Part shown: positions 1 to 64,000 of the stretch, one piece after another
How positions within the stretch are numbered: the stretch's first letter is position 1
Layout of the letters: each line of letters opens with the position of its first letter
Assembly (NCBI GenBank): GCA_024704765.1
Contig: JAKMXF010000044.1
Coordinates: forward strand, 883,082 to 947,081
DNA length: 64,000 nucleotides
Direction: 5' to 3'
Source of the DNA: Oopsacas minuta
Lineage: Eukaryota; Animalia; Porifera
The notes under the pieces: generated by a model
Told to the model about the DNA's origin: nothing
Databases searched by the model: none
What the model saw: the letters and a program-made list of their open reading frames with translations, nothing else
Translations under genes and position numbers: made by a program

Positions 1-370
1 GCGAATAATTAGAGAGTTTTTTGGGGTCTCAAATTTGGCATAACACAGCATTGGAGGAAGGTAGTGGATAATAGACCAATAATTTAATGAATGGTAAGAA
101 ATGGATTGTAAGAATTGTATGAAAATACAATCTAACTTTCAATGTGATAAGCAGATAAACTGTATATTTGATACTAATAATATGATCCAACCATATGTGT
201 TAAGTTACAATGAATTCGCGAATGCTAATTCGTACTTGCACTGTAACATATATACGTATATTTTCCTGATCTCAACATCATTGTGGTTGTATCTCGTAGC
301 CTATGATGTATCTACTATAGTCAGATACGCTGTATAACGTATCTATTAATCCATCCAATATATCCAATAG

Positions 371-1402
371 ATGTGACCACTCGTGTGCTGTAATAGGACA
401 GAAGATGTATGTGTTCGGAGGTAGTGCTAGTAGCAGTCTTCTATTGAATGACCTCTGTGTCATGGATACAGATAACTTAGAATGGAATCTCGTTCCAGTA
501 GCAGGAGCTCTCCCAGATCCTCGGGAATACTGCTCACTCACAGTTATGGGAGATCATTACTTGATACTTTTTGGTGGTAATACCTTCAATCGTAGTGGTC
601 AGGGACAAGCCAGCTGTTCTGACACTTACGTCATAGATCTTTCTAAACAAACTCCTATATGGACTCTCCTGGCATCCGGAGGAGACCATGCTCCTACTCC
701 TAGATACAGTCACTCTGCTGTGGCAGTGCTAAACTTCCTCCTGGTGTTTGGAGGTATGGGACAGACAACTGATTTTAATGATCTATGGGCATTCAGGTAG
801 CAAATTACTGTAATGTATATATTAACGGTAACTATTTGATAGCTAATTCATAATTGACATGTTCATATAGGTTTGATGTCCCTTATGAACAACTGATAGG
901 GTACTTACCCACCTTACCTCCTCCTGCTCACTACTCCTCCCTCCCCTCAATACTACCATCACTCACACAACACAGTCCTGCTATTCGTATTGAGAGGGCA
1001 TCTGCTCCCAAAGAGGTGGAAGAATTACAGCAGTCTTTGTTAATCAGAGTTAATGAAATGTTTGATACTTTGAAGGAACAAATAGCCGCTACTGAACAGG
1101 CGCGAGTTCGTGTTCGCGCGGAAAAAGAACTTATTAAAGGAGACAGGAAACAGCTGATGAGTGAAGTCACTGAGAAGAAGAAGGAAGTTGAAAATATGAT
1201 TCAGTCTCACAAGAAGAGTAATGAAGAGTGGATTAGACTACGTTGTCATGAAAATGATATAACTCGTAAAGAACTGAATAAACAGAGAAAAACACTGGAA
1301 GGGAAGAGGGGAGAACTAGAGAAGAGGGAGAGAGAGTTCGAGGAGAAGAGTAAACAGCTAACTGCACTCATGGATCAATTTAATAAGATGAAATCATCAT
1401 GA
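371..1402 (+). CDS. Kelch-repeat protein with C-terminal coiled coil (5' end probably upstream or unresolved); exons 371..796, 871..1402
   Basis: Kelch motifs CDHSCAVIGQKMYVFGG, PREYCSLTV..LILFGG, PRYSHSAVAV..LLVFGG. Intron 797(GTAG)..870(TAG) joins ORFs 405..800 and 854..1402 in frame (WAFR|FDVP). Confidence 0.8.
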
Positions 1403-1520
1403 CGTCATCATACACTATTATTTTATTTTTACGTTTCTAAGGCGATATAATTCACACTTGTACATAATTCTCATTATACATACATCTATATACTATTTTG
1501 TATGTTTATTGTTAGAGAGT

Positions 1521-1997
1521 ATGGCATATGTCCGCAGGTCTGTCAGTGATTGTATGTCACTAAGTGACAGTTCATCTGATCTGAGCTCTTCAGAAACGGA
1601 CTTGCCTGTATCACCCGCAATACTCTCCCTGTATAGACGTGAGTTGACAGACAAGCGGACAGAGATCTCTGAGCTAAGGGAACAGCTGAATAAAGCTAGG
1701 TTAGACAACCTACGTTTAGAGAGAGCTCTTACAATGAGACAGCTGAATAGCTACGAGTTGGAATCTGACCTGAAAGAGACACGAGATAAACTAAGTGAAG
1801 AGAAGTTGCTAGAACTTTCCTATTATCATAAACCATTGTATGGGAGACGTAATTATTACAATTGGGAGCCTCCTTACTACAAGAATGATGAGCAGTCTTA
1901 TATAGATAAGAATTGTTCTAGAGGTTTGTTTATTCTTTTTGAGTTCGAAATGTATCACTATCACAATCATAATTATGACAATTTGTCCCATATTTAG
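1521..1997 (+). CDS. Hypothetical coiled-coil protein (orphan)
   Basis: ATG at 1521; Ser-rich start then heptad-like segment ELREQLNKARLDNLRLERALTMRQLNSYELESDL. No family recognised; the 3' end may be spliced. Confidence 0.4.
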   Translation: MAYVRRSVSDCMSLSDSSSDLSSSETDLPVSPAILSLYRRELTDKRTEISELREQLNKARLDNLRLERALTMRQLNSYELESDLKETRDKLSEEKLLELSYYHKPLYGRRNYYNWEPPYYKNDEQSYIDKNCSRGLFILFEFEMYHYHNHNYDNLSHI

Positions 1998-2011
1998 CCC
2001 AATTTATGTTA

Positions 2012-2194
2012 CAGTAGAACTCGGCTTAAGACGAACTCTCGGTAGTACTTACAGTACTCTCTCCCAAACGTATTATCTATTATTGTACATTTGTACTAGT
2101 ATTTGTATAGGAAGAATAATCGGATAAGACGAACTTCGGTTAATATATACTAATTTCATTTCCTGAGGCGGTACGCCTTATCCGAGTTCTACTG
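2012..2194. mobile_element. pogo/Tigger-type MITE
   Basis: 13 bp perfect TIR CAGTAGAACTCGG...CCGAGTTCTACTG flanked by TA on both sides. Confidence 0.85.
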
Positions 2195-2227
2195 TACTTA
2201 ATGAACCCCAAGTACAACTGTTCTTAA

Positions 2228-2944
2228 AAGCTACAAGTAACAAACAAATACATACTATCAAGACACATTTGTGAGAGAGTTACATCCCCTCGGGCTATAG
2301 AAACTCTCTCAAATATTACAACGACTATACTTAATTTAGATTATCCCATCACTCCTCAACAACCTCAGATATCCAAAGAACCTGACTTAGTGAAACCTCT
2401 CACCTATCATAAAAGGGTTATTTCTCCCGGCAAGTGGATCACTCATAGTCCTTTTGTAAATGATTATTACGGACTATTCCAGCCTAAGAAAACTAAAGGA
2501 AAGCAAGTGACCCAGCCTACTAAAAGGAATCTTGTGGGGAGACAGTCAAGAGACAAGTATGTGTTGAACCATCAACTATCTACACCTGATGGCTCACAAG
2601 TAGTTACCACCCTATATAAAGGGAATATCAACCCAACTCGTAGTGGGGGAGCACAGGTCCGTTTCACAGATACAGAAGTGCTCCATCAGCAACAAGGACA
2701 CCATCACTTACCTTTAGAATCATACAAACCTAGACATAAGCCAGCACAAGAAGTGAGATTTGCAACTTTGAATGATATAGAAAATATGCCTGCTAAACCA
2801 TCTATACTAAAACATGGCATTTTAAAGAAGAACAAATCTAGCAAACAGAAACTTAAGAGCGCCGAACCTAAGGTAAGGTTTGCTACGATAGCAGATGCAG
2901 AAAATGATCCTTCATATTCTGAATTTTACCGTCAATTGGTATAA
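2228..2944 (+). CDS. Hypothetical basic protein exon with repeated VRF motifs
   Basis: Frame is open from 2228 to the stop at 2944 with no early ATG, so probably a terminal exon. Repeats: QVRFTDTE, EVRFATLNDIEN, KVRFATIADAEN. Confidence 0.4.
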   Translation, partial: KLQVTNKYILSRHICERVTSPRAIETLSNITTTILNLDYPITPQQPQISKEPDLVKPLTYHKRVISPGKWITHSPFVNDYYGLFQPKKTKGKQVTQPTKRNLVGRQSRDKYVLNHQLSTPDGSQVVTTLYKGNINPTRSGGAQVRFTDTEVLHQQQGHHHLPLESYKPRHKPAQEVRFATLNDIENMPAKPSILKHGILKKNKSSKQKLKSAEPKVRFATIADAENDPSYSEFYRQLV

Positions 2945-3277
2945 AATTCTGCGGAAGATATAGTTTCAATCTACTGTTCTAATAAGCCACTCGAGTGATA
3001 TGTATGTCTAAGTATGTATATTTATCAGCTCAAGCAGAAGTACAGAATATATGTATATTTTTGTTCGATTCTGAAAGTATTTTAGTTCAGCTATTGATAT
3101 TGATATTGCTTGTAATTATATCGTAATTCACGGTTTATATATTTTGTTTGTTGTTATTATGCGAATTAAATTATGAATACATATCTTGAAAATATTCTTG
3201 TCCTGTATTATTAAATATCAGCTGAAAATTATAAAATTGGCCTAATATCTGTATAGGTGTCTAACATTTAAGTTATC

Positions 3278-3991
3278 ATGAAGACTGTAAGAACATTTTC
3301 CACATTATTACGTCTACTACACAACACATCATGTATCCCCTCGTGTGACACATCAAAAGTCCATATGCATACCAGATTCATACATAATACTGTTGTCCTG
3401 TCAGCCCCTATTCAGAAGAAACCAGCTAATTCCTATGCAAGATTCGTAAAAGATATGTACCATGAGTTTTCACAATCCGAAGATAAACCTATTGTTCCCA
3501 AGATAATGCAAATGATTGCTAAACAGTGGAAGACAATGACAGAAGAAGAGAAAGAGAAATACACACTAGCATACGAGGAGGATAAGAAAGAATGGCTAAA
3601 GAATTATGAGAATACTACAGATGAAGAGAAAGTAGCTTACAAAGAGAAGATCAAAATAAAGAGAGAAAAGAAAATACAAGCTAAAGTTACAAAGAAAAAG
3701 AAATCTGAGGTAGATCCCAGAGAAAACTATCGGAAATTAAATTCAATAGCTATATTCAACTACGAACGCTATTACACGATACGTAGAGAGTTCCCAGCTC
3801 TAAAACAACAGGATTTATTCAAGTTGATGATACACGAATGGAAAAACCTTCCTCAAGATCAAAAGAAACGCTATCAAGATATGGCTGCTGCAATGCGATC
3901 TAAATCCAAAGAGACAATGTTGCTATACACCTTTATGGAACTATACGATGAATGTTATATTGCTCGTCCTGGAGAGAGTCTCTACTATTAA
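3278..3991 (+). CDS. Tandem HMG-box protein, TFAM-like (putative mitochondrial)
   Basis: Arg/Thr/Ser-rich acid-free N-terminus resembling a presequence; HMG box 1 KKPANSYARFVK..IAKQWKTMTEEEKEKY; box 2 ..EWKNLPQDQKKRYQDMA. Confidence 0.75.
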   Translation: MKTVRTFSTLLRLLHNTSCIPSCDTSKVHMHTRFIHNTVVLSAPIQKKPANSYARFVKDMYHEFSQSEDKPIVPKIMQMIAKQWKTMTEEEKEKYTLAYEEDKKEWLKNYENTTDEEKVAYKEKIKIKREKKIQAKVTKKKKSEVDPRENYRKLNSIAIFNYERYYTIRREFPALKQQDLFKLMIHEWKNLPQDQKKRYQDMAAAMRSKSKETMLLYTFMELYDECYIARPGESLYY

Positions 3992-4589
3992 TTAATAAAA
4001 TGATTTCTATTCTTTGGAGATTCGATTATATTTTGCCTTATAAAAGTAAAGCTTGTCGTGCTTTTTCAACAATTATTTGAATCTTTATGTAATTTCATAC
4101 TTATTTAATATCGAATAATTACAAATCTAAAGCCCATTATACACAATGCGACAAAGGCATTGTGTGTGGTGGGCTTAATGCTGTTTTCAAGGCCAGTAAA
4201 ATTCCAAAATTTATACATATTTACAATGATAATCAATTTACTTGTGAGTTTGGAAAGTTCTTATTATTGGAGCTAAATCATTTAATAATTAATGGTAATC
4301 GTAAGAAGGACGTCCATTGAGAACTTGCCAAGTAGTCTCCATGAATCCAATATATCTCCATGAATACAAAAATCACAAGTAAGATCACTTGGGTTAATGA
4401 TACGAGTGGGGGGCGTCCCAGGATTTTGCATACCCGGGGCCGGGTTGGAGCCAGGGTTTCAAATTCAGGGCAAATGCCCCGTTTGCCCCCTGGATACGAG
4501 CGTTAGGTATCATAAAATTGAAACTAGGCCATGGGTGGAATTTCGCAACATCTAGAGGTTTTTCAGTTATCTAAAGCACTTAAGTTATC

Positions 4590-5250
4590 ATGAAGACAGT
4601 TAGAACATTCACATCAATAGTCCGTGTGCATACCAGATACATACATAATACTATTATCCTCTCAGCCCCAATTCAGAAGAGACCAGCTAATTCCTATGCA
4701 AGATTCATAAAAGATATGTATCATGAGTTTTCACAATCGGAAGACAAACCTATTGTTCCCAAGATAATGCAAATGCAAATGATTGCTAAAAGTGGAAGAC
4801 AATGACAGAAGAAGAGAAAGAGAAATATACACTAGCATACGAGGAGGATAAGAAAGAATGGTTGAAGAATTATGAGAATACTACAGATGAAGAAAAAGTA
4901 GCTTACAAAGAAAAGAAAATTTTACAAAAGGAAAAATTTAAGTATTCTTCCATGTATAAGCAAAAAATGATTGAGGCAGAAGCTAGAAAATAATTTCTTA
5001 ATATTGACTCTAGATCTATTTATATTTTCGAGCGCTATCATTACATACGCAAAGAGTTCTCTAAACTTGATCAAAAGGAAATAATGAAGTTAATGATGTA
5101 TGAATTGAGCAAACTTGATGAGCTTCAAAAGAGACGCCTTGAAAATATTGCCTCTGCAATAAGAGTTAAAGCCAAGAGAACAAATTACCGTTAATATTCA
5201 ATGATCTATACGATGAATGTTATCTTCCTCGATTAGGGGAGAGTATTATG
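4590..5250 (+). pseudogene. Disrupted tandem paralog of the HMG-box gene at 3278
   Basis: Near-identical box 1 with an ATGCAA duplication and a 1 nt deletion (AAACAGTGG to AAAAGTGG) near 4790. In-frame TAA at 4991, after which a diverged box 2 continues (FERYHYIRKEF). Confidence 0.8.
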
Positions 5251-5592
5251 ATAAGATAATAAATGTATATTTATACATACAAAATATTGTTCACATCATT
5301 GATTGAATATTATGTCCTTTGTATGTGTCATATTATAGTTTACATTCATTGTTTTATAATTAAGAGCTAAAACGAATATACGTTTGGTATATATCAAACG
5401 GACATTCTTTGATAAATCAAAGTTTAATGCATATACTTTCACCCAAAGATTGCTGAACACAGCCATATTAGTTAAATTTATAATATTCAGTTATGCGAGC
5501 TAAACGGAAATTACAATTATATCACAAAATGGGTATACTTAATAGTTATGGACGATACTTTAAGCACACCAATATGTAAGTTATAACTATAA

Positions 5593-6362
5593 CTATTGCA
5601 ATGAAAGCAATGGATCTCTAATAGTACTTTTCCTGTTAGGAATATCGATATATTTCCCAACATTGCTTTCAATAAGTCTCCTGATAAAGTCTTCCTTGGA
5701 TACTGTTTCATCAGGATTAGGGAATAATTCAGAAATTAATTTATTCGAAATATTGGGTTTCATCTTTCTCAAATAGAACATAGCCATTCTCCCAGATATA
5801 ACCCCCGATTTAGTACTAAATAGTGTTCTTGTCATAATGTCACTATATTTCATTTCGCTCACTCTTTGTATCGGCCAAACCTGGTCTAACAGTTCTTCTT
5901 TATGACTGATCTTTTTCTTCGGACTACCTTTAGAAATCTGCTTAAATTTTCTTAATTCTCTTTCTAGTCGATTCATCTCTCGAATAACAGAACCATCTAT
6001 AAAATCTCTCCCCTCGCAATAATACTTAACCTCCAGACATTGTTCTATTACCCTGTTGATTATAGTTTTATAATTTTGTCTAGGGTTATCCTCAACCCAA
6101 ATATACCTGCTATTGCTCTTACTCACAATCCTTGATAGAGCTACGTTTCTTCGAAGATTCTCACGTACATTTAATAATGCTATGGATTGATCTACAGTAG
6201 TTCCTATCTTAAAGATGAAGAAAGAATGTTTTCAAAAGTCTTTTGTGAAGTTTTGGTCTAACTGGTAGCTTTTAGGAAGTTGACTTAATAAGCTTTCCAA
6301 TTCAATGGTAAATGTATCAACTAAGCTGACAAGTATTACTATAACAGATATTCCTTGACTTA
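5593..6362 (-). pseudogene. Disrupted C-terminal continuation of the GIMAP gene (degenerate second AIG1 domain plus helical tail)
   Basis: Reading across frameshifts near 6380 and 6335 and an in-frame TGA (6234..6232) gives QGISVIVI..LVSLVDTFTIELE..KDF*KHSFFIFK, in frame with ORF 5593..6126. Confidence 0.55.
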
Positions 6363-7250
6363 TTAATCTGAGCATTTTTGAAGCTTCCACACCTCTCTTT
6401 CCAAATCAAGGGGAGTGTTTGGTTCAAATACATCAAGGTCATCTGTGAAATTAATCTCCAGACGATACTTTTCATGATCAAAACTACAATTCCCTGTTAT
6501 TCCCAGTAAATCCTGCATCTCTTCATGAGGGAAGTTGTTGTTCCCATGGAGTATTATACGTAGAGTTGGCTTTGATAAGTGAAATAACAATTTTAGAATT
6601 CTATTTCTATTGTCATCATGTTTGTCAAGTCCATTTACAAAGATGTATCTGTTTTCAACAAGATTTAATATTATTTGTAGTCCAATCCATTTAGTGTCCT
6701 TCAATTTCTCGTTCAATTTCTCTTCATAGTCTACATCTCCCAACTGATCAACATGAGTAAATACTATCACTGCATTCCCAAACAAACTGTAAGATGACAA
6801 TGCAAGAAGATCAGCAAGTTGTAGAATATCATTAAATGTACTCTGAGAAATATATGGAGAATTTAGGTTAAATACAAGAATGAATGTAACTGACATCTCA
6901 ATATGTGAAGTTTTTATACATTTAATCAAATTTTTAGCGTGATCTTGAATTTCGAAATTTGGATCACTTAGTCCTGGTTGGTCTATAATTTGGAAATTCA
7001 ATCGTTGGTCTTCATCTATTCCTCCATCTATAACTCTTCGGTTTACTTGTGTAAGCATTCCCATTTGTTCTTGGGTTAAGCCGAATGCATCTCTCCCTGT
7101 GTGTGTTCTAAACGGACCATCATCTCCACCTCCAAACAAGAGGTTTCCAAATGTACTTTTACCGTCGCTTACCTGTCCAATCAGAATGAAACTCCGTTCT
7201 CCATTTTCATGTACTCGTCCACCCAATATAGATTTAATTGATTTAAACAT
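6363..7250 (-). CDS. AIG1/GIMAP-family GTPase
   Basis: P-loop ILIGQVSDGKST, G3 IIDQPGLSD, G4-like AVIVFTHVD, VENRYIFVN. Confidence 0.8.
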   Translation of the reverse strand: MFKSIKSILGGRVHENGERSFILIGQVSDGKSTFGNLLFGGGDDGPFRTHTGRDAFGLTQEQMGMLTQVNRRVIDGGIDEDQRLNFQIIDQPGLSDPNFEIQDHAKNLIKCIKTSHIEMSVTFILVFNLNSPYISQSTFNDILQLADLLALSSYSLFGNAVIVFTHVDQLGDVDYEEKLNEKLKDTKWIGLQIILNLVENRYIFVNGLDKHDDNRNRILKLLFHLSKPTLRIILHGNNNFPHEEMQDLLGITGNCSFDHEKYRLEINFTDDLDVFEPNTPLDLEREVWKLQKCSD

Positions 7251-8373
7251 TAATTAATGTTTAATACATTTATTAGTGTTGAAATTGGTGTCAAAACTAA
7301 ATTTATTTATTCAAATGATATTCAGCCATGAGGCAATGTTCAGTACAAATTTGTTGTAGGCCCTATTGGCTCATATTTCAAAATACACTTTTAATGGAAG
7401 CCACATACTTAGATATTGCTAAGCTTTTGATATTTATATGATTAATACCTGAATAGTGTAATTCAACTCCATTGCTGTTTATACAGTAGTGGCGCTAGCC
7501 CGCCTCCCCTGATGGGGCTGACTTAGCTTACTTTCTGTTACATAGTAATGCTCCTAACGAAGTTTGTCAAATTTATCCTTTTATGCGATCTAAGTAATGG
7601 GACTATGGGACTATAATTATTCAGGGACAATGTTCAACATCCGAGCGGGCTTCACTTGCTTGCGCTATGCGGCTTGCGAACATTGCGTGTCCAGGTATCT
7701 CGGCACTTAGTCCCTCGAATTGAGTAAAATATATAACATTAAAATCGAAAAAAGTTACATAGCATTAAACTTGAAATGCGATATTTGGTATCAGCCTACT
7801 GCGTTACCTCTGCTCTGCTCTGTTGTTTAGAGCAAGTCGTTATCTATATCATGAGATATAATTTGTTTACTTTATCTTCTTAATTATTAAAATTAATTCA
7901 CCAAATTACCATGATTATTGATTTACAATACGTGACTCAATACTTTGCGACATTCTAATATCCCATGAATGTTAAATCGAAATAATTATCGGGGGAGGGT
8001 CCCTTGAAATAAGCACTCGATATATGGGAGTTGACTGTATAATAGTGTTCTGTTAATTCGTTTTATTAGAACAACCAACATTATTCACAAACATAATTTG
8101 GATACAAAGTATGACCCTAACACACATACATATTGTGGATAATTTTCATAATTTACAAGAATAACTCGCATTTTGAAAATATCGTAACATATGGGTGCAA
8201 ATGATGGTATGCTGCAGTATTTGGCTGGTCACTTGGGGTGTATGCTATTGCCATCCTAAGGATCTATTTCTAGCCTCTACAACGTGATCTCAATATTCAC
8301 TATTCAAACTTCCAACTAGATTCGATTCGATAACTTTGTTCTAAACTGCAACAAACATAATTCAACACACAAC

Positions 8374-11300
8374 ATGATATCGAGTATAATGGAGCGTTAC
8401 AATACCTGGGAGATACCAGAAGATGGGAGTGAAGATACTACACGAGAGAAAGCTTGTCTTGGTTCAGCACTGGATTACTGTGAAGAAGCAGGTGAATTAA
8501 TTAGACTATCAGAGAATATACCAGATCTTATTCAGGATGAGCTTACAGCAGAATCATTCTTTGAGAGGCTAATATATGTCCTCAATCGCTACCAGGAACA
8601 GCCTGGACTTCTTGACTCTCATATGGAGAAGCTATTGACCCCCTGTCTCATCCGTCTCAGGAACACCCCTAACCTAGTCCCCCCTGCCCCCTACATTCTA
8701 TACTCCTGTAAATTCGTTTTCCTACTAGCTAAGGTCCGTGGTACTAAGAGTATATTACGTTGGTTCCCTCATGATGTTTCAGATCTAGAACCTATACTTT
8801 TAGCCTTAGAACAACAGGATCCTAACGAGTTCAGTACCTGGGAGGTACGTTTCACCCTCCTCCTTTGGCTTGCCATGGTATGTATAGTCCCATTCGATAT
8901 ATCACGTTTTGACACCTCCCTACAGCGTGTTTCCACAATGGATAGGATTTTACAGATAGCTAAAGTATACATTGATGCTCAGGATAAAACACGAGAGGTT
9001 ACAGTACTTGTTATAGGTCGATTCTTATCACGACCTGACGTGGCTAAAGCTAGACTAGACGATTATCTGGAGTGGAGCTTCGTAACACTAGATAAAGCTA
9101 TAAATAGCTCTATAGGAGGACTTAGTACAATTAGCGGTATTTTACTAGCTCTATCTACCCTGTACAAGTTCAGTAAGAGAGAGGAAATAGTAACATACTC
9201 TGTAACTGTACTGGAGAGAATTAAGTCACTAAATCTATTCTCTAACAAACATACGATTATTCGTAAGCTAAATTCTAAAGTGCTACAGAGATGTGGTCTC
9301 TCATTCCTAAGAGCCAGGCCTGCTGCTTGGAGATACCAGCGTGGTAGCAGATCTCTCATTCAAGCTCTTGATCCTGACAAATATCGCGCTCAGCAAGAAG
9401 CTAACAAGAGTACAGCTGATGCTCTGAGCACTGAACTAGGACCTAGCGGTAGTGAGGATGAGGATTATGTCCCAGAAGCAGTAGAGGAAGTATTAGAACT
9501 ATTGCTAGTCGGTCTATCTGACAGAGACACTATAGTCAGATGGTCAGCTGCTAAGGGACTAGGGAGGATATCTAGTCGTCTCTCTCAGTCGAATGCTGAT
9601 GACGTAGTACACACTATACTGGAGTTCTTCTCTATACGACAGAGTGACTCAGGTTGGCATGGAGGTTGTCTAGCGTTAGCAGAGCTAGCTAGAAGAGGAG
9701 TACTACTCCCTGAACGTCTTAAAGAAGTAGTTCCTCTTGTCCTACAGGGACTAGTGTATGATGAGAAGAGAGGAGCCTCTAGTGTAGGTGCTCATGTTAG
9801 AGACGCTGCTTGTTTCGTGTGTTGGGCATTTGCACGGGCTTATGATCCTAAACTGCTACAGCATTATGTTAATGAGTTAGCACAGTCGTTAGTTAACGTA
9901 TCACTATTTGACAGAGAGGTGAACTGTCGTAAAGCTGCTTCAGCAGCCTTCCAGGAAAGCGTAGGACGTCTGGGTACATTTCCACAGGGATTAGAGCTTG
10001 TAACTATAATGGACTATCATGCTGTGTGTAACAAAAATTATACCTACAAAGACCTGAGTATTAAAATAGCTCAGATAGATGATTACAGACATACCATTAT
10101 AGATGAACTATATCTAAGGAAACTGTTACATTGTGATCTGGTCATTCGAGAATTGTCAGCACATGCTCTGGGCAAACTGGTCCCTTTAGATCCTAACTAT
10201 TTCTCTGATAAAGTTCTCCTTAGACTAATCCCACAGACACTAGCTATTGACCTCCAAGAGAGACATGGTGTATTGCTAGGAATAGGTTTTATAGTACACG
10301 CTCTATCCCAATTGGATAATGAACGTTCCATTGAGATTATCCTTGGCAATAAATGTGTACTACAGCTGCAAGGAATAGCGAGTAATCTAGAAAGTGCTAA
10401 GTTGTATCGTGGAATGGGAGGTAAAATACTCCGCCCAGCAGCAATGAAATTCATAGAAAAATTGGCACTCTCCAACCTCCCTACTACCAGTGAGGTGTTG
10501 GACGTTTGGAGAGCCTCTCTGGATGAGAATCTACAAGAACCAGACCGTGCTACTCAGGAACGTGCCTTAGAAGCCTTCAGAGAGGTATGCTCACACTGCT
10601 ATCAGAATCTACCAGCTAATGAGCTAGCTAACGTACTCAGTAATTTGTTGAAGAATGCATTTGAACAACTCAAATCAACTGTACACTTCGCACGGATGGG
10701 ATTCTCTCTGGCACTTGGAGTCCTCCCCTACTCCTTCTACCAGGCTGACGGTAACATAGATAAGATTATCCATGCTCTGATATCATGTACTATTCATGAC
10801 GACATGAATCAAGCTATATTTACTGAAGCTAGAAGAGATGCTATAGTCTCAATTGGTAATATTTGTAATATAGTAGGAATAGATAGAGAAGATAATTCAG
10901 TCAGTGCTGTTACTCCTAAGCTACTAGCTGACATATACTCATGTCTCTTTGAAGCACTCAAAAACTACTCAATAGACAACAGAGGAGATATAGGGGCTGC
11001 AGTGAGAGAGGCTAGCATGCACGTATTGGTAGCTCTATCTCAACAAGTTATCAAACAACAAATAAATCTCTTCCAAGAGGATTGGTGTATTGATATGTTA
11101 TGTGGTCTTATTAAACAAGCTAATGAGAGGATAGATCGTGTCAGACTTACAGCTAGTTCTTCTATTATAACTCTTATACATAAATCTGCAATAGATATTC
11201 CTTACATACCTCATATCAATGAGCTGAGGAAAATATTCCCACAAGATCCCACACAACTTATAAACCCCAGTGAATCATTCAGTATTACTGTTAAAGCTAT

Positions 11301-12024
11301 CAAGCTTGATACTTATCGTAAATCAGTCCTGTCTGGATTAGTCATATCAATAGGTGGAGTATCAGAGTCTGTGATTAGAGCAGCTAGCAGTTCTCTCCTA
11401 GAACAAATAAAAGAAGTATCACAGGATCAGGAGTTATTGGATAGGTTTACAGTTAGTCTCACAGAAGTATACAATGATTGTATTAAGCAGCCGCGTCTAC
11501 TTGTCCCCTTCCTCAAGCTGACAGACAGTCTTCTCACTAACGCATGCTTTGAGGAGTACAGAGGAGACCCAGGATCATTCCCAGACCAACTATTCACATA
11601 TACTCAGTCCTGTACTAAGAAAACCAAGGATGTTAAACGAGTCTTAGCAAGTATAGATGTGTTCTGTGGTCTATTACAGTTTCAAGGTCAGGTGCAGACA
11701 AAAGTACTCTCTCATATGATGGATCTACTCTGTCATCCAATATTTCCTAGAGCTAGGAAGATAGCTGCTGAACAACTATACCTTACACTGATTACCTACG
11801 AGGAGTTGATGTCACCTGATGTAGTGGATGAAGTTAATCAGATTCTGAGTGATACTCTCTGGAATATATTAGAGGATAGAGACCTTACACAACCAAGAGA
11901 CCGTCTGTGTGAACTATTTAACCTACCTATACCAGCTCCTCGTACACCAGCTAATGTTAAAGAAAGTGGAATACAGAAACCACAAGATTTTACTTTTAAT
12001 GAATTTGTCCAGCGACCATTTTAA
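8374..12024 (+). CDS. TBCD: Tubulin-specific chaperone D, single exon, 1216 aa
   Basis: Motifs [65 protein letters not shown]. Confidence 0.97.
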   Translation: [1216 protein letters not shown]

Positions 12025-12816
12025 TTCTATAATTTAGTATGCTTTATTATATGATGATCTGAGATTTAGTTGTGTATGGTGATTTGTTATGGCTTATCAG
12101 TACCAATAAGGTATTAAGGGTTACCACAGCATCCAGCTAATTGGAAATAGGTGTAATAAACTGAAAGTACAATGTTAAACTAATGAAGTATAAAGCTGAC
12201 AATTTGACATTCTAAATCAGAAGTCCTCAACCGGTGTGCCTCAGGCTCAGAACGTTTTTTAAGTGTGCCACCTCAATTACACTGACATATAGCAAATTTT
12301 TAATATACTTTCAAATGCTTAGTTTCTGGCCCACTGGACATAACATGTAAAGTAAACAAGAACTAATCCTTTAACACAAATATTTTCGAATACATGATAT
12401 ATTTCTATAAACTTTTAAACACCGCGGGTTTACAAATGTTGAATTCACGCTTGACAAGCGTGCCTTGAAAAATATTGAAGAATATACTGTTCTAAATTCT
12501 AATATGTAGTACCTTATTGCATAATTTGAGAAAATCCAGTGCTAATTAAAATTACAAACACTCCTCCAGAACTCATTTTATGCATTTCTGCCTAATTGTA
12601 AACGATACAATCTGATTGGGCTATAATACAGAGGTGTCAAAAGGTGTGACAATATACACAGGAGAAATTTTTCAAATGTCAGGTACACAACTAGATGTCA
12701 CTACGATGACACTTGCCAAATTTGGTGTCTTAATCTCAAAGGTGTGAACAGCAGAGGGAAAACATATACGTACACTTATATATAGATATACTAAGTCAAC
12801 CATTTTAGAACTGATA

Positions 12817-13298
12817 CAGTAAAACCTCCAAAAGGTGAACACCCTGCGGACCAGCAAAAAATGGTCACTTTTGAGAGGTGTTCACTTTTCATGACCGGAA
12901 CAATTCAACTGACAATGACCACAGATTTCTGAAAATGTTATTTATAGGACCTCCATGTTTACACAAATGTGTGAAAGCATTGTCCAGGCAAATATTTTGT
13001 CTCTTCTGCCCATTGTATGACGAAGCCTCTAGTATATTGTGAAGCCACATCATCAAACATCCCTGCTTTCACAACTAGTGTGATAACAAAGCTGACAGCC
13101 TAGTTAAAAATCTGGCAGAAAAACCGGTGTTCACTTTTAAGAGGTCATATCCTATGTAATTTAGACATTTGGGACCAAATTAAGTGTTCACATTTCACTT
13201 TTCAGAGGTGTTCACATCCTAAAGGGGTGACCACTATGTAAAACTATGGGAGTAATTTGGACCGAGAAAAAGTGTTTATATTTTTGGAGGTTTTACTG
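12817..13298. mobile_element. pogo/Tigger-type non-autonomous element (482 bp)
   Basis: 17 bp perfect TIR CAGTAAAACCTCCAAAA, TA on both flanks, repeated subterminal GGTGTTCAC motifs. Confidence 0.85.
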
Positions 13299-13600
13299 TA
13301 CTATTTGATAGTATCAGTCGGCATAGTAAAAATATAAAATTACAACCTGTGCCGACAGCTTAGTCTATTAATTGAATTTGTTTAAAAAGTGGCACTATTA
13401 ATTGGAGACACTATGTGCATTGGGATTAAACCTCAATACACATAATGCCTCCAATTAATATTAAAATTGGAGTCACCTGAAAAATTGTTTATTTTATTTA
13501 TGCACAATAACAATTATACAGCATTATCATGCTGTATAATTGTTTATAGTAATATCGAGAATTACGACAAGAAACTACTGAGTGTTCGTATTCTAAATTA

Positions 13601-13796
13601 CAGACAGCAGTTTTTGCAGCGAATACTAGTTACAAGTTGTCGACTGGGTATACTCCTTTCCGAGCAATGTTCGGGAGGGAATGCGATTCGGAAAACCTAA
13701 AAATAGCTTCTCTTATTAGGGACCGTTTGTTCGGAAAGCTTATCAAAAGTGCTTCGATTAAGCAAAGACGTATGCAACACATTATTATCCCTTGAT
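13601..13796 (+). mobile_element. Gypsy/Ginger-type integrase C-terminal relic
   Basis: Translates QTAVFAANTSYKLSTGYTPFRAMFGREC, the post-catalytic integrase motif. Confidence 0.6.
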
Positions 13797-14639
13797 TTTA
13801 GAAACTCAAGTTACCAGATATGCTCCTCCTTTGGTCAATTGAAGTGTTTTCCTCATCACCAGAGACTTCCAGAAAAGCGTTCGAATACACATACATAATT
13901 TTAGTTCCATTAGTAAGTATGACATACATTATTGTGTGTAACTTTTGAATAATTTCTATACTAGTTTAGATCTGAGTAACAATTATTATTTCGGGAGTCC
14001 GACATCTCGCTATTTTTAATTAAATTATTCCCCTTAAATATTATAAAATCAATCCTTATGGTATCCTAGTTGTAGTTTAGATTAATTATTGTAAAGCCGT
14101 TCAAAGTATTGCGTCTAAATTCATTGAGTCATAGCATTCTATACACTAAGGCAATGGTGCTGATTATTGGACTTGGACCAGGGATTGGGTAAGTCAGTCA
14201 TTTTATTTATATGTCAAAATGTCATTACAAATGTAAATGTGCCTAAGTTTATCTGTGAATAAAAGAATTAATTACCCACTACCTTTCTAATAACTTATAG
14301 AGTGTTAGGATCTATTTTAATGTATTTATATATGTAACAATAATAATAATAACAGAGAACGATAATCAACAGAATACGTATATAAGGTAAGAATGAATAA
14401 ACATAGAAGTATAATAATTCTTTAGTAGAAGGGAGAAATTAATCAAGAGTATATATATGATGAGAGGGGTATATCTTGTGACTTCATGCGTCTTTGAAGA
14501 TTATTGCATCTGCGGCTGGCTGTATTGTAGCTGTTAATAATGGGCACCTAGTCTTGAGAGGGTTGAGATTTCAGTAAAAATAATGGTAGATAATAGATAT
14601 TGTAGTTGATGTTGGAGTTTATCTAATAGAATACAAGAA

Positions 14640-17090
14640 TTATGAACTGAATTTTTGAAGTTTGCTATTATCCCGCCCAATAACGAGTGAATTAACGTTT
14701 CTAACCTTCTTTGATAAAATGCAATTAGCCACGGTAGTATAAATCCTTTTAAGAATTTCCCATTTCGGAACCTTACAAACGCACCATTGTCTCCATATTT
14801 TACTATACTTTTCCTCAACAACAAATAAAGACAATTGAACCAATTTGCCACGGCAGGCTCCCTGATAGAATAGGGTACTTAAATTTGAATGGTTATCAAT
14901 TTTCAGAAATATTTCATACATTATCATGAGTGCTTGGTAGACTAATTCAGATGGATATTTCAATGATCCTCTATCAAGTAATTCAATCATTGAAAATCCT
15001 GTATCGTTCAAAACCTGAATATCTTTTGGAGGTGTTAAAATTATGGCAGTCTCGACAGTCTGTAGATTTGTTGAGGTAGGAAAAAATTGCATAACCAGCC
15101 GCATAATTTAGGCATTCAATTTGTGAAGTATTAAATACAGGGTCTGCAATATTATTTAGCTCATTCGTTACATACTCAATATCAAACTCAATGTGTGTTT
15201 GTTCATTGTCATCCTCAGCAAAATTTTTCAAATATTCCTTAAGAGATATATTATCGGATTGTTGTTTAATGTAAAGAAATTTGAGAGGGTTAGATAATTG
15301 CAGTCGATGTTCACTTTCCAGAATTTGACAGTAAGATATTTATAATTTGAACCAGACATTTGACGATATAGCCCGAAATGGTGTTCTAATGGATCATTTT
15401 GTATCCGAGTTGTTAGCAAATATTCAAAACCGCATTCAAGGGTCAATCTTTGCACTAACAGAGGGAGGGCAATACAAGTATTTCTAAAACTAGTGAATGT
15501 TTGCGGTGTAAGCTTCCCTCTAGATGTAGGAATGGATTTCCAACAATCTAGCCATTTTACTACGTCGTCCAAATATGATAACCTCGGATCGTTTAAGTGA
15601 AGCGGAGCAAAATTTGGATTGTTGAAGCGGATATCTTTTCCGACCCAATTAACATTGAATATGTCCCAGATTTTAGTTATCAAAAGTATAAAATTGACTG
15701 TATGGCGTTAATCGTTTGTATTTTCCTTATAGAAACTTGAGAGTCCCACAGCTGTAGATTCATGAAAGATCTTAAGAGCTAAACCTACATTTTGTCGCTC
15801 TAAATGGGATGGCCAACATGCTTTCGATGTTAGTTTCGGGGCTCTCTTAATGATGGAATATTTGTCAGCTTTATATAAGGTCCTGAGGTCGTGAAATGCT
15901 GCACAACAAATTGGAGGGAACTTTGACTTTGTCATTTCCTTAGGATTCAAATTAAGATTAGAAACAGGAATAGAAACCTTAAGTTGGGTAGATGGTATGA
16001 TTACTGGTTGTGTCATCTCATTGGTACAAGTCTCAAAATCGGGATAGATAAAAGTTTATTAAAATCTTTCAAATTTAACCAGTTATTGCGAATCGATTTC
16101 ATAATGTGAACAGTATCACAAAATAAGATAAGGTTACGAGATCGGTTACATGGGTGTACAACTCGAGGTTGTAGTACTTTCCCGTCAGATGAAAAGAGTT
16201 TAAATAGACTCATATTTAACGGATAATTATCGGTACATAATGCTTCTACAAATAGATCACAATTCTCAATATCATCAATCGTTTTTATAATAATCGGATA
16301 TAAATAAGCCGCGGAGGAAGATCCTAACGGAATTAGACGAACAATGGTAGGAAACTTTTTACCAAGACTGGAAATCATCATAGAAAACACAGTTGTAGGT
16401 GGGTCACTTGGATTGTCAATGGCCCCTAAAACTTTACCTCCTTTATAAGATGCATCACTTCGAATGTGAACTTCATCCATTTGAAGTATAACATGGCGCT
16501 CCCTATTGATAAATTTGGAAGTTGTTTCTTTTAGAATTTTAAAGTAATCACCTTCAATACCAGTGTTTTTAATACTAATCAAATTTCTCTCATGTGGCAA
16601 TATTAAACAATTGGACGATTGAATAAGTTGGTAACAAGCAGGTGATATTCCATGTATTTTTAATGAAAATACCTGTGTTAATATGTTATACCGCCGGCGA
16701 CTTTCAGAATTTATCAAATTTCTGAGTTTCCCAACTAAAAAGTGGAATGAAATACTCAATTATTCACTACTGTGATATGAATTATCTATGTCTAGGTCTA
16801 GCGAGTCACCATCAACATGGTTAATTGTACTCTCGAGTTCACGGATAGCAAGTTGTTTATGGTTGTTAATAGAACATTCTGTTTGAGAGCTATTAGTTGG
16901 GAGCACTAGTGAAATTTTATCAACCTCATCGAGGATAGCCTCAACATGGCGAGTGTCATTAATAGAAATTCGGGAGAGAGGTATTGTGAGGTGTTTATTA
17001 TCAAACGCTTGGATAAATAAATCATCGTTAACTAATACGAATCGATGAATGAAAGGTCCGGTTTCTGAAATAATTAGTTTGATATAAAGG
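14640..17090 (-). mobile_element. P-superfamily (THAP9-like) transposase pseudogene B, multiply frameshifted, THAP domain missing
   Basis: Across ORFs 16013..16759, 15708..16016, 15228..15683, 14983..15231 and 14640..15104: LQMDEVHI, CTDNYPLN, DTVHIMKSIRNNW, ERQNVGLALKIF, QNDPLEHHFG, DRGSLKYPS. Confidence 0.9.
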
Positions 17091-17615
17091 GTTGTTATCG
17101 GATACTTTAGCTATCCAGCCGTTTCGTAGGTCGATTAAATTAAGCTTAGCGTGACCTACGTAATATAAGGCCTGACTGTTCATTGGGACCATGGATTACT
17201 TAAAGTGCATACATTGAATATGATATGTTGAGATTAATACCATTGTTTTGACAATATTCGTACCAAATGGTAGATAGAAGGTAATCATATTCTACACTAC
17301 AACAACAAAAATTGTATAAATAAAGAAATAAGAAATGCTAGGGCAACAAAGAGACTGCCAACAGCAAAATCACTAATTATTTTGATTTGAATTTGGTGTA
17401 TTTACGAGAGTTATGCGAGCTTTCAGTTAATGTCCTTTTCAACGAATTCATGTTCTTCACTTTGTTAGCTAGGATACAGTTGGTTGCTGAAAAAATAATC
17501 TTCTTTAAGATATTCCATCCTATTGTGTCACAAGTAGGGCATTTGTTTCTCCAAATCTCAGTTTCATTACTCTCGATTACATTTAATGTTAAGGAAAACT
17601 TCCGAGATGGACTTG

Positions 17616-18870
17616 TTATAAGAGATTGAAGAGACTAGAATCCATTTCGATCCTGGAGTAGACCTTCCACAAAATTACAACTGCTTCAAGTACTGGAGCT
17701 GAAGGCCACTTAAGGCCTCCTCTGTCAATCGAACATATTAAACCATAGACGGGATCAGTTATATCTAATTCGAAAGTATCTTCCTCAACAAGACTTGACA
17801 AACACTGAGAGCAAATACTGCTCACTTCTTCCGTATCTCTTACGCCAGAAGAGTGAGTAATACCTCGCTTAGAATAGAAAGCGCTTTTGAAGATGGAATG
17901 AACACAATAACCGGCAATAAAGCTAAAGATTGAATGAGAGAAGTATCGAGTACGATTGGTTTCTCCTCTTCATTGAACACTCTGTTATCGGGGTCCAAAT
18001 CGACTATATTGTCATCGCTAGATTCTTCAGAGATTGAAAATGACTTTAAAAATTCTTTTAATGAGATTGAGCTCTCACCCAGAGTACTAGAGGAGAACAA
18101 CTTCAGAATTGCAGAAATCTTAATTAGTCTCTCACTTTGCAAAACTTGGCAATCTTCGAAATCGTACTTTCAATGTTTTCAACAGGGTCCTTAGTGTATG
18201 CAGAAACCTCGCTGATGATGGTATCGATTCCTCGAATATCACTGAGATTGTGTATTATGAGAGGAATTTGAATGTTTTGACAGAAGCCTGTAGGTGTTAA
18301 GGAGTCATTAATTGAAACATATGCTTGTATATATATATGTTTGTCTTTTGACAGCTTTAGCAAGTTAATAGACGTGTCATCTGAAAACCATTTAACCCAA
18401 GAAGGTAGTTCTAATTCTTCGAGTTTACATTTTAGCTCTCCTAATGATTTGACACCGAACTTATTATCCTCAGCTTTATGAAGATCAAGGCTCTGTTCTA
18501 AGGCTTGAAAGAACAATTTACTCTCAATCTTCCCACGATCTAAACGTTCAGGCTTCGGGGATGGTGAGCTAAGATACTTGGGACAACTGGGAAGAAGACA
18601 AGGTATAGCGTTCTTATGTAGAATTGGTCGCCGAGAAATTTTTTGTAATGAGCCATCAGGTTTAGGCATATCCATTTCAGTGGTGACATCTTCGGTACGA
18701 AAGTGATTAGAACAAACAAATACGTTTTTTAGATCTTCAATATCCTCCCTGTGCAGAGCGCGTAGCCATTTTTCTCTAAGTTCAGAGTTTGAGGGTAATC
18801 TGAATACTGGTGTATATGGCTCCCCTGAATAATTACTCCGGTATCCAGGTGCAGAGCAAGTGTTAGGCAT
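17616..18870 (-). mobile_element. P-superfamily element A, internally deleted (THAP N-terminus joined to the C-terminus)
   Basis: THAP MPNTCSAPGY..FRLP..W..VCSNHF. Near 18140 the sequence jumps to QSERLIKISAIL and DRGGLKWPS, paralogous to the C-terminus of element B. No catalytic core. Confidence 0.8.
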
Positions 18871-19268
18871 AAGACTAATCAGTAATGAAACAGAATTGCA
18901 GAATAAGATAAAATTCTAAATAACGAAAGACTTGGGAACATAATCTCGGGCTAATTATATATATGTTACACGCAAATCGTGAAATTGTCCATTTCATTGA
19001 ATAGATATTTGGTTACTCATTTCATGTAATGGTCTTTCAAATTATTGCACACTTCATGAAATGTGCAATGCTGTTGTCTTAGTAACATGTTATTCGTAAA
19101 TAATCAATTTTCAACACCAATTATGATTACACTCTTCCTTATTGAATATAATGTTGTCCTAATAACACGTAGTTATGAGTGCATATCAAAGCATTCTTCA
19201 TTTATAAATGATCTCAATTCGGGAACATCAATGCTTTCGTTTTTCTTTTTGGTGAATTAATCATAGAT

Positions 19269-20964
19269 ATGGAGGAGATAGTGGCAGAAAATCAAACTCT
19301 ATGGGATAAGAATTATGAAAAATACGTCGTCGATGTCTTGAGACGTGGAAAAACGGGAAAATCTCTTCCAAGAGAATGTTACAATATATTGAATGTTTAT
19401 TCCTTAGTATCTATTGGATCTGTTGCTAAGGTTACTAAGCGGAATGGAAAATGCATGGCAACAAAAGAGGAAGTTATTAATATAATATTTTCTATGCATA
19501 TCGCAACAGGCCATGGAGGTGAAAAGATACAAGATAAATTTGCCAATATCCTGCGTTACCTTGTCCAGGAATATATAAAACGTTGCAAAAGATGTGCAGA
19601 GAAGAGAGCAAGACGAGAGACTGCTTCTGGCGTAGTTATACGTCCTCTAACAGTGAAAGACTTAAATGAACGTGGCCAGGTGGATCTTGTTAATATGCAA
19701 ACAATCCAAGATGGTAATTTCAGATTTATATTACATTACATGGAATATCTAACAAAATTCCATGTTATTCGTCCTCTACAAAGAAAAACAGCTACAGAGG
19801 TTGCAAATCAATTGCTTTTGATTTTCCTAGACTTTGGTGCACCAAATATCTTACAATCAGATAATGGTCGTGAATTTACGGAACAAGTGATTCAAGAACT
19901 TTCAACTCTCTGGCCAGAACTTTTTCTTGTGAATGGACGTCCACGTCATCCCCAAAGTCAAGGATCAGTCGAGCGGAGCAATGGTGACATGAAGACTCAA
20001 TTGATGGCTTGGATGCGAGATAATAATACATCCAAATGGAGCTATGGGATCCGTTTTGTGCAATGGTCTATGAACACTTCATATCATGAAGCAATAGGAA
20101 TTCTACCAACAGATTTTCTCGATAAAATATTTACAGGTATATTGGAGGAAGATCTTGAAATTCAAATCTGTGAAGTTGAAAACGGAGATGTTAATTCTAA
20201 TAATCCAGAAACTATAGTTTCACCTGGTAATGACAATCCTGATGCTGAAAGTAATCATCTACCCCCCTCAATGGCAGAATCTTCACTGGACAATGAAAGA
20301 ACTCATCTACTCCCAATGGCAGAATTTTCCTGGAGAATGAAAGTACTCGTATATTTCCATGTACCACAACTCCACTAGGTAATGACAGTGCTGAAGAGAT
20401 TCTTAATGATTTAATAGGAGGAAAAGATCCAGAATTGCATCATACAAATGTTTCTAATTCTCTACTCTTGGACTTTAGAGGAAATGATAGCCATCCGGCA
20501 AGACGTGCACGAATAGAAGCTTGCAAAGGTATCCAAAAACAAGCCAAAAAATGATTGCACGCAGTACTCGCACCCTGCGTCCTCTTTGTATCGGTGATAG
20601 CGTTGCTGTGCCTGTATCCCAGTTTGATCGAAGCAAAGGTGATCCACCAAATATAATTGGGATTGTTTTGGAATTTGATCAGAGTGGTTATCAAATAGGA
20701 ACTAGGACTGCAAAAATAAGAGGCCGACTTGCAAGAAATCAAGTTGAATTTATCAAATTTACTGGACTGAATTCGGAACACATACCAGATGAAGAATTAT
20801 CGATTCGCGAAATTGTTCGAGCACAGAGCATATGTGGTGGTCAGGGATTTCGCAGATGTCATTGCAAGAGCAATTGTTTAACAAAACGTTGCTCTTGTTT
20901 AAAGGCAGGGCTAATATGCAACAGTGCTTGTCATGGGAAAGGATCATGTGACAACATAGATTAG
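19269..20964 (+). mobile_element. Ginger2/KRBA2-like DDE integrase-transposase with C-terminal Cys-rich domain, broken near 20300-20400
   Basis: HIATGHGG, CKRC, RGQVDLVNM, LQSDNGREF, GRPRHPQSQGSVERSN; C-terminal CHCKSNCLTKRCSCLKAGLICNSACH. Confidence 0.85.
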
Positions 20965-21071
20965 TACGTATTGAAAACAGACTAAGTTGTTTCTCAAGTT
21001 ATTTCCTAAATATTTTCTCACTTCTCATTCATATAATTTGTTTTCTCATCATGTTTCCTCATAGAATTATA

Positions 21072-23406
21072 CACGTTTTTTTTTTTTATAAGGAACCCTA
21101 ATTCAAACTTCAGGCTGAAGTTCCTTATTTTTTTTGCCAATTTCAGCCTCAAAGTTCCTTATCGGTTCCTTATTTTCTCGGCTCGAAATATTGCTTAGTA
21201 AGAAGGTACCTACGTATTCAATTACTTAATTAACTGATTATTAACATTTTAACATTGTAAAGTGTGTATTTAGCTTTTACATGTGTGCTAACAGACAGCC
21301 AACACTTGGCAGTTTTGGATTTATAAAACGCGTTAGACACCGTGGGGTATGGAACGAAATCATTCTACCTGACATTTCAGAACAGCCCAAATTGGAATGT
21401 CCCCACTGTGATAACAAATTCAAAAATCAACAAGGATTGACGGTACACCTAAAATGTAAACACGGTAACATTTCAGAAAGTACCAATGTCGAAATAAACA
21501 ACGTCCCACTTACTAGTAGTATAGCTGAAATCGAACATGTTTCGAACGTTGATTCAGAAGAACTACAGCTAGGAGTATTTGAAGCGCAAGATATTTCAAT
21601 TGAGCCACCTGCTAAAAGATCCCGTGGTCAAGATAGTAGACGGCAGTATAATTCAGTGTTCAAAGCGAAAATTGTTTCAAATCTTGAAGCAGGAGTATCA
21701 CCCAAGGTACTAGCTCAGAAACATGCTATCAGCAAATCAATGTTATCTATGTGGCGCTTGAACAAGGGAAAGATAATGTTGGCGGCTTCAAATGACCACA
21801 AGAAACTCTTGAAAATCAGACCTTCGACAAAATACGCGGAATTATATAGGGATCTAAGGAAGGTTTTCCTAGAAGCTCGTAGTAAAGGACACCGAGTTGA
21901 TTTCAACTGGATATGGTCAAAAGCTAGAATTCTATACAGGCAGAAAACGAACGATCCAAATGCCATCGTAAGGAAGCATGTAATCGTGAACTTTATCAAA
22001 CGAAATGATTTAAGATTACGCTCCCGCCAGAGAAATCGTAAGTTAAGCAAGGAGAACTTTCGTCTCCCGATGCAACAATGGCATGCTACTACCAGAGAGC
22101 GGTTGATAAGGACAGGATGTGCAGACTCTTATAACTCCAAATGGGGTAGGTATGCACCGGAGCAGCGATTTAATGTTGATCAATCTCCTTGTCCCTTTGT
22201 CATTAATACAAAGAAAACATGAAATGTTAGAAAAGAAAAACCCAAACAATCGTGAACATAAAGTTTGGATATCCCAACCTGGAAGTGGCTTGGACAAACG
22301 TCAGTGCACTCTCCAAATCTGTTTTCGGCCAACTGGGAAGCAGCCTCGAGTTGCAATTATATTCAATGGAAAGGGAAAAAGGATAAGTGAGGATGAAAAA
22401 AATGCATGGCACCCAGATGTTGATGTGTATTTTCAAGAAAACGCATGGGCAGATACCGCATTTTCTGTCGAATGGGTAAAACGTACCCTCTCCCCCATAG
22501 TTCAACATAGTATTGATCGTTTTGTCTTATTTTGCGACAATTTATCAGCCCAGATATCTGACGAATTTAAGAAATCTGTTTCAGATTTAAATGGCGTTTG
22601 CTGGTATGGATTACCTAATGCAACTGACATCTGGCAACCGGTAGATGCTGGATATGCTGAATTACTGAAAGTTTTCCTAAACCAAAAGCATCATGAGTGG
22701 CTTGACTGCGATGGCAATGCCACCAAGTGGTATGAAAGCACGCAAAGTTTTAGCAGGAAAGAGCGGCGGATTTTACTTACTCATTGGGTCGGTGAAGCAT
22801 ATAAAAAATTGATAAGTTCGCAATACGATTCATTCAGATTGCGGATATGGCAAAAGACTGGTTGTCTCATGACCGCTGATGGTACTGAGGATCACCTAGT
22901 GCAACCAGAAGGATTACCTGGCTACAATATTCCTCCTCCCTCTATGATTGACCCGGACACTGTGACTCCAGGCATGCAAAACCCAGAACCAAATGAAAAT
23001 GTAGATATTCAATCCGAGAAAGAAAGTCTTCTAATTGATAATGATGATGAGCGTGAAGAATTTGAGGATAATATAGCTGATAGGATTTTTCACCATGAAC
23101 TCGTTGGAAAACAAGTTAAAGGGTTATATGAAAATGGGTGGTTTATTGGAAAGATCCAATATTTTAACAGTAGGCTTGATGAGTTTAAAGTAGTATTTGA
23201 AGATGATTCAATTGATTATATATCAAAGGAAGATATAGACGATGTTGAAATATTCTTGATAAATTAATAAATGATACTATGATAGGTATATTATTTATGG
23301 GTTTTATAATCTCAGGCTGGGCAGTTCCTTAAGAGTTCCTTAATTTTTTGCCAATTCTCAGCCTGGAGTTCCTTATAAAGGTGTTCCTTATAAAAAAAAC
23401 AACGTG
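21072..23406 (+). mobile_element. Full-length pogo-superfamily transposon (DD35D, Passer-like), 2335 bp, one frameshift
   Basis: TIR CACGTT(T/G)T-run-ATAAGGAAC at both ends with TA flanks. ORFs 21281..22222 and 22119..23267 join near 22220 (KKT[Y]EML). Triad FNVDQS / FCDNLS / QPVD with 35 residues between the last two Asp. Confidence 0.92.
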
Positions 23407-23408
23407 TA

Positions 23409-23480
23409 AGGCTTCGCGGGCCAAAAAAAGTAAGCTTGCGGGCCGTATCCGGCCCGCGGGCCAACAGTTTGAGACCGCTG
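23409..23480. mobile_element. hAT-like terminal fragment
   Basis: GCGGGCC repeats ending CAGTTTGAGACCGCTG, typical of hAT/Charlie ends. Confidence 0.5.
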
Positions 23481-23828
23481 CCTTAATCTATCTTTTTTAT
23501 CTCACTCTCCTCTCTCTCCTTTACTTTCCTCTTTTTTTCTTTCCCACTCGCTCCATACCCTTATTTCTGGCTACGTCCCAGAAAAGTAGTTTTTATCTAT
23601 TTTTTAATGTATCTACTCAGTATATTTATATCATGTTCTAAACACTTCATTGAAGCTCCTTTACGAATTATTTGCTTTCTGTATTGTTCACTATTCAAAA
23701 CAATATCAATTAATTGTTATACACTAAAATCTATTGAAAAGACGTCTATTCACCAAGTATTTATTGTTATTAAATGCCCCTTATTTACCCCTAGAGTATT
23801 CTGATAGCATATTGGCATTATAATCCTA

Positions 23829-24980
23829 GGTACAATTGCAGAATCTTACACCCCCCAACTTTTTTAATGTGGTCAAAAATCCCTATATGCACCGTTCAAG
23901 AACTCGTTGAGAGAAGTTGAGAGAAGTTGATATAGCTAAAGAACTCCAAGATCGGATTAAAATTGACAAAGTTACGAAAAATTTACTCCCTAAGCCAAAT
24001 CCTATGGGGAAAATTGTATTACTCACTATTGTCAAATTGTATTCATTTATACATTACAATTACCATAGGAATGCTCATACTGTTGATATTGCGGTTATAC
24101 ACGCTTGTTACTCTACTCTTTCATGCTCATTTGTTTGCTATACAGTGTATTTCACTGCAGGTAATTCTTGTTACTTTAAAGGAAAGCTGGTTATTACATA
24201 ATTCTGTCTACAAACACTAAATATACAATGAAGCATTGCATTTAATATTATGCTTGCAACTAAATTGCATCCTGTATATGAAGTTGTTCAAACGTACCAT
24301 CATACTTGCCAACATGAGTGAAGATAAAAAGCGAGACAGAAGGGACTAATTGAGCGGGACATCGTCGGATGCAGCATATTTGTAGACTGGACTACAAAAT
24401 AGAGTGGCAATTAAGGGTTTTGTCAAGTTTTGGCTGGACACTAGCCTCATTGTCAGTCAACACATATTCGTGACGAGAAATCGTGGTGTCCCGACAACCA
24501 ACGGAACAGTTGGCAAGTATGGCGCGTTTGAACAACTTCATATACAGGATGCAATTTAGTTGCAAGCATAATATTAAATGCAATGCTTCATTGTATATTT
24601 AGTGTTTGTAGACAGAATTATGTAATAACCAGCTTTCCTTTAAAGTAACAAGAATTACCTGCAGTGAAATACACTGAATAGCAAACAAATGAACATGAAA
24701 GAGTAGAGTAACAAGCGTGTATAACCGCAATATCAACAGTATGCGCATTCCTATGGTAATTGTAATGTATAAATGAATACAATTTGACAATAGTGAGTAA
24801 TACAATTTTCCCCATAGGATTTGGCTTAGGGAGTAAATTTTTCGTAACTTTGTCAATTTTAATCCGATTTTGGAGTTCTTTAGCTCTATCAACTTCTCTC
24901 AACGAGTTCTTGAACGGTGCATATAGGGATTTTTGACCACATTAAAAAAGTTGGGGGGTTTAAGATTCTGCAATTGTACC
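23829..24980. repeat. Long inverted repeat (foldback): arms 23829..24313 and 24509..24980, 195 bp spacer
   Basis: Starts GGTACAATTGCAGAATCTTA and ends TAAGATTCTGCAATTGTACC. Arms nearly identical, which gives the mirrored ORFs 23917+/24618- and 23963+/24599-. Confidence 0.95.
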
Positions 24981-25447
24981 GAATATTTTGCTTGCAAGTA
25001 AATTGCATCCTATATATGAAGTAGTTCAAAACTCAAAATCGCAAAATTTTGATTCACTCTCCTCCCTGTGTTACTCATTTTCACCGTTTGCAAAATGAAA
25101 GGGACTTTCACACATCAAAAACCACCCCACTCCCCTTGTAATGTCAGGCATAGTTTGAACGACCTCAGTGGCACCGCGATAATTAGAACACTGTTAATAG
25201 AATACCTGGGTAAGGCGCATATATTTGCATATATTCTGTTACCTAAAATGGTAGTTCAATTTGCATTACTCCGGCTAAGGCAAACCAATTTCGATCGTTC
25301 GTTTGTGTTCGTATCAAGGTTAGGATGTATGTTAGAGACAATTCGTGTATTATTTAATCGCATAGTTATTGATCCAGCTTCTCTCAAGGTGCATTAGTAG
25401 TGTTGGAACAAGCAATGTCAAACCATTTCAGTGAATTGATTATACAA

Positions 25448-25575
25448 AAGTGTACCAGCATCCACTTTATATAGCAAGAATACTGAATTAGATAATAACG
25501 ATGAAATTTGTAAATTCTTTGCAATTCAATATAACGCGCTCCAGTGTGTGCGCGCTGCTCCACCTTCGCTCCTGA
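25448..25575. repeat. Dispersed repeat, inverted partner at 52830..52980
   Basis: GCAAGAATACTGAAT, CGATGAAATTTGTAAAT and CGCGCTCCAGTGTGTG match the reverse complement of 52830..52980. Confidence 0.75.
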
Positions 25576-25634
25576 AACATAAATGGAGCGGGCTCCTTTA
25601 ATGCTCTGGGTATAATACTATTGGTAGTACATGG

Positions 25635-26493
25635 TTATATTTGGAGTAAATAATTAGTGTTAGCTCTTCCATATTTCTTCTGCCAACATACTTCAGATAA
25701 GTGAGTATCTAAAAGTATGGGGTTAGTAGTCATACAATTCCTCAGCCGTTTCTTCGCTCCACCCCATGTACTCTCAACTGTTTGTGTCTGTATACCTGTA
25801 GTAGGGTCAACAAAATTGAGGCTACGGTTGACGATGAGATGTTGAAAGCTTGCAGCAGGGATAGCATTAGACGAAGCCCATTCGTCAGAAAAGTATGGTA
25901 CTGCTCGGAATAATATAACTCTGGATGAGAGGGATTAATGTTGCAGCCGACCTGTCTTGAACAGCAATCATAAAGGTATCTTTTGTTTCTCTATCTATCC
26001 CTCCAAATACCCATTGACATGATAGCATATGACCTCTTGAATACTTTCGATGTCCAAACTTTGATTCATCAATTTCTACAATATGCCCAGGCCCTCCAAT
26101 TGGTTGAGGATTGACTAAAAATTCCTCAACACATAGGTCTCTGAGGAAGTTCTTCCAGTATGTTATAGTATGCTCTCCCCACCACAGATTCTTGCGTAAA
26201 AAGGCAGTAGTTTGCAGATTATCGGCCCAGAAATAGAGGAATTCTACCAACTCAGTTAATGGTATATGAGCACCTTCAAAGAATGAACCAATCCTCATGA
26301 AAGCAAAATTTTTGCATGACTTTTCAGGGCACCTCCATCCCTTTCCATCTGCAATACCTGCAAATGTTCCGGGTCTCATAATTCTACTGCATGTGCAAAT
26401 CATCCCTTTAGCTAAAAGTCCGTTACTTTTGAGCCATGCTATCCAAGTATCTTCATCACGAGTGATATTTCGAAAAAGTTGTTTTAAGGTCAT
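25635..26493 (-). mobile_element. Merlin (IS1595/ISXO2-like) transposase, one +1 frameshift near 25888
   Basis: VEIDESKFGHRKY, WVFGGIDR, DRSAATL; after the shift SDEW..HLIVN..NFVDP..TQTVESTW, ending at TAA 25635. Confidence 0.9.
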
Positions 26494-27029
26494 TCTTCTA
26501 CTACAACGGGGAATATTGCAGGAACCAACAGAGGTTGAAACGATGGAGCAACTGCCATTAAGGATTCTGTTATAGAAAGATCCAACTCGAATAATTTAAA
26601 TATGTTAGTTATAATTTCCTGATATTCCTTTTATACTTTACTTAGGATTAATCGAAATGCATTGTATGATCGTTTGGAATGTATTCTTTAATTATAGGTA
26701 AAAATTACATGTGGTTTGCATGCCACTGTTCTAAACCATTTGTTGTTCAACTCAGTAACCAGACAACACAGCATTCCAATTATACTATATATTATATGTA
26801 ATTGATACTGGTATAACTATGAACACATCAAATAATCTATACAATAGATTTTACATTATAATCCACTTATTTTTACCACACTTTACATGTTTAATCTCAA
26901 GTAAATTTACTACATTTTTAGGTGATTGTTGGTTGTAAAAGAAAATAATGTAAATAATCCCATAATCCAATAAATGTCTCATTTGGATCGTTATATTGTA
27001 TTCCATTAATCATTGTTGACAACAATCAC

Positions 27030-27375
27030 TGGTAAATAGAATTTGATTTGGCCATATTAACTAATCCTTTCGATGAATATTCTTTCAGGTATTTTCTTGC
27101 CACTACATTATAAATATATACCCGCTTTGTCATTGGGACTGGCGTATGCTGATGTGTCTCATCACACTCACAGAGTGCTTCTGGTAGCTGTTTACATGTG
27201 CCCATTGTTACTCCGTCGATGATAATTACTTCGGGGTTGTCTTTGCAAACGGAAGAAGAGAAACAAACTTTATAATCAATGTTTATAATACGTAAATACG
27301 CATTCCAAACATAATTATAACGTGGTAATGATACTGAGTCCTCTCCCCATAAGTTGCATCTTCATATTTCTAGCT
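27030..27375 (-). pseudogene. Relic of a KDZ-type transposase paralogous to the gene at 56067..59264
   Basis: WNAYLRIINIDY..VCKDNPEVIIIDGVTMG versus WNAYLRTVDIDY..KCKNHPDVIILDGIAMG; same phase-2 acceptor position (TTTAG at 27376). Confidence 0.75.
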
Positions 27376-27399
27376 CTAAATACAGATAAATAATAAGTA

Positions 27400-27732
27400 C
27401 AGTAGACTTCGATTAACCGAAACTTGATTATCTGACACCTCGGTTATATGAACAGCAGGAAGTATGTTTAGTTTAGGAAAATTTTAAAATTTTGGGTGCT
27501 TCTGACTACTCTAATAATAGTTTTTTTAAAGCTGTCGTGGTATTAGGCCTTATTGGCATGAATACACAGTAAAATATACTAAACTACAAAATCCAAATTT
27601 TCATATATCATCTCGCAGTGAATTTATGCATCAAAATACACTTTATCAGTTATTCGAACAATTCACTTATATAACCCAACACCATACTTGAAATCCAAAG
27701 ACTAAGGTGTTCAGACAATTGAGGGTGTACTG
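27400..27732. mobile_element. Degenerate pogo-type MITE (sister copy 45534..~45780)
   Basis: TA|CAGTAG...TACTG|TA ends; GAACAGCAGGAAGT and internal blocks are shared with the copy at 45534. Confidence 0.65.
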
Positions 27733-28159
27733 TACAATACGATAAGGCACAATTAGCAATTAAAATATATGAGATAAATCACTAGTACAAGAGCTATTAT
27801 TACACTAATTCGAATAAACTTGAATACCGATATACACTCCCAGTATGAATAATAATTATCACAGAGAACGATTAGAAATATAATATATAAATAAATACAT
27901 AAAAGCTCATTAGTAAGAATAGTCTAAAGAAGATTAATATAGTTAGTTCTAAGAGAATAAGGTGCAGAGAATCTTGAATGCTCTAAGCTAATGCAATGGA
28001 ACAACCTCATACATAAACAGTGCAATATTTACAATCAATACTTCATAAATTATATTAACAGGTCAGAGAAAGGAATCTTTGAGTGGTAGAAAGTAGAACG
28101 TCAGAAAAGATTAATTTACAATTGCATTGTATGTTGATAAGTGATGTTTTTGAAATATT

Positions 28160-31100
28160 TCAAAAGAAATGGCCCGCCCCAAAATGTGGAGACTGAGTGA
28201 AGGCAGTAAAGGCATTCAGAATCTTACAAATCTCCAAAACTTTAGATGTCTCTAATCTGATGTCTTGTGTTTTGTCTGAGAAATGGAGTTTAATATAATT
28301 CTGTCCAATAGCTTCGTAATTATTAATGACATTATATGGGTATTCCACTATAGGACGTGATTCTCCTCGTTTGTATAGCTGTACTCCCTTTACATTCAAT
28401 CCCAGCCACATATTACGAGGTAGTCTGTCGTCAATGTCTGTATACTGGATGTTGAAAAATGTAGATCCGAATCCTGGCCACTCGTTTAAGATATTCATAT
28501 ACTCCTCAAGTGCTACCTCCTCTGACATACCTCTCAGCTTACGCCAGAAGTCTGTCACCTGTCCCTTGACTGACTGCAGAGCCATCTCATTAGCAAGCAT
28601 CTCGTCAATGTTTGTATCTTTAAGACGTTTCATCGTATCTTTCCCTAATCCCTTGAGAGTGTTCTTATTGAAGAGGGAGGCAGACTCCTTGTGCTCTCTA
28701 GAATCCTCCTTCACTTTATGGAGAGGATATTCCTTGGTGATATCTTTGATAACAGTACCCGACTCAAAATCCCCTTGAGTAAACTGCAGATGCAGAGCAG
28801 CCAGCTTGATCAGACTCTTCTGTGAGGCAGAGAAGAATCCACTCACAACATTTTCATGAGCCTGCTCTACCATCAGTGCAAACTCTATCGTATTAAATGA
28901 TACAGCACTGGGATTTATGGTACAGAGAATACGGAAGAAGAGGTGACATTGTCCAGCATCAAAATCGTACTCAATGAAACGCTCGTGTTTTGATAGGACA
29001 TCAGCAATAATGGCTTTATTCTCAATAAACCGACTAATGTCACGAGATATTTCAAACAATGCAAACTTGTTATTGTCCTGAGTAATACCCAAACCAATAC
29101 AAAGTCTTTTAACAACCTCCCCAGCTGTTGTGTGGGAGTTTATCTGTATATCGCATGCTCCCCCGCTGTAGCAATTAACCTTAACCTTCATCGGTCTCCT
29201 ACCCAAGAGTGCAGATATCTCATCTTTACTGGGAGGAAACTCTCTGGGCTTTACTCGATTCAATCCTTCTATAGCGAACTCTGCGAACTTCTGGATTTCT
29301 GTTTCTGGATTATTTTCTATATTTCTTGTAAGGTGTATTCTAAACAGACGGAAGTATAGATAAATATAAATATTACTGGGACCTGTTAATACAGGAGCCA
29401 AAGGGTAATCGCCAATCGGCGTAGCCACAGTGCCCTCCTCCTATTGTAATAACTATCACTTTCGTCCTGCCTTTCTTTAGTTGTGTTTCTAATATATTTC
29501 AACCAAGTAGTGGGAATGAATTGATTCTGATTACATTTTATATCTTACTGTGCTTTGTTAATTCCCAAATATTTAATTGCATTGTGGCATATATATTAAC
29601 GCTAGGGAGTGTATACTAAATGGTAATTGGGTATTGTTTCTTGATTGAATAAGATTGTTGCTGCCCCCTACCTAAATACGCCAGTGCTAAAAGTACTCGT
29701 CAATGCACCCATTAATAATAGGATATTCATTATTACTCACCTGAGGTATTTGAGAATAGATCGGTCAGGTACAAAGCACCAACATAGACAACACAGGAAC
29801 TGCCAGCATCTCAATACAGGAAGTGAATCTAAATTAATGCTACTAGTCTGTTTAATTAGCTGACAGAATATCTCACTCCTGAGATCTTCTACATCATAAC
29901 AAGTATTGATAACACTCTGTGTTATAGGGATAGGATCAGATAGCAGCTCATGGTTAAGAAGAGTATTGAATACGTTAACAGCCTCTACGTGTAGAGTGTC
30001 GTACTCTCTAGCCTTAGTAGCAAGCAGAATAGGCTTTCCGTAAGGAAGAGCTAGTAGCGGGAACTTTAAGGGAGTGTTCTGGTGACTGAGTATTCGTGAG
30101 TAGATACGATAAACCTACATAGAAATAGTTTCCATCCATTTTTATACAATTCCATTCGTATAAGACGTACGTGCATGTACACCCGGATAGGACGTACTAA
30201 TTTTCGTTTTCCGAAAGGATATACGTCCTACCCGAATTCTATTGTATACAAAGGAAAGAAATAGATCTACGTACCTCATCCAGTACATGCGGTCTCCTGG
30301 GTATTCGTGTCTGTACTATAAAGTTAATTAGCTTCTCAGTAGGAGTCTCAATAACAGGCTTACTGAATATAACATTATTAATAGCATACACCCATTCTTG
30401 ATAATCCTGTTCTGACACACAGCCTAGCAGATAAGACTTCTTGCGAGTATTCAGCATGAATGTCCATCTGTCTATCTCTCTAGCAGTGAATTCATTAGGT
30501 AGAATTAGACTACATAGACTATCCAGTCTTATCTGTCCCATTAACCAGCTGTCTTCAGATCTGTAGTAGCTCAGACCGTCACGTGTCAGGACGTAGAACC
30601 GTTTCTTACGAGTCAAAGTATGGATGAGATTACCCTCTCCTTCTCTCTCCTTAATCAGATACCCCTTACGTAAGATCTCAAGCCCCTGTGTATTGATAGC
30701 CCGGTAAGATGGCTTGAGAACACTTATCCACCTATTTTACAAAATACACCCATAAATACACAAACACGTACAGTATTAGTCAATAATAATATACAGCCAA
30801 CTCTCGTTATATCGAACTCCACTTTATTAACTAGTGTGATCCCTTGAGTTTCGATATAACGGAATTGATTGTAATTTAACGTAGTATCAAACCTATGCAT
30901 ATCATCTTGCTTATCAGCTGATAGCACCATAACACGATGAGCCATTATAATAGCAAATGAGTTAGAACGATTGCTCTGTTTAGTAGCACTGACGTCATCA
31001 ATAAGATCTAGATCAAGAGATCCCATAGCGTTACGAGGATCAGCTTCTACACTGAGTTGTAGCCTCTCCAGCTGTTCATCACTCAGATATTTAACACGTC

Positions 31101-34100
31101 TCAATAGGTCCATCCATTCTCTCTTCTCCTCCTGTGTGTCCGCAGAGAACATATACGTCTTATCTACATTGGTTACTGAGAACAGGTTGTTACGAGTACC
31201 TTCATCAGATACTGTAGTACAGCTACGTATATCTAGCGTGTTAAGAGGTTTGGTATCCTCCTCGTCTGACTCATAGTAGGATAGATGAGACCCCCGGAGT
31301 ACGAAGAATTGTCTTTTCATCTGAGTACGTTTCCCTAGAGTACCTGATTTTTTGTGGCTGCGCTTATTAATCCATCCCTGCTTGAGAGCGTCTTGTGTGT
31401 TCTTGAAATACATGAATGTCTGGTCACGGACTACACACCATCTCCGCTTCCAAGTGTTAACACGACCCCCTCTCAGGTATAAGAATCCCTCCATGGTCAT
31501 GCTGTATAGCTCTGTTCCAGGGACACCGAGTGCTCGCTGGATTGAAGCAAACCTTTCTCTCTCCTCTATTTCATTCTCATTATCGAATGATGAAGTAGGA
31601 CTAGCTGAGTAACTGTATAAGACAATAATAGTGAAATCTATATTCCCAATTAATTATTAAGAGATAGTTATAACTTACATATCTGAACGATTCTCCTCTT
31701 CCTTGAGACATGCATCAAGATCTAGAATATGAGTGAGAGCTTCTTGCTCTACTCGCTGCATCTCCTCCTCAGTGAGAGAGGAGTTTACACTGAATTCAGA
31801 GTACCCGGGGGACTCTCCTCGTGTCCTCATCTCATCTGGACCCATCATACCGGGAGTGAGGTGAGCTACAGGAGGAGGAGGGAGCTCACTCAGTTCAGGT
31901 GGTGGGTTTGAATCTATCCTACTCTTCCTCTTGTCTTGTAGCTCATGGAATCTCACGATAGCTTCCTGAGTTGATCTCTCTTCTTCTAGTCGAGCCTATA
32001 CATTGAAGTATAAAATACTTAATAAATGAGAAATTAAGGAATAATATAGTTATTGCTTACAAGTACTCTCCTGGCCTCTTCTTCTTCCAGCTGTTTCTTC
32101 AACAGCTGAGCTTCTCTCTTCTTATTCTCCATTTCCAGTCTCAATAACTCCTCCCTTCTTCTCCTCTCCTTCTCCTCCTCCTCTTTCCTCCTCTTCTCTT
32201 CTTCCTCTCTCTTCTGACGTAACAACCTCAAGTACTGCTTCCTGGCTAGAAACCCTCGAGTGAATTTCTGTATAGATACAGCTGCTCTGCGCATCTCTGT
32301 GAATCGACGCATAGCAATTTGTCGTCTAAAACAATGTATGAGCCTCTATAGTACAGTGGTGTTTGGCTATTACCAATATTCGGCTTATTCGCCAAATAGA
32401 AATATTATTCAGGGACTTAGAACCCATTTTGTATTGAAAATAATTCCTCTAATAGCAAGTTCGCCTATTAGCAAGGGAAATTCGTGCTAAATACGACTTC
32501 CTAATAGGCGAACTCCACAGTACAAATATCCCAGCATTATAATCTAACCTCATATGTTTCTGTAGTAATATAGCAGCTCTCCTGATGTTAAGAAACCTCC
32601 TCCTCAGTACAAACGTGTAGATATAAGAAGCAATAATATTGATATAAGCTCTGTAAGCTAGGTCCCTCTCTGCCTCTAGTTTGTTCTCCAGCTGTTCTTT
32701 CAGGAACACCTTAGAATTTCCTATTTGCCATAACTTGTTTTCAGGATCATACTCAGTCAACAGCTGGTTGATAATGCTGGAAGGATCTTCTATAGGAAGT
32801 TTGAGAGAAGAGCCTGTCACTACTCTAGCCAGGATGTAGAACCTGTCAATAAACACCTGCTGGTCCCGTCTCACTGGATAGCCGGCCCTGCGAATCTTGA
32901 CAGTCTCCATCATACCGGAATATCTCAACTGATTTAAAACAGTTTTATGTTCAAACTTTTCAGGTAGCTTCTGTGTATTAGGCTTAATACAACGGACAAA
33001 GTATGGATGTGCTGCATTCAAACTAGTCATTAATGCTCGTAGAGAATCTTTGAATTGAGTTGTTACTGTTGTCTGTCTAATAGAACCAGCTCCTCTTGTT
33101 ACCTATAGCAGATCACAATGTTAATAAGAATCAGGCTTAATAGTTTTCAACATTTAAATAACTCAATTTCAATACAAATTCAGAGAATTTCAATTAGTTT
33201 ACGTTGATAATATTACTACTAATCATATCAAATCGTATTCTAGAGAAATATGATTCTTTCTTCATACATTCCTCGAATGGTAATAAAATTCTTTAAATTT
33301 TGAAAACATTTAATTAAATAAAACTGTCAAATCATAGGTTTGTAGTGAATAAGACTACTGCAGGATAAGTAAATAAGAGTACACTCAGACCAGCATTTCC
33401 CAACCTTTTTCACTTATGTGTTTTAGATCCTGTGGACCACCAAGGAGTCAATTGACTCGGGTCTGGAACTGCTGGCCTACACATATACAGAGGAGCCGCG
33501 TTAATACGAATACCAAAGGACGGTCAAAATTTGTTTGCCATATCCGGAGTTCGTATTAACCGCAGAAATACCTATTGAATAACTATGGTAGGACCAAATT
33601 TTGTGGAATTTTGTGTTCGTCTTATCGGAAATCCCTATTAACCGTGTTTGTATCAACGAGGGTCTACTGCACATAGATACACTCACTTGTTGTCTAAAGC
33701 TACGTTTCTTAGTTACACCGCCTCCCTGTCTGTGGTCTATTCCATAGTGAAGGAATCTCTCGTATATAAACTCAGAAGTACTGCTCTTCATCAGTTTGTG
33801 TAGATCTTCCCTGAACAGATCTCTGTTCTTCTCTACCATACCCTGTATTTCATACACTACCTCGCCAGCATAATGCCTGATTCCAAATTGTAACATATTG
33901 AGTCTGGGTCTGACATAGAAAGCATTATGCTCGTTAGAAGAGTGTAGTTTCTCTGCTAGAGTACAGTCCTGTCCATTGGGTAGGTTACTCTCCTCGTTCA
34001 TAAGAGATACTACACCCAGTCTCTGTTCTATCAAATCAAGACACTCACTGTTATCTTGCCATTCAATGTCTACCCATGGGATACCTTCCTTGCTGTACTC

Positions 34101-35963
34101 GTGCTGCTCCAGTGAGAATATGTGTTTGTTGAAATACTCCTGTAGCTTCTCGTTAGCATAATTTATGTTAAACTGTTCGAAGTGATTCTTCCCAAAGCTC
34201 TCAAATCCGAATATATCCAATACACCGATTGATAACACCTAATAACCAATTAATACATTCTTGCTATTTAAAATATTTATAAATGTCATACACACTATTA
34301 AGGACAGTAGAATTCGGATAAGACCTGCTCATTAGGGAAACAATAATTATTAAGTATTTCCGATTGTATGTCTTATCCATGTTCTACTGTTTATGTATTA
34401 TAATACCTTCTGGTGATGTTTCTTTGATATACGTTGATTAATCTTACTATTAATCCATCTGAAGCTAGTAGAGTATAGAGCCATTGACACAGAGTCTCTT
34501 GAATCCTCTGCTTGTGACACACTCAAAGGGGTACTGATCTCCTCCCCTCTCAGCAAACGGAACTTGTGAGTTAGTGCACCGGATAAATCTTTCTCATTAA
34601 CACCCAGTAGATTAGCTGTTAAGGATAGGACATCTGGGTTAGATATCTGAGCACCTCCAGATGTGAAGAACTTTACATTTCCGAGATGTAAGATGGCTGC
34701 TATAACAGCTGTAGACAGATATAAATATATCTCTATCTTATCATTTATATACAGTAGAGTTCGTCTATTAGCAAGTCGTATTTTGCGCGAATTTCCCTTG
34801 CTAATTCGCGAACTGTTATTAGAGGAAGTATTTCAAATACCAAATGGACATTAAGCACCTATTGGTAACAGGAACACTACTATATAATATAAACTCACTG
34901 AGCAGATCCTGTATCTCTGATTTAGGTACGTGTATTACTCTCAAACCTTCCAGGACAGATTTAAAATCATCTGCATCATTCTTCCCATGAACCTTAGAAG
35001 AACTCCCTCCTTGATTCAGATAATAGAAGTCATTACTGTCCCCGTCTCCTAGCTGGAACCTCTCTCTCTCCTCTTTATCACATCCTTGTAAGAACTCGTA
35101 AAAGATATGAAAATTACGCTCTCCAGGATTTTGTTTGGATATTCTATTCTTCTCTAACAGATAGTCTGTAATATAGCCTCCTACCATATTGCCAGAATCC
35201 TGATTGAAGTGTAGCTGAATATACTTCCCGAATCTAGAACTGTTGTCGTTATGTATAGTTTTAGCATTTCCAAATGCCTCTAGTACAGGTCCGCTCTGCT
35301 GTATAGCTGCCTATAACACAAGAAATTACACGTATAATCTGATTATTATCATAGTTATTAAATATTACACACCTCTACTTTAGCACTAGCTCCCGTGCTG
35401 TTAGCGCCCTGACTAAGATAGGTTAGAAAGCTGAGAATGAACTTTGTACTCTCGGTCTTTCCAGCTCCACTCTCCCCGCTAATAAGCAGACACTGGTTCC
35501 TATCCATTCTCCACATAGCAGCGTATGCTTCATTTGCTATAGCGTAGATGTGTGGAGGCTTCTCTCCAAGACGAGTACCCTTGTAGGCTGCCATCTGTTC
35601 GGGCTCGTACACACCAGGGATGAAATAGTATGGATTGACTGCACATAAGATAGATCCGATACTAGTGTATATTACAGCCTGTTTGTATCTTAGTTGTAAG
35701 TTAAGCAAGATAGCAGACTCGTGTAGGTCAGATATGGATGACATGTCATCTAGTCCCTCTAATACAGACTCAGCTATTGGGTAGGTAAGGTCATGAGTGA
35801 GGTCCTGTTGATGAAAGAGCAGATCGTCTCCAGTAGAAGATGGTTTGAAGGGAGAATAGAATCTGATACTACCTCGTGACACAGAGGTAACTTGGACAGG
35901 TATCCATCCAAACTCTCTGTCTCGTAACCAGTGCCAAGTTTGTTCTTTCCAGAAAAACGACAT
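28160..35963 (-). CDS. MYO10: Unconventional myosin X, 11 exons, ~1907 aa
   Basis: Exons 35963-35373, 35310-34899, 34708-34407, 34238-33687, 33102-32549, 32325-32061, 31995-31679, 31612-30893, 30731-30275, 30114-29741, 29339-28160; GT-AG introns, 5724 nt in frame. GESGAGKT motor, IQ motifs, E/R/K SAH helix, split PH1/PH2/PH3, MyTH4, FERM. Confidence 0.93.
32347..32518. mobile_element. pogo-type MITE in a MYO10 intron (inverted partial sister near 34745..34860)
   Basis: Imperfect TIR CAGTGGTGTTTGGCTATTA / TAATAGGCGAACTCCACAG; TTAGCAAGGGAAATTCG block shared with 34780..34810 in reverse. Coordinates approximate. Confidence 0.6.
34305..34389. mobile_element. Mini copy of the CAGTAGAACTCGG MITE family in a MYO10 intron
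   Basis: CAGTAGAATTCGGATAAGAC...GTCTTATCCATGTTCTACTG. Confidence 0.7.
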
Positions 35964-38196
35964 ATTGTATAATATTCTTCTACAGTTAAACTATATTATC
36001 AATGCAATGAGGTATTTGTAGACCGTCTATAAACTCCCATAGGACATAATACAAATTTTGTAGACTGATAATTACCCACATCAACAAATGGTACTCGACC
36101 CACTCAGCATCACACTCAACTTTTTAATATCTCTTCGGGTCAACACTACACAAATAGACGGTCTATAAATAAGCTTATTCATTATCAATATACCAGTGGC
36201 TTAGTATCAATTCTGTACGTAGTAAAAGCAACCATTACAAACGCTGAAACAAATCTTGAGAATATACCTAGAAGTGTATTATTATATTGCTTCTGCACAG
36301 ACAAGAGTGTAGCTGATAAAGGGATCAATTAGTATAAATATTACCAGAAAATATAGAAATTTTGTGTGTGGTTTCTTATTCCAAATAGAGAAATTTCAGA
36401 ATAACCAACAAAATTGTTATGATACGATTACTTATGATGTAATAATCATATACGTAACACTGCAGCAGCAATTATTGATTCTTAGTCTGCTAACTAGCAA
36501 CTGAGGGAAGTTGACTGTTTTAGAGTCTAAACTAATTGGAGCATGCTGATTCCAAATCTGAAATCCAACATATCACGTCACAATTTGATAATATGCAATT
36601 TGCAATACATATTGCTAAACGTATCTCAGTATATTCAGTCATACGAATTTATTAATGGATTTTTCTAAACAGCAACCCCATGACACGTCACTAAATAGGT
36701 TGCTGGTTAGAAAGATCATTTATTAAATTTTTTAGCAATTTTACAAATTTTCAAGTTACGTGTTGAATATTATGACATGATCCATGAAATATATCGGACA
36801 CTTCAAATTCGGATTCAGCACTCCAACATTAGACTAAAGCCGCTTCACAACACGAGGTACAAAAAATTGTGTTGCCCAGTGTATTTTAAATATTACGTAA
36901 CTAGTAAGCCATACACGATACAACATTGTTGCATGTAAATTTGTTTTTGGGAATTTAGAGGGAAATTTAGTTGCATTATGTATGGTAAGAGTTGCATGCA
37001 ACAATATTGCAACCAATTTGTTGAATGGAAATAGGAACATAATCTAATTATCGGCAAAATGTTGCATGAAATTTATATTTTCATTTAACATTGGTACAGG
37101 GCGTAGATTTCCTTTGTTGCAAGCGTATGTAACAAATCTATGGCAAGCGTTACAACGAGAAATATAACTAGGAGAATCAGCTGATACATGGGCCGGCTAA
37201 TCGGTACTAACTTATACTTACTACTCTAATATTAATAGGTAACTTACGGAGTCACTAGGTCTATACAGAGAAACGAGTGAATTATTCCCAATCGGCCTAC
37301 TCCCATGTTATTTTAGTAAAATTTCTGCCAATTAGAAGTATAAATATTAAAATATATGTAGATTGAGAATAAAACATCCTTTAATCTATAACAAAAATTA
37401 TTTCATGACGAGTAGGAGAATTGACACAAATTTCTAATTTGTAGGCGAATTGCGAATATCCACATATACAGTAAGGACGGATCGGATGCAGAAGGTAAAA
37501 AATCTTTTGCAAACAGAAAGGCTTAACCACTGGAAATAGTGTATGCAAACACTGAATAGCGTTACATACCAGAACGCTCTGCAATCGTTCGTAAATCTAG
37601 AAATTAAGTTTTTTCAGATCGCTGTTAATATTTCAGATACATATTAAGATCTCTTAGCAATCACCTTGACTTGCATATTGGATAGAGAGTACTGGGTCAA
37701 AGAATAATTTTGAATGCAATTCACTTCCACGTGTCTATACGCCGTTCGCGGTTGCGACTACTCGGGATGATAATTTGTGTTTTGCTTTGTTGTTCGGGAA
37801 TCATTCCATCGACTATTCGCGCGCTTTACCCTACACACATCAGCAATTTGATAGGACATTCCTAAATATTTCCTATATTTTCTATTACCATCACATGTAT
37901 TGAGTTTGTATTTTCCCCATTAGCATTATATATATCATGTAACTCACTACTTCAAATATTGTAGTTTTTATGTGTTTACAGGAACGTAACCCCCTCGAAC
38001 GGCGAGGGATACCTGTATTCTATGCGGGAAGATACATCTGTATAATTATATATATTTAATAACAACTGATAAGTAGATCTAGATTCTACATAACAAGAAC
38101 AGATTACTAATTACACATAATAAGTAACTGCAGAAATAAGTCTACTCCAGATCCTGGTCATTATGCACCCGTATTCATTCGAGTAATGACGTCACG

Positions 38197-39225
38197 TTAT
38201 GTTTGTCCTACCTCTCTTCTAATCTGACTGAGCTCCATCAAGAAGCTACTAATAGACTGGTAGTAGCCCGGACATTGCCAGGTAGTATTGTGTGTACCTC
38301 GTAAGAACTGTTTCATGATTTTGTGATCAGATGGACAAGTATGGAATAATGTGTTCATCATAGCTGGTGGTATCAGGGTGTCAGATTGACCTGATAGGAA
38401 TAGGAAAGGGGCATGTACTCTCTCTATCTTCCCTAAACTCTCATATTTATTTTTAAACAGAATCCTAGGTATATAATAGAGAGGGGAGAACAGCTTAGCA
38501 CTGATATCCATAATACTAGTGAATGTATTTTCTACTATAATACCAGCTATATGACTTCTGTATTGAGGCTGACAAGCTAGATCGATAGCTACTGCTCCTC
38601 CTAGAGATCTCCCGAACAGTACGATCTTCTGATTATCTATATCTCTCCTCTCCACCAAATAGTCAAGGGCAGCTTGACTGTCCAGATAGAATCCGTGCTC
38701 GTATGGATAACCTTGACTCTTACCATATCCTCTATATTCCACTAACAATACGTTACATTTGACCTGATTATATAGACCGTGTACATTAGCTAGTCGGTGT
38801 CCTATATTACCTGCATTACCGTGGAATATAACCATAGTATGCATCTTAGAGCAGAGAGGGGCAGGCTGAGCCATGAAATAGGCGTTGATCAGTAGGCCGT
38901 CTCTTGTGGGGATACTCAGATCTTCAAACGGGAGGTTATAAGTGGTGGGTCTCATTATGAAGAGACGAGATGTCTCTGGTTCTTCTGGGTAGTAGAGCAA
39001 GTTGTCTTGTATTTGGTAGACAACACCCACTAACACAAATATTAGCAACAGAAAGAAGAACCATCCCCCCTGGGTCCAGTAGAGGAGTACACAGGTTAGA
39101 ACAGCTAGACTACACCCCCTCCAGCCCTGAGACAAGTAGTGAATCAGTGCATGTGTTTGTGGAAACTCTGAAATAGATAGAGACGATAGATGGAGGATAC
39201 CAGGTAGGTTTCTAAGCAAATACAT
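38197..39225 (-). CDS. ABHD13: Alpha/beta hydrolase domain protein 13
   Basis: TM segment then QDNLLYYPEEP, FHGNAGNIGHRL, EYRGYGKS, LFGRSLGGAVA, IVENTFTSI. Likely start is ATG 39225; the frame is open to 39303. Confidence 0.93.
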   Translation of the reverse strand: MYLLRNLPGILHLSSLSISEFPQTHALIHYLSQGWRGCSLAVLTCVLLYWTQGGWFFFLLLIFVLVGVVYQIQDNLLYYPEEPETSRLFIMRPTTYNLPFEDLSIPTRDGLLINAYFMAQPAPLCSKMHTMVIFHGNAGNIGHRLANVHGLYNQVKCNVLLVEYRGYGKSQGYPYEHGFYLDSQAALDYLVERRDIDNQKIVLFGRSLGGAVAIDLACQPQYRSHIAGIIVENTFTSIMDISAKLFSPLYYIPRILFKNKYESLGKIERVHAPFLFLSGQSDTLIPPAMMNTLFHTCPSDHKIMKQFLRGTHNTTWQCPGYYQSISSFLMELSQIRREVGQT

Positions 39226-39303
39226 ACTGGAGATAGGAATGTAAATTACAGGAGTATATACAGTTACACAAAAAGAAATCAATAACTCAAACATATTTAT
39301 CAA

Positions 39304-40215
39304 TCAATCAATCTTCTCAAATGAAATAATCCATAATTGCAAGTACTCATTTCTTTCATACTCAATATTCTGTATATGCTCTAGTTTAATTCTATCCCAG
39401 GTAATTATGACCTGTGAGAGTTTGTTGCGTAACTCTTCTAATCTCAGGAATAGTACGTCATAAGGCCCACTACATGCAGATAGCGTAGAGATTGAAAAGT
39501 TAATTCTTTTCTCCAAGCTCAAATATAGCTTAACATTACGAGACATTAATGTATCAGAAATTAACTTATAAATACAGTAAATAAAATCCTCAACTCCTTC
39601 AGTATCATAAATAGTATCACAAGCAAGGATTACGTCACTCTTAGCAAGAAGCTCTATCTGGGAAGCATTAAACACGAATTCTTTGAGGGGAGATTGGTCT
39701 TCTAAAGGTGGGCAAATCCCTCTCTTCCAATCTAACAAACCTACATACACTTTAGCATGAGAATGTACTGATAGGTTATATTCTATATTATATCTACACT
39801 GACATAATACTGGAGCTGAGTTATCAGTAGCAAACACTACAGAGGCGAGATGAGCTGCTGTGACAGATGTCAAACCAGTTCCTGATCCTAACTCAAGAAC
39901 TACATGCTCCTGGATAGAGATAGGATTACTGAGTAAGTAATCACACATTATAATACTTCCATTCCACACCTGTAGTCCTGCTAGAGAGAGAGGTGATGAG
40001 TTACTGTGACAGATTGTGACAGCAAGGTTGTAGCGAATATCTCTTCTAGATACGTCTAAATCTCCATCTTTATCAATACAGGAATTCTTATGATTAGAAT
40101 ATTGATTTTCTAGACAAGATAAATTTAGTAAGAATCTAGTCTTGTTAAGGTTATTTGTATCATACTCTTCTGGTACTGTATGTACTTCTGAAGAACATAT
40201 AACTTCATCTGACAT
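39304..40215 (-). CDS. METTL22: METTL22-like protein lysine methyltransferase
   Basis: DKDGDLDVSRR, GLQVWNGSIIMCDYLL, VLELGSGTGL, VILACDTIYD. Confidence 0.85.
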   Translation of the reverse strand: MSDEVICSSEVHTVPEEYDTNNLNKTRFLLNLSCLENQYSNHKNSCIDKDGDLDVSRRDIRYNLAVTICHSNSSPLSLAGLQVWNGSIIMCDYLLSNPISIQEHVVLELGSGTGLTSVTAAHLASVVFATDNSAPVLCQCRYNIEYNLSVHSHAKVYVGLLDWKRGICPPLEDQSPLKEFVFNASQIELLAKSDVILACDTIYDTEGVEDFIYCIYKLISDTLMSRNVKLYLSLEKRINFSISTLSACSGPYDVLFLRLEELRNKLSQVIITWDRIKLEHIQNIEYERNEYLQLWIISFEKID

Positions 40216-40718
40216 CTGAAGTATTACTTATATGTCAGTTTCCTGCAATATCTAGTAACCGATAAAAGATTGTCAACCGTCTTAGACAGAGTCTACAATA
40301 ATATAGTAGAAATGGTCCCTGAATGGAATACGAACAGTAGAACCTTTCTGATCCGAGACTTAAGAGTTGAATCGGATTCAATTTTTAGAAACCCGGAACC
40401 AAAACTGAATTTAATCATATAAATTTTGCAAAGAATTTGTAACTGAACCCGCCGGGATTACAGTGGGTGGATTATGCAAGTTCACTGTATTTCTGGAGAA
40501 CATATAACTTTAGCTGACATTTCGATTTCTATCTTGACTAGTAGTGGGCGGGCTGTCTGTCTGACTGACTGGTACATATACACTTAACAAAATAAATAAC
40601 CTCTTTCTCACTTAATATAACGTTCGGAATAATTAAACAGAAATAATATCTGAACAATGCAATAATAAGAATAATACACACATACACATACATAGTATTG
40701 TTATATATAACATTCATA

Positions 40719-41186
40719 TCATAAGTTCTCCATTCTATTCCTCAACCATTGAGAAGAAACAAACCAATATCTACCTGGCCAGAATATAAACCTCCCTATC
40801 CAACTCACCTGTCTCTTTGGTGAAATCACATGTAAGTGAAGGTGTGATTGTGTACAGAAAGGAGGCCAATGGAATCCCATAATTACTTCATCCTCTTCTA
40901 CAGAGCCTCCCAATTGTTGGACGGTCTGGAGTCCAGATTGTTCCATACGAGTGAGGAGAGGGAGCTGATCTCTTCTGAGGCGTGAAGAGTCGGGGAGGTG
41001 CTGCTTAGGAATTACTAGTATATGGTAAGTAGAAGCTGGACGTATGTCTCTTATACAAAATACTTCCTCGTCAGAGAAGAGTATTTCACCAGGAGAGGTT
41101 CCATGTAGGATTCTACAGAACACACAACTATCATTCCCACTTGCTGTATCTATGCTGGAAGCAGACGAAATATCCTCTTTAGCCAT
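40719..41186 (-). CDS. HINT3: Histidine triad nucleotide-binding protein 3
   Basis: CVFCRI, DIRPAS.YHILVIPKQH, MGFHWPPFCTQSHLHLHVISP. Confidence 0.92.
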   Translation of the reverse strand: MAKEDISSASSIDTASGNDSCVFCRILHGTSPGEILFSDEEVFCIRDIRPASTYHILVIPKQHLPDSSRLRRDQLPLLTRMEQSGLQTVQQLGGSVEEDEVIMGFHWPPFCTQSHLHLHVISPKRQVSWIGRFIFWPGRYWFVSSQWLRNRMENL

Positions 41187-41399
41187 TCTATTGTATTATT
41201 CTATAATCAATAAATGCCTAGGAAATGGCAAAATGCACAATTTTAACATATAGTAATCCATAACATACCTAAACGGTACACCATAGAATATACGATGTTG
41301 CATTTGTTGCATGCAACTAATTTTCACTCAAGATTCAAACAAACAAGTCGCTCTAACAAAATTGATCGTATATGGTAGACTTAAGAGACTGTGTCATGG

Positions 41400-41634
41400 G
41401 CCAAGATTTTCAAACCATAACAAATGTAAATAATTTAATTAATTACACATGTAGGTTTTAATTATAAAATAATTTAAACCTACATGTGTAATTAATTAAA
41501 TTATTTTTCTCATCTGCGGACCACCTCTGGTCCAATTTATGGGGTCCGCGGACCCCATGGCCATTTAACATAATATAAAGTTTTTGGGTTGACGAACCAC
41601 CTAGGGGTCGCGGACCTCAGTTTAAGAATCACTG
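41400..41634. mobile_element. hAT-like non-autonomous fragment containing a 79 bp hairpin
   Basis: Right end GGGGTCGCGGACCTCAGTTTAAGAATCACTG; GCGGACC repeats; hairpin at 41428..41506. Left boundary uncertain. Confidence 0.5.
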
Positions 41635-42144
41635 ATATAAGGAATCCAGGATCCCTAATAATCAAATTTTCATATGTGAGTTACAAAGTTGATCTGGAAC
41701 AACAAATCTTAGCTTTGTCAGCAACAAATATTTACCTGAACCATAGCTTAAGCAAAGAACTTATACATAGCTTAATTAGCATTGCTGTGTTGAACCTACA
41801 GCTCCAAAGTATTAGATAACTTTTGGGCGTAAAATCTAATTACTAATTAATTAATTAATTAAATGTGTTCAGTTTTGTGATTCTCAATTTTCCCACGAAA
41901 TACATCATCAACACGAGCATCTAGCATCTTCAGGAGTATCACTACTCATATACTCGTAATCGTATCTTTGAGGCCCCATTGTTAAGAAGAATAAATAAAA
42001 TCATGAATATAAAATACACACCATCAGTTCTGAATATAGCTGGACAGTCACAAGAGCGTCTAAAATACTAATACTAATAGATTGTAGCTGAATAGTAGAA
42101 TAATAGCCAAACAATTAGAAAATTAACAAATAATCTAGCAGATA

Positions 42145-45100
42145 TCAATTGGGAGATGGAGTCTTTCTAGAATTTTGTTTCTTAGCGTAGAATGACTGCT
42201 TGAACCGCCCTGTAGTAATCAAATCGCCAAATCCCTTGTCATGAGAGAACGCGTAGCCAGTAGCATAACGGATAGCCTCTATGGGGGAGCGTTGTCTCCC
42301 TATCTTGTCACGGATAAATATGAGAGGTGTTTTCAGAGATCTATCTTTTGTCATTTCTTTCTGCACATCATCAGCTAAAGACGGGTTAATATCTCTGTAT
42401 AGGAATCTGAATGCCATCATAGGGAGTATGCAGACTGCAATAGCAAGACATGCATTTAGCCAGAATGTAGTATTAGCAAGCACGAGCTCTGCAGAATATA
42501 CAAACGGAAATCCATTGATCCAGTAAGGAGCGACTGAATAAAAGGGAAAAGATGTAACAATTAGTACATACGGGAACCACACCAATATGCTACCAATATT
42601 AACAATAAACGCTAGTATAGTCCAATACTCCATGTCGAATCCAATCTGAATATTCACAATAGCAGTTAGAGGAAATGTAATAGCTAAGAAGAAATAGAAT
42701 GAAGTGTCAGTCTCCCAACCAGTTCCCTGATAGATATTGTAATAGAAAGATCCAAAACAGATGAAGAATATCACCAGAGAGACTATAGCTCCTTTCAACA
42801 GAGCAAAGAAGAATGAATATTTATTGAACAATATCCCCTTCTGTCCAGCTATGTATAGCCGTGGATATTTGAGTAGATACTGGTCTGTCACATCTTGATC
42901 AGTTATCCCCATCAGTATAACAGGTATTGACGTGAATAATACGTTATAGAGAGCTATGTAGTAAGGCTCGAATACTGCGTTAGCTGAGAACCCATTGAAG
43001 AACCCGTACCACACATGACACCAAGTAAATGCAAAGTTTTTATAAAAGAAATATCTGAGAAATTTAGCCATTCGAAGATAGGACCATCTCCCGTGTACCA
43101 GTAACAATCGTTCTAGGAATCTGAACTGGGCGAATGAGAAGTCACTCACCAGGACAGCTTGCTGACCTTCTCTTCCACTTATCCCCACACCAATATGAGC
43201 AGATTGTATCATACCTACGTCATTAGCCCCGTCTCCTATAGCTAGTGTGATAACATTCTTCGCATTCTTAACCAGTGTTACAATGGTAGCTTTCTGTAAA
43301 GGTGTAACTCTACAACAAATGACAGCTTGACATAATGACGCTACTTCGAGGAATAATTTAGATAGCTTTCTGTCCAGTGCAAACTTGAGACTAGCCCCAC
43401 TGATTACAAATCCAAACTTATTAGACTTATTCTTACCAGCAGAATGTAGATCTGCTAATGCGGTCTTAAGCTCGTCCTCTACTTCATCAAATGATGTACC
43501 TTCTATAATGAATATATTTTTCATATCGTTATTCAGTATATGTGCGGAGTATCCAATATTAATAGCTGTCTCCTGCTTGTCACCTGTCAATACCCAGAGT
43601 TTGATGTTAGCCTCTGCTAAGCTAGCAATCGTCTCGGGTACACCGTCCTGTAGCTTATCCTCTATAGCAGTTGCACCTAACAACACCAGGTTCTGTTCAA
43701 TCAGTTCATATACCTCACTTAGTTTATCATCCCTGTTCTCAAGAGAGAGGTTTGCTTGTGTGTGTGCTTCATTCCATTCCTCAAACTCTTTTTGTGTCAA
43801 ATCTTTGTACGCAATCACAAGCGTTCTCAAACCATCTTTAGCAAAGAACTTCAACTGACGGGTGAGCTTTTCTCTCAATTCGTGAGAGTCATCACAAGTT
43901 CTCTCGAAAAGAACATTATCTGCTCCCTTGCAGTACAGTCTTATTCCTCCATTAGGAAGACGAACAATTACAGACATTCTCTTTCTAACATTATCGAAAT
44001 CTAGGATAGCTAATACTTCTAGCATCTCAACTTCGTATTCTTGGGTCACCGAATTATACACCTATACATAACATTATGTTATATTGGATACCGGTTATAA
44101 GAACAATCTCCTGGTAATAGGTTCACATATACAGTAGTTCTTACTCAAATAAGAACTCGGGTTAAGACGTACACTCGGTTAATATGTACTAATTATTGTT
44201 TCCACAAGGGGTATGCTTATGCCAGTTCCACTGTATCTACGCCGTTAAAGGAACATATCAGCAATTAAGACAATGGGTTATGTAAGAATATACGTATTAT
44301 ACTATTAACCAATAACTGGTACAACATAACTACATACTATATTTAACTCTCATTATATCGAACCTCGAGGGACCGCGATAATACTTCGATACAAACGATG
44401 AAATCTATTTACCTTGATTGTTGTACCATTTCAGACTTCGATATATCCGTGTTTGATTTAACGCGAGTAGACTGTAACTAGAAAATATAATAATATAGTA
44501 AACATACCTTTATAGAGATAGAATTAGAACTTCTTTCTGCGAAAACAATCCCTAAATTCCTAGCAGCTGTAACCAGAGCTTCCTCGTCAGGTGACTGTGC
44601 GTTGTATGACAGTTTGTCTATATCCCCATCAGCCTCAGGAAGTATAGTGTGACAAATCGCAAGAGCAAAGAAGAAATCTAGTACTTGTTGATCCTTGTTG
44701 TGTAACACATCCACAAGAGTCTGATCATGGAAGGGCTTGGCTGGATCATGATACTCATTCCATGAAAAATCCACCTTCTTGTATCTAGGGGGTGTGGGAG
44801 GTAGTTCTAAGCCTAGGTCATCCCCTGAAGTTTTGTAATCTTCATCAAAGTCACTTTCTAGAAATCCGTACATTTTCCCTGCAATAGAGCACTTAACCAT
44901 AGTCATTATATTCTCTGTTAGTGTGCCTGTCTTGTCTGAGAACACATACTCAATATTGCCTAGCTCTTCAGAGAGTGTGGTAGTGCGAGCACGTGCCCTA
45001 GTGTCTAGCTTCTTGTAGTAGAGCTTGTGATCGAAGCTGATAAGGTAGCTCTGTCCCAGACGTATGAACTCAATAGATACGTATAGAGATATGGGTATGA

Positions 45101-47048
45101 ATGTGTTCAGGATTATAAGATTACTGAAAAAGTTCAGGAACGAAGTGAATGCGGTGTGTACTACAGCAAGATCTATGACAGATTGATCATACGGTAGGTA
45201 ACCAGATGCATCGAAATATTGACCATACAGCCACTCCCATACTCCATTCCCTATAGTTACCAGTGATACTGTCACCAGTAGTATAATACAGATGGCAAAC
45301 ACGTAGTAGTTAGTAGCTCTGTCTAGTCGAGTGCGTTTATAGTGTCTCTTGCCTGAATTCTGATGTACTTTAGTATCTGGACCTGTGTATAGGAATACGA
45401 ATGATTATTATTGATACACTAACAATGTAGTCAGCTAAATAGAACCAAACAACCTCGATCATTACCAATACTGGGTATAAGTAATCGAGTTAAATGGAAC
45501 TGAATAATGACTATTTTATCAAATATGAAATTACAGTAGGCCCTTGATTATCCGTCACCCCGGTTATCAGAACAGCAGGAAGTTTTATTTGGAAATTGTG
45601 AATATTTTATTTCATGAGGTAGTTTCAGACCACTTTAGTATTAGTTTTTCGGCGATGTGATAATTTGAGGCTCATATTGGTATAAATATGCAGTCAAATA
45701 TCCCAAATTACAAATCTAATTTTCGTATATTCCTGAGCAGTGTTTGATTTATGAAAATATTCTATTAAATTTATCCGAACACCATACAGAAACTTGAAAG
45801 TAAAGGACTAAAGGTATTAGAATAACCGGGGGGTGTATTGATACCTGCAAACACAACAAGTCCGTTAACCCATCTCGTATTACGGACTCTACAACCTCTT
45901 AATAGAACATTATCGTCATTGAATGCATAATACTTAGATTCTTGATCTCCATCTTTCCTCCACTCGAAGTAGCCCTGGAATTTGCTTAACACGTTGTTAG
46001 GAGGTTCTGTTGTGAATTCGCCATCAAACTTAGAGAGGAGATTTTCATTGTCTTCTATCTCAGCTGTTTCAATAAGAGCCTAATACAGCAAGGTTACATG
46101 ACGTCATAATGCTGCACATTAAATAATACAATATACTCACCGATTTGACCTTGAGGTTAGTCTCCCCGTCAAGCTCAGCTGTTTCAATATAACAGAGACT
46201 ATTAGGCTCACTGGATGAGATTATAAACAGATCGGCTGGTATAAAGTCATCTCGATTCAACTTGATGATGTCGCCAACTATCACATGTTTCCATTTCTTG
46301 TGCACAAAGGTCCCAGTTGCTGGACCAAGTGCCCCGTCTCCATAGGTCTCTCGTGTAACTTGTAGTACCTATAGAGTATCAGATAATTATCATAAGGATA
46401 TACTTAAACAGCAACTCCTGTTATATCAAACACTGATATATCGTGTTACATCGAAGTCTAACACTGTATACAACTAAGGCCCAAAACCGTCAAAGTAACA
46501 TCAATTTAATTGGTTACATCGAAGTAAGGATCACGGTCCCTTGAGCTTCGATAAAACGGGAGCCGACTATACTTATACCATCTGATACAAACCTTGACTA
46601 ATCTGTTGTTAATTTTGTAATCGCTGATATGTCTGAATAGGTCATCAACTCCATCCTTTATTAGAGTAGTGCCGAGCACGAATAAGAGAGGAAGAATAGT
46701 AGTGATTGGTGTTAGCGAGCTGATTTGAGGGATAAGCTGTAATATCAGTAGAAGTGTAAAGTAGATATTAGCTACACGCTGAAATTGCTCAAACAAGTTC
46801 TTAGGAAGGAATGTAATAATGTTGTAACGAGATGTAGATATAGAGTTTTCAAAATAGTTCCATCTTCTGTTATAGACAGAGTCATTAGCTCTTATGTGTC
46901 TATGATGGTACATGGGTCTTTTACCTAGTATCCATAGCAGAGGGTTCATCCGTTTTGGAACCTCAGCTTCCGCCTCTCCCCTCTCATCCTCGTTCTCTAC
47001 CACCGGCTCATCAGCCGTTATGGTTTCATTAGTGTTTAATTCAGCCAT
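42145..47048 (-). CDS. P4-type phospholipid-transporting ATPase, ATP8B class, 5 exons, ~1236 aa
   Basis: Exons 47048-46593, 46368-46141, 46079-45845, 45382-44508, 44061-42145 in frame. [47 protein letters not shown]. Confidence 0.93.
44132..44233. mobile_element. Degenerate CAGTAGAACTCGG-family MITE in an ATP8B intron
   Basis: TA|CAGTAG...AACTCGGGTTAAGACGTAC...GCCAGTTCCACTG|TA. Confidence 0.6.
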
Positions 47049-47726
47049 ACAACACCACAACAACTAACAATACCTAATTGTTCTCTATTTGATTATATAT
47101 GGAAACAAGCATATAGCAGCATGTTTGAATTAGTCAAGGTGTTCAGGCTTGTGAAAAGGTCACCTTAAATGACCCTAAAGTGACCTGATTAATCTTGATA
47201 CCTGATAGGTATGAAATATTTTTCACGGTGACCTGACCTGACTATGTAGGAAAGGTTGATGCAATTTACCAATTAATATTAACTATTAATTGTTCAATAG
47301 TTTGTACCGTGGAATCTTCTATAAGTAAATTAAATATAGATATATATTTGTACGTACTAGTTACTCAATTCAAACCTTTTAGGGTTGAGAAATAAATTGA
47401 ATCATTAGTTTATACTTTATAGAATACTGCTAATGTATTGAGAACCTATTGAAAATTTTACAGAATCCATGGAAGATAATTATTTATGGCAAAAGTAGAG
47501 ATCATATGATATGTCATAACTAATCTGGTAACTATTATTGAATAAAGTAGATTCATACTAATGGCCATTCCTTACAAACCTTACTAACTAATTGTAACGA
47601 TTTTCGGACAAGTGTTTCGTGGAAATAGGGAGAGGAGGAGCCTAAATAATTCCCTGAACTTCCATTATTACTATATGGTACCCCAGTATAGTAACAAGCG
47701 AAATATTATTCCAGGGTTCTGAATCA

Positions 47727-48273
47727 GTGTCACAGTGATTAGTGTCCTCCGAACATTATTCCGAAGTGTGTAATGCATACTCACTAGCCCCCTGTAACTG
47801 TTTCCCAGGATATTTTCTAGAAATCTCAGGATTTTCAAATATTAAATGTATATAATATAAAAATGTCAGAAATATCCAATATTTTCCCTGGATTTAGCAA
47901 TTCCCCCCTGGTTCATATATCAAATACCTGGCTAACCCAGGACTCCATGAATGGTTGGCAATTATGACAATGTTCGGGGAACACAAATCCTTAGTGGATA
48001 ATGCTCGAGGGGAACCATATTCACTAGTGAATATGGGGGAACACTTTGTTAAACTAAATGTAACGCAGATACTAAGATTGTTAAATACAAAGCATATTCC
48101 ACTCAGCTCACAGGCAATGATATATACTCAATTTCGTATTCGAACAGTCCTAACTAAATACTTCAATTAACTTTGGTCGTAATAGTGAAACCTCTTGAAC
48201 TGTAACACACTATTCACTAGGGAATAATGTTCGGGGGGACACTATTCACGGGGAACACTATTCGCTCTGACAC
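47727..48273. mobile_element. MITE-like element with subterminal CACTATTCAC repeats
   Basis: GTGTCACAGTGATTAGTGT at the left versus ACACTATTCGCTCTGACAC at the right; CCGAACATTATTCC occurs at both ends in inverted orientation. Confidence 0.55.
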
Positions 48274-48754
48274 ATGAGTTATATGGCAATTCATAACAAA
48301 TATTTTCGTAGGGCAGGGTTCCACTAACTGGGTTATCCAGGCCTGATAGCTCAATGCAAATTATATTACATGTGTCAAGTAGTACTGATACACAATATAC
48401 ATCGAGTAAAATATTTCATCTCAATCTGAACAAATAGTTAAGAGTTCTGAAATATTCAAGAGATAATATTCCATACGTTTATACTTTGTACAAATACCAT
48501 TGCGTAAAGTTGCATAACCGGATGTAATAATGTCTGTTGTGTAACCATAACTGTGACCCGTAACAGGTCACAGGCGTAAGTGGCTTAGAAATTTGTAGTA
48601 CATGTTTGAGATAATTAAGAAATGACAGGGCTTTGAAAATAATATTTTTCTTGCCTAAAAATTGGAAAATTCAGATTTTGCATATATTGGGTTCTTATCT
48701 CTCTTGAGATAAGAGTAGAATGTGCAAACCCGCAGAATTATATCAAAGTAAATA

Positions 48755-48818
48755 CAGTAGAACTCGGATAAGAGGTACAAATTTATTTTTCCCAAGCCGA
48801 GGGTACATCCGAGTTCTA
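48755..48818. mobile_element. Short CAGTAGAACTCGG-family MITE
   Basis: TA|CAGTAGAACTCGGATAAG...ATCCGAGTTCTA. Confidence 0.65.
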
Positions 48819-49136
48819 TCAAGAGATAACTATAATGGAATTTCCTGTTTTCTGTATATGTATATGCATCTCCTCACATTTAACAAGTCATGCTGAAATG
48901 AGATACTAATGACTAGTAAGGAGCTAGGATATTGACCAACATAAATTAGTATTGATTAGAATTAAGATAATTATTAGTATATTTACAATAAAAGCAATCA
49001 GATATCCAAGTGAAAAGAACCTCCACTCACCAGACATGACCACAAACACTCAGCATTATAATTATAATAATTTGAGAATGTTATCATGCTGTTTAATTAG
49101 GTTATGTCGTTACGATTGGCTTGGAGAGAGGGTGCA

Positions 49137-51386
49137 CTATACAGCAGTGCTGCCCTCTGAGGAGGTCCTGCTATCCGAGCCCGTCCCAGCAGATAGTGAG
49201 ATTATCCCGGTAGATGTGTCCAATGCATGAAAAGGCAACATGCCTTGTGCTAGTAGCTGGCCCAAGGGACCGAGTGAAATGAGTCTTGCAGTGGGTGCGG
49301 CAGTGTTTAATAGGTGATGTTGTGATGTGTGCGGAGTGGAGGGAGAGCAGTGTCTTTGTTGCCAGTGATCGTGTGGCGGAGATATTTGTCTATCGATTGA
49401 TGGAGCAGTATGTGTACTCTTTTTAGAATTAGGATTATTATCACCTGTCCGTCTACTTCCGAATTTGAAGGAACGTTTGCTCCCACGAGTAGCAGAGGGT
49501 TGACGTAGTTTAGACATCCATACTCGTATGGTTGCATCGTCTGAAGAGGATGCTAAGATGTCAGGACGGATCGGATTCCAATGAACTGAGTTAACTGTAC
49601 GAGAATGTCCACTTAGTTTTAAGATTGGTTTCTCATTAGATTTATGCCACAAATATACAAAACCATCTTCTGAACCAGAGGCTAGGAACTCACAATTCAA
49701 CCCTCCAAAACATGAATGTATAGCGTAATATCCCTGACTAATACCTGTGTAGTGTCTGACTAGAGCTCTATCCTCTAAGTCCCAGAGATGCAGTCCCTGG
49801 TTAGAAAGGTTGAGGAGAGCTAGACCTCCGTCTGGAGATACTGAGAATGATAGTATAGGATCAGATTCCTGAATCAGGTTTGTATCGTTATGTGATTCAA
49901 AATGGTATTGTCGTATCCGCATATGAGTATCAGCTGCTAATACTAACTTAGGATCCTTGAGTACATGTAATCCTGTTACCCTCAGGCCCTCCCATTGCTC
50001 TATCACACTACCTTCTAAATCACATTGATAAAACTGTCCCTTAGTCCCCCCTGTGCAGAATATGTCAGTGTCTAACCAAGCGCATGAAGTAAGAGAATCT
50101 TCACGCGTGTTATTGACAGTACAGCGTATCTCTCCTGTATCAGAGCTGAACACCATCAATTCAGAGGACTCCTCTCTCCCACAGGATATGATGTGTTTAT
50201 CGTCAGGTGACCAGCTTAGATACCCTATACCTCCTGCCTGAGCTGTAAGGGTGTGTAGGAGTGCAGGAGAGGAGGAAGGGTAGTCTTCTGTTATAATTAT
50301 AGAGAAGTCATATATAATAATTTTACCATCCTTACAGCCAGAAGCTAGCTTACTACCATCATGTGAGAATTGTAAGAACCAAACTTCATCAGTGTGTTCT
50401 TTGAGTATGAATCTGGTTTCAGAGGGGAGGAGGTCATCTGAGCAGAGATGGTCCTGTAACAATCCCTCGTGTTCAGTTTCTCTAACAACATACATATTGT
50501 GACAAGGACATTGAGAGATCTGCCATTGTAGAGATTGTCTCAGTAACTCGTCCATTCTATCTCCCGGTAGTACTGCTTGTACTGGCAGGTAGCATTCTAA
50601 TCGCTCCACGAGTAGTTGTCTGCTATCACCCTTACTACCACTCCAATTAGCACACGTTTTAAGCTCTTCCACAGACCTACACATCATACAGGAAGACAGC
50701 TGATGTACCCGTTCTGTCTTCTCTGTGTCCTGAGGAAGCTGAGGGAGTAGAGGAGATATCTCTTCTCTCAGGCACTGCAAAGCTTCTATGTCTTGCTTCG
50801 TTTCCAGGAGTTCTAAGTATTTTTGTTCTAACAGCAAGAAGCGCATGGTGTGTACAATTTGTTGATCTTCTAACAGAGATGACAAATCAACAAGAGCCTT
50901 CTCAGCTCCAGGCCAGTCTCCACTGAGTACTTTCTGACGGAAAGTAGCAGCTAATACGTGTTCAAGACGACAACCACTCTCCCGAACTAGATTACTAACA
51001 GTCTGGTGGTATCCCATTCTACGCAGATATTGTCCAATCAAACGGACAATGTTCTCCTCCCAGGGGGTGAGGTCTTTACGAGGGAGCGGGACAGAAAACT
51101 CCTCTTTTACCTGGATATCAGGTATACTTTCGGTACTGCTAGAAATTCCATTTCCATTCATGATAGAGGCATTCGTAACAGTGTGCTCTTTGAAGTTCGC
51201 GACTGTTTGCCCAGAATTTGATTGTATTGGGAATTGGGTCGGCCTGTTTTGCAGGCCTTGTGAGTCAGTAGGTTGAGGATCCAGATTGAAGTGTCTCTGT
51301 ACGGAGGGGCGTCGTCGTTTAGGAGGCGGGGGTCCAAACCCTAAGGGACTACTGCTCGAATCACTATCTTGAGAGGCCAGTTTCAA
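49137..51386 (-). CDS. WDR26: WD repeat protein 26 (CTLH/GID complex subunit), single coding exon
   Basis: LisH/CTLH IVRLIGQYL..LVRESGCRLEH, FLLLEQKYLELLE; WD40 EHTDEVWFLQFS, ASGSEDGFVYLWH, GHSRTVNSVHWNP. First in-frame ATG is at 51161. Confidence 0.95.
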   Translation of the reverse strand: MKLASQDSDSSSSPLGFGPPPPKRRRPSVQRHFNLDPQPTDSQGLQNRPTQFPIQSNSGQTVANFKEHTVTNASIMNGNGISSSTESIPDIQVKEEFSVPLPRKDLTPWEENIVRLIGQYLRRMGYHQTVSNLVRESGCRLEHVLAATFRQKVLSGDWPGAEKALVDLSSLLEDQQIVHTMRFLLLEQKYLELLETKQDIEALQCLREEISPLLPQLPQDTEKTERVHQLSSCMMCRSVEELKTCANWSGSKGDSRQLLVERLECYLPVQAVLPGDRMDELLRQSLQWQISQCPCHNMYVVRETEHEGLLQDHLCSDDLLPSETRFILKEHTDEVWFLQFSHDGSKLASGCKDGKIIIYDFSIIITEDYPSSSPALLHTLTAQAGGIGYLSWSPDDKHIISCGREESSELMVFSSDTGEIRCTVNNTREDSLTSCAWLDTDIFCTGGTKGQFYQCDLEGSVIEQWEGLRVTGLHVLKDPKLVLAADTHMRIRQYHFESHNDTNLIQESDPILSFSVSPDGGLALLNLSNQGLHLWDLEDRALVRHYTGISQGYYAIHSCFGGLNCEFLASGSEDGFVYLWHKSNEKPILKLSGHSRTVNSVHWNPIRPDILASSSDDATIRVWMSKLRQPSATRGSKRSFKFGSRRTGDNNPNSKKSTHTAPSIDRQISPPHDHWQQRHCSPSTPHTSQHHLLNTAAPTARLISLGPLGQLLAQGMLPFHALDTSTGIISLSAGTGSDSRTSSEGSTAV

Positions 51387-53539
51387 GAGGGCTGGCTAAA
51401 TCGTAGCCAAGGTCAATGTCCAAATCAAAATAAAGTTATAACAAAGAAAGACTGGTTGCAATTTCTAGATTTTTCTATCACTAATTAGCTGAAACTGTAT
51501 AAATAGTGCATAAACTTATACTACTAATTATGAACCCTAGAAATACGGGATAACAAAACACTTTCTGTCTTACCTAACCGCCCCAAGCCTTAGAATTATA
51601 TTATTCACGAATATGCAATATGTCAAAGTGTGCAAGGAATAATTATACAATTATATTAGAATTCTTGAATGCTTCGGAAAGGGCCTACCATTCAAACAGT
51701 TATCGTGACACTCGTATAGCTACGTGCTATGGCATACAAACTTTAGATATTCTCCACGTGCATCTGTGTAGAAATAGATTTGTAGAATATTAGAAGAATT
51801 GAGAAGAATACACATATAGCTAGTTCTTCTAGTGGTTAGAGATTAGTAGTAGTGTCTGCTTTACTATTCTCATTATAATTACATGCACTCGCATTCAAAT
51901 AGTATTGAACTTGAAAAATGAATAGATAATTAATTGTACAGTGATGATGTTATCATTTCATATCGTATTCTGCCAATTGAACATCAAATATTAAATTTGT
52001 TATTTATCAAATACAGTATTGAAACAAAATTTCTAGCATCATTTGATTTTTGCAAAAAGGTGCTAAAATATGATTAACCATATGATAACTCTGTCAATTT
52101 GTAAATTTCAGGCTCTCAAATCTCAAAATCGGACTCTAAGCACCCAACTACCCCTAACAACGTGCTGAAACCTAATCTCTAGCATGCTTTTGAATTTTTC
52201 ATAGAAAGGTGTGGAAATATGATTAATCACCAAAAAGGTGAGAAAATTCACTTTAGAAAAATTCATACCCGAGATGCATATCTCCGACCAAAAATGTATT
52301 TGTACAATTTTATAGAGAAGAATATGGGTTGGTGCTAAATACCATTCAACAAAGGACTTTCTGTCCATGAAAATGTTACTACAGTAGATAATGGATATAG
52401 TGATAGTATCTGGAGCGTGCATTTGGGTCATGCTTCTACACGATGAACAGCGATTAGTCGTTAAATATTACTATATTTGAAGTATAAGCCATGCTAAGCC
52501 TAAAGGCGTCAGTCAAAACATGAATACTCATATGAAAAATCTGTGAATTTCTCAATGCGGACCACCTGTGCTGTGACGGCATGTTGGCACATAACAAGCA
52601 TATATCATAAACTGATTCGATAAAAGACTAAATATATACATCACTACCAAATACAACCAGGAGATATGGAAACACAAGGACCAGATATTTGACCATAACT
52701 AGTTTAAGGGACCAGTTATGGTCGGCCATAACTGGTCCGGGGACTACTTCTATTTAAAATAACAGATATCTCCTATCCCGAGTCCGATATTGTTACCAGA
52801 GCAAACACTAGCGGACTCGGGATTATGATTCAGGAGCGGAAGGTGAAGTGGTGCTTCATTTTTGAAGGAGTGCACACACTGGAGCGCGGTCCTATTTAAT
52901 TGCAAACAATTTACAAATTTCATCGTCATTCTGCATAAAATTCAGTATTCTTGCTTTAAAAAATGGATGCTTGGACACTTGTAGAATTCACAATTTATTG
53001 AAATTGTTTGATCTTGTAGATTTAGTAATTTTCAGAAAGTACAATTGTTAAATTCAATCCTGATTACTTAATGGATATAAACTATAAAGTAAATATATTT
53101 ACCGAATCTCAAAATTTTGTTAGATACTTGCTCTCAACGGGTATACTGAGGAACAAAGTATGCTGACTCTTTTACAGTTTTTAATTTGAGGCAAGGGGGC
53201 ATGCCCGGGGCACGAGATTTTGCCAGGATGGTGATTCCGGGAAATCTGCCTAATTTATGGCATTTCGCGGAACACTTCCGGTGTCACAGTGAATAGTGTA
53301 GTGATTCCCACAAAACGGTTATTCATTGCTTACTTCTTCATTCTTTCAGATTTACATTAGATTTGTATTTTAATAAATCAACAAATATATTTACATATGA
53401 TTAATTTCAAAGTGTTGAATTTAACATATTCTACAGTTAACCAACCTCGAAAGTCACGTGGTTGTAGTTATTAGTACTTCTGCGTACTGAGTTCAAGTCA
53501 AAGAGAAATTTAGGACCTACGTACATATCCTTTGAGTAC

Positions 53540-54065
53540 TTAGACCTCTCCATAACTTCAGGAAATATAGTTTTTCGTGTTATTTATGTTACTGTCCACC
53601 TCCTTCGCCCAAAAAATATTTTCTTTGGCCAATTTATGTCTGAATTCCAAGATTTAATTGAGCGAGTATATACTAACCAACATAAGTTAATCTTAGCTAG
53701 TGATTTTAATATAAAATTTGACTTAGTTTTAGATCCAGAGAGAGAATCCGATTTAGTGATGCTCTTGAGACAATTGACTTTCAAAACACATAAAATCTCC
53801 AACTCATATTTCAGGTCACACTCTAGATCTTGTGATCACAAAGTGTTCAAATAGTGATTCTATTAAATCCCTCAATACTTTTTCAGATAGTCCTTCAGAC
53901 CATTCCTATATCATTTGTGATGTATACTATCCTCGGCCTAACTTCCAAAATACAATTTGTATAGAGAAAAGTGCACAAACAAATCTGAAAATATTATTCC
54001 TGTACTTATGAACTTACACTGGTTACCAGTCAAAGCTCGTATTGAATACAAAATCCTGAAAATTG
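53540..54065 (+). mobile_element. L2/CR1-type LINE relic, left part
   Basis: Endonuclease-like KLILASDFNI and RT C-terminal LHWLPVKARIEYKILK. Confidence 0.75.
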
Positions 54066-54084
54066 GAGTTATTTAAAAGTGAGT

Positions 54085-54119
54085 AGCGCATGCGCTGCAT
54101 TTTGAGTAGCGCATGCGCT
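54085..54119. promoter_or_regulatory. Two NRF1-consensus palindromes AGCGCATGCGCT (54085..54096, 54108..54119) at the left end
   Basis: Exact GCGCATGCGC, the established NRF1 consensus; copies start 23 bp apart, upstream of the gene at 54343. Confidence 0.8.
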
Positions 54120-54342
54120 ACATTAATATATAATTGGAATTTTGGAAAAAAGTAGGCTCTCAAATTACATCCTATTATAGTGTAATTAAATCCGCAGGAA
54201 CTGATATTAATTTTTGAGTTTTGTTACTTATTTCTACTTCCTTTATTAGCAAAATCCCTAAATATGTTTCTCAATTAACTTTATACTTTACTCAATCAGT
54301 GTTTCCTCTTGATTTCCCATTCTGTACCCTTGATTAGCCAAA

Positions 54343-56059
54343 ATGCCAAAGATCCCCAAATTGACAAAGAATAATGCTATAATGGTACTGACAGACATAT
54401 TATCTGAGTTTCGTTCAGTAACAGGTGAATATGCCGGAGCTGTATTTTCATGGCATGGAAAGCTTGGCTCTTTGGGTCCAGAAAAATTTCAAAGCTATAT
54501 CACTGGGAATAGCGCTGAAATATCAAGAACTCTACTGACTAACCAAATATCTACAAGTACGTCAGCGTCATCAAAGCCTGTTCGTGATCACGAAATCCTC
54601 AAGCTATTAGATGGAGATATATCTGGCTATAATGTACAGGGACTGCGAAGACTTGTTTCTGCGATTATAAAAGTGTCAACTGGTAAGTCAACGGTGTGAA
54701 TTTATATAATTATATGGGTCACTGATTATATATCTCTGTATTTTAGGGAAAGGTATGTTTTTTTGGAATGATCCTTCTCTCAAACCACCTTTTTGGCCCG
54801 AAAGAGTCCCTTTCGAAAACATAAAAAGCGCATGTAAGATTCATCTGCGTATGATAATAGAATCATATAAGGATTACTCTATGAAAGCGCGAGTTTCAGT
54901 CCGCCCTCAATCTCAGAAGTCTCCAAGCTCTTCTCAAGCATCGCGACATGATATCTACCGTGACCGATCTAGATCTCCTCTTGATTTCGCTAGAGATGTA
55001 ATACACCAAGAATCTGATGTAGATACTAGTGATGATTCCTTCGATGAGCTTTTTCAGCAACCCGTTATCGCTTCGAACAAACCTATTTCAGATCCTCAAA
55101 CACCTACCCCAACTTCCAGTCTGGTGACATTACTCGGAGTTAAGCCATTGGATCCTATCCAAATAATCACTCCTCCCATTAGTTTAAATGAGAAAAACTT
55201 GTCAATTTCTGAATTGTCAAGTCGTAATACTTTCCTAACAGGCACCACCATTAATGCATTCTGTGTAAGTTTATTATACATTGAAATTCAATCCGTTTTG
55301 TTAGCAAATATTCTCATACCATATATGTATTTGTAGACATTACTGAAGAAGAATTTCCCCCATTTACAGGGACTTCAGGATACTATTCTCTCCGAAGTGA
55401 GTTTCTCGGTTTAAATTTTTGAATTGTAAATCAATATTTGATATTCAATTAATTCTTAGAATCGTCAATTCGTCAAAGCTCCTCGTCCTAGTATACAACT
55501 GCATCACGATGGCGCACTTCACTGGGTTTGCTCCAGTATTGATGTTGAAGGGCATGTAACTTTATATGATTCGCTATCTACTGGGAGAATATCTGATGAA
55601 TTAGCTGTGCAATTGGCCTTCCTATATGGAAATGATGCTGATCATGAGCTGAAAGTCGCCCTTGCTCCTATTCAGCAGCAAAGAGGTGGGGCGGATTGTG
55701 GTTTATTTGCAGCGGCAGTCTGTTTGACAATAGCAACGGGAGGCGACCCAACCCAAGTATACTGGAAACAGTCAAGAATGAGATCTCACCTAACTGATTG
55801 TTTCAACAGCGAAATTTTGACACCCTTTCCTAAGATAGAAAGAATAGTATTACGATCTCGCCTGACTACAAATCTAGGGACAGATTTAAAGATAAAGTTA
55901 TGGTGTTTATGTCATCTACCCAGTTGCGCGTCAAAAAATATGATTGAATGTCCCAAATGTCTTAAATGGTTCCACAAACCATGTGTAGGACTTGAAGATA
56001 TTGACAAAGACATCGATAACTTTTATTGTCACAATTGTCGTGAGTCTCCTAACATATAA
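54343..56059 (+). CDS. NRF1-like DNA-binding domain + Ulp1/C48-type protease + PHD finger, 4 exons, 505 aa
   Basis: Exons 54343-54682, 54747-55264, 55337-55396, 55460-56059 (GT-AG, 1518 nt in frame). KVSTGKG..W..KPPFWPE; His (HWV), Asp (YDS), Gln/Cys (QQQRGGADCG); C4HC3 WCLC..CPKC.KWFHKPC..YCHNC. Confidence 0.85.
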
Positions 56060-56066
56060 ACTATTT

Positions 56067-59000
56067 TCATATATTATTATTTTGTGATAGAATATGTAGA
56101 TTCAAACATGCTAGAAAATATCTTGTAGTGAAGAATACATTATCAATACGCATGTATGCGATTTGTGTTGCTATCCTTCTTAGTGATGAAAACAACTGCT
56201 CGCAAATTTGTGAGTTTAGCTTTTTCATCTCGTCAGTCTGAATTGATCTCAAAGAATAAGAGGGATTGCACTTGTGGTTTGTAGAATGGAATCGATCAAT
56301 CAGAAATGTTGTCTTACGAAATACTTTGGGGTCCCTATATAAAAAATCACGAATTAATTTCTATTTGAAATCTCGATTATTTATCATTTATACCCAATTT
56401 GTTATGTGCACTTACCTTTTCATACATGTTTTGTGTAAGTTGCAAGCATTATCGTAGATGATCACTTTTGGCTGTTCTCTGAATATGGTCATTAACAAAT
56501 TATAAATTACAACTGTAGATTCGTGTTGTCTGAGGATTTGGAAACCATAACAAATCCTGTGCTTACAAGCGATTGCTACTATTCCGGGGGAAAACCTTTT
56601 GTGAGTTGGAAACTTTTTGAGACACGGTTCAGCTGACTCAACTTCTGGATTTTCGTATACTGGCAACCTGTACAATTATAGTAGAATGGTAAAATATAAA
56701 AAAAGTTGAATAGCATTTAGTATTTTCAGTATAAACACAATTACAAGTTTGAACTTACATGTAGTTTGTTGTGAATGCTGGGAAATAATTGTAGTAGTTT
56801 TCGCTTTGTGGAGAATATTCCACTAATTTTCTTGACGTTCTACTAAATAAACTCTCTATTTGTGTCAGGATTCTTTTCAACAGCGGGAAAACTTTGGGAT
56901 GTAAAGTGACAAACCCTGTGCATGTGATATCTTTATTAGGTTTGATAGAATTGAATAAGATATCCAATGTATACATCTTCTGATATATTGAATTAAAGGA
57001 ATCTTCACTTGCTGATTTTCCATTGGCAAGAAGAGCTATTGCTTTCCGTTCATTCGGTTCCAGCAGAGAGAATTGGAATACTCCTGATATTGGATCTGTA
57101 TGGCAAAGGAGTTTTATGACTTTCTTAACATGTATATATTCTTCACTTATAGTCACTAAATTTTCTGTCCTAATGGAACTAAATAAAATATAATCAGCCA
57201 TTTCTTTATGAATAGACTTCAATAGGTCTTTTAGCGTATTTTCTGTCAAACCTTCAGAACAGAATTTAAGGAGTTGCTTTCTAATTGCTGTGTCGGGGAT
57301 AAAAACACGATCTGAAAATGGGATCATAGGGTATTGCTGATCCTGATCGAATTTTGCATCCACTTCTGGTACTGATTTCATTGTTCCCATCGCTATGCCA
57401 TCTAAAATTATCACATCGGGATGATTTTTACACTTTGGACATATGTAGTTCGAGTCATAATCTATGTCTACTGTTCTCAGATAGGCGTTCCATGCCTGAT
57501 AAACAATGTGATAATGGAATGTATTCGTTCTACCCATTCTGATAAGCTTCCTGTTCTTGGCACTAAAGAGTAAAACGAAGAATTAGATTGTATGTATATA
57601 GGAATTTTAATTTATCAAGAATATATTTTAAACAATACATACCTCAAGTAACCGTACAAAGTATTTCTAGACATGGTCATCAACTCGCTATAATCATATA
57701 ACAAACTGTAATGAACAAAATACTTGTTGTTGATGTTTAACAGTGAACTGTTCTGACCTTCGAAGACTGCCAAGCAATTGCAAAGTCCACTGCATCTTGA
57801 ACTGTAAACTATATACTTACAATATAATTACTGAGTTACCAAGCACAGGCAAATTTAGGGAGGGGGTAAATTGGGACGAGTTGATTGCAATCGAATGAAC
57901 AATCTTATATGTAGACCAAATATTTATTGAAATTCCTTTATAATTGCAAGACTTGTTTTCAACGGCTAAATACGTAGAATAACCGATCATACTAAATTAA
58001 AATTGCGACCGAGCGAATGGTTCATTGATGATAAATATATACTTTTGTAATCTTTGAATTCATTAATATCATTTTCTAAATAGATAACTATTCCAACCTT
58101 CTCTAGTTTAAGCTTCTCCTCTTCATTGAATTTGAAACCATAGTCACAAAATTCCTTTTCAGGATACATATTTAAAGGTAAATTGATGCCATGGAAGAGC
58201 TGATAGTTGTAAATTGCTATTTGGCTTTCATCTAGATTGAATGGTATTGCTCTTGTTGATATCGTGTTATATTCAAACTTTTTCTGTGTATTTGATCCAG
58301 TATTTTCGAGAATATTATGGAGTCTAGAATGTTGTTTGCACTTTGAAGAACAAGAACAACATAACCACCTATCATTATTTAATTGGAAGTTGTGAAAAGT
58401 ATCATCTGTCAACAGAAAGATATCGTTAGGACTTGGGAAATAATATATTATGTCTTCTAGAATGTTTGCTTCACAAACTTGCAAACAATCATTTTGTGAA
58501 CAGAGTTCAAATGCTTGATAATGAGAACAAGTATCACTATAACAATTGGCGCATAGATTGCTGTTTGTTTCAATTATGATTCTCCTTTTGTTTAGTACAA
58601 CGGTTCCTTGAAATACAAAATGTTTAGTTATGGTAGTGAGAATAGTAAATGTACAGTAGACTCCGATTAATAGGGTCACTTGGGACCAGGCCATTTGACC
58701 CGATTAACCGAAATAAAGGTGTTGGGCCCTACGAACCGGAGCAGAGAGACAAACATGCAAACAGACAACAATAATAGCGATAATAACGTAAATTTACCTT
58801 GAGAGTAATCATAATCTGCAATTATAACATATTCACTATCCTCTAACTTTTGTATGTGAGACTTCAATATCAATAGTTTTACATACTGGTCAATTATAGG
58901 CATTTCTACTTGTTTCATTTCTGGTTCTGAGAAGCAATCAGGTTGACACTGATCTATGCGAAATATTATATTGAATCAACAAGCAACTAAAGTTTGCTTG

Positions 59001-59264
59001 AAAGCATAAGGAATTAAGAATATAATTATCACCTGTTTTTGACCATGTTGGTACATCTGATTCTATCAATTTAAATGATTCCCCTTCTGATAGGCATACT
59101 TTGTCGATGTCTAATGTGATGAAGCTGATATCTTCTTTCTCCGAGATTTTTCGTTTTTTTGGGTATATATTATCAGATCCAGTTTGTGAAGTTACTTTTT
59201 CAGCCATTTCCAAAATGAAATTATCTAATGAATGGTATAAATTTATATATCTACTTCTATACAT
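56067..59264 (-). CDS. KDZ-family (HMGXB3/Zisupton-related) transposase, 7 exons, ~813 aa
   Basis: Exons 59264-59033, 58953-58798, 58606-58043, 57808-57643, 57562-56759, 56667-56416, 56334-56067 (GT-AG, 2442 nt, no stops). SWIM-like CxxC-C-H and Cys clusters; IILDG, PG..ACKH..YG..ES, IIYDNAC, IDRFH..NH, NSQICEQ. Confidence 0.85.
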
Positions 59265-59408
59265 TATAAATGCACCAGCATTCCAATGACCACTTGTCGT
59301 AATGTGGTTTCGAAACTTATCTAATCACATTCAATTCAGCAGTTTGGGTAACTATGGTTGAAATGATAACGCGTATCTATAAATATGACATACCAATAAT
59401 CCTAATGC

Positions 59409-59420
59409 AGCGCATGCGCT
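59409..59420. promoter_or_regulatory. NRF1-consensus palindrome AGCGCATGCGCT in the right TIR
   Basis: Exact motif, about 145 bp upstream of the transposase ATG on the minus strand. Confidence 0.8.
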
Positions 59421-59439
59421 ACTCATTTTTAAATATATG

Positions 59440-59800
59440 GAAAATTGTTTACAAAATTTATCTTAAGAGTTTGATATCTTTTTCAGAATCTTACTTATGA
59501 CCATAGATCACTGCTTCGAACCTACTTCGACAACCCAGGTCTATAACAAAAAATTATGGTGACCGTGCACTTTCATATGCTGCACCAAAACTATGGAATT
59601 CACTCTCTGATTAAATATGAAAATCTGCTTCACTGGAAATATTTAAAAAATAAATCAAAAAATATTCTTATTTAAACTTCATTACCTGTAAATATTGTTT
59701 TATGAGTTAAGTACTTCTGTATTTGATTGCATATTATGTATATTTATCCGTAATTTGACCCGTAAACGCTTTGAGACTCTGCGGAAAGCGTACAAATACT
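59440..59800 (+). mobile_element. L2/CR1-type LINE relic, right part
   Basis: IVYK..YLKSLI and YGDRA.SYAAPKLWNSL, followed by a (TAT)n tail. Confidence 0.75.

Positions 59801-59801
<1 letters not shown>

Positions 59802-59843
<42 letters not shown>
59802..59843. repeat. (TAT)14 microsatellite, probably the LINE 3' tail
   Basis: Read directly from the sequence. Confidence 0.9.
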
Positions 59844-59846
<3 letters not shown>

Positions 59847-60383
59847 ACGTAACTCCTGTTATAAAGAAGTGATTCTTAACCTTCCTTATAGCTTCAAAGT
59901 AGTTGATTTTACAACAAAATACAGCTATAAAACGAAATGAAAGTGAGGTCCCTAGCACTTAGTTTAATGAAGCTTTATTGTATATGTATATGGCATAAAA
60001 GGATAGGATACAATTTTGATTTTGCTGCCCGGAGAAAGCCTTAAAATGGTGAATGCGGCCCTCAACCCAATAAGTTTGCCGACCCCTACCCTAGATAGTA
60101 AATACCTAATTTATGTTATATGCGAGTTCTCTGAATTGAAATTTGCTTATAATGAATAGTACTTAGCATATAATAAAACCCGTATACACAGGGGTCCCTG
60201 GTGAGCATGCTCTCAGTACTTTGCGATATCTCAGAATTTGTGTGTTCGATTGAATTTCCTATGGAAATATTCGCGACGAGTTGACCTAAAATACAGACGA
60301 GTCGGGATTTGCATAGGTACGAGTTTACTGTTGCCCTTGTCTTGCTATCTGGTCAGATTATATATTGGCTATTAGGTATTTTG

Positions 60384-63357
60384 ATGAACAAGGCTCACAA
60401 ACGTCTCGCCCAGATTCGCTGTCTGCTGGAGTCAGTAGATTGCATGGATAAAGGAGAGAGTTTACCAGAGCCTCTGTGCTATGTTCCTTCCATTGTACCC
60501 TACGAGCACAGCGGAAAGGGCACCATTTCCGTATATGCTGAGCCTAAAGTAACATCTGCTACTGTCGGTAAGATATCTGATAAAGTGAAGCGAGTGAGTG
60601 CCACTAGTCAAGTAGAAACTAATTCTGAGGGGTTCTGGCTCAAACTGGCTTCTCGCGAAAAAGAAAAATTCTTTCCCGGAAGAGAGAGCGGTTGGGTAAT
60701 GCTAGATTCTATTTCCGGTCAATCCCCAAAAGCTACCCTGCAGGGTATAAAGAGTGATAAGTCAGATATCTCTAAGAACTGGATGGATACTGTTATAACT
60801 ACATTTTCTCTAAGCTTGTCCGAGAAAAATGACTTGTCTCCTCCTGATAAAAATATGACTAATCAGCTGAGAGATCCCCATCCTGACTGGAACATTGAAT
60901 TGGACTCTGACCTCTCAGAGTTCTTGTTTAAGAATGACACACCTTTCATAGCTAAGTCCCTTTCAGAACCAGTAGGATCTGACTATAGTAATGAATGGTT
61001 CTCATTCATACGTGCTAGTCATAATGACGATCTGTTACCAGAGATAGCAGGAGTAACAGAATGGGATGACGGGTGTTGTTCTTGGGACTACTCGGCCTCA
61101 TCAGGAGATAACGAAGATGTGTATATTCGTGTTCAAATGAGACAAGGTGTCGTGATGAAACAGCTGTCTTTACTTGTGGAACCAGATGATGACTGTCCTA
61201 AACATGTACAGGTTTGTATAGATATTTCTTAACTATAAGGAAAAACTGTATTGATATACTAGAAATATCCTGAGAGCACTGATTAACAATAATAGATAAT
61301 GTACCGCGTACCTAACCCATTTAGATTTGGATTTCTCAACAATGGGGAACAATGTATTTAATTTGAGTCGTGTTATGCCAGTTTATCGTATATCGTATTT
61401 CCCAGAACAAGCGCCTACCCAAACTAGTGATTAAACTATAATTTTATCCCTGGAATAATTTATGTATGAAATTGACACCTGCTTTTACGATGTAACCTAT
61501 TGGGATAATCATACGGGGATACGCCTAAGGTTGTTATTGCTAAAAATCACGAAATTGTTCAAAAAACCTAAAATTGCCACATAAAAATATGCACCAGACC
61601 GCTTATCCAGGCAATACGGTATTTCGATTATTATTCGTTATTATTCTCAGATATACGCAACACTAACTGGTACAGATATGCAACTGGTGGCAGATAGAAC
61701 ATTTGAATCTACAGATATAGACTCTACCTCACACAAACTCCCTCTACTAGAAACTCCATTCCGTAGCTACGTACAGGAGCTAGAGATACGCTTCTTGAGT
61801 AATATGGATGGGAAGCGACGGTTCACAGTGTTCGGATTTTCGGTTGAGAAGGGAATTCCCCTTGATGACATTGACTCAGGTTCTCTTGACATAAATATTT
61901 TTAATCAGAAGACCCTCACAGATTTCCTTCGTCTACAGGCCTTCGACCATTCATGTCTCTTCTATCGCTCTCTCTTACTAAAGAGGGTTGTAAAGCTAAT
62001 AGATGCAGTCCTGTATCTGATAATTCCTAAATGTGGGAATGACTCTTTTATTCTGGATAAGCTACAGTCAGTTAGGTTCTTATTCCCTCTGATATCAGAC
62101 CGTAAGGATCTGATTGAAAAGTACCTGTCTCTAACTGAGAGCAAGAGACCTTCACGTCCCTACATTGCTGTCAACCGCCATTTGGCTATTGAGCACAGGA
62201 GTAACCCTGCTAAAGATCGCAGTAACAAGAATACAGTATTTTTTCAATTGTTCAACAAGCTTGCAGCTAAAACCAACAGTAATTTCGACTATTGCTGGCC
62301 ACTCTCCTTCGATCAGTGGTGGGAGTGTAACATTGTGGGAGAGGGAGTCATAGATCAGGGGGGCGGGTTCAGAGACACAATAGCTGAGATGGCAGAGGAG
62401 CTCACCCCCTCCAGTTCCAACTCCCCCATGCCTCTCTCATTATTCATACGGTCTCCTAATCAGACACAAGACACAGAAAGTTTGCACAGGGACGCGTACA
62501 CACTCAACCCCAGCTGTCAGGACTGGGACAAGTACGTGTGGTTAGGTAAGCTGATGGGAGCTATGTTCAGAGGCAAGGAAAAACTACCATTAGCTGTGTC
62601 CCCATTCATATGGAAGCGACTAGTAGATCAGCCTGTAGGTTGGAAGGATTTTACCTCGATTCATTCCTCCGAGGTAGTATTCATAGACATGCTGTATGGA
62701 CTGGAGAGAGAAGAATTCCAATCTGTCTATGCTGATACACTCACATTTGACACTACACTCAGTAGTGGTAATTCTGTATGCTATAATACAGGAGAAGATC
62801 CAGGATCTACACCTGTAGATTACGAGAGTGTTCCTAAATTCTGTAAGTGGGTTAAAGAGGTACGGCTTAAAGAGTGTGACAAGCAGATTCGTGAGATTAG
62901 AAGAGGATTATCTAAAGTTATCACAGAGGCTGTACTGTCATTGTTGACGTGGCAGGAACTTGAAGAGAAAATATGTGGGAACCCTGTTATAACCATGGAT
63001 GATATGAAAAAGAACTTGCATTTTTGTGACATGAATTCAACCTCAGATGAAGCAAACTATCTTTGGTCAGCTTTGGAATCTTTCTCAAGTGAGGAGAGAT
63101 CAAAATTCTTACGATTTGTGACAGGTAGACGTAGACTACCAGCCTCGGTCACTGTATATCCAGCTTCTGAAGCAATTGACTCTCTCCCAACATCTGCTAC
63201 ATGTGGTTCTGCTATATATCTACCTGTATACAGTTCAGCTGAGAAATGTAGAGAACGTGTGCTTTATGCTATCACTACATGTGTTGCTATAGACGCTGAC
63301 AGATCTCCTTACGATTCTAGTTACAATGATGAAGATGATGATGATGATGATTGGTGA
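60384..63357 (+). CDS. HECTD3: HECT E3 ubiquitin ligase HECTD3; exons 60384-61211, 61651-63357
   Basis: N-terminal RLAQIRCLLES..LPEPLCYVP; DOC-like region; HECT DQWWEC..GEGVIDQGGGFRD, RSKFLRFVTGRRRLP, catalytic LPTSATC. Phase-0 GT-AG intron. Confidence 0.92.
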
Positions 63358-63863
63358 TGTATTATGCCGTATGTACGTATTTGTTTGAGCTACAACATAG
63401 ATTGGTGTTTGCAGTACATAGTGTATTTTATATCAGTAAGTAATTGTCTATGCATTTTATGTCTATTTCGAGTTTCTATAAGTATTATGAATGGCGGAAA
63501 GATGGTCGCGGGGAAAATTGGCCGCGGAAATTTCATCGCAAGGAAAATTGGTCGCTGGGAATGTAATTTAATTAGCACTGTAATGTATATGTATTGATTG
63601 TAGACTGTAATTCTATTGGTCAATACATTCTATTATATATTTATATACTGATTTATCATATAATTAATCATATTTTACACCTTTTGGTGAACTTTTCAAA
63701 AAATATCTAACAATATTAGTAAAATTCAATTTTATCTTTCTTTGCTTGTGGATATTTAGTTGAATAACATTGTTTCAATAATCCACTAAAATTAATTTGG
63801 GAATATTTATTATGTCGGCACAGACGGTGATTTGAGATTTGTTTTTTTGTGTTGAATACAAAC

Positions 63864-64000
63864 ATAATAGAGAGTGGAATAATGATAATAGGGAGTAGAA
63901 TATAATAGAGAGTGGAATAATGATAATAGGGAGTAGAATATAATAGAGAGTGGAATAATGATAATAGGGAGTAGAATATAATAGAGAGTGGAATAATGAT
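63864..64000. repeat. 38 bp tandem repeat, at least 3.6 copies, runs off the window
   Basis: Unit ATAATAGAGAGTGGAATAATG-ATAATAGGGAGTAGAAT starting at 63864, 63902, 63940 and 63978. Confidence 0.95.

Follow-up and report, generated by a model that had tools for sequence, protein, structure and literature searches.

In the 64,000-nucleotide stretch of Oopsacas minuta DNA analysed here (the window), positions 54066-59439 are occupied by a transposable element of 5374 bp that is present in multiple copies in this genome. Judged from its sequence, it is probably a structurally intact, candidate autonomous Zisupton-like element of the KDZ superfamily, which putatively encodes a protein binding the element's own ends.

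The ends of the element were delimited by a target site duplication and by terminal inverted repeats of 36-39 bp. Including the duplication, it spans C44:937139-942528. The duplicated 8 bp, GAAAATTG, lie directly outside both element ends and match at 8 of 8 positions, for which our own arithmetic, using the base composition of this region, gives a chance probability of about 3 in 100,000 at fixed positions. The symmetric position of these 8-bp repeats around the inverted repeat core, as described in an earlier sequence-only reading of this DNA, is thereby confirmed. That reading had also proposed a reconstructable empty site, and removal of the element together with one duplication indeed yields ATTGAATACAAAATCCTGAAAATTGTTTACAAA, which reads as IEYKILKIVYK and is preceded by LHWLPVKAR. 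A search of the assembly with a 32-nt pattern, allowing up to 3 mismatches, found no paralogous empty site. In two paralogs of this repeat, C352:165048-165369 and C314:41410-41738, the two flanks lie on the same strand with a spacing of 33 bp instead of the expected 13 bp; thus, the flanks are contiguous in the host repeat family, apart from a length difference of 20 bp next to the site. The 'host LINE' around the element is represented here by only a short fragment with an internal deletion.

The inverted repeat proper (54070-54108 versus 59397-59435) extends over 39 nt at 90% identity, and the outer 4 bp of the two ends, read inward, are GAGT and CATA. This mismatch, which had been regarded as an oddity for a cut-and-paste element, is real but not a sign of damage: GAGK/CATA is kept in all copies with intact termini and recurs in a sister family of 69% identity and in another organism, as a conserved asymmetry between the ends. 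The 'A-type' end is likewise found in sister copies, in family 2 and in the ENA relative. With respect to the genes, the end types are swapped between subfamilies. We propose that the CATA and GAGK ends would be functionally unequal and that recombination between the inverted repeats may have flipped the internal part of the element relative to its ends more than once. Palindromic end pairs of 42 bp occur at C66:529975-530016 and C31:8373-8414, and ends of family 3 are located at C31:53974 and C113:16791.

Table 1 Features of the element, in window positions.
Feature	Position	Strand	Remarks
Target site duplication, left copy	54058..54065		GAAAATTG; identical to 59440-59447
Left terminal inverted repeat, 'A-type' end	54066..54108	+	GAGT TATTTAAAAGT GAGTAGCGCATGCGCT...; 39 nt inverted repeat at 90%
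Two tandem 23-bp units with GCGCATGCGC	54080..54124	+	Palindromes 54086-54095 and 54109-54118; direct repeat
Accessory exon 1	54343..54682	+	NRF1-type dimerisation region and start of DNA-binding domain; Arg matching NRF1 R206
Accessory exon 2	54747..55264	+	NRF1-type DNA-binding core (FWNDPSLKPPFWPERVPFENIKS), low-complexity linker, start of C48
Accessory exon 3	55337..55396	+	N-terminal part of C48; junctions as in P0171, P0001, P0007
Accessory exon 4	55460..56059	+	Putative C48/Ulp1 catalytic part (HW, YDS, QQQ, DCG), PHD finger ~55904-56038, stop codon
Transposase last exon	56067..56334	-	C-terminal part of KDZ (DRFHSTNHKC), stop codon; junction confirmed by P0020
Transposase exon	56416..56667	-	Central part of KDZ (IIYDNACNLH)
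Transposase exon, 267 codons	56759..57562	-	Junctions in P0018, P0020, P0009; relatives found
Transposase exon, candidate CxC4-type cysteine cluster	57643..57808	-	Starts at 57801 (model A) or 57808 (model B)
Optional 64-nt exon, doubtful	57840..57903	-	Model A only; phase arithmetic
Transposase exon, 187 codons, Cys/His-rich	58043..58606	-	Gene model
Transposase exon 2	58798..58953	-	Exon 1/2 junction matches P0018
Transposase exon 1	59033..59207	-	Start codon 233 bp from right end
Right terminal inverted repeat, 'B-type' end	59397..59439	-	CATA TATTTAAAAAT GAGTAGCGCATGCGCT...; NRF1 palindrome at 59410-59419
Target site duplication, right copy	59440..59447		GAAAATTG; read from sequence

The element carries two convergent genes whose stop codons are 7 bp apart, and both splice into stop-free frames with GT-AG introns throughout and consistent phases, as had been claimed. 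The accessory gene on the plus strand has four exons and 505 codons; its exon 1 is 41% identical to the relative P0022 (E 1e-24), and its exon 1 junction agrees with that in three annotated sister proteins (P0171, P0173 and P0007), which confirms it. The transposase gene on the minus strand was modelled with either eight exons and 813 codons (model A) or seven exons and 794 codons. The start that model B uses for the exon with the cysteine cluster follows family 2 (VYTSTCEGSC) and P0018. The additional 64-nt exon of model A (57903-57840) is in frame, yet less likely, since it requires a 38-nt intron, and it is supported neither by family 2 nor by the annotated sister proteins.

In order to read the domain scores, it should be kept in mind that the exons of the window were scored singly and that the scores for joined proteins come from annotated proteins of sister copies; accordingly, values below the cut-offs for single window exons (Nrf1_DNA-bind, C48, CxC4) are what is expected of pieces of domains. 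The KDZ family of Pfam (PF18758) matched the consecutive exons 56416..56667 (E 1.7e-3, 18.5 bits) and 56067..56334 (E 3.6e-4, 20.7 bits) in a collinear manner, at profile positions 76-133 and then 146-202, and P0020, which is annotated as a spliced protein in a sister copy, reached 39 bits (E 9e-10, cut-off 26.6). For CxC4 (PF18717, cut-off 26.9), the window exon gave 17.8 bits (E 0.003) and P0018 21.6 bits (E 2e-4). The KDZ matches place the element in the KDZ superfamily. The Zisupton clade is a candidate placement, suggested only by the combination of CxC4 and KDZ. The Cys/His-rich exon 58043..58606 matched no Pfam family at the cut-off, the best match, at chance level, being Ribonuclease (E 0.005), and a scan against NCBIfam found nothing. 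The earlier description of a two-gene KDZ element with a separate protease gene agrees with the KDZ score of P0020 and with the location of the C48 region on the opposite strand. A SWIM finger, which the earlier reading names for Zisupton elements, was found neither on the transposase exons searched singly (E up to 1) nor in the sister proteins (E up to 0.01).

The accessory protein combines an NRF1-type dimerisation/DNA-binding region with a putative Ulp1/C48 protease domain and with a PHD finger resembling those of PHF2 and BPTF. Among the PDB, accessory exon 2 matched only NRF1, and a profile of the accessory family matched NRF1 (8k3d) with E 1.3e-5, followed by the next match at 0.076. Residues 80-126 of P0173 scored 25.4 bits for the Nrf1 DNA-binding family (PF10491, cut-off 23.5), and this stretch is letter-identical to the tail of window exon 1, the split-codon Gly and the head of exon 2, which scored 13-14 bits as single exons. 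The top three PDB matches to the predicted fold of P0022 were NRF1 (8k3d with a TM-score of 0.59 and an rmsd of 2.8 A), the model having a pLDDT of 80-91 over residues 75-150. The residues R206, N242 and R244, which contact the bases in NRF1 (PMC10810270), correspond in our alignments to R, N and K in the window copy; family 2 has Q at the position equivalent to N242. Modelled as a homodimer, residues 1-160 of P0171 scored 0.58 compared to 0.00 for the best control and thereby passed a mark that 21 of 30 proteins solved as pairs had reached, but none of 23 solved as single chains, a pass that may reflect memory of the solved NRF1 dimer; at least 59% of the contacts agreed between runs, with a pLDDT of at least 64. 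The automatic naming of UniProt flags the NRF1-type domain in sister proteins. Within the literature covered by our search, we found no paper connecting NRF1-type domains with transposons. Neither this N-terminal domain nor the matching palindromes in the repeats had been part of the sequence-only reading.

For the protease, Peptidase_C48 (PF02902, cut-off 20.7) gave 19.4 bits (E 0.001) on exon 4 alone and 18.6 bits on P0171, relatives retrieved with this region scored 23-49 bits, and the motifs HW, YDS, QQQ and DCG, candidates for the catalytic His, Asp, Gln and Cys, are readable in exon 4. The PHD family (PF00628) matched the open reading frame 55607-56059 with 24.5 bits (cut-off 24; E 6e-5 on exon 4), and the PHD finger of PHF2 matched this region with E 9.4e-12.

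The sequence GCGCATGCGC, which is the optimal NRF1 site (PMC10810270), occurs three times in the 64 kb, compared to 0.01 occurrences expected by chance, and all three are inside the terminal repeats; from each element end, the palindrome occupies positions 21-30. The ENA locus of 16 kb has two copies of it, one per repeat, and family 2 carries at both ends arrays of a 22-bp unit with TGCGCA, in 5.7 and 21.7 copies. Compared to an older subfamily, the element shows 25 synonymous and 17 non-synonymous differences (dN/dS of about 0.18), and the accessory gene alone 15 and 5, respectively; this pattern indicates that the lineage, in both genes, evolved under purifying selection.

These data suggest a mechanism in which the transposase would cut and paste the element with a staggered target cut of 7-8 bp, while a dimer of the second protein would bind the terminal repeats at their GCGCATGCGC units and mark or pair both ends for the transposase, comparable to the Myb-like partner of PIF/Harbinger. 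The protease and the histone-reading finger may act on local chromatin. The sites also lie upstream of the adjacent start codons, about 225-260 bp from that of the accessory gene and about 190 bp from that of the transposase gene, and could therefore equally be promoter elements for host NRF1; sites for NRF1 are a classical component of promoters (PMC10810270), and a true NRF1 gene is present in this genome at C303 (180.7 bits). That the units serve mainly as promoters, with host NRF1 driving both inward genes and the element's protein acting as regulator or competitor rather than recruiting the transposase, is nevertheless unlikely in our view: the units are inside the terminal inverted repeats and equidistant from both ends, the subterminal arrays of family 2 are of a kind usual for binding sites of transposases or their partners, and the element keeps an NRF1-type domain of its own under purifying selection. 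The two functions, promoter and end binding, are mutually compatible.

Fungal KDZ elements carry extra genes with unknown function (bioRxiv 10.1101/2024.08.15.608186) and TET/JBP genes (PMC12730594), and the second gene could by this precedent be a passenger, a captured fragment of a host gene without a role in transposition. We consider this highly improbable. With 14-25 bits, compared to 180.7 bits for the host gene, the accessory gene is not a recent capture of NRF1; three families whose proteins are 32-41% identical (P0171, P0172 and P0174), as well as another organism, retain the same three-domain architecture; synonymous differences within the gene outnumber non-synonymous ones; and the type of its DNA-binding domain fits the motif that the ends of the element carry. 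Going beyond the end-binding reading for this element, we tentatively raise the possibility that NRF1-type domains are end-recognition modules of one lineage of KDZ transposons, the dimer recruiting the transposase and the protease and finger opening or choosing chromatin. If true, animal NRF1 and the transposon protein might have a common mobile-element ancestry.

At least 12 left ends with 93-99% identity were found in the genome, and the terminal repeat gave 35 matches compared to none in the reversed control. Besides the window copy, two further copies are flanked by perfect 8/8 duplications at the same boundaries, namely CTTAATAC on C357 and TTTCGCCG in the ENA relative L043. The expected 8-bp duplication thus applies to these, and of the delimited copies three have 8 bp; as a family-wide rule it does not hold, since five others are compatible with a register of 7 bp. 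A model of a 7-bp duplication plus an extra C, which would have unified the two lengths, was dropped because the 8/8 duplication of the ENA relative starts with T.

The closest relatives of the window copy are 99.1% and 98.4% identical to it. The earlier 'recently inserted' is to be taken in a relative sense, as the assembly contains no copy identical to the window element. The younger subfamily consists of only three copies in this assembly, and these three youngest copies differ in the number of 23-bp end units. Among nine copies with the whole transposase core (ten including one with an internal deletion), the window copy is the one in which every exon is open, with twelve open exons and coding sequence of about 3.9 kb free of stops; the other copies examined carry frameshifts, deletions or nested insertions. 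With its delimited ends, the window copy therefore deserves the description as an apparently intact two-gene element. Many frameshifts of the sister copies alter a short single-base run by 1 bp and may be assembly errors, so that 'only intact copy' may overstate the case. Frameshifts of 1 bp are also present in the 99% copy at C44:522972-534838.

The same observations have to be weighed for the question whether the family is still active, as its activity may have stopped, given a divergence of about 1% from even the closest copies. It is conceivable that the copy is structurally intact in a family that is extinct or silenced, its open frames reflecting youth rather than present activity, as would fit with the missing identical copy, the defects in all other examined copies and the small size of the younger subfamily. 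We regard this as somewhat unlikely, considering the stop-free coding sequence of the window copy, its perfect duplication, the variable unit number among the youngest copies and the dN/dS of the lineage. A candidate autonomous element remains our preferred reading.

KDZ/Zisupton transposons are already known, and some of them have been seen moving in fungi. To our knowledge, it is not known how their ends are recognised and what role the protease-bearing parts play. Here, the DNA-binding domain of a second gene is paired with its well-measured recognition sequence in both ends, and this pairing offers a direct experiment on the role of the helper protein, for which the window copy, being alone among those examined in having all frames open, is the natural source of coding sequences and ends for assays. 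Any mechanism proposed for KDZ elements must in addition account for two facts: the ends are unequal in a conserved manner, and they have been swapped more than once with respect to the genes.

Zisupton (of platyfish, and KDZx1 of Cryptococcus deneoformans) resembles the sponge element in the KDZ domain, which in the sponge follows a putative CxC4-type cluster, in the multi-exon genes and in the 8-bp duplication. Terminal inverted repeats are shared with the Zisupton clade as well, the outer 4 bp of the window element being consistently unequal. Platyfish Zisupton is reportedly associated with an Ulp1/SUMO-type protease, as is the sponge element. In contrast to Zisupton, no SWIM finger was detected in the sponge element, its putative protease is located in a separate convergent gene and fused to an NRF1-type region and a PHD finger, its ends differ in the outer 4 bp, and some of its copies fit a 7-bp duplication. 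It is also short (5.4 kb), with a transposase of about 800 aa compared to up to 1400 aa (PMC9297572). KDZx1, which was observed to move, has two reading frames, as has the sponge element (bioRxiv 10.1101/2024.08.15.608186). Kyakuja of Agaricomycotina shares the KDZ superfamily, 7-bp duplications and a 5'-CA terminus (one sponge end is CATA), but lacks terminal inverted repeats and has TET/JBP dioxygenase genes, whereas the sponge element has repeats of 36-39 bp and no TET/JBP gene (PMC12730594). PIF/Harbinger transposons, which are mentioned in the same paper (PMC12730594), also have two genes. The likeness, by analogy and in outline, would be an element-encoded partner with a transcription-factor-type domain that presumably has its sites in the ends. 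PIF/Harbinger elements encode a transposase and a Myb/SANT DNA-binding partner and make 3-bp duplications. They differ from the sponge element in these short duplications, in an unrelated transposase superfamily, in a partner of Myb/SANT rather than NRF1 type and in having no protease or PHD finger. With NRF1/EWG/P3A2 (PMC10810270; PDB 8k4l, 8k3d), finally, the accessory protein shares a dimerisation region followed by a DNA-binding core with the WWPE...N.R motif, but it is very divergent, has Lys for R244, runs on into the C48 protease and the PHD finger, and is encoded in a multi-copy transposon.

The analysis confirmed what the sequence-only reading had observed and supports its interpretation of a two-gene KDZ element, with corrections. 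The ends and the flanking 8-bp repeats are as that reading had described them: on contig C44 of the 61.5-Mb assembly of the glass sponge Oopsacas minuta, GAAAATTG stands on both sides of an element with an inverted repeat, whose ends read inwards as GAGT-TATTTAAAAGT-GAGTAGCGCATGCGCT and CATA-TATTTAAAAAT-GAGTAGCGCATGCGCT. For the claimed empty site, direct reading restores ...LHWLPVKARIEYKILKIVYK... when the element and one repeat are removed, and two host-repeat paralogues (contigs C352 and C314) carry both flanks together, but no paralogous empty site within 3 mismatches was found in the assembly. Since the flanks lie on one strand in both paralogues, at a spacing of 33 bp compared to the expected 13 bp, the element is clearly an insertion into a host LINE repeat, although the length beside the site differs by 20 bp; the 20 extra bp lie next to the insertion point in both paralogues. 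The host repeat is a short LINE remnant with an internal deletion, as the end of its endonuclease-like region (DFN..., HTLDLVITK) is joined almost directly to the C-terminal motif LHWLPV...RIEYK. Just downstream, a three-base repeat extends over a long stretch and reads as poly-Ile or poly-Asn in the ORFs 59695-59847 and 59734-59958. An intronless 749-aa frame with LisH, CTLH and WD40 domains (WDR26-like), 2.7 kb from the insertion, is presumably a host gene.

Coordinates of the element, its genes and neighbouring features in the window.
Feature	Position	Strand	Details
Target site duplication GAAAATTG	54058-54065 and 59440-59447		directly flanking the element; read in the sequence
Element	54066-59439		5374 bp
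Terminal inverted repeat	54070-54108 and 59397-59435		39 nt, 90%
Accessory gene	54343-54682, 54747-55264, 55337-55396, 55460-56059	+	4 exons, 505 codons
Accessory exon 4	55460-56059	+	catalytic part of putative C48/Ulp1 protease, and PHD finger
Transposase gene	59207 to 56067	-	junctions 1/2, 5/6, 6/7 and 7/8 also in the annotated proteins P0018, P0020 and P0009
Host LINE repeat	53636-54065 and 59448-59650
Three-base-repeat run	59760-59850
WDR26-like frame	49137-51386	-	749 aa

Splice sites and phases were checked arithmetically, and searches were done with single exons or with annotated proteins of sister copies. Both genes splice into stop-free frames, as had been read, and all 12 exons are without frameshift or stop. 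The accessory-gene introns are all GT-AG and 63-72 nt long, and each of the three junctions is also seen in annotated proteins of sister copies, with P0171 (485 aa, from the C332 copy) as the fullest match. For the middle of the transposase, two in-frame splicings exist, one via a 64-nt exon at 57903-57840 (813 codons) and one directly from 58043 to 57808 (794 codons); the latter is preferred because it avoids a 38-nt intron and agrees with P0018 and the sister family (family 2). Two consecutive transposase exons match collinear parts of the Pfam KDZ profile (positions 76-133, E 1.7e-3; positions 146-202, E 3.6e-4), an exon further upstream matches CxC4 (E 0.003), and the spliced sister protein P0020 reaches 39 bits for KDZ at a cut-off of 26.6.

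The putative Ulp1-type protease lies, as proposed, in a gene separate from the transposase: accessory exon 4 matches C48 (E 0.001), with the motifs HW, YDS, QQQ and DCG readable, and its PHD finger (E 9.4e-12) is nearest to those of PHF2, PHF8 and BPTF. The N-terminal 150 residues of the accessory protein are of the NRF1 type. With loosened cut-offs (E up to 10 in PDB and up to 1 in Pfam), NRF1 was the sole PDB match and the sole Pfam family for the start of exon 2. The domain scored 25.4 bits (cut-off 23.5) at residues 80-126 of P0173, the protein of the C10 copy, which are letter-identical to the stretch encoded across the exon 1/2 junction of the window copy. A profile of three families matched NRF1 chains with E 1.3e-5 and 4.9e-5 (next match 0.076), and in the AlphaFold model of the relative P0022, which is confident over residues 75-150 only, NRF1 structures were the three best PDB matches. 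A homodimer model of P0171 residues 1-160 scored 0.58 versus 0.00 for the best control, with an interface at residues 7-65, at least 59% of contacts in agreement between runs and pLDDT of at least 64, although this is maybe memory of the solved NRF1 dimer; of 30 proteins solved as pairs, 21 attained the homodimer mark, compared to none of 23 known as single chains. The host NRF1 gene (C303) scores 180.7 bits compared to about 14 for the element exons, and the element's domain is no recent copy of it. P0171 is named 'Calcium-responsive transcription factor' at NCBI and its sister proteins 'Nuclear respiratory factor 1 NLS/DNA-binding dimerisation domain-containing protein' in UniProt, so that transposon genes are counted among the transcription factors of this sponge.

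The 64-kb window contains the optimal NRF1 site, GCGCATGCGC (PMC10810270), three times, in every case within the terminal repeats (0.01 expected by chance), and the site stands at positions 21-30 from each element end. It forms the core of a 22-23-bp unit present in 2+1, 1+2 and 2+3 copies at the two ends of the three youngest copies, and the 16-kb locus of a relative from an ENA assembly contains it exactly twice, once per repeat. At the equivalents of the base-contacting NRF1 residues R206, N242 and R244 (PMC10810270), the element protein has R, N and K, so that the first two are retained. Family 2 carries an array of the 22-bp unit AAGTACTGTGCGCATGTCCATT, containing TGCGCA, at either end (5.7 copies at one, 21.7 at the other), and in its protein the N242 position is occupied by Q.

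The outer 4-bp mismatch of the repeats, previously thought odd, is instead a conserved feature: one CATA and one GAGG or GAGT (GAGK) end were found in every family-1 copy with intact termini, in the ENA relative and in family 2, the exception being the C332 copy with ACTG at its CATA end. The GAGK end adjoins the accessory gene in the window copy, C332, C44b (a second copy on C44) and family 2, and the CATA end does so in older family-1 copies and the ENA relative; end type is thus not linked to either gene. Since two markers within the repeat (position 14, G or A; position 31, A or G) move together with these 4 bp, the best account of the swap is that the inverted repeats recombined with each other, which would have flipped the interior more than once. 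At C66:529975-530016 and C31:8373-8414, the GAGK-type end is matched in both orientations, and the two matches overlap on a palindromic core. This implies 42-bp perfect palindromes of two same-type ends, which may have arisen as foldback or repair products or may be minimal elements.

At least 12 left ends (93-99% identity) and 31 transposase core matches were found, the nearest copies being C44b (99.1%) and C332 (98.4%). Among nine whole-core copies and the internally deleted C57 copy, only the window copy has all its exons open; many sister-copy frameshifts, being 1-bp changes in short single-base runs, may be assembly errors. Relative to the majority state across seven older copies, 25 of the differences in the window copy are synonymous and 17 non-synonymous (pS 0.031, pN 0.0056, ratio 0.18), with 15 versus 5 in the accessory gene alone; selection acted on both genes during the spread of the family. 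The three domains of the accessory protein are retained together in three families, with 32-41% identity (P0171, P0172, P0174). Among 1.84 billion representative proteins scanned, only about seven matched the N-terminal domain significantly (three annotated O. minuta proteins, three from ENA contigs and one further protein), and about 230 were related to the C48 part, including SWIM+C48 and C48+PHD proteins. A two-gene element of family 2, about 6.45 kb long and with coding parts that are about 69% identical, lies inside the C44b copy at position 94-100 (locus L033 291-6740, C44:528290-534739); it has CATA and GAGG ends, a 7-bp duplication (ATTTGAG) and one extra C beside the GAGG end. The ENA relative (locus L043 7368-13137, on a 1.5-Mb contig of ERZ25071281) comes from a different organism and is 78-90% identical in parts. 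Its assembly flanks match the O. minuta genome at the repeat level only while coding identity reaches 90%, and horizontal transfer is worth a look.

The 8-bp duplication held for part of the copies: it is 8/8 in three delimited copies (window, C357 and the ENA relative, the latter with a perfect TTTCGCCG), but five fit a 7-bp register only (7/7, 7/7, 6/7, 5/7, 5/7). No duplication was found at the C332 copy, whose altered CATA end (right end, L027 6110-6135) suggests a rearrangement or deletion beginning there. A KDZ element with the protease in a separate gene, alongside an NRF1-type domain that matches its ends, would be new relative to the literature. The window copy contributes open frames throughout and clean boundaries, and its analysis adds the unequal but conserved ends, their exchange relative to the genes, the mixture of 7- and 8-bp duplications and the selection test. 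In the literature, Zisupton and Dileera elements have 8-bp duplications and Kyakuja elements 7-bp ones (PMC12730594). The canonical Zisupton layout in Cryptococcus is CxC4, KDZ and SWIM, as in KDZx1, a 6.4-kb element with two reading frames, 8-bp duplications and observed movement (bioRxiv 10.1101/2024.08.15.608186). The window element shares KDZ, two genes and the 8-bp duplication with KDZx1, together with a putative CxC4 cluster, but differs in its transposase, in which a profile search of single window exons and sister proteins detected no SWIM finger.

What the first reader, a model, noticed from the sequence alone, without database searches (positions are those of the whole stretch)
54066..59439. 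Transposon encodes an NRF1-like DNA-binding protein and carries NRF1 consensus sites in its own termini
Seen: splicing exon 1 to exon 2 gives DISGYNVQGLRRLVSAIIKVSTGKGMFFWNDPSLKPPFWPERVPFENI. This aligns without gaps to human NRF1 as I remember it (SVDKMTQAQLRAFIPEMLKYSTGRGKPGWGKESCKPIWWPEDIPWANV), 16/48 identical, including KxSTGxG, W and KPxxWPE. The N-terminal part (LTDILSEFRSVTGEYAGAV) resembles the NRF1 dimerisation segment (LRATLDEYTTRVGQQAIVL). Seen: AGCGCATGCGCT occurs twice at the left end and once at the right end; I saw no other full copy in the window. Established: GCGCATGCGC is the NRF1/EWG consensus. Inference: the accessory protein recognises the TIRs (end binding or autoregulation), or the element plugs into the host NRF1 network. 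This would link the NRF1 fold to mobile DNA, as a transposon origin or a capture. I know of no description of this pairing.
Basis: partly seen in the sequence, partly recalled or inferred. Interest (0 to 1): 0.95.

Follow-up and report, generated by a model that had tools for sequence, protein, structure and literature searches.

The report
Transposon with NRF1-like end-binding protein
An intact, transcribed DNA transposon of a glass sponge carries, beside its transposase, a gene whose protein has the dimeric DNA-binding module of the animal transcription factor NRF1, and the NRF1 recognition sequence sits at a fixed position in both ends of the element, so the element very probably encodes its own end-binding protein.

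Summary

**The element**
- Window 54066-59439 is an intact two-gene KDZ/Zisupton-type DNA transposon.
- It has an 8-bp target duplication (GAAAATTG) and 39-nt inverted repeats.
- It encodes a 794-aa KDZ transposase and a convergent 505-aa accessory protein. All introns match spliced contigs.

**The accessory protein**
- Its N-terminus is homologous to NRF1.
  - Spliced or exon-level relatives pass Pfam's Nrf1_DNA-bind threshold.
  - A family profile finds only NRF1 in the PDB (E 2.5e-6).
- Base-contact residues R206 and N242 are kept; R244 is K.
- A Ulp1 protease and a PHF2-like PHD finger follow.

**The sites**
- GCGCATGCGC occurs three times in 64 kb, all in the termini.
- Nine related elements from other assemblies (one shown to be a glass sponge) have homologous termini.
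- In 14 of 15 ends a CATG-centred palindrome starts at exactly nucleotide 17. It is often repeated every 21-24 bp.
- The outer bases differ by protein subfamily: GCGC, ACAC/GTGT or GATC.

**Reading**
- This favours element-encoded end binding over use of host NRF1.
- Binding itself is untested.
- I found no published description.
- First readers of this scan noted the same family on other pieces of this genome.

The parts
54058..54065 (.). Left copy of the 8-bp target-site duplication GAAAATTG
   Evidence: Identical 8-mer directly outside both ends. 8 bp is the Zisupton TSD length (PMC12730594).
54066..59439 (.). Whole KDZ/Zisupton-type transposon, 5374 bp
   Evidence: Bounded by the TSD and TIRs. 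Flanks of other genomic copies diverge at 54070/54071 and after 59435.
54070..54108 (+). Left terminal inverted repeat (starts TATTTAAAAGT)
   Evidence: 39 nt, 90% complementary to 59397-59435. Homologous to the TATTAAAAAGTAC termini of elements in loci L001-L009.
54086..54095 (.). NRF1-type palindrome GCGCATGCGC, site 1, starting at nt 17 of the TIR
54109..54118 (.). NRF1-type palindrome GCGCATGCGC, site 2, 23 bp after site 1
54343..54682 (+). Accessory gene exon 1: MADS-like dimerisation domain and the first helix of the NRF1-type DBD (R102 = NRF1 R206)
   Evidence: ORF. 47 homologues found. R102 is nearly invariant. Fold of relative P0048.
54683..54746 (+). Intron 1 (GT..AG, 64 nt), splitting the DBD
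   Evidence: Loose contig ends reproduce the spliced junction. The reading frame is restored.
54747..55264 (+). Accessory gene exon 2: second half of the NRF1-type DBD (W120, W130, N138 = N242, K140 = R244), then a low-complexity linker and the start of the Ulp1 domain
   Evidence: Pfam Nrf1_DNA-bind E 0.043 for this piece alone. The profile of 8 such pieces hits NRF1 8k4l_A at E 2.5e-6.
55337..55396 (+). Accessory gene exon 3
   Evidence: GT..AG joints 55264>55337 and 55396>55460 in run X1.
55460..56059 (+). Accessory gene exon 4: Ulp1/C48 protease core (about 55508-55753) and PHD finger (about 55904-56038), with stop
   Evidence: Pfam Peptidase_C48 E 1e-3 and PHD E 6e-5. PHD to PHF2 3kqi E 9.4e-12; Ulp1-like 6dg4 E 0.014. 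Orthologous exon in L002 is above the C48 threshold.
56067..59207 (-). KDZ transposase gene, 7 exons, 794 aa intact: 59207-59033, 58953-58798, 58606-58043, 57808-57643, 57562-56759, 56667-56416, 56334-56067
   Evidence: Gene model, GT..AG at every intron. Five of the six introns correspond to spliced joints or loose ends in run X1. The first (59032-58954) has a donor confirmed by the exon-skipping joint, and its acceptor was chosen by open frame.
56070..56666 (-). KDZ (Kyakuja-Dileera-Zisupton) catalytic region in exons 6 and 7
   Evidence: Pfam PF18758: E 1.7e-3 (profile 76-133) and 3.6e-4 (profile 146-202) on consecutive exons. The 67%-identical O. minuta protein P0075 scores 39 bits, above threshold.
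59397..59435 (-). Right terminal inverted repeat
59410..59419 (.). NRF1-type palindrome GCGCATGCGC, again starting at nt 17 of the TIR
59440..59447 (.). Right copy of the target-site duplication GAAAATTG

Best explanation
The stretch is an intact, expressed, multi-copy KDZ/Zisupton-type cut-and-paste transposon of a glass sponge, very probably Oopsacas minuta. It carries two convergent genes.

**Genes**
- One encodes the KDZ transposase.
- The other encodes a 505-aa accessory protein. Its N-terminal ~155 residues are a diverged homologue of the NRF1/EWG module: a MADS-like dimerisation domain plus the NRF1 DNA-binding domain. A linker, a Ulp1-type cysteine protease and a PHF2/BPTF-like PHD finger follow.

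**Proposed mechanism (inferred, not shown)**
- The accessory protein dimerises and binds the CATG-centred palindromes in the terminal repeats. These start 17 nt inside each TATTAAAAAGT terminus and, where repeated, recur about every two helical turns.
- The arginine equivalent to NRF1 R206 reads the invariant central TpG steps.
- The loop equivalent to NRF1 N242/R244 reads the outer three bases, which differ between subfamilies.
- Binding marks the element's own ends for the transposase, in the way that accessory or subterminal-repeat binders work in PIF/Harbinger and En/Spm.
- It also brings the protease and the histone reader to the two terminal promoters.

I regard end recognition as the primary role, because the site's register relative to the terminus is invariant.
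For: **Shown: the element**
- 8-bp TSD, 39-nt TIR, both ORFs open, introns confirmed by spliced contigs, many 95-99% identical copies.
- KDZ domain.

**Shown: NRF1 homology**
- Relative P0010 scores 25.4-27.5 bits on PF10491 (threshold 23.5).
- Exon-2 pieces of L009 and L001 score 32.1 and 25.9 bits. Every other exon-2 piece but one has PF10491 as its top family; in L005 it is second to a weak PF11001 hit.
- The 8-sequence profile hits NRF1 chains at 2.5e-6 and 1.5e-5; the next hit is 0.74.
- R102, W120, N138 and K140 of the window protein align without indel to NRF1 R206, W224, N242 and R244.

**Shown: the DNA side**
- The experimentally defined NRF1 site occurs only in the termini.
- Nine related elements from at least four other assemblies have homologous termini. 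One assembly is shown to be a glass sponge by an 86%-identical Piwi B. In five of them (L002, L003, L004, L007, L009) the same convergent two-gene layout was also seen.
- The first palindrome starts at nt 17 in 14 of 15 ends. Repeat periods are 21-24 bp, with up to about 17 copies.
- Outer bases track protein clades: the GATC clade has support 96/93, the TGTG clade 93/93, and GCGC is paraphyletic.
- The central TG and the R206 equivalent never vary.
Against: - No binding experiment exists.
- The window protein's own pieces score below Pfam's threshold (E 0.043). Its membership rests on transitive homology (phmmer 1.4e-13 to P0010).
- The exon-1 profile alone does not find NRF1.
- The structure model is of a 41%-identical relative, with mean pLDDT 72.5.
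- There is no simple residue-to-base code. L009 has N-V-R as in NRF1 but GATC sites, and L007 has N-V-T with GCGC sites.
- Motif type and protein clade could co-vary by common descent alone, since only two switches are seen.
- The transposase has a Cys-rich N-terminal region that could itself read the ends.
- One divergent relative (L008) has direct AGCGCGT repeats instead of palindromes.
Confidence: 0.68

Rival explanations
1. The terminal palindromes are the binding sites of the KDZ transposase itself, for instance through its cysteine-rich N-terminal region. The NRF1-like protein would act elsewhere, on host NRF1-type sites or as a chromatin or SUMO regulator. The match between its domain family and the terminal motif would then be coincidental or secondary.
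For: - KDZ transposases carry Cys clusters proposed to recognise DNA or chromatin (Iyer 2014, as cited in PMC12062965).
- Exon 3 of this transposase is Cys-rich.
- A fixed register from the terminus is what one expects of a transposase site.
- No clean residue-to-base code was found for the NRF1-like domain.
Against: - The commonest and apparently ancestral terminal motif is exactly the 10-bp site solved in complex with NRF1 (PMC10810270). It is found nowhere else in 64 kb.
- The invariant part of the sites (TpG) is the part read by the invariant arginine.
- No Pfam CxC domain was detected in the transposase.
Confidence: 0.14
2. The palindromes are promoter elements through which the host's own NRF1 drives the two inward-facing genes. 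The element-encoded NRF1-like protein would be a competitor or modulator of host NRF1, so the element plugs into the host network.
For: - Each TIR lies about 190-260 bp upstream of a start codon: 54086-54118 against ATG 54343, and 59410-59419 against ATG 59207.
- NRF1 sites are classically promoter-proximal (general knowledge).
- Four or five lineages keep the exact NRF1 consensus.
Against: - Two subfamilies replaced the site by ACACATGTGY or GATCATGATC. NRF1 mutagenesis shows any GCGC change weakens binding.
- They nevertheless kept position, period and copy number.
- Arrays of up to 17 sites, and an invariant distance from the cleavage end, are not promoter features.
- No other NRF1-type site occurs in this gene-dense 64-kb window.
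Confidence: 0.1
3. The accessory protein is mainly a sequence-targeted anti-silencing factor. The NRF1-like dimer would tether the Ulp1 deSUMOylase and the H3K4me3-type PHD reader to the element's own ends, to keep them free of SUMO-dependent heterochromatin. It would have no direct role in the transposition chemistry.
For: - The Ulp1 + PHD fusion is conserved in all full-length relatives.
- The PHD is closest to PHF2/PHF8/BPTF.
- Family-specific tandem motif arrays that change with the protein recall the VANC system of Arabidopsis VANDAL elements (own knowledge; alluded to in PMC12730594).
Against: - The exact nt-17 register at both ends argues for a geometric role at the cleavage site.
- The protease hit is weak in the window copy (E 1e-3), and no substrate is known.
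- This reading is compatible with the best explanation rather than exclusive of it.
Confidence: 0.08

Closest known systems
NRF1 / EWG / Nrf family of animal transcription factors (Pfam PF10491; PDB 8K4L, 8K3D)
   Same: - Two-domain module: MADS-like dimerisation domain plus DBD.
- Same spacing of the R206, W224 and N242 equivalents.
- A palindromic GCGCATGCGC site is associated with it.
   Different: - Only about 16-19% structure-based identity; R244 is K.
- No NRF1 C-terminal activation region. A Ulp1 protease and a PHD finger stand in its place.
- Encoded inside a multi-copy transposon.
- Subfamilies are associated with non-NRF1 palindromes.
Zisupton / KDZ superfamily of DNA transposons (Bohne 2012; Iyer 2014; PF18758)
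   Same: KDZ transposase domain, 8-bp TSD, TIRs, and a multi-exon transposase gene.
   Different: - A separate convergent accessory gene with an NRF1-type DNA-binding module.
- Termini built around CATG palindromes at a fixed register.
- I found no description of this in the searchable literature. The two founding papers could not be read.
PIF/Harbinger Myb-like protein and En/Spm TnpA (accessory DNA-binding proteins of two-gene transposons)
   Same: A second element-encoded protein that binds terminal or subterminal repeats and cooperates with the transposase (own knowledge). Two-ORF organisation.
   Different: - Unrelated DNA-binding folds and a different transposase superfamily.
- Here the binder is fused to a protease and a histone reader.
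VANC anti-silencing proteins of Arabidopsis VANDAL (Mutator-like) elements, and Ulp1-carrying KI-MULEs
   Same: - Element-encoded, sequence-specific proteins whose short target motifs are tandemly arrayed in the element and diverge together with the protein.
- Ulp1 protease domains recur in transposon accessory proteins (own knowledge).
   Different: - Different DNA-binding domain and a different host kingdom.
- VANC sites are not locked to the terminus.

Membership tests
NRF1/EWG DNA-binding module (PF10491) | Significant match to the Nrf1_DNA-bind profile | tested here: met
   - Relatives above the gathering score of 23.5: P0010 25.4-27.5 bits, L009 exon 2 32.1, L001 exon 2 25.9.
- The window's exon 2 alone gives E 0.043, as top family.
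- The window's exon 1 matches P0010 by phmmer at 1.4e-13.
- The spliced window protein could not be submitted by reference.
NRF1/EWG DNA-binding module (PF10491) | MADS-like dimerisation domain followed by the NRF1 DBD fold | tested here: met
NRF1/EWG DNA-binding module (PF10491) | Base-contacting residues R206, N242, R244 (PMC10810270) | tested here: inconclusive
   The window protein has R102 and N138 conserved, and K140 in place of R244. The 36-residue spacing is identical. Other subfamilies have Y, T or R at the third position.
NRF1/EWG DNA-binding module (PF10491) | Binds GCGCATGCGC as a homodimer | not testable with these tools
   Only indirect evidence: the site occurs three times, all in the element's termini.
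KDZ / Zisupton transposons | KDZ transposase domain (PF18758) | tested here: met
   Two consecutive exons hit consecutive parts of the profile (E 1.7e-3 and 3.6e-4). Homologue P0075 scores 39 bits against a threshold of 26.6.
KDZ / Zisupton transposons | 8-bp target-site duplication and terminal inverted repeats | tested here: met
   GAAAATTG on both sides; 39-nt TIR. L004 (CTTTCTTG) and L002 (CGTTATAC) also have 8-bp TSDs. The reference value comes from PMC12730594.
KDZ / Zisupton transposons | CxC-type zinc cluster associated with KDZ transposases | tested here: inconclusive
   Exon 3 is Cys-rich, but no Pfam CxC family was hit at E<1.
Ulp1/SENP (peptidase C48) | Profile match and His-Asp-Gln-Cys catalytic residues | tested here: inconclusive
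   - The window scores 19.4 bits, just under the threshold of 20.7. The L002 orthologue scores 23.9 bits, above it. PDB Ulp1-like 6dg4 gives E 0.014.
- HW, YDS and QQQRGGADCG motifs are readable in the translation.
- Activity was not tested.
PHD finger (H3K4me3-reader type) | C4HC3 zinc finger similar to PHF2/PHF8/BPTF | tested here: met
   PHF2 3kqi E 9.4e-12, PHF8 and BPTF 1e-7 to 1e-9. Pfam PHD E 6e-5. Histone binding was not tested.

The most novel reading that the evidence does not exclude
The NRF1/EWG transcription-factor module and this transposon protein share a mobile ancestry. Either the animal NRF1 family was domesticated from a KDZ-transposon end-binding protein, or an ancient capture turned a promoter factor into a transposon's end-recognition subunit.

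The glass-sponge elements would then preserve a natural series of specificity switches: GCGC to ACAC/GTGT to GATC half-sites, the derived sites being CpG-free. That series would expose the recognition code of the fold.
Probability: 0.2. Interest if true: 0.9.

Novelty: new variant of a known kind. Interest (0 to 1): 0.74.

Why it matters
- **A new link for NRF1.** NRF1 is a master regulator of mitochondrial and housekeeping promoters. Its DNA-binding fold was solved only in 2023 and has no known relatives outside the NRF1/EWG family. Finding that fold as the accessory subunit of an active-looking transposon, with its recognition sequence built into the ends, gives the first link between this fold and mobile DNA.
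- **A new component for KDZ/Zisupton.** It adds a new kind of end-binding partner to a poorly understood superfamily.
- **Ready-made experiments.** It offers three natural protein/site pairs for dissecting how the fold reads DNA.
- **A testable chromatin idea.** The fusion to a deSUMOylase and an H3K4me3-type reader suggests a testable way for a transposon to manage its own chromatin.

Tried and rejected
**Searches that gave nothing useful**
- The ESM Atlas search with exon 1 gave only noise, best score 0.49.
- The exon-1 profile and the mixed profile A5 did not find NRF1 in the PDB. The sequence signal lies in exon 2.
- MAFFT placed several exon-2 pieces at the wrong end (alignments A1, A4). 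I used a separate exon-2 alignment (A2) and left those rows out of the AF2 input (A5).
- The O. minuta gene models P0048 and P0010 are not in the contig index. The ends of that second family could not be read. Only a nested end seen as a loose contig end hints at a GCGC-like site.

**Loci of limited use**
- L005 lacks a consensus terminus. Only a remnant with GCGCATGCGC at 9779 was found.
- L006 lacks exon 2.
- L010 is too short.

**Ideas rejected**
- A one-residue recognition code (position 244: K/R = GCGC, Y = TGTG) fails. L009 has N-V-R with GATC, and L007 has N-V-T with GCGC.
- Recent capture of the host NRF1 gene is unlikely. None of the 47 phmmer hits is a canonical NRF1, and identity to human NRF1 is under 20%.

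**Literature**
- No paper pairs NRF1 with Zisupton/KDZ or with DNA transposon TIRs.
- One broad query was wasted.
- Bohne 2012 and Iyer 2014 are not held, so prior mention there cannot be excluded.
- UniRef already auto-names P0010 an NRF1-domain protein.

Full report
**1. What is in the sequence**

Window 54066-59439 is a complete DNA transposon.
- It is flanked by an 8-bp direct repeat, GAAAATTG, at 54058-54065 and 59440-59447.
- It ends in 39-nt inverted repeats that are 90% complementary.
- GCGCATGCGC occurs at 54086, 54109 and 59410 and nowhere else in 64 kb, even with one mismatch allowed. The expected count is 0.01 exact and 0.14 with one mismatch, and no shuffle reaches 3.

**2. Gene models and expression**

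Laying four public runs on the element showed many near-identical copies: 95-99% contigs and dozens of variant positions.

In run X1 there were contigs with canonical introns removed.
- On the plus strand the introns are 54683-54746, 55265-55336 and 55397-55459. The first was seen as loose ends that reproduce the exon-exon junction exactly.
- With these introns the plus-strand gene is an open 505-codon frame.
- The minus-strand gene assembles into 7 exons and 794 codons without a stop. Five of its six introns correspond to X1 joints or loose ends. For the first intron only the donor is confirmed.
- A minor joint skips transposase exon 2.
- The library type of X1 is not on record. 'Transcribed' is therefore an inference from the spliced contigs.

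**3. The transposase**

- Exons 6 and 7 hit consecutive parts of Pfam KDZ (E 1.7e-3 and 3.6e-4).
- The 67%-identical Oopsacas minuta protein P0075 scores 39 bits, above the threshold of 26.6.
- Zisupton makes 8-bp TSDs (PMC12730594).
- The element is therefore a KDZ/Zisupton-type transposon.
- Near-identical proteins are O. minuta gene models, so the window is very probably from that glass sponge.

**4. The accessory protein**

Sequence evidence:
- Exon 1 found 47 relatives, mostly exon-sized ORFs, and no canonical NRF1.
- P0010 is a correctly spliced O. minuta gene model of a second family (41-43% identical). It passes Pfam's own threshold for Nrf1_DNA-bind at 25.4-27.5 bits, E 1.4e-5 to 3e-6.
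- The exon-2 pieces of L009 and L001 pass as well. In every other relative but one PF10491 is the top family; in L005 it comes second to a weak PF11001 hit.
- A profile of eight exon-2 pieces finds only NRF1 in the whole PDB. E is 2.5e-6 and 1.5e-5, and the next hit is 0.74.
- The exon-1 profile alone finds nothing.

Structural evidence:
- An AlphaFold2 model of P0048:1-165 has mean pLDDT 72.5.

Base contacts:
N242 and R244 read the outer bases.
- In the window protein these positions are R102, N138 and K140, with the same 36-residue spacing.
- The arginine is nearly invariant across the family.

Downstream domains:
- A Ulp1/C48 protease follows. It is weak in the window and above threshold in the L002 orthologue.
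- A PHD finger follows that, closest to PHF2, PHF8 and BPTF at E 9.4e-12.

**5. Related elements**

Ten loci carrying exon-1 homologues were fetched from ENA assemblies.
- One assembly is a glass sponge. Its Piwi is 86% identical to O. minuta Piwi B, against at most 59% for other named sponges. The others were not identified.
- Five loci show the same convergent accessory-gene/transposase layout. One has a truncated transposase.
- All readable termini begin with TATTAAAAAGT(A/G).
- In 14 of 15 ends a CATG-centred 10-bp palindrome starts at exactly nucleotide 17. Where repeated, it recurs every 21-24 bp (mostly 22), with up to about 17 copies.

The palindrome differs by element:

| Palindrome | Elements |
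|---|---|
| GCGCATGCGC | window, L004, L005 remnant, L007 |
| GCGCATGCTC | L006b |
| ACACATGTGY | L002, L003, L006a |
| GATCATGATC | L001, L009 |

- On a tree of exon 1, the GATC and TGTG types are each one supported clade. The GCGC types are paraphyletic, which is consistent with GCGC being ancestral.
- The part of the site that never changes (TG) is the part read by the invariant arginine. The part that changes is read in NRF1 by the loop whose third residue varies here: K or T with GCGC, Y with TGTG, R with GATC.
- The correspondence is not a clean code (L009, L007). It rests on only two switches, so it is suggestive and not proof.

**6. Mechanism**

Best explanation (confidence about 0.68):
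- The accessory protein binds its own element's terminal palindromes as a dimer and marks the ends for the transposase.
- The invariant register from the terminus argues for a role at the cleavage site rather than a purely transcriptional one.
- Because each TIR also lies about 190-260 bp upstream of an inward-reading gene, the same binding may regulate expression.
- It may also bring the deSUMOylase and the histone reader to the ends.

Rivals:
- Use of host NRF1 is disfavoured by the two subfamilies with non-NRF1 sites in the same place.
- Recognition by the transposase's own Cys-rich region cannot be excluded.
- A speculative aside: the ACAC/GTGT site differs from GCGC partly by the changes that CpG deamination produces, and both derived sites are CpG-free.

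**7. Novelty**

- I found no paper linking the NRF1 domain with transposons.
- The two founding KDZ/Zisupton papers could not be read.
- UniRef already labels P0010 automatically as an NRF1-domain protein. The domain hit exists in databases, but the interpretation does not.
- First readers of this scan noted the same family on several other pieces of this genome. None of those notes had been followed up.
- I class the finding as a new variant of a known kind: a two-gene cut-and-paste transposon with an accessory end-binding protein.

Noticed in passing
window 53584-54065 and 59440-59700: The element sits inside another repeat. The flanks translate to a reverse-transcriptase-type C-terminal tail (…NLHWLPVKARIEYKILK…) that continues across the empty site.
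   Followed up: no
window 58605-59032 (minus strand): A minor spliced form skips transposase exon 2 (joint 58605>59032, depth 16 against 174 for the main form). This removes 52 codons in frame, and the frame stays open.
   Followed up: partly
window 54165 (loose ends in runs X2-X4): In other genomic copies the sequence breaks at 54165 into GGAGGTATTAAAAAGTACTGTGCGCATGTC. This is the terminus of a second, related element family nested in this one. It may be the P0010/P0048 family, whose ends I could not otherwise read.
   Followed up: partly
L001:7759-9903: A 2.1-kb minisatellite (31 bp x 69) lies between the left terminal array and the accessory gene. The transposase of this copy is truncated to about residues 191-370. 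It is a deletion derivative that keeps the accessory gene.
   Followed up: partly
L008:213-6210: A divergent relative (26-29% identity) is rearranged into a large palindrome with a Tc1/mariner (DDE_3) insertion. Its termini carry direct AGCGCGT repeats instead of CATG palindromes.
   Followed up: no
element termini in W, L001-L004, L007, L009: Outside the TATT start, the outermost 3-4 nt are not inverted. One end reads (G)AGG/(G)AGT and the other CATA/CATG. Which of the two faces the accessory gene differs between elements.
   Followed up: partly
exon-2 pieces of L005, L009 and P0010: There are weak secondary hits to Pfam PF11001 (YDR124W-like helical bundle, a fungal family), E 0.0024-0.05, over the same residues as the NRF1 DBD. 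This may be a remote relative of the fold.
   Followed up: no
L006:4417-4640 and 8917-9100: Two different family members lie within 5 kb. One has hybrid half-sites (ACACATGCGC beside ACACATGTGC), which looks like an intermediate between the GCGC and TGTG site types.
   Followed up: partly
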